Shown here: one piece after another, positions 1-17,149 of the stretch
Numbering within the stretch: the stretch's first letter is position 1
Layout of the letters: each line of letters begins with the position of its first letter
Source: Candidatus Hydrothermarchaeota archaeon
GTDB taxonomy: Archaea > CAYFZR01
DNA length: 17,149 nt
Reading direction: 5' to 3'
Assembly: GCA_046760505.1 (NCBI GenBank)
Contig: JBHIEG010000032.1
Span: forward strand, 1-17,149
Translations under genes and position numbers: made by a program
Notes under the pieces: model-generated
The model's input: only the letters and a program-made list of their open reading frames with translations
Databases searched by the model: none
Told to the model about the DNA's origin: nothing

Positions 1-18
1 AAGGTCGTGAGAAGGTCG

Positions 19-96
19 TGGTGGGGCCGCCGAGATTTGAACTCGAGTCTCGGACTCCCTAAGCCCGAAGGATGGACCAAGCTACCCTACGGCCCC
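19..96 (-). tRNA. tRNA-Pro, anticodon AGG, CCA encoded, no intron
   Basis: Reverse complement reads GGGGCCG TA GGGT AGCTTGGTCCA TCCT T CGGGC TT-AGG-GA GTCCG AGAC TCGAG TTCAAAT CTCGG CGGCCCC A CCA. It has a perfect 7-bp acceptor stem, a 5-bp anticodon stem (one G-U), U33/G37, a short variable loop and a TTCAAAT T-loop. The body is typical of archaeal tRNA-Pro. The anticodon is cct at 58-60 on the + strand. Confidence 0.95.
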
Positions 97-118
97 TTGT
101 TAACGATTATTGTATCAA

Positions 119-137
119 CCTTTTTAAAATTTTTTAG
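119..137 (-). promoter_or_regulatory. Putative BRE/TATA promoter of the tRNA gene
   Basis: Minus strand AAAAAAATTTTAAAAAGG, with TTTAAAAA about 25-32 nt upstream of the tRNA 5' end. Confidence 0.5.
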
Positions 138-165
138 TTGAGATTAAATCAACTTTTCGAGATCA

Positions 166-2028
166 CTATTTTCTGACGAGAAAACCAGCTAAAAATCCTA
201 AAACAAATGCAAATAGAGAGACTACAGCTATATGGACGTAACCTGATTTAGGAGTTTGGTAATTTGAAATAACGATTTTTGATGTCTGTTCTGTGATTAA
301 ATCTTTCTTATAAGTTTTTGAGTAGATTCTAGCCAATCCTTCCAAGATTTTTGCATGTTCTATGCCGTACTTGTAAAAAATCATTGAATGTACTGGGTCA
401 TCTTCTATTAATGTGTCGCCATATTCTAAATTATTCATGGCGGAAATTGGCTCTATTCCGATCGCTTTATCTTTTTTTATCGCTTTTATCAAATTTTCTT
501 TGTAAAAGAGTGCTTTTTCTTCCAATTGCTCTTTATTTTCTATTCCATAGGTTTCAAGGGCGATTTCCGCATTAACCTTTGCTTCAATTCCTGATGCGAG
601 GCTGGACAAGTAATCTCCCTCTGATAAATATTTTCTTGAGGAATCAAAACTATCTAGTGCATTACTTGTGAGATCGGACCCTCTTTCACCTAAAATAGTC
701 ACAGAGTAAGCTACGATTGTTTGAACGTATCCTACGTAATCTCTGGTAAAATCAGCCAGTCTATTCATTGATAATTTACTATCTTCAAATACCTCTGAGA
801 GACTTATCCATTCTTCTGCTGTTAGGGCTCTTTTCTTTGCAAATACCCCGAAATATAGTGCTTCTTTTTCATTACCAGAGTAATATTCCTTCCATGCTTT
901 CTTTAAGTTCTCATTTGCCTCATTTAACCTAGAAATAGCCTGGTATCTTACCTCTATATCATTTAAGGAATTTATCTCCGTTGAATTAATCTTCTCGGAT
1001 ATTTCTCCGATGTATTCCTCAGTTTCCTTAAGAAAAGTTTTCAGATCAGTTTTTGGATCTAAAAGTAATGCAAGATAATCTGCCTTTATATCAACGTTCA
1101 ATGCTTGACTCGCTGCCGAATAATACTTTTCTTGCTCATACAACTTATTGGCATTTTTGTAGTCTTCTTCTAACTTTTTTATCGTTTCTTTTGCTTGAGA
1201 ATACTCATTGTACCCGAGATTGGATTTGTCTAAGTTATTTTTCGCTTTTTTTAGGTTTTCATCTGCTTTTTTCAAGAGCTTCTCTGCAATATCCTTCATA
1301 ACATCTGATCTAGTCGATACTTCCGAAGATGGCTGCTCGATTTTTATTTCCTTTCCAAAATAATATTTTATAGCATCGTATATCGAACCAACCTCTTCCA
1401 CATCTATTTTCCAACGCTCCTTCGCATATTTTTTCACATTCACTTTAACCGGGTTTACGGTGATCTGCACTATCGGACCAATCGTTTGTCTTCTTTCAAC
1501 CCTTTCAGTTACAACTGTTTGACCCTCTGGTACGAGGAAAATTGATTTATTTGAAAGATAGGCAGCCTCTGCTTTGGCTAGAATGCCCCCAACAGGACCT
1601 ATGGATCCGTCAGGATTGATAGTTCCGGTCATTATTACCTCATCATTTGGTTGCCAGTTCAATAAACTGGCAATTACTCCAATGGTCATTGTGGCTCCAG
1701 CAGATGGACCTCCAACGATCATTGCATCAGATCTTACCGTAAAATAAAAATCATAGTCGTTAACATCTATTCCTAAGATGTCACAGGCAGTTCTAGCTGC
1801 AATTCTTGCAGATCCCTGCATATCCACCTGCGTAAGAGGTCTAGTATCTACGAATATTAATCCTGTTCCATTTTTCACGTCTACTATGATTTTTATCGGA
1901 ACGCCCTTAAATCCGGCATCTGTCTGAGTTACTGCGGGTGAAATAATTTCCACTGGTTTAGAAGAACCTATAGCGAAGATGTGCAGGAGTAAAACTAATG
2001 CTATCAAGGATATTACTATTTTCCTCAT
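166..2028 (-). CDS. Secreted, membrane-anchored Lon-type (S16) Ser-Lys dyad protease (archaeal serine protease, COG1750-like)
   Basis: N-terminal signal peptide, Lon protease motifs GGPSAG (Ser) and MTGTINPDGSIGPVGGILAKAEAA (Lys), long helical C-terminal region, C-terminal TM helix ending VRK. No Walker A/AAA+ domain. Confidence 0.88.
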   Translation of the reverse strand: MRKIVISLIALVLLLHIFAIGSSKPVEIISPAVTQTDAGFKGVPIKIIVDVKNGTGLIFVDTRPLTQVDMQGSARIAARTACDILGIDVNDYDFYFTVRSDAMIVGGPSAGATMTIGVIASLLNWQPNDEVIMTGTINPDGSIGPVGGILAKAEAAYLSNKSIFLVPEGQTVVTERVERRQTIGPIVQITVNPVKVNVKKYAKERWKIDVEEVGSIYDAIKYYFGKEIKIEQPSSEVSTRSDVMKDIAEKLLKKADENLKKAKNNLDKSNLGYNEYSQAKETIKKLEEDYKNANKLYEQEKYYSAASQALNVDIKADYLALLLDPKTDLKTFLKETEEYIGEISEKINSTEINSLNDIEVRYQAISRLNEANENLKKAWKEYYSGNEKEALYFGVFAKKRALTAEEWISLSEVFEDSKLSMNRLADFTRDYVGYVQTIVAYSVTILGERGSDLTSNALDSFDSSRKYLSEGDYLSSLASGIEAKVNAEIALETYGIENKEQLEEKALFYKENLIKAIKKDKAIGIEPISAMNNLEYGDTLIEDDPVHSMIFYKYGIEHAKILEGLARIYSKTYKKDLITEQTSKIVISNYQTPKSGYVHIAVVSLFAFVLGFLAGFLVRK

Positions 2029-2085
2029 GGGATTGGTGATAATTTAGGTTGAATAAAAAAGTTTCTGTGAGTTTCAAAGTTTAAA

Positions 2086-2101
2086 CCGAGAAGTTTTTAA
2101 A
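2086..2101 (+). promoter_or_regulatory. Putative BRE/TATA promoter of the thioredoxin gene
   Basis: CCGAGAAG followed by TTTTTAAA, about 23-30 nt upstream of the ATG at 2124, suggesting a leaderless transcript. Confidence 0.5.
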
Positions 2102-2123
2102 GGGAATTTTATGAATTTTTGAT

Positions 2124-2558
2124 ATGAGGGATAACCTGATATTTGTGGTATTGATCAGCATATTGGTTTTCATGGGCGTTTTCACCTATTTAAACCTTGA
2201 ATCATCAGGAAAATACGAAGATTATGAAAGAAAAATCGTTTATGATTACACTCCGGAGAAACTTCACATGGCGCTAACCAGTGGAAAGCCTACTTTATTA
2301 GAAATCGCCGCAGACTGGTGTCCTTACTGTAGAGAGATGGCACCAACGATGAACACTATAAAGGAAAAATACAAATCGGAGTTCAATATAATCACAGCCA
2401 ATGCAGATCTTGATCTTGACCTTGTTAGATATTACCAAGTTAAAGGTCTTCCCACTCTTGTATTCTTTGACAGGGAGGGGAAAGAAGTTTTTAAACTAGT
2501 TGGCTTTCAAGAGAAGGAAAAATTAGAGAAAATAATTGAAGAACTTATCCAAAAGTAA
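2124..2558 (+). CDS. Membrane-anchored thioredoxin-family protein
   Basis: N-terminal hydrophobic anchor, ADWCPYC active site, cis-Pro loop VKGLPTLVFFD, and C-terminal G-F-Q-E-K-E-K-L helix. Confidence 0.9.
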   Translation: MRDNLIFVVLISILVFMGVFTYLNLESSGKYEDYERKIVYDYTPEKLHMALTSGKPTLLEIAADWCPYCREMAPTMNTIKEKYKSEFNIITANADLDLDLVRYYQVKGLPTLVFFDREGKEVFKLVGFQEKEKLEKIIEELIQK

Positions 2559-3549
2559 CGTAGCTTTCTTGAATCTCTTTTTTTCTCTCGTTCAATACGA
2601 TATAAAAAGCGGAGATAAGACAGAATATCCAGCCAATTCCGGTAACCATTTCTGATTTAACCAAGTACATTACATCTACACTAGAAGAGATCTGGATAAC
2701 CTCCAAGTATATTCTTGAAAATGAAAGCGAGATTCCTAAAAATGATCCCAAGGTAAGATCCACTAGTAAGGATTTGTACTTTTCAATGTCTTCTAGCCTG
2801 TGCATTGTAACGGCGCCCAGCATGAGTCCGGGTATGGGCACTAGTATCTTTATGGGGAAAAGGAATACGGTCCCGATATATGCTAGTATAACTCCTGCAA
2901 TCCGTTTAGTTCTAACTCTCCATTCATATGATTTGGTAAGACCAGCAAGCCCTCCTGAAACTCCAGCGATGAATGTAGAAGGAATCATTGTTCCTATTCC
3001 AAACATAAGCACGACTAAGAAGGTAAGCATCAGATTTCTCGCGGGAAGACTGTTTATCACTATGAAAATTAAGGGTCCTAGAAGCTCGAGCCCGCACACA
3101 AAGGACAGAGCGAGACCCCAGAAAAATACAAGCGTGAGATTTGGGTTACCCTTTATCTTTATTTTTCCAAAAAATAACCTGCCAACACGCATAAAAGGAT
3201 TTTTAATCACCCCAATTAGGTGCAATCCAAATGAAAGCATTATTGTTCCGGCTATTAATTGAAATAAGAATATAAGATAAGGATTTTTTAGAGCAAAAAT
3301 TAATGCACTAGCAGTAATACCAAATACACTGAAAAATAAAATTCTTCCGGAATTGAATACTATTCCAGTGACTATTCCTTTTTTAAAGGTTCCATCTACT
3401 CCTGCCGTATAGGCTCCCAGTGGAAAGCCACAGGATGGGCATGTTATACCGCCCAGAAAGAGTCCGGCCAGAAATGATGCAAGCATGGGCGAACCCCTTG
3501 ATAACAAATCTATTGCAGTGAGAGTTTCATTAAAAGTTGGAAATGCCAT
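2545..3549 (-). CDS. CcdA/DsbD-beta-like (DsbD_2 / TauE-SafE-like) integral membrane protein
   Basis: Multi-TM protein with Cys in both pseudo-symmetric halves (GITCPSCGFP and SFVCGLELLGP), plus FNSGRI and MFGIGTMIP motifs typical of the family. Extra C-terminal TM segments. Confidence 0.7.
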   Translation of the reverse strand: MAFPTFNETLTAIDLLSRGSPMLASFLAGLFLGGITCPSCGFPLGAYTAGVDGTFKKGIVTGIVFNSGRILFFSVFGITASALIFALKNPYLIFLFQLIAGTIMLSFGLHLIGVIKNPFMRVGRLFFGKIKIKGNPNLTLVFFWGLALSFVCGLELLGPLIFIVINSLPARNLMLTFLVVLMFGIGTMIPSTFIAGVSGGLAGLTKSYEWRVRTKRIAGVILAYIGTVFLFPIKILVPIPGLMLGAVTMHRLEDIEKYKSLLVDLTLGSFLGISLSFSRIYLEVIQISSSVDVMYLVKSEMVTGIGWIFCLISAFYIVLNERKKEIQESYVTFG

Positions 3550-3738
3550 CTGAATCCCTTTTTTGCATTTGTTGTTTTAACTTTAGAAAATGATCTTTGT
3601 TTATATGTATTATGAACTGGTTATCTAAAAATAAAATGAAGGAAAAATTAAGCCTTCAATACACTTTTATATATGTTGTCTTCTTTAGCAAAATTCATAT
3701 ATAGAAATAATATTTTTTATATATTATCGGTGAGCGAT

Positions 3739-4737
3739 ATGGAATATAGAAAGGTTCAGATGACTGGTGGGAGCAGTTTTATTGTTTCTTTGCCAAAAAG
3801 ATGGGCAACCAACGTTGGAATCAAAGTTGGAGATGAATTAGGAATTATAGAACATGAAGACGGTAAATTAACCATTTCCCCAAGGTCCCACGAAATTACC
3901 AGCGAAAAAAAGATCAACATAGATCCCTCATTACCCGCAACACTATTGGAAAGGTTAATAGTTGCGAGTTATCTCGCCGGATACGATTTAATAAACATAA
4001 AATCTGTCTCCAGAATCACACCCGAACAAAGAGGAATCATCTCTGGTATAGCACGTAAGTTGATCGGTCCTGAGATCGTGGAGGAATCTAATGATTCAAT
4101 TCTGATACAAGATATTTTAAATTCTGGAGATCTTTCAGTTAAAAAGGCAATTAAAAGAATGCATATGATTGTATCCTCCATGCAGAAGGATGTTATCCAT
4201 GCATTGAAGGTGGGGGATGTTTATTTAGCAAGGGATGTTATCCAGAGGGACGATGATGTTGACAGACTCTATCTTTTGATCGTCAGGCAACTTGTCACAA
4301 GTGTTAGGCATCCAGTGACTGCTGATAATCTAAAGATCAAGACTACAGATACATTGGATCTCAGAATCGTGGCAAAAAGTTTAGAAAGAATAGGTGATCA
4401 TGCAGAGAAGATAGGTAGCGTGATCTGTGAAGATTCCCTTAAATTACCACCGCATGTTGTGGATCCTATATCGAACATGAATGAATTTGCTCTATACTTA
4501 CATAGAGAGGCTATGAAAGCTTTGTTCAAGGAAGACTTTAAATTGGCAAACCAGATAATCGAGAGAGAAAAAGAGATCTATAAAATTAAAGAAGAAATCC
4601 TCGAGGAGTTGTTGTACTCTGACGATGCTTGCATAATGCCCATGAAAATTGCTCTCATAACAGAAAGTTTAGAGAGGATAGCGAATTATGGCACCGATAT
4701 TGCAGAAATAGCGATAAACCAGTCAATCAAAGAATAG
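3739..4737 (+). CDS. phoU: Archaeal phosphate uptake regulator (AbrB-type N-terminal domain plus two PhoU domains)
   Basis: MEYRKVQMTGGSSFIVSLPKRWA N-terminus, with RDDDVDRLY, LERIGDHA and LERIANYGTDIAE PhoU motifs. Start moved from 3673 to ATG 3739, which follows a GGTGAG SD-like sequence. Confidence 0.92.
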   Translation: MEYRKVQMTGGSSFIVSLPKRWATNVGIKVGDELGIIEHEDGKLTISPRSHEITSEKKINIDPSLPATLLERLIVASYLAGYDLINIKSVSRITPEQRGIISGIARKLIGPEIVEESNDSILIQDILNSGDLSVKKAIKRMHMIVSSMQKDVIHALKVGDVYLARDVIQRDDDVDRLYLLIVRQLVTSVRHPVTADNLKIKTTDTLDLRIVAKSLERIGDHAEKIGSVICEDSLKLPPHVVDPISNMNEFALYLHREAMKALFKEDFKLANQIIEREKEIYKIKEEILEELLYSDDACIMPMKIALITESLERIANYGTDIAEIAINQSIKE

Positions 4738-4815
4738 TCCTCCAAGAGACATGAATTTCTCATTTATTTAGAAATCTATAAAAAGTTTTAATATTTGATG
4801 TTGAGTTTTATCCGC

Positions 4816-6258
4816 ATGTCCTTGACGATATATAATACGCTAACAAAAAAGAAAGAAGAGTTTGTCCCCCTAGAAGAGGGAAGAGTAAAGATGTATACTT
4901 GCGGTTTAACGGTTAACGATTACATGCACATAGGACATGCGAGATGCTACATCTTCTGGGATGTACTTCAAAGATATCTTGAATATCTAGAATACGAGGT
5001 ATATCACGTCTCTAACATAACGGACATCAGCATAGACGAAAAAATTCTAAAAAGAATAAAAGAACTTGGAATAAGTTTCCAAGAGATAATCGAGTATTAT
5101 ACTAATGCATACTTTGAAGATAGATATGCCTTAGGGATATCAAGAGCCAACGTGCATCCCCTCGCTACTCAACATATACAGGAGATGATAGAGTTAATTC
5201 AAAAGTTAATCGAAAAAGGCTATGCATACATAGCTGAGGACGGAGTTTACTATGATATATCTAAATTTCAGGATTACGGTAAGCTCTCAGGAGTTAGACC
5301 CAAAGAATTGAAGGAAGGTGCTAGTGGGAGAATTGATTCGGATGAATATTCTAAGAAAGAGGTCGGTGATTTTTCTCTATGGAAAGCAGCAAAAAAAGAT
5401 GAGCCATACTGGTACAGTCCTTGGTTTGCTGGAAGACCTGGTTGGCATATAGAATGCTCAGCCATGTCTATGAAGTATCTTGGAGAAAGTTTTGATATTC
5501 ATGGTGGAGGAGAAGACAACATATTCCCTCACCACGAGAACGAGATCGCCCAGAGCGAGGGCGCTACGGGAAAACGATTCGTGAATTACTGGATGCACGT
5601 GAAGCACGTCCTCATGAACGGAGAAAAAATGTCTAAATCGCTGGGGAACTATATAACTGCTAGAGAAGCGATTTCAAAATATGGAGCCTCGCTTATTAGA
5701 TTTTTCCTTTTGTCAACGCATTATAGAAGCCAAATAGACTTCAACGAAAAAGATCTGGAAGCATCTAGAAAGAGACTTGAGAGACTTAAGAGCACGATAA
5801 ACATGGTTAGAAAGTTTGCTGAGCGCGTTGAGGAAAAAGCCTCTCGGGAAGATTCACTTATCAAGGGACTGGAAAAAACCAGAAAAGAATTTGAAGAGGC
5901 TATGAACAATGATTTTAACATTTCTCTGGCAATAAAATCTTTGATCGATCTAACGAAGGAAATAAATATATTTTTGAAAGAAAACAAAAAAATAAGTGGT
6001 GAAACTTCTAAAAAAATCTTTGACTTCTTTCAAGCATCGGGGAAAATTCTTTTTGGAGATTTATTTGAAAGGGAGATCGTGGAGACGCAAGATAGGTTAA
6101 CAGAGGATCTTATAGATCTGATAATCGAAATCAGAAAGAAAGCTAGAATGGAAAAAGATTTTGAAACCGCAGATAAAATAAGATCAAGGTTAAAAGAAAT
6201 AGGTATTGTGCTTGAAGACTATAAGGAAGAAACCATTTGGAAGATAAAACATGATTAA
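4816..6258 (+). CDS. cysS: Cysteine--tRNA ligase
   Basis: IYNTLT, MYTCG, HIGH, DFSLWK, GRPGWHIECSAM, DIHGGG..FPHHENE, KMSKSLGN and the ADKIR anticodon domain. Start taken at ATG 4816. Confidence 0.98.
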   Translation: MSLTIYNTLTKKKEEFVPLEEGRVKMYTCGLTVNDYMHIGHARCYIFWDVLQRYLEYLEYEVYHVSNITDISIDEKILKRIKELGISFQEIIEYYTNAYFEDRYALGISRANVHPLATQHIQEMIELIQKLIEKGYAYIAEDGVYYDISKFQDYGKLSGVRPKELKEGASGRIDSDEYSKKEVGDFSLWKAAKKDEPYWYSPWFAGRPGWHIECSAMSMKYLGESFDIHGGGEDNIFPHHENEIAQSEGATGKRFVNYWMHVKHVLMNGEKMSKSLGNYITAREAISKYGASLIRFFLLSTHYRSQIDFNEKDLEASRKRLERLKSTINMVRKFAERVEEKASREDSLIKGLEKTRKEFEEAMNNDFNISLAIKSLIDLTKEINIFLKENKKISGETSKKIFDFFQASGKILFGDLFEREIVETQDRLTEDLIDLIIEIRKKARMEKDFETADKIRSRLKEIGIVLEDYKEETIWKIKHD

Positions 6259-6874
6259 ACTGGTTGTATTTGATTTAGACGGGGTACTGGTCAAGGAAGA
6301 CAGCATATGGGACACCATACACTCTCGCTTAGGATTTAAGGAAGAGTGTGAGAGATATAAGCAAATGTTTTATTCAGGAAAGATAAGCTACAGAGAATGG
6401 GCTGAATTAGATGTGGCTCTATGGAGAGATATACCATATAGCGTGATAAAACGGATAGCAGACAGCGTCCCTTATATGAAAGGAGCCAAGGAAACCGTGA
6501 ACATACTGAGGAAGAATTACCAGATTGGAGTCATAAGTTCTGGTTTGACAGTGTTATCCGAAAGGGTAAAAAAAGAGCTAAAATTAGACTTTGCCATTGC
6601 GAATCAACTTATAGTGGAGAACGATCGAATACTTGGTGTAAAGGTTAATTGTGGAGTATTTGACAAGCCATTAGTTTTAGAAAATATAGTTAAAGAAAGA
6701 GATCTACGTCTAGAAGAAATAGCAGCAGTGGGAGACCATTTGAATGATATAGGGCTGTTTGAAAAGGTGGGACTGTCCGTAGCATTCAATACAAAAAGGG
6801 AAGAATTGATAGAATCAGCGGATTTTCACGTTCCAGGAGATGATCTGAGGGAAATATTAAGATTTTTTAGGTGA
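6251..6874 (+). CDS. HAD-IB phosphatase, phosphoserine phosphatase (SerB)-like
   Basis: Motif I VFDLDGVL, motif II ISSG, conserved Lys (FDKP), motif IV GDHLND. Overlaps the cysS 3' end by 8 nt. Confidence 0.82.
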   Translation: MIKLVVFDLDGVLVKEDSIWDTIHSRLGFKEECERYKQMFYSGKISYREWAELDVALWRDIPYSVIKRIADSVPYMKGAKETVNILRKNYQIGVISSGLTVLSERVKKELKLDFAIANQLIVENDRILGVKVNCGVFDKPLVLENIVKERDLRLEEIAAVGDHLNDIGLFEKVGLSVAFNTKREELIESADFHVPGDDLREILRFFR

Positions 6875-7060
6875 ATTTTGATCTTTATCATTTCTTTTTT
6901 TCATCTTCAAATGTTCATAATATTTATCTGGTTCTCCGATACTTGTGATGGTATGGAGGAAGATCAAGTATTCTTCCATGGTCAACTGATCTTTTAAAAT
7001 TTCAAGCGCTTTCTTTATTACCTCTATTCTTCTCTCTGAGCTGGTTTTTTCGCTTCTCAT
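6857..7060 (-). CDS. Small hypothetical protein, possibly antitoxin-like
   Basis: About 67 aa charged helical ORF (IEVIKKALEILKDQLTMEEYLIFL) filling the gap between the HAD and MBL genes. ATG at 7060 with an AT-rich upstream region. Confidence 0.6.
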   Translation of the reverse strand: MRSEKTSSERRIEVIKKALEILKDQLTMEEYLIFLHTITSIGEPDKYYEHLKMKKRNDKDQNSPKKS

Positions 7061-7154
7061 TGAAAACACTTAAGTTTTTAATGTTAATTTAAAAATGTTC
7101 CTTTGCTGAAAAATATTATATTCATAGAACACATACTTTGATTGGTGGTTGATT

Positions 7155-7895
7155 ATGAAATGCAAAAATTTCTCGGTAATCTTCCTTTTTTTAGTTCTTT
7201 TGATCAATGGTTGTATAATTGAGAAACCAGGAGAAGAGATAATCAAAAAAAAGGTCCCGGAGGTAAAGTCAACTATCATCAATAATGTGAGCATAGAATG
7301 GTTGGGTCATGCCTCATTTAAAGTTAGCGACGATGTGATCATTTATATAGATCCATATATACTTCCAGAGGGCGCTGAAAAGGCAGATCTGATACTGGTA
7401 ACGCACGAACACTTCGATCACTGCGACCCGAATAGAATAAATCAAATCAGAAAAGATGACACAGTGATTGTAACAACGTCTGCTTGTGCGAATAAGCTGA
7501 AGGATGTAATAACGGTAAAATCTGGGGATAAACTAAATGTAAGAGGCGTTCCAATAGAGGTTGTACTGGCTTATAATGTGGAAAAACCATACCATCCCAA
7601 AGGAAGGGGAGTCGGCTTTGTATTTGAAATACATGGTCTAAGAATCTATCATGCCGGAGACACGGATTTCATACCTGAGATGAAAAATTTAAGAGAAATA
7701 GACGTTGCCTTGCTGCCCATTGGGGGAACTTACACGATGGATGAGGAGGAGGCATCAGAGGCTGTTAAGGCAATAAACCCAAAGATCGTCATTCCAATGC
7801 ACTACAACTACATTGAGAATACGGAGGCAGATCCGATCAAATTTAAATCCCTCGCAAGTGAAAAAGATCCAAGAGTAGAGGTAAGAATATTATAG
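7155..7895 (+). CDS. MBL-fold metallo-hydrolase (UlaG-like), predicted lipoprotein
   Basis: WLGHASF, IDPY, THEHFDH (HxHxDH), YHAGDT, LPIGGTYTM and IPMHY motifs. N-terminal hydrophobic signal ending LLINGC (lipobox-like). Confidence 0.88.
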   Translation: MKCKNFSVIFLFLVLLINGCIIEKPGEEIIKKKVPEVKSTIINNVSIEWLGHASFKVSDDVIIYIDPYILPEGAEKADLILVTHEHFDHCDPNRINQIRKDDTVIVTTSACANKLKDVITVKSGDKLNVRGVPIEVVLAYNVEKPYHPKGRGVGFVFEIHGLRIYHAGDTDFIPEMKNLREIDVALLPIGGTYTMDEEEASEAVKAINPKIVIPMHYNYIENTEADPIKFKSLASEKDPRVEVRIL

Positions 7896-7946
7896 AAAAA
7901 GATTATCCAGTTAAGATTTAAAGCAATATCGGATGGGGAGGTTGAA

Positions 7947-8414
7947 GTGGAAATTTCGGCAGAAACTAAGCTGAGATTAGTTCTCGCCTCTTATGCAGGA
8001 ATTCTTAGTGGGATGCTTTTTTCACTAAAAGAAAAGTATGATAATCCTGATAATTCTCTCGAACTTTATAAGGAGATAGCCGAAGAAAGAGCAAGATTAA
8101 TAGCAACCACGATTGCAGAAAACTTCGGAATAAAAGGAAACGATGCATTAGCCATAGGAAAATGCTGGAACGTATGGATGAAAGTTCACGACTTTGAATT
8201 TAGCATGTCTGAGCAGAGTAAAACAAGGGTAAAGCTCAGAATCACCAAATGTCCGTTTCAGCAACCTCCAAGATTAAAAGATATTGGTCAGTGGGATCTT
8301 CTATTTTTGGTTCCTTTTTCAAAAGCCCTGAATCCCAATGCTATAGCAAAAAGACCGCTGGGAATGTGCGCAGGAGATCCAAATTGCGAACTGATCATTG
8401 AAATTCCTGAGTAG
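7947..8414 (+). CDS. V4R-like / ATC-hydrolase-family (L-2-amino-thiazoline-4-carboxylate hydrolase-like) protein
   Basis: LRITKCPF and GMCAGDPNCELII motifs of the V4R/H-NOX-like fold. GTG start preceded by a GGGGAGGT SD. Confidence 0.65.
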   Translation: MEISAETKLRLVLASYAGILSGMLFSLKEKYDNPDNSLELYKEIAEERARLIATTIAENFGIKGNDALAIGKCWNVWMKVHDFEFSMSEQSKTRVKLRITKCPFQQPPRLKDIGQWDLLFLVPFSKALNPNAIAKRPLGMCAGDPNCELIIEIPE

Positions 8415-8439
8415 TCGTTGAGTACCAGAATAAAGAATA

Positions 8440-8461
8440 GAAAAAGAAAATAAAAATAAAA
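8440..8461 (-). terminator. Oligo-T terminator-like tract
   Basis: Minus strand TTTTATTTTTATTTTCTTTTT immediately after the stop codon at 8462. Confidence 0.5.
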
Positions 8462-8668
8462 TTACCCCCTGAGTCTAACCGTAGATAATTTAATTGTCCC
8501 GAACCCTATTAGAATACAGATGATTCCTATTGAAACCACGAACAGTATCTCCTCTAAAACGAATAGTTTATCGTTGTAGTAGTCCAATACAGGTAGGGAT
8601 ATGATGCCGAGCCCTCCGAATATAAAGATTAAACCGATTATTATCAATTTGGTTCTTATACTCCTCAC
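8462..8668 (-). CDS. Small two-TM membrane protein
   Basis: A GTG start at 8668 gives 68 aa with two hydrophobic helices and avoids the overlap with the 8701 gene that the longer 8767 start would cause. Confidence 0.6.
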   Translation of the reverse strand: MRSIRTKLIIIGLIFIFGGLGIISLPVLDYYNDKLFVLEEILFVVSIGIICILIGFGTIKLSTVRLRG

Positions 8669-8700
8669 CAATCTATAGATAAGGAAAGCAATACTTAAAG

Positions 8701-9306
8701 GTGTTTCCCTTGAAACAAAAGATAAGAGAGCATGTATGGGATCTACTTGAGAGAAAAGGAATCGCAATTTTCCCCTTACCTCCTAAGGGAAGAATTCCAA
8801 ACTTTAAAGGCTCGGATAAGGCATGTAGAAGGCTTTTGGATTTAGAAGAGTTCAAGAGAGCCACATGCGTTTTCTGTGCTCCTGACTATGTTTTAAGAGA
8901 GGCTAGGAAGATAGTATTAAAAGAAGGAAAAAAACTCGCCTTAGCTACGCCCCATATGAAGGATTTTTTAGAGATTTTTAACGTAAAAGAAATCGATAAG
9001 GCTGTTTTAATTAAAAATTTCAAGAAATACGGAAGACCCCTTAAGTCCAAGGTTGATTTGTTTGTACAGGGATCTGTTGCGGTAGACTTATGGGGAAATA
9101 GATTGGGAAAAGGTAGTGGCTATGGTGACAAAGAATATCATTTTTTGAGTAAAAAGAGACTAATCACCAATAACTGCAAGGTTGTCACAGTCGTGCATCA
9201 GCTTCAGATTGTTGATCATGTTCCAAGCGAAGAGCATGACGTGAGAGTAGATTATATATTAACTCCAGAGAAGATTATACATGCAAATAGAAGAGATAGT
9301 GAATAG
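8701..9306 (+). CDS. 5-formyltetrahydrofolate cyclo-ligase family protein (archaeal/MTHFSD-like paralog)
   Basis: KQKIREHVW, GRIPNFKG, GSVAVD, GNRLGKGSGYGD and HDVRVDYILTP motifs. Confidence 0.88.
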   Translation: MFPLKQKIREHVWDLLERKGIAIFPLPPKGRIPNFKGSDKACRRLLDLEEFKRATCVFCAPDYVLREARKIVLKEGKKLALATPHMKDFLEIFNVKEIDKAVLIKNFKKYGRPLKSKVDLFVQGSVAVDLWGNRLGKGSGYGDKEYHFLSKKRLITNNCKVVTVVHQLQIVDHVPSEEHDVRVDYILTPEKIIHANRRDSE

Positions 9307-9898
9307 ACTGAAGAAAACATACGAGATGAATCTCCCGGAAGAAGATCCTTTTAAAGTATTGATATTCACCATTCTTTCAGCGAGAACGAGGGACGAAAAT
9401 ACTGAAAAGGCGATTGATAATTTATTTTCCGTCTACGATACTCCTGAAAGAATAGCAAATGCCAGCGAAAAAGATTTAGAAGATCTTATCAGGCCTAGTG
9501 GATTCTATAGAGTTAAGGCAAGAAGAATCAAAGAGGTATCGAATGCTATATTGGAGAGATACGAGGGTAAAGTACCTGATACTCTAGATGAATTACTTTC
9601 CCTCCCCGGGGTGGGGAGAAAGACTGCTAACTGCGTTTTGGTGTATGGATTTAAAAAAGAAGCAATCCCCGTGGACACACATGTTCACAGGATTTCAAAT
9701 AGGTTAGGTATTGTAAAAACCAAGTACCCTGAGATGACAGAGGAAGAGTTGATGAAAAGGGTTCCTAGAAAATTCTGGGTTTATATCAACGATCTATTCG
9801 TAAAGCATGGACAAGAAATATGTAAACCCATTAAGCCAAGATGTGATGAATGCATGCTCACAGATATTTGCGATTATTATAATTACAGTAACAGATGA
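9281..9898 (+). CDS. nth: Endonuclease III (HhH-GPD glycosylase/AP lyase, 4Fe-4S)
   Basis: ILSART, LPGVGRKTAN (HhH), VDTHVHRISNRLG and C-x6-C-x2-C-x5-C motifs. Confidence 0.96.
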   Translation: MQIEEIVNRLKKTYEMNLPEEDPFKVLIFTILSARTRDENTEKAIDNLFSVYDTPERIANASEKDLEDLIRPSGFYRVKARRIKEVSNAILERYEGKVPDTLDELLSLPGVGRKTANCVLVYGFKKEAIPVDTHVHRISNRLGIVKTKYPEMTEEELMKRVPRKFWVYINDLFVKHGQEICKPIKPRCDECMLTDICDYYNYSNR

Positions 9899-9997
9899 AA
9901 ATTTTCTCTCCTTTTTGACAGATCAGCAGGAAAAGAATTTATTTCTGAACTGCTTATCATTTATACATCCAATCGATAGTTAAGGTAGGTTTAAGGA

Positions 9998-10162
9998 ATG
10001 GGAATGGAAGGCATCGGTAGAAAAAGAAAAATGTACTTCTGTAAGAAATATCAGAAGTATTTAAATCCAATTGAGATCAAAAACACACACAAGAATCGTT
10101 GTTTTAGAATAAAGAGAGGTAAAAGGCAAGGAAAGGCGTGCAATTCTTTGATAGTGATATAA
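9998..10162 (+). CDS. Small basic Cys/His-containing hypothetical protein (54 aa; not in ORF track)
   Basis: Hand translation gives MGMEGIGRKRKMYFCKKYQKYLNPIEIKNTHKNRCFRIKRGKRQGKACNSLIVI*. Preceded by AAGGTAGGT. Fills the gap between nth and the second protease. Confidence 0.55.
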   Translation: MGMEGIGRKRKMYFCKKYQKYLNPIEIKNTHKNRCFRIKRGKRQGKACNSLIVI

Positions 10163-10185
10163 AAAATTTACTGCAAGGATACTTG

Positions 10186-11121
10186 TTAGTACATGTATCC
10201 GAGCACGTCTCTTATGTTTTTCACATATTCCACATTTATGCCAATATTCTTTTCTATATATCTCTCTGCATCCACTATCACAGGTCTCTTCTCTGTAATT
10301 ATAATCCCTGCTATTTCCCTTTTCCTCTCTCCCCATAGCATTAGGTCATGATTCTCCCATGGGATGAATATCATAGTCTTTCCTGCCTTCTTGGCTGCTT
10401 GAGCCTTCTCAACAATACCGCTAACTCCTCCGATGTTCCCCTCAAGGTCTATGGTCCCGGTCATGGTTATACTTCTGGGTATTTTCTTCTCATTTATTGC
10501 AGAAATTACCATGAGCGTCATCAATGCTCCAGCACTCGGCCCGTCTACTTCTGAAACTTCTTTTCCCGAGGTCACGCTAAATATAACGTCGCAGTTGCTT
10601 AAGTCTTTTCCTGTGTACTTTTGAGCCACGTATACTGCGGTATTCGCTGCATCCTGAAATATCACACCCATGGCGGGTTTCGTAACCACAAGAACTCTAC
10701 CTTTTCCGGGCGTTATCTCTACTGAGATTTCCATCATAACTCCTTCAAGGGTTAATTTTCGCTCTAAAAAAGGGTAATCGCCTATATATTCAACTTTTTG
10801 TCTAACGGCTGGCGCATCAAGTTCTGCAGAACTAAATATTGTATAATTTGTTGTTTTTTTAACGCTCTCCAATTCTTTTACTCTCTGTCTGTAAATTTCA
10901 GTCTGTTTTTTATAGTATTGAAGGGTTAGATTTAGTTGGTGTAGTTTCTGTTCAAGCAACATATTTCTTTCCTGTAAATCAATGATTTCTTCCTGAAGCA
11001 TTTTGATTTTTTCTTCATCAGAATATTTAACACAGTTCGTTGATAAAACGGTAATTAAAACTGAAAAAACTACAATGAACGTTCCTTTCTTAATCCTAGA
11101 ACTAGCCTGGCTTTTGGGCAT
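10186..11121 (-). CDS. Membrane-anchored Lon-type (S16) protease with coiled-coil stalk, no ATPase domain
   Basis: N-terminal TM helix, about 55 aa of heptad-like coiled coil, then DGPSAG (Ser) and MTGTIDLEGNIGGVSGIVEKAQAA (Lys). Confidence 0.87.
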   Translation of the reverse strand: MPKSQASSRIKKGTFIVVFSVLITVLSTNCVKYSDEEKIKMLQEEIIDLQERNMLLEQKLHQLNLTLQYYKKQTEIYRQRVKELESVKKTTNYTIFSSAELDAPAVRQKVEYIGDYPFLERKLTLEGVMMEISVEITPGKGRVLVVTKPAMGVIFQDAANTAVYVAQKYTGKDLSNCDVIFSVTSGKEVSEVDGPSAGALMTLMVISAINEKKIPRSITMTGTIDLEGNIGGVSGIVEKAQAAKKAGKTMIFIPWENHDLMLWGERKREIAGIIITEKRPVIVDAERYIEKNIGINVEYVKNIRDVLGYMY

Positions 11122-11145
11122 AAGTTAAGTTTACCTAAGATATCT

Positions 11146-11160
11146 TATAAATTCTTCCTT
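11146..11160 (-). promoter_or_regulatory. Putative BRE/TATA promoter of the second Lon-type protease gene
   Basis: Minus strand AAGGAAGAATTTATAA, with the TATA about 25-31 nt upstream of the ATG at 11121. Confidence 0.5.
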
Positions 11161-11240
11161 CACAGAATTACTTCATTCCTTTTTGCCAACAAGAGATATT
11201 TAATGAAGGGGAAGCTTTTGAAATCAATGAGAAAATAAAC

Positions 11241-11693
11241 CTAGAACACGGTATTGGATGAAAATCTTCTTTTTAGCCAAACCAACCCCGCTATGGGAAT
11301 GGATACCATGGCAGGGAGATAGGAGTCCGACCATATAAACCCATGTGTTTCAAATGTAAAGAGAGGATAAAAAAATTCATTTAAATTTCCAAACGGGTAA
11401 AGAAGACTATCTAAAGCAAAATGGCTTAGTAAACCTATGATTATCATAAGATACGTCTCTTTCCAGTGCTTAAAGAAACTTGAAATTAAGGCGCCTGATA
11501 AGAGGGATCCAAAAATGGTATGAAAAGGCAAGAAGAAGTTTAAAACTTTGAAATGATCCAAGAAATGCGTGAATATCATAAAAAGTTTTGAGAGATCTGG
11601 AAGTACGGAGCCGAGGATGACTGGTCTAACCCTGGCATTCATTAAACATGCTATGAGATATCCAAAGCAGATGTGGGTAACCCAATCAGGCAC
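11241..11693 (-). CDS. Membrane-bound metal-dependent hydrolase (YdjM-like)
   Basis: PDWVTH, GSVLPDL, FHT and SHFALD metal-ligand pattern within a hydrophobic protein. Confidence 0.8.
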   Translation of the reverse strand: MPDWVTHICFGYLIACLMNARVRPVILGSVLPDLSKLFMIFTHFLDHFKVLNFFLPFHTIFGSLLSGALISSFFKHWKETYLMIIIGLLSHFALDSLLYPFGNLNEFFYPLFTFETHGFIWSDSYLPAMVSIPIAGLVWLKRRFSSNTVF

Positions 11694-12093
11694 GAGGAAA
11701 CCTCCTGTTTTCTCTCCATTCTTTTATAAAAACGAAGAAAAGTAGGGGTAAGGCAAGAAAAGAAAAATATACTGGAAAATTAGGATAATCGTGGATATGA
11801 TACTTTTTCGCTATGAGCACTCCGTCATTTACATAACCAAAGAAACTCACCATCTGACCTTTTTGAAGAACTGAATTAATCCTTACAATCGCAGATTGAT
11901 TGCCGTACTTCGAGCGTACTTCATAAACGTTGGGACCGAGTTTTTTATTGACAACAAAGTTGTTGAGATAATATTCTTTTCCCTCATAAACGTAGAGATT
12001 CAGCGGTTTATAAAGAGGGTGTTCAAGAGCATACGAGCAGAAAAGAATAATTGAAAATAAAATCATCATCCTGAAAACCCATATTTTTTCCAT
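11686..12093 (-). CDS. Hypothetical membrane protein (two terminal TM helices flanking a beta-rich, possibly OB-fold-like domain)
   Basis: Hydrophobic N- and C-terminal segments, a central LQKGQMVSFFGYV strand pattern, and an 8-nt overlap with the downstream hydrolase. Confidence 0.7.
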   Translation of the reverse strand: MEKIWVFRMMILFSIILFCSYALEHPLYKPLNLYVYEGKEYYLNNFVVNKKLGPNVYEVRSKYGNQSAIVRINSVLQKGQMVSFFGYVNDGVLIAKKYHIHDYPNFPVYFSFLALPLLFFVFIKEWRENRRFPRA

Positions 12094-12117
12094 AGATATA
12101 CATCCTGAAAGTCATGG

Positions 12118-12261
12118 TTAACTCATTTCTACCTTTACTTTACCTGCACAGTTTGGACATATCCAAACAATACTCTCTCCTTTATCTTCTTTTTTCGATA
12201 TTCTTAATCTGCCCTTCTCTTTTTGATCGAATAATGAATTGCATATTTTACATTTCTTCAT
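12118..12261 (-). CDS. Small zinc-ribbon protein (47 aa, CxxC...CPxC; not in ORF track)
   Basis: Hand translation gives MKKCKICNSLFDQKEKGRLRISKKEDKGESIVWICPNCAGKVKVEMS*. AAGGT SD-like sequence upstream. Co-oriented with both neighbours. Confidence 0.78.
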   Translation of the reverse strand: MKKCKICNSLFDQKEKGRLRISKKEDKGESIVWICPNCAGKVKVEMS

Positions 12262-12371
12262 CTTGATACCTTGAATAAAAATATAAAGTCTCAAATAAAA
12301 AATATTCTCTTGAGAAGTATTCTGCCAAGTTTATTACTCGAGTTTCCAATGAATGGAAAAATTTTGTAATA

Positions 12372-13289
12372 TTATGAAATGCCTTTGGTGAGAAAAAAGC
12401 AAATTATCGCAAGAAAGACGATTAAAAAACCAAGAAATGTTGTTTGAACTTTTCTTTTTTCCCTAACTTTTTCAACAAGTTTTAGTTCGTTCTGAACTTT
12501 CTTTAACTCTTCTTTTGATTTTAGGGCCAAATTAACGCTCTTTTCGTAACTACCATTGAAGTAGGCTATTTTTGCTTTTCGTGTAAGATTTTCGGCAATA
12601 AAAAATCTTTTTTCTAACTTTAGTACATTTGAAATCAGGCATTCGTCTTTTTTTGCATTTTCTATTGCTTTATAAGTTTCATTTATCAGGTTAGAAGCAT
12701 CTTCTATCGCTTTTTGGGGATGCAAAAAAGTTACGCTCGCGAATTGGAAATCATGCCACTCTATTATGTAACGCTCAAACTGTTTTGATATTTCCCCGTC
12801 ACTTTTTCTTATTATCTGATTGTACTTTGGAAGAACGACACGAAGAAAACCAGGATAAATGAGAGGTTTTAAGATGCCTTTGTCGGTTTTTATTCTGAAT
12901 AAGTCACTTGAGAGATTAAAGTGATCGTATCTTTGTTGTGAATATGTTAATTCAAAAAAACCTATGGTTCCAGCCTCATTTTCTTTATAAATATGATAAC
13001 TGTATGGGACCTTAATCCAATTATGCTCAACATATGACTCCAAAATCCTGCTGAAATCATTGATACTTAAGTTTTTAACATTATTGCCGCTTTTTATCCA
13101 TATCTCTACCAACTCATAGTTGTTTGTATCGTTCGTAATCCTGTAATTGTAACCCAAGCCAAAGTATTCCTTTACAAACGTATTGTTTTCAATGGAAACG
13201 CTAACCTTCCATCCTTTTCCTATGTAAAAGGGATTTGCTAGGGATGTAACCATCAAAAATAGGAGCAATATTAAATTGAGAAACCTCAA
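12372..13289 (-). CDS. Hypothetical secreted protein with C-terminal membrane anchor
   Basis: Signal peptide, beta-rich N-terminal domain, helical/coiled-coil stalk and C-terminal TM helix. Start overlaps the truD stop by 4 nt. Confidence 0.75.
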   Translation of the reverse strand: MRFLNLILLLFLMVTSLANPFYIGKGWKVSVSIENNTFVKEYFGLGYNYRITNDTNNYELVEIWIKSGNNVKNLSINDFSRILESYVEHNWIKVPYSYHIYKENEAGTIGFFELTYSQQRYDHFNLSSDLFRIKTDKGILKPLIYPGFLRVVLPKYNQIIRKSDGEISKQFERYIIEWHDFQFASVTFLHPQKAIEDASNLINETYKAIENAKKDECLISNVLKLEKRFFIAENLTRKAKIAYFNGSYEKSVNLALKSKEELKKVQNELKLVEKVREKRKVQTTFLGFLIVFLAIICFFLTKGIS

Positions 13290-14479
13290 TTTATCCTCTC
13301 CATTAATTCTCTAAGAAAAGACGTGGCGTACACACCCTTTGGCAGATCAAATCTTATTTCCACTTTTCCATTGAGTATATCGTATTCAAAGCCTTTAACC
13401 ACAAGTGCCAGTTCTCTCCTCAACCCTGGAGAAGATAATTCTGGCATACTTTTTATTAGGAAGTCTTCTCTTCTTAAATACTCTTTTTCTATGATTTCTC
13501 TTTCTATTTCACCCATTTTACCTCCTGCTAGTGGAACATCATGGCCGAATAAAACTCCGGTGGGCAGGTTGTTTTTTGAAATGTCTCCTTCCAAAGATTC
13601 AACTATGGGTAATTTTTCATCTATTCTCTTGCTTAAAATTAGATTGAAAAGATAAGACTGGTAAGCATGAACAAAAAGTCTCAAAAGGGGTCTAGGAAGT
13701 CTTCTCAAAGCGCCTACGAAGTCTCTGGGATGTTTAGCTAGATGCTCCAAAATGATTCTCTCATATCTCAGATGATTTGGAAACAATTTTAGACATTTTT
13801 TGTAGTCTTTGGTCTCATCGTATACTTTTCTAGCCTCTATGCTCGATTCAGATTCTGTTTCAAATGGGTGACCCAGGTACCAATCTACTGCAGAGGAAAA
13901 ATCGCCCTTAACTATCATTTTTCCAACCATGTGGGTAATCGGTCTCTTCGATCCAAATCTTTGTATACCAAAAAAATTTGGAACCCCACCGATTTCATTA
14001 ATTCTATCTTCAAAATACTTCAATTTTTCTTCAGGGTTTTCAAAGCAATTTATATTTATTTTAAATCTGTTACCTGAAAGACTTCCCATCTTTATTGGCT
14101 TTTCAGTTTTCTGAGGATTTAATATCTCTATATTAGGCACCCTTATGCTCAACAATTGAGAAGGCTCAATCCCGTATACAGTAACGAGTTGGAAGGTAAC
14201 TGCTCTCTTATCTTTATTCCCAGCGAATCGAAATCTCTTATTGCTTATTTTGAGTTTTCTTGATATTTCTCTGATTGCATTTTGGGTATCTATGTTTTCC
14301 TTTTTAAGCACAAAAGCTGTGTATTCCCCTTTCCCTGAAAATTCTAGTTCTGTTACTGGCTTACCTTGAAATAATTCTATGACAATGAAGTCTGAGCATT
14401 TTTCTCTCATGGTCCCTCTTAAATTACACCCTATGAGGTGTTTCCTCATACCTACAAATTCATCATACATAGAGATCAT
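13286..14479 (-). CDS. truD: tRNA pseudouridine(13) synthase TruD
   Basis: DFIVIE, AGNKDKRAVTFQ (catalytic Asp), GNRF, PNFFGIQRFG, AYQSYLFN and FDLPKGVYATSFLRELM motifs. Confidence 0.96.
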   Translation of the reverse strand: MISMYDEFVGMRKHLIGCNLRGTMREKCSDFIVIELFQGKPVTELEFSGKGEYTAFVLKKENIDTQNAIREISRKLKISNKRFRFAGNKDKRAVTFQLVTVYGIEPSQLLSIRVPNIEILNPQKTEKPIKMGSLSGNRFKININCFENPEEKLKYFEDRINEIGGVPNFFGIQRFGSKRPITHMVGKMIVKGDFSSAVDWYLGHPFETESESSIEARKVYDETKDYKKCLKLFPNHLRYERIILEHLAKHPRDFVGALRRLPRPLLRLFVHAYQSYLFNLILSKRIDEKLPIVESLEGDISKNNLPTGVLFGHDVPLAGGKMGEIEREIIEKEYLRREDFLIKSMPELSSPGLRRELALVVKGFEYDILNGKVEIRFDLPKGVYATSFLRELMERIN

Positions 14480-14832
14480 TTCAAGAGCGGCAAGCTCCCT
14501 GTTATGGAATCTATTTTCTTGGATGAGAAAGGTCCAATCGCTAGGGATGTAACAGTTCCTGGGGGCAGTTCAGTTAATCCTGCATCTCGGACCAAGTAGT
14601 TTGGTAAGAATTTTTCATCTGATATCTTTTTTATGCTTAAAATCTCATCCAAGTCCTTACAGGTCAATACTACTTTTTTTTGCCCCCCATCGATCCATTT
14701 TTTAAAGTAAGAGGGAAATCTCTTTTGAGATACTAATGCGGCCCCCACCGATCCATGGGCAACCTGAACGCAGAGTTTACCCTTTGAAATTTCGAGATCT
14801 CTTCTTATCAAGATAACCTGTTTAACCTCCAT
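14476..14832 (-). CDS. pth2: Peptidyl-tRNA hydrolase, archaeal/eukaryotic Pth2 type
   Basis: KQVILIRRDL, GKLCVQVAH, GQKKVVL, DAGLTE..PGTVT.LAIGP and IDSITG.L.LL motifs. GGAGG SD upstream. Confidence 0.96.
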   Translation of the reverse strand: MEVKQVILIRRDLEISKGKLCVQVAHGSVGAALVSQKRFPSYFKKWIDGGQKKVVLTCKDLDEILSIKKISDEKFLPNYLVRDAGLTELPPGTVTSLAIGPFSSKKIDSITGSLPLLK

Positions 14833-14858
14833 TAATCCTCCTTCCTTGGTGTATCCTT

Positions 14859-15173
14859 TTAATCCTTTTCATTTTGATCTATTCTTTCTAACTTATTCTT
14901 TCTCAATCTATACGCTCCATAAGATAGTATCGTAAAAAGAATAAGAGAAATCCAAAGATTGGTCTCGGTAAGTCTTATCGTCTGTGCTAAAAGAAAAGCA
15001 ATGTATACAGAGATTACAATGCTAAGACCAAACCCTAAAACAACTCTTTCCATATTCTCTATGTCTTCTCTTTTGGGATAAATAGCAAAAGTAAATATAT
15101 ATCCTGGGACAAAGAATACAAATGCAAAGCCAACTATCGCATGGATAATGGAAGCAGCATCCAATAACATCAC
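14859..15173 (-). CDS. DUF1616-like small membrane protein
   Basis: FFVPGY...IYP...ERVVLGFGLSI pattern and three TM helices. Confidence 0.72.
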   Translation of the reverse strand: MMLLDAASIIHAIVGFAFVFFVPGYIFTFAIYPKREDIENMERVVLGFGLSIVISVYIAFLLAQTIRLTETNLWISLILFTILSYGAYRLRKNKLERIDQNEKD

Positions 15174-15229
15174 CTTTCGTGAATCATAATTTACACAAAT
15201 AAAAAGCTATCGAGTATGGAGGAAACCTA

Positions 15230-16906
15230 GTGGAGGAGAAAAAGAAAAAATTAGCATATCTGGCGGAAATTTCATCCCGCGATAGCAAAGAATTCCTGGA
15301 TAGGTTATTTGAGCCTGAGCCTGTTAAAGGTGAGAAGATTTTAAAAGAGGTTAGAAGTGAGGTCAAAGATAAGGCACTTTCCCCAACCATGGAAAAATTG
15401 ATCAAAAAGGTCCCTTCTTTGAATCGCGTAATCAGGGGATTTGGAAAATCAAGAACAATCGATGCCTATGGCAAGGTTGAAATCATGGAAGTCAAGGGAG
15501 AAACAGTTCCGCTCTACTTCGTTAACTTACCTCAATTGGCAACAAAAGAAAAGGAGTTGCTGGATGAGGTAAAAGATATTGCAATCGTAGAAATGGATAT
15601 CGATCCTGATTCAATACCAGACCCGATAAAGCGCCGTACGGTATTCATGGATAAAGTAGAAGAGCTCATTAAGAGTAAAAATCCATCTTTGCCCAGTGGA
15701 AGAAGAAAAATATTGGCGGAGTTGATAGTCTCTGATATGATTGGATACGGTCCGCTTGATCACTTAGTGGCTGATGACGATCTTGAAGATATAATGGTAA
15801 TAGGTACAAAAAAGCCTGTTTATGTTGTCCACAGAAAATACGAAGTTTGCAAGACAAATATTGTTTTTGAAAATGAAGAAGAAATAAAATCCATTATAGA
15901 TAAAATTGCTAGACCCATAGGAAGGAGAATAGACCAACAAACACCTTTGCTGGATGCAAGGCTTCCTGATGGGAGCAGGGTGCACGCAACTATACCACCT
16001 GTTTCGTTAGATGGTCCTACTCTAACGATTTCGAAATTCAGGGAGGATCCGCTAACGGTAATAGACTTGATGAACTTCAATACGTTAAATCCTGAACTCG
16101 CTGCTTTCTTGTGGGTATGCGTAGAAGGTTTGGGCATAAAACCAGCTAACGTTCTCTGCGCCGGAGGGAGCAGTTGTGGAAAAACTACCACCGTTAACGT
16201 GCTAGCCACATTCGTTCCAGATACCGAGAGGGTGATTACAATTGAGGACACGGCTGAACTCAAGCTTCCTCTTACCCACTGGATAAGATTTGAAACTAGG
16301 CCTCCGAACATAGAGGGTCGTGGTGAGATAACAATGGACGATCTGGTCAAAAATACCCTCAGAATGAGACCAGATAGAATCATTGTGGGTGAAGTAAGAG
16401 GCACTGAGGCAAGAACATTGTTTACAGCCATGAATACAGGACACGATGGATGTATGGGTACTATACATGCTAATACTGCACAAGAAACAATCACTCGGTT
16501 AACTAATCCCCCAATGGAAGTTCCTGAGATTATGGTTCCTGCCTTGGATTTGATAATAATGCAGAAGAGGATACACCACAGAGAAAAAGGGGTTTTGAGG
16601 AGAATAACAGAAATTGCAGAGGTAGTCGGTATGGAAGGCGGAAAAATCCAGCTAAACAAGATATATGAGTGGGATCCAATGACGGATAACATAAAGCCAA
16701 CAGACGTACCCTGCAGATTGAAACAGGAAATTGCAGAGTATTCCGGACTAACAGGTGATGAAATTAACGTAGAAATCAAAAAGAGAGAAATCGTCCTTGA
16801 ATGGTTAAGAGAACAAGGCATTAGAGATGTAAACGCTGTTGGAAGGGAAATTCAGGCTTTTTACCAAGACCCTGATAAGTACTTGGAGAGAATACTGGAA
16901 AAATAA
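15230..16906 (+). CDS. CpaF/TadA/VirB11-family type II/IV secretion (pilus assembly) ATPase
   Basis: GYGPLD, DARLPDGSRV, Walker A GGSSCGKTT, Asp box TIEDTAEL, Walker B LRMRPDRIIVGEVRG and His box TGHDGCMGTIHA. GGAGGA SD before the GTG start. Confidence 0.95.
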   Translation: MEEKKKKLAYLAEISSRDSKEFLDRLFEPEPVKGEKILKEVRSEVKDKALSPTMEKLIKKVPSLNRVIRGFGKSRTIDAYGKVEIMEVKGETVPLYFVNLPQLATKEKELLDEVKDIAIVEMDIDPDSIPDPIKRRTVFMDKVEELIKSKNPSLPSGRRKILAELIVSDMIGYGPLDHLVADDDLEDIMVIGTKKPVYVVHRKYEVCKTNIVFENEEEIKSIIDKIARPIGRRIDQQTPLLDARLPDGSRVHATIPPVSLDGPTLTISKFREDPLTVIDLMNFNTLNPELAAFLWVCVEGLGIKPANVLCAGGSSCGKTTTVNVLATFVPDTERVITIEDTAELKLPLTHWIRFETRPPNIEGRGEITMDDLVKNTLRMRPDRIIVGEVRGTEARTLFTAMNTGHDGCMGTIHANTAQETITRLTNPPMEVPEIMVPALDLIIMQKRIHHREKGVLRRITEIAEVVGMEGGKIQLNKIYEWDPMTDNIKPTDVPCRLKQEIAEYSGLTGDEINVEIKKREIVLEWLREQGIRDVNAVGREIQAFYQDPDKYLERILEK

Positions 16907-17106
16907 ATCATGTTCTTGATTTCTTAAAGACTGTGGCGATTAAAGTCTTATTTATATTTCTAATGCTTTATTTCATAAAAATTAAGCGAATAGGGCTTTT
17001 TTATATGATGGGTGAGGGGTTAAATTTAAATATGTTGTTTTATCACTGGCTTTGTAACAGAGTCACTCAATGTAAAAGAGGATGCTAAAAACAGGAGGAC
17101 ATAACC

Positions 17107-17149
17107 ATGTTATCGTACTTTTGGCCAACGCCGGACATGAATATATTCA
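17107..17149 (+). CDS. 5' fragment of an unidentified gene truncated by the window edge
   Basis: AGGAGG SD at about 17093-17098, then ATG and an open frame MLSYFWPTPDMNIF to the end of the window. TATA-like TTTAAATA at 17025-17032. Confidence 0.5.
   Translation, partial: MLSYFWPTPDMNIF

Follow-up and report, generated by a model that had tools for sequence, protein, structure and literature searches.

Does an archaeon possess, and make use of, a proline tRNA with adenosine at the wobble position of its anticodon (A34)? The question is raised by a tRNA-Pro(AGG) gene near one end of the window, by which is meant the whole 17,149-nt stretch of DNA analysed here, an entire contig (C32) of a 2.17-Mb, 142-contig assembly with 38% GC whose MAG estimates are 100% completeness and 5.67% contamination. 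Such a gene challenges what textbooks and reviews teach, namely that G34 serves the pyrimidine-ending codons of archaea, which possess no A34 tRNAs and no A34 deaminase. In the accessible text of three reviews, A34 tRNA genes and A34 deaminases are stated to be absent from archaea (PMC11066159, PMC8879553, PMC8007984). The preliminary description of the locus made the same claim, which agrees with these reviews and has to be qualified by five sporadic ANN genes among 167 archaeal genomes reported in the available part of a survey (PMC6000648): Leu-AAG in Ferroplasma, Val-AAC in Methanohalobium, Gly-ACC in Natrinema and Arg-ACG in two genomes, none being Pro-AGG. According to Table S3 of this survey, a tRNA for CCU was found in no genome, and Nanoarchaeum was the only DPANN-type genome included. 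A 2026 preprint, in the portion available, reports three ANN tRNAs among 10,517 tRNAs of 220 archaea (bioRxiv 10.64898/2026.05.15.725136). No report of an archaeal or DPANN Pro(AGG) tRNA was found in the literature.

The tRNA-Pro(agg) called by ARAGORN at 19-96 on the minus strand is the single tRNA in the whole window. It is 78 nt long with an encoded CCA at 19-21, and it scores 48.2 bits with RF00005 (gathering score 29), compared with 48.5, 54.3 and 37.5 bits for the GGG, UGG and intron-bearing CGG sister proline tRNAs, respectively. The cloverleaf drawn for it is regular, with a 7-bp acceptor stem, a 5-bp T stem with GTTCAAATC loop, a 4-nt variable loop, and an anticodon arm whose 7-nt loop UUAGGGA is closed by the 5-bp stem CGGGC/GUCCG containing one G30.U40 wobble; a U26-A44 pair lengthens the anticodon-stem stack. 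The anticodon occupies 58-60 on the minus strand, where A34 is base 60 (T on the plus strand), G35 is base 59 and G36 is base 58. Two further minus-strand bases distinguish the gene from its UGG paralogue, namely U40 at base 54 (C40 in the paralogue) and U17 in the D-loop at base 80. U33 and G18-G19, as expected of a canonical elongator tRNA, were found as well, and G35, G36, G37, A73 and G1-C72 are the same as in the GGG, UGG and CGG genes of the genome. These positions are determinants for ProRS and Trm5, and the combination of G1-C72 and A73 is an archaeal identity trait of tRNA-Pro.

An A-run with a TTTTAAAAA box, which resembles a BRE/TATA element and may be the promoter, lies at 121-135 on the minus strand, about 25-39 nt upstream of the mature 5' end and centred about 29 nt upstream of it. 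Judged by eye, A-rich and TATA-like boxes stand at a similar distance before many tRNA genes of this genome, such as tRNA-Cys. On the other side, the 3' trailer (1-18, minus strand) ends with the contig, only 18 nt from the gene, and forms the start of a hairpin repeat that every proline tRNA gene of the genus has on its 3' side. Thus, the intact, CCA-ending gene, the UU-AGG-GA loop on its CGGGC/GUCCG stem and the promoter-like element were all seen much as the preliminary description had them. A sub-threshold tmRNA match at the window start in the first Rfam scan was discarded in view of the direct RF00005 score; the tRNA gene had appeared in that scan only as a tmRNA match because overlapping clan members were removed from the listing. 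As for the encoded CCA, it was present in all four proline tRNA genes of the focal genome and in none of the four in the second species of the genus, and roughly one third of all tRNA genes of the focal genome encode it (by eye).

That second species (G001) belongs to the same genus and is the only further genome of the phylum in the genome collection searched. It has a 97% identical tRNA-Pro(AGG) gene (C81:5424-5499), which differs from the focal one at two D-loop bases only. The markers U17, A34 and U40 are common to the AGG genes of both species and absent from each genome's own UGG gene. The flanking coding DNA of the two genomes is about 75-87% identical, and no match was found between their intergenic DNA upstream of the AGG gene. 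One further metagenome contig, identified by an exact anticodon-arm scan, carries a G001-type AGG gene with its upstream flank and may not be an independent sample.

The allele at base 60 was examined in four DNA runs (X1-X4) of one hydrothermal-vent study, which contain 0.93-0.96 of the sampled words of window 1-4000, and Logan contigs instead of raw reads were placed on window 1-600. No RNA run with window 1-4000 turned up. Runs X2 and X3 each yielded a 5,530-nt contig covering bases 24 to 600 with zero differences, including the AGG anticodon, and in X4 bases 24-97 and 68-600 were tiled by two difference-free contigs. Where X2, X3 and X4 show other letters at bases 54 and 60, these come from contigs of the UGG paralogue, to which the AGG contigs are equal in depth, and the loose contig ends run on into the 3' hairpin repeat. 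Run X1 is different: all three contigs over base 60 carry U34 and C40, with a summed depth of 120.1 that equals the whole depth there, and a 4,776-nt UGG contig with A on the plus strand at base 60 extends through the unique flank to base 600. Bases 54 and 60 switch together in this run, and the flank contig has two differences, not three, so U17 was probably retained. We read the locus of the X1 population as one that may have been converted to UGG by the paralogue; contigs drop rare variants, and a minority AGG allele may also exist in X1. The presence of UGG at this locus means that A34 is dispensable there and exposed to gene conversion. At contig level, base 60 therefore reads as AGG joined to unique flank in X2, X3 and X4 and as UGG in X1, which upholds the anticodon in three runs and denies it in one. 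The base error that had been raised as an alternative is contradicted by the same gene with the same markers in G001 and by the AGG contigs in three of the four runs. A34 is no sequencing error, and the gene is real.

Four proline tRNAs are the focal genome's own: AGG on C32, GGG on C9, UGG on C33, and an intron-bearing CGG on C14 that ARAGORN miscalled as Leu. The same four occur in G001 (AGG on its C81 and GGG on its C32), and the GGG, UGG and CGG genes are syntenic between the two genomes. Since GGG, UGG and CGG are all present, the AGG tRNA is a redundant fourth isoacceptor, and the replacement of one of them by AGG, which had been considered for this lineage, was found in neither genome. 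The preliminary description had also regarded a redundant and unexpressed copy, together with relatives carrying another anticodon at the same gene, as decisive against its reading; the copy is indeed redundant with GGG, and the relative carries AGG and no other anticodon. Within the focal genome, the AGG and UGG genes differ at three positions only (17, 34 and 40). Moreover, in each species the base at 20b is that of the UGG paralogue, and hence the AGG and UGG genes exchange sequence; part of the conservation of the AGG backbone could come from such conversion rather than from selection on the AGG copy.

No credible A34 tRNA other than Pro(AGG) was called by ARAGORN in the focal genome or in G001, where 39 ARAGORN calls on the remaining Rfam matches were considered along with the four proline tRNAs and tRNA-Cys, so the suggestion that other ANN tRNAs might accompany it in the lineage was not borne out. 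Two calls in the focal genome were rejected: a 'Phe-aaa' on C112, which reflects arbitrary intron placement in a multi-intron tRNA, and an 'Ile-tat' on C1 with a poor fold and 37% GC. The former (C112:2143-2267) is rich in GC and has about 47 bases in excess, probably comprising more than one intron, and Phe-aaa is not credible for it; tRNA-Ala(UGC) is otherwise missing from the focal tRNA set. Two additional proline tRNAs on short contigs of the focal MAG are probably contamination, namely a bacterial-type one with C1-G72 (C130:30-105) and a foreign archaeal Pro(GGG) without encoded CCA (C129:1741-1817).

All four proline tRNA genes of the focal assembly lie at contig ends, owing to the 3' hairpin repeat that they share. 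A hairpin of the GACCTTCTAAAAGGTC type follows all proline tRNA genes of the genus, and a second hairpin follows some of them; compensatory changes between copies and species preserve both stems. In the focal genome, the first hairpin motif was found only 3' of proline tRNAs (three matches). It might serve for processing of the 3' trailer or for termination, or else as a site of recombination. Repeats of 50-170 bp at the C81 locus of G001 (5495-5650 and 7277-7340) are scattered over many focal contigs and look like a small family of hairpin or MITE-like elements.

The codon usage of the focal genome was also examined. CCU is its commonest proline codon (35% of proline codons), and no proline-specific codon-usage signal was found, the share of CCU (0.35) being close to those of CUU (0.35), GUU (0.36) and UCU (0.39). 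The comparison of CCU and CCC usage proposed in the preliminary description thus revealed a proline box like the other four-codon boxes.

With regard to its surroundings, the genes of the window are housekeeping genes (CysRS, TruD, PTH2, thioredoxin, PhoU, and endonuclease III). A protein-cluster search with this CysRS yielded bacterial-labelled clusters alone, which say nothing on the lineage. The 5' neighbours of the AGG gene differ between the two species. In G001, the orthologue of the 620-aa gene of the window abuts the orthologue of focal C11:31728-33191, and the AGG gene abuts the orthologue of focal C11:33237-34985; the two C11 segments are adjacent in the focal genome. From BLAST coordinates and a comparison of window 97-165 with C27 and C81 of G001, we infer that these junctions would fit one inversion, with breakpoints directly 5' of the AGG tRNA and between C11:33191 and 33237. 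A scan of 18 ORFs on the 5' side of the gene (17 kb) revealed no integrase or transposase family. In two proteins of the window, of 620 aa (166-2028, minus strand) and 311 aa (10186-11121, minus strand), the Lon C-terminal protease domain alone was recognised, and the remainder of the 620-aa protein had no family match.

To examine the distribution of such tRNAs, a pattern for archaeal tRNA-Pro with AGG, in which the stems were not included, was scanned over the species-genome collection. It found 54 further loci, all of which were called tRNA-Pro(agg) by ARAGORN. They are spread over 52 genomes, two of which contain a pair of copies. By our own estimate, less than one chance match would be expected, and the reversed pattern gave none in 50 genomes. 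According to their record labels, 44 of the loci come from Woese-, Pace-, Nano-, Micr-, Parv-, Iain- and Aenigm-archaeota, Nanopusillus or Altiarchaeales, which we take to be DPANN-type groups; the remaining ones come from eight other archaea (one being G001), one Methanosarcinales and one Hydrothermarchaeales. The 38 distinct AGG tRNA sequences aligned, for which 36 from the pattern loci (including that of G001) were taken in plus the window's own, share a cloverleaf with compensatory changes in 13 of 20 pairs. Pro(AGG) is therefore far more widespread than the focal lineage, for which alone it had been described, these further genes coming mostly from DPANN-type MAGs of tiny-celled archaea. 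In a sample of relatives from other archaeal genomes, 24 of 28 loci were proline tRNAs and none was AGG.

Further typing indicated which isoacceptors accompany AGG. Most of 15 ARMAN-type genomes have two or three further full-length relatives of the AGG tRNA by BLAST, and 13 of these loci, a part of the BLAST matches, were typed as eight UGG, four CGG, one Lys and no GGG. In an ARMAN-5-type genome (G086) with 45 Rfam matches and 44 ARAGORN calls, the set comprises Pro AGG/UGG/CGG and Leu AAG/UAG/CAG with no Pro-GGG and no Leu-GAG; the Ala, Arg, Val, Thr and Ser boxes retain G34, and no Gly-GCC was called, one Rfam match being uncalled. Five Woese/Pace-type genomes gave five AGG, four UGG, three CGG, one Gln and no GGG (BLAST and ARAGORN). 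A GGG pattern applied to 50 AGG-carrying genomes matched in three, and two of the four matched places are really UGG loops. Its misses are weak evidence, because a UGG control pattern was insensitive, matching in only 15 of the 50 and in none of the ARMAN-type genomes that BLAST shows to have UGG. Apart from the focal genus, the MAGs labelled Methanosarcinales and Hydrothermarchaeales were the only ones in which a true GGG was found alongside AGG. In the DPANN-type genomes whose proline set was typed, AGG replaces GGG.

The origin of A34 may differ between these lineages. The ARMAN-type AGG tRNA and the foreign GGG tRNA on C129 have the same anticodon arm apart from position 34, which suggests a G-to-A origin in the ARMAN-type lineages, as opposed to a duplicated UGG gene in the focal genus. 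A tRNA-Leu(AAG) was also observed in ARMAN/Parvarchaeota-type genomes, one of them about 1.3 kb from tRNA-Pro(CGG), and since Leu(AAG) stands in place of Leu(GAG) in one complete set, two boxes (Leu and Pro) have A34 tRNAs in this clade. Ferroplasma and ARMAN cells share the acid-mine habitat. Two AGG copies were found in an ARMAN-4 genome and in one Nanoarchaeota-labelled MAG, at contig ends in the latter, and tRNA-Arg(GCG) adjoins one of the copies in each.

Whether A34 might be deaminated to inosine was addressed by profile searches. In both the focal genome and G001, PF00383 and PF14437 identified one gene, encoding a 150-aa CDA-fold protein whose best NCBIfam match is ComEB (dCMP-deaminase type; 127 bits, below the model cutoff of 219), and which scores 35 bits with the TadA model NF008113 (cutoff 150) in a protein scan. 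The TadA model gave no more than 22 bits against the same cutoff on five genomes (focal, G001 and three other AGG-carrying ones). PF02137 (ADAT1/ADAR) also had no match, and this search was weak because control genomes were equally silent. Thus, no known A34 deaminase of the TadA/ADAT type was found in either genome, and the lack of such an enzyme, claimed for the window alone in the preliminary description, extends to both genomes, with the ComEB/dCMP-deaminase-like gene as the only CDA-fold gene. As far as known deaminase families go, the locus combines A34 in a four-codon box with no A34 deaminase gene, as expected for an unmodified A34; a TadA/ADAT system would be expected to include a TadA/ADAT2-type gene and to lack the GGG isoacceptor, which is present in both species. 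Among 50 AGG-carrying genomes, 31 have CDA-fold genes and 19 gave no match, some perhaps because the MAGs may be incomplete; nearly all of the encoded proteins are dCMP-deaminase-like and three are guanine-deaminase-like (by eye). In both species, the only CDA-fold gene precedes tRNA-Ala(CGC) on the same strand by about 80 nt (focal C10:15702-16154 and 16233-16308; C52 of G001).

Several explanations of the locus can be weighed against these data. That A34 results from a sequencing or assembly error, a chimera at the contig end, or contaminant DNA in the MAG might be suspected because only 18 nt separate the gene from the contig end, within a repeat common to four genes, and because the MAG has an estimated contamination of 5.67% and contains the bacterial tRNA-Pro on C130 and the foreign archaeal one on C129. 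Against this suspicion, the identical anticodon and markers recur in G001 and in the further metagenome contig, difference-free contigs run from base 24 into the unique flank (5,530 nt in both X2 and X3, tiled in X4), the AGG contigs are as deep as the contig of the UGG paralogue, and the flank shares about 80% identity with G001. Within the limits of contig-level data, this explanation is refuted, and we regard it as scarcely credible. It is also very improbable that an integrated mobile element with proline tRNA genes as its attachment sites carried the AGG copy in or duplicated it. The 3' repeat common to all proline tRNA genes, the neighbours that differ between the two species, and the repeats and multi-copy DNA 3' of the AGG gene in G001 would agree with such an element, whereas the tRNA gene is full-length and not just a 3' fragment, housekeeping genes occupy the 17 kb 5' of it, with no integrase or transposase family in the 18 ORFs scanned, and a single inversion would fit the altered neighbourhood; an element may still lie on the focal 3' side, which is unassembled.

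The other explanations concern how a real tRNA is used. The reading that we hold, with modest confidence, to be the probable one is that of a genuine fourth proline tRNA, which would have arisen, prior to the divergence of the phylum's two known species, by duplication of the tRNA-Pro(UGG) gene and mutation of U34 to A, would have been kept intact since then, and would be used with unmodified A34 for CCU. The gene would be transcribed from its own BRE/TATA-like promoter, and the transcript processed and charged with proline by ProRS, the charging being expected because G35, G36, G37, A73 and G1-C72 are as in the sister proline tRNAs. Unmodified A34 would then form a Watson-Crick pair with CCU and might pair weakly with CCC. 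Reading of CCC by proline tRNAs with A34 is conceivable in general, and the strong G-C pairs at the first two codon positions make the proline box tolerant of weak wobble. In function, this tRNA would overlap with tRNA-Pro(GGG) and may be helpful or nearly neutral, not essential. That A34 proline tRNAs can decode follows from the typed DPANN-type genomes, in which A34 is the sole purine-34 proline tRNA found, and function of such tRNAs in archaea is also supported by the 54 loci called tRNA-Pro(agg) and the compensatory changes in their cloverleaf. A possible but rather doubtful alternative is a near-neutral spare UGG copy with a mutated anticodon, little used, whose backbone is kept mainly by gene conversion from UGG. 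Its redundancy with GGG, the UGG/C40 locus of run X1, the D-loop base 20b that follows the UGG paralogue in each species, and the missing codon-usage signature would all suit this alternative, as would the finding, in the accessible part of the preprint, that proL-AGG is tolerated by E. coli with no fitness change (bioRxiv 10.64898/2026.05.15.725136). However, conversion should also erase the markers U17, A34 and U40, which both species have retained despite the exchange with UGG, no stem-breaking change is seen in the marker-carrying stretch 17-40, the promoter-like box is kept, and AGG is the only purine-34 proline tRNA found in other archaea typed. The persistence of the markers and the undamaged stems argue for selection on the AGG copy, and the redundancy with GGG and the UGG allele of X1 argue that any benefit of this tRNA would be small. 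A functional tRNA whose A34 is turned into inosine by an unrecognised enzyme (the ComEB-like CDA-fold protein or an unknown family), so that IGG reads CCU, CCC and CCA, is unlikely. It would accord with the AGG, UGG and CGG sets without GGG in the DPANN-type genomes typed, one complete set also having Leu AAG for GAG, an arrangement that accompanies I34 in eukaryotes according to the available text of PMC8879553, and with the HAE and PCxxC motifs of the CDA-fold protein in the focal genome, G001 and 31 of 50 AGG-carrying genomes. These proteins nevertheless score as dCMP deaminases, with at most 35 bits (protein) or 22 bits (five genomes) for the TadA model against a cutoff of 150; 19 of the 50 genomes, incomplete MAGs perhaps among them, have no CDA-fold match; the ADAT1/ADAR-type domain was not found in a weak search with silent controls; and GGG coexists with AGG in the focal genus, whereas the G34 isoacceptor is absent from codon boxes using I34 in the accessible portion of PMC8879553. 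Conversely, failure to find a known deaminase family is no proof of unmodified A34.

Taken together, the locus is a real, conserved and locally redundant A34 proline tRNA, which points to a broader, apparently undescribed use of A34 in DPANN-type archaea. Such genes may provide natural test cases for whether unmodified A34 can serve a whole codon box and why it is so rare, questions so far approached mostly in engineered bacteria. In addition, pipelines for the annotation of archaeal MAGs and codon models should not treat ANN anticodons as errors, and the absence of ANN tRNAs has been used in arguments on the tRNA set of the last common ancestor, as seen in the available part of PMC6000648. 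If inosine were made instead, a new tRNA-editing enzyme would await discovery. There is a small chance that the A34-tRNA archaea, from the vent phylum to many DPANN-type clades, have a new kind of wobble A-to-I deaminase, for example a recruited dCMP-deaminase-like enzyme, which would be an independent invention of eukaryote-style I34 decoding.

Among known systems, the eukaryotic tRNA-Pro(AGG), edited to IGG by ADAT2/ADAT3, is like the focal tRNA in its anticodon and four-codon box, and the eukaryotic proline set of AGG, UGG and CGG without GGG is the same as that of the DPANN-type genomes typed. In contrast to eukaryotes, the focal genus has no ADAT2/TadA homologue, keeps GGG, and has an archaeal tRNA backbone (G1-C72 and A73). 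In bacteria, TadA acts with tRNA-Arg(ACG) and, in some Lactobacillales, with tRNA-Leu(AAG), which provides prokaryotic examples of A34 in a four-codon box as here; Leu(AAG) is common to the Lactobacillales cases and the ARMAN-type archaeal genomes. Unlike this bacterial system, the TadA model reaches at most 35 bits (cutoff 150) here, and arginine keeps GCG in these archaea. A natural tRNA with unmodified A34 is the Mycoplasma tRNA-Thr(AGU). The favoured model of an unmodified A34 is exemplified by the engineered proL G34A tRNA-Pro(AGG) of E. coli and Salmonella, with A34 in a four-codon box and no deaminase acting; that of E. coli is unmodified and tolerated, as described in the accessible portion of the preprint (bioRxiv 10.64898/2026.05.15.725136). 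These are laboratory mutants of a GGG gene, whereas the focal gene is natural, derived from UGG and conserved across species. Finally, the ANN gains described in the available text of PMC6000648 resemble the focal gene in that the anticodon of a resident isoacceptor changed with no codon-usage shift and no deaminase. Like a species-specific gain of this kind, the focal gene is derived from a resident (UGG) gene; unlike those single-genome gains, it is present in both known species of the phylum, and Pro(AGG) is clade-wide in DPANN-type lineages.
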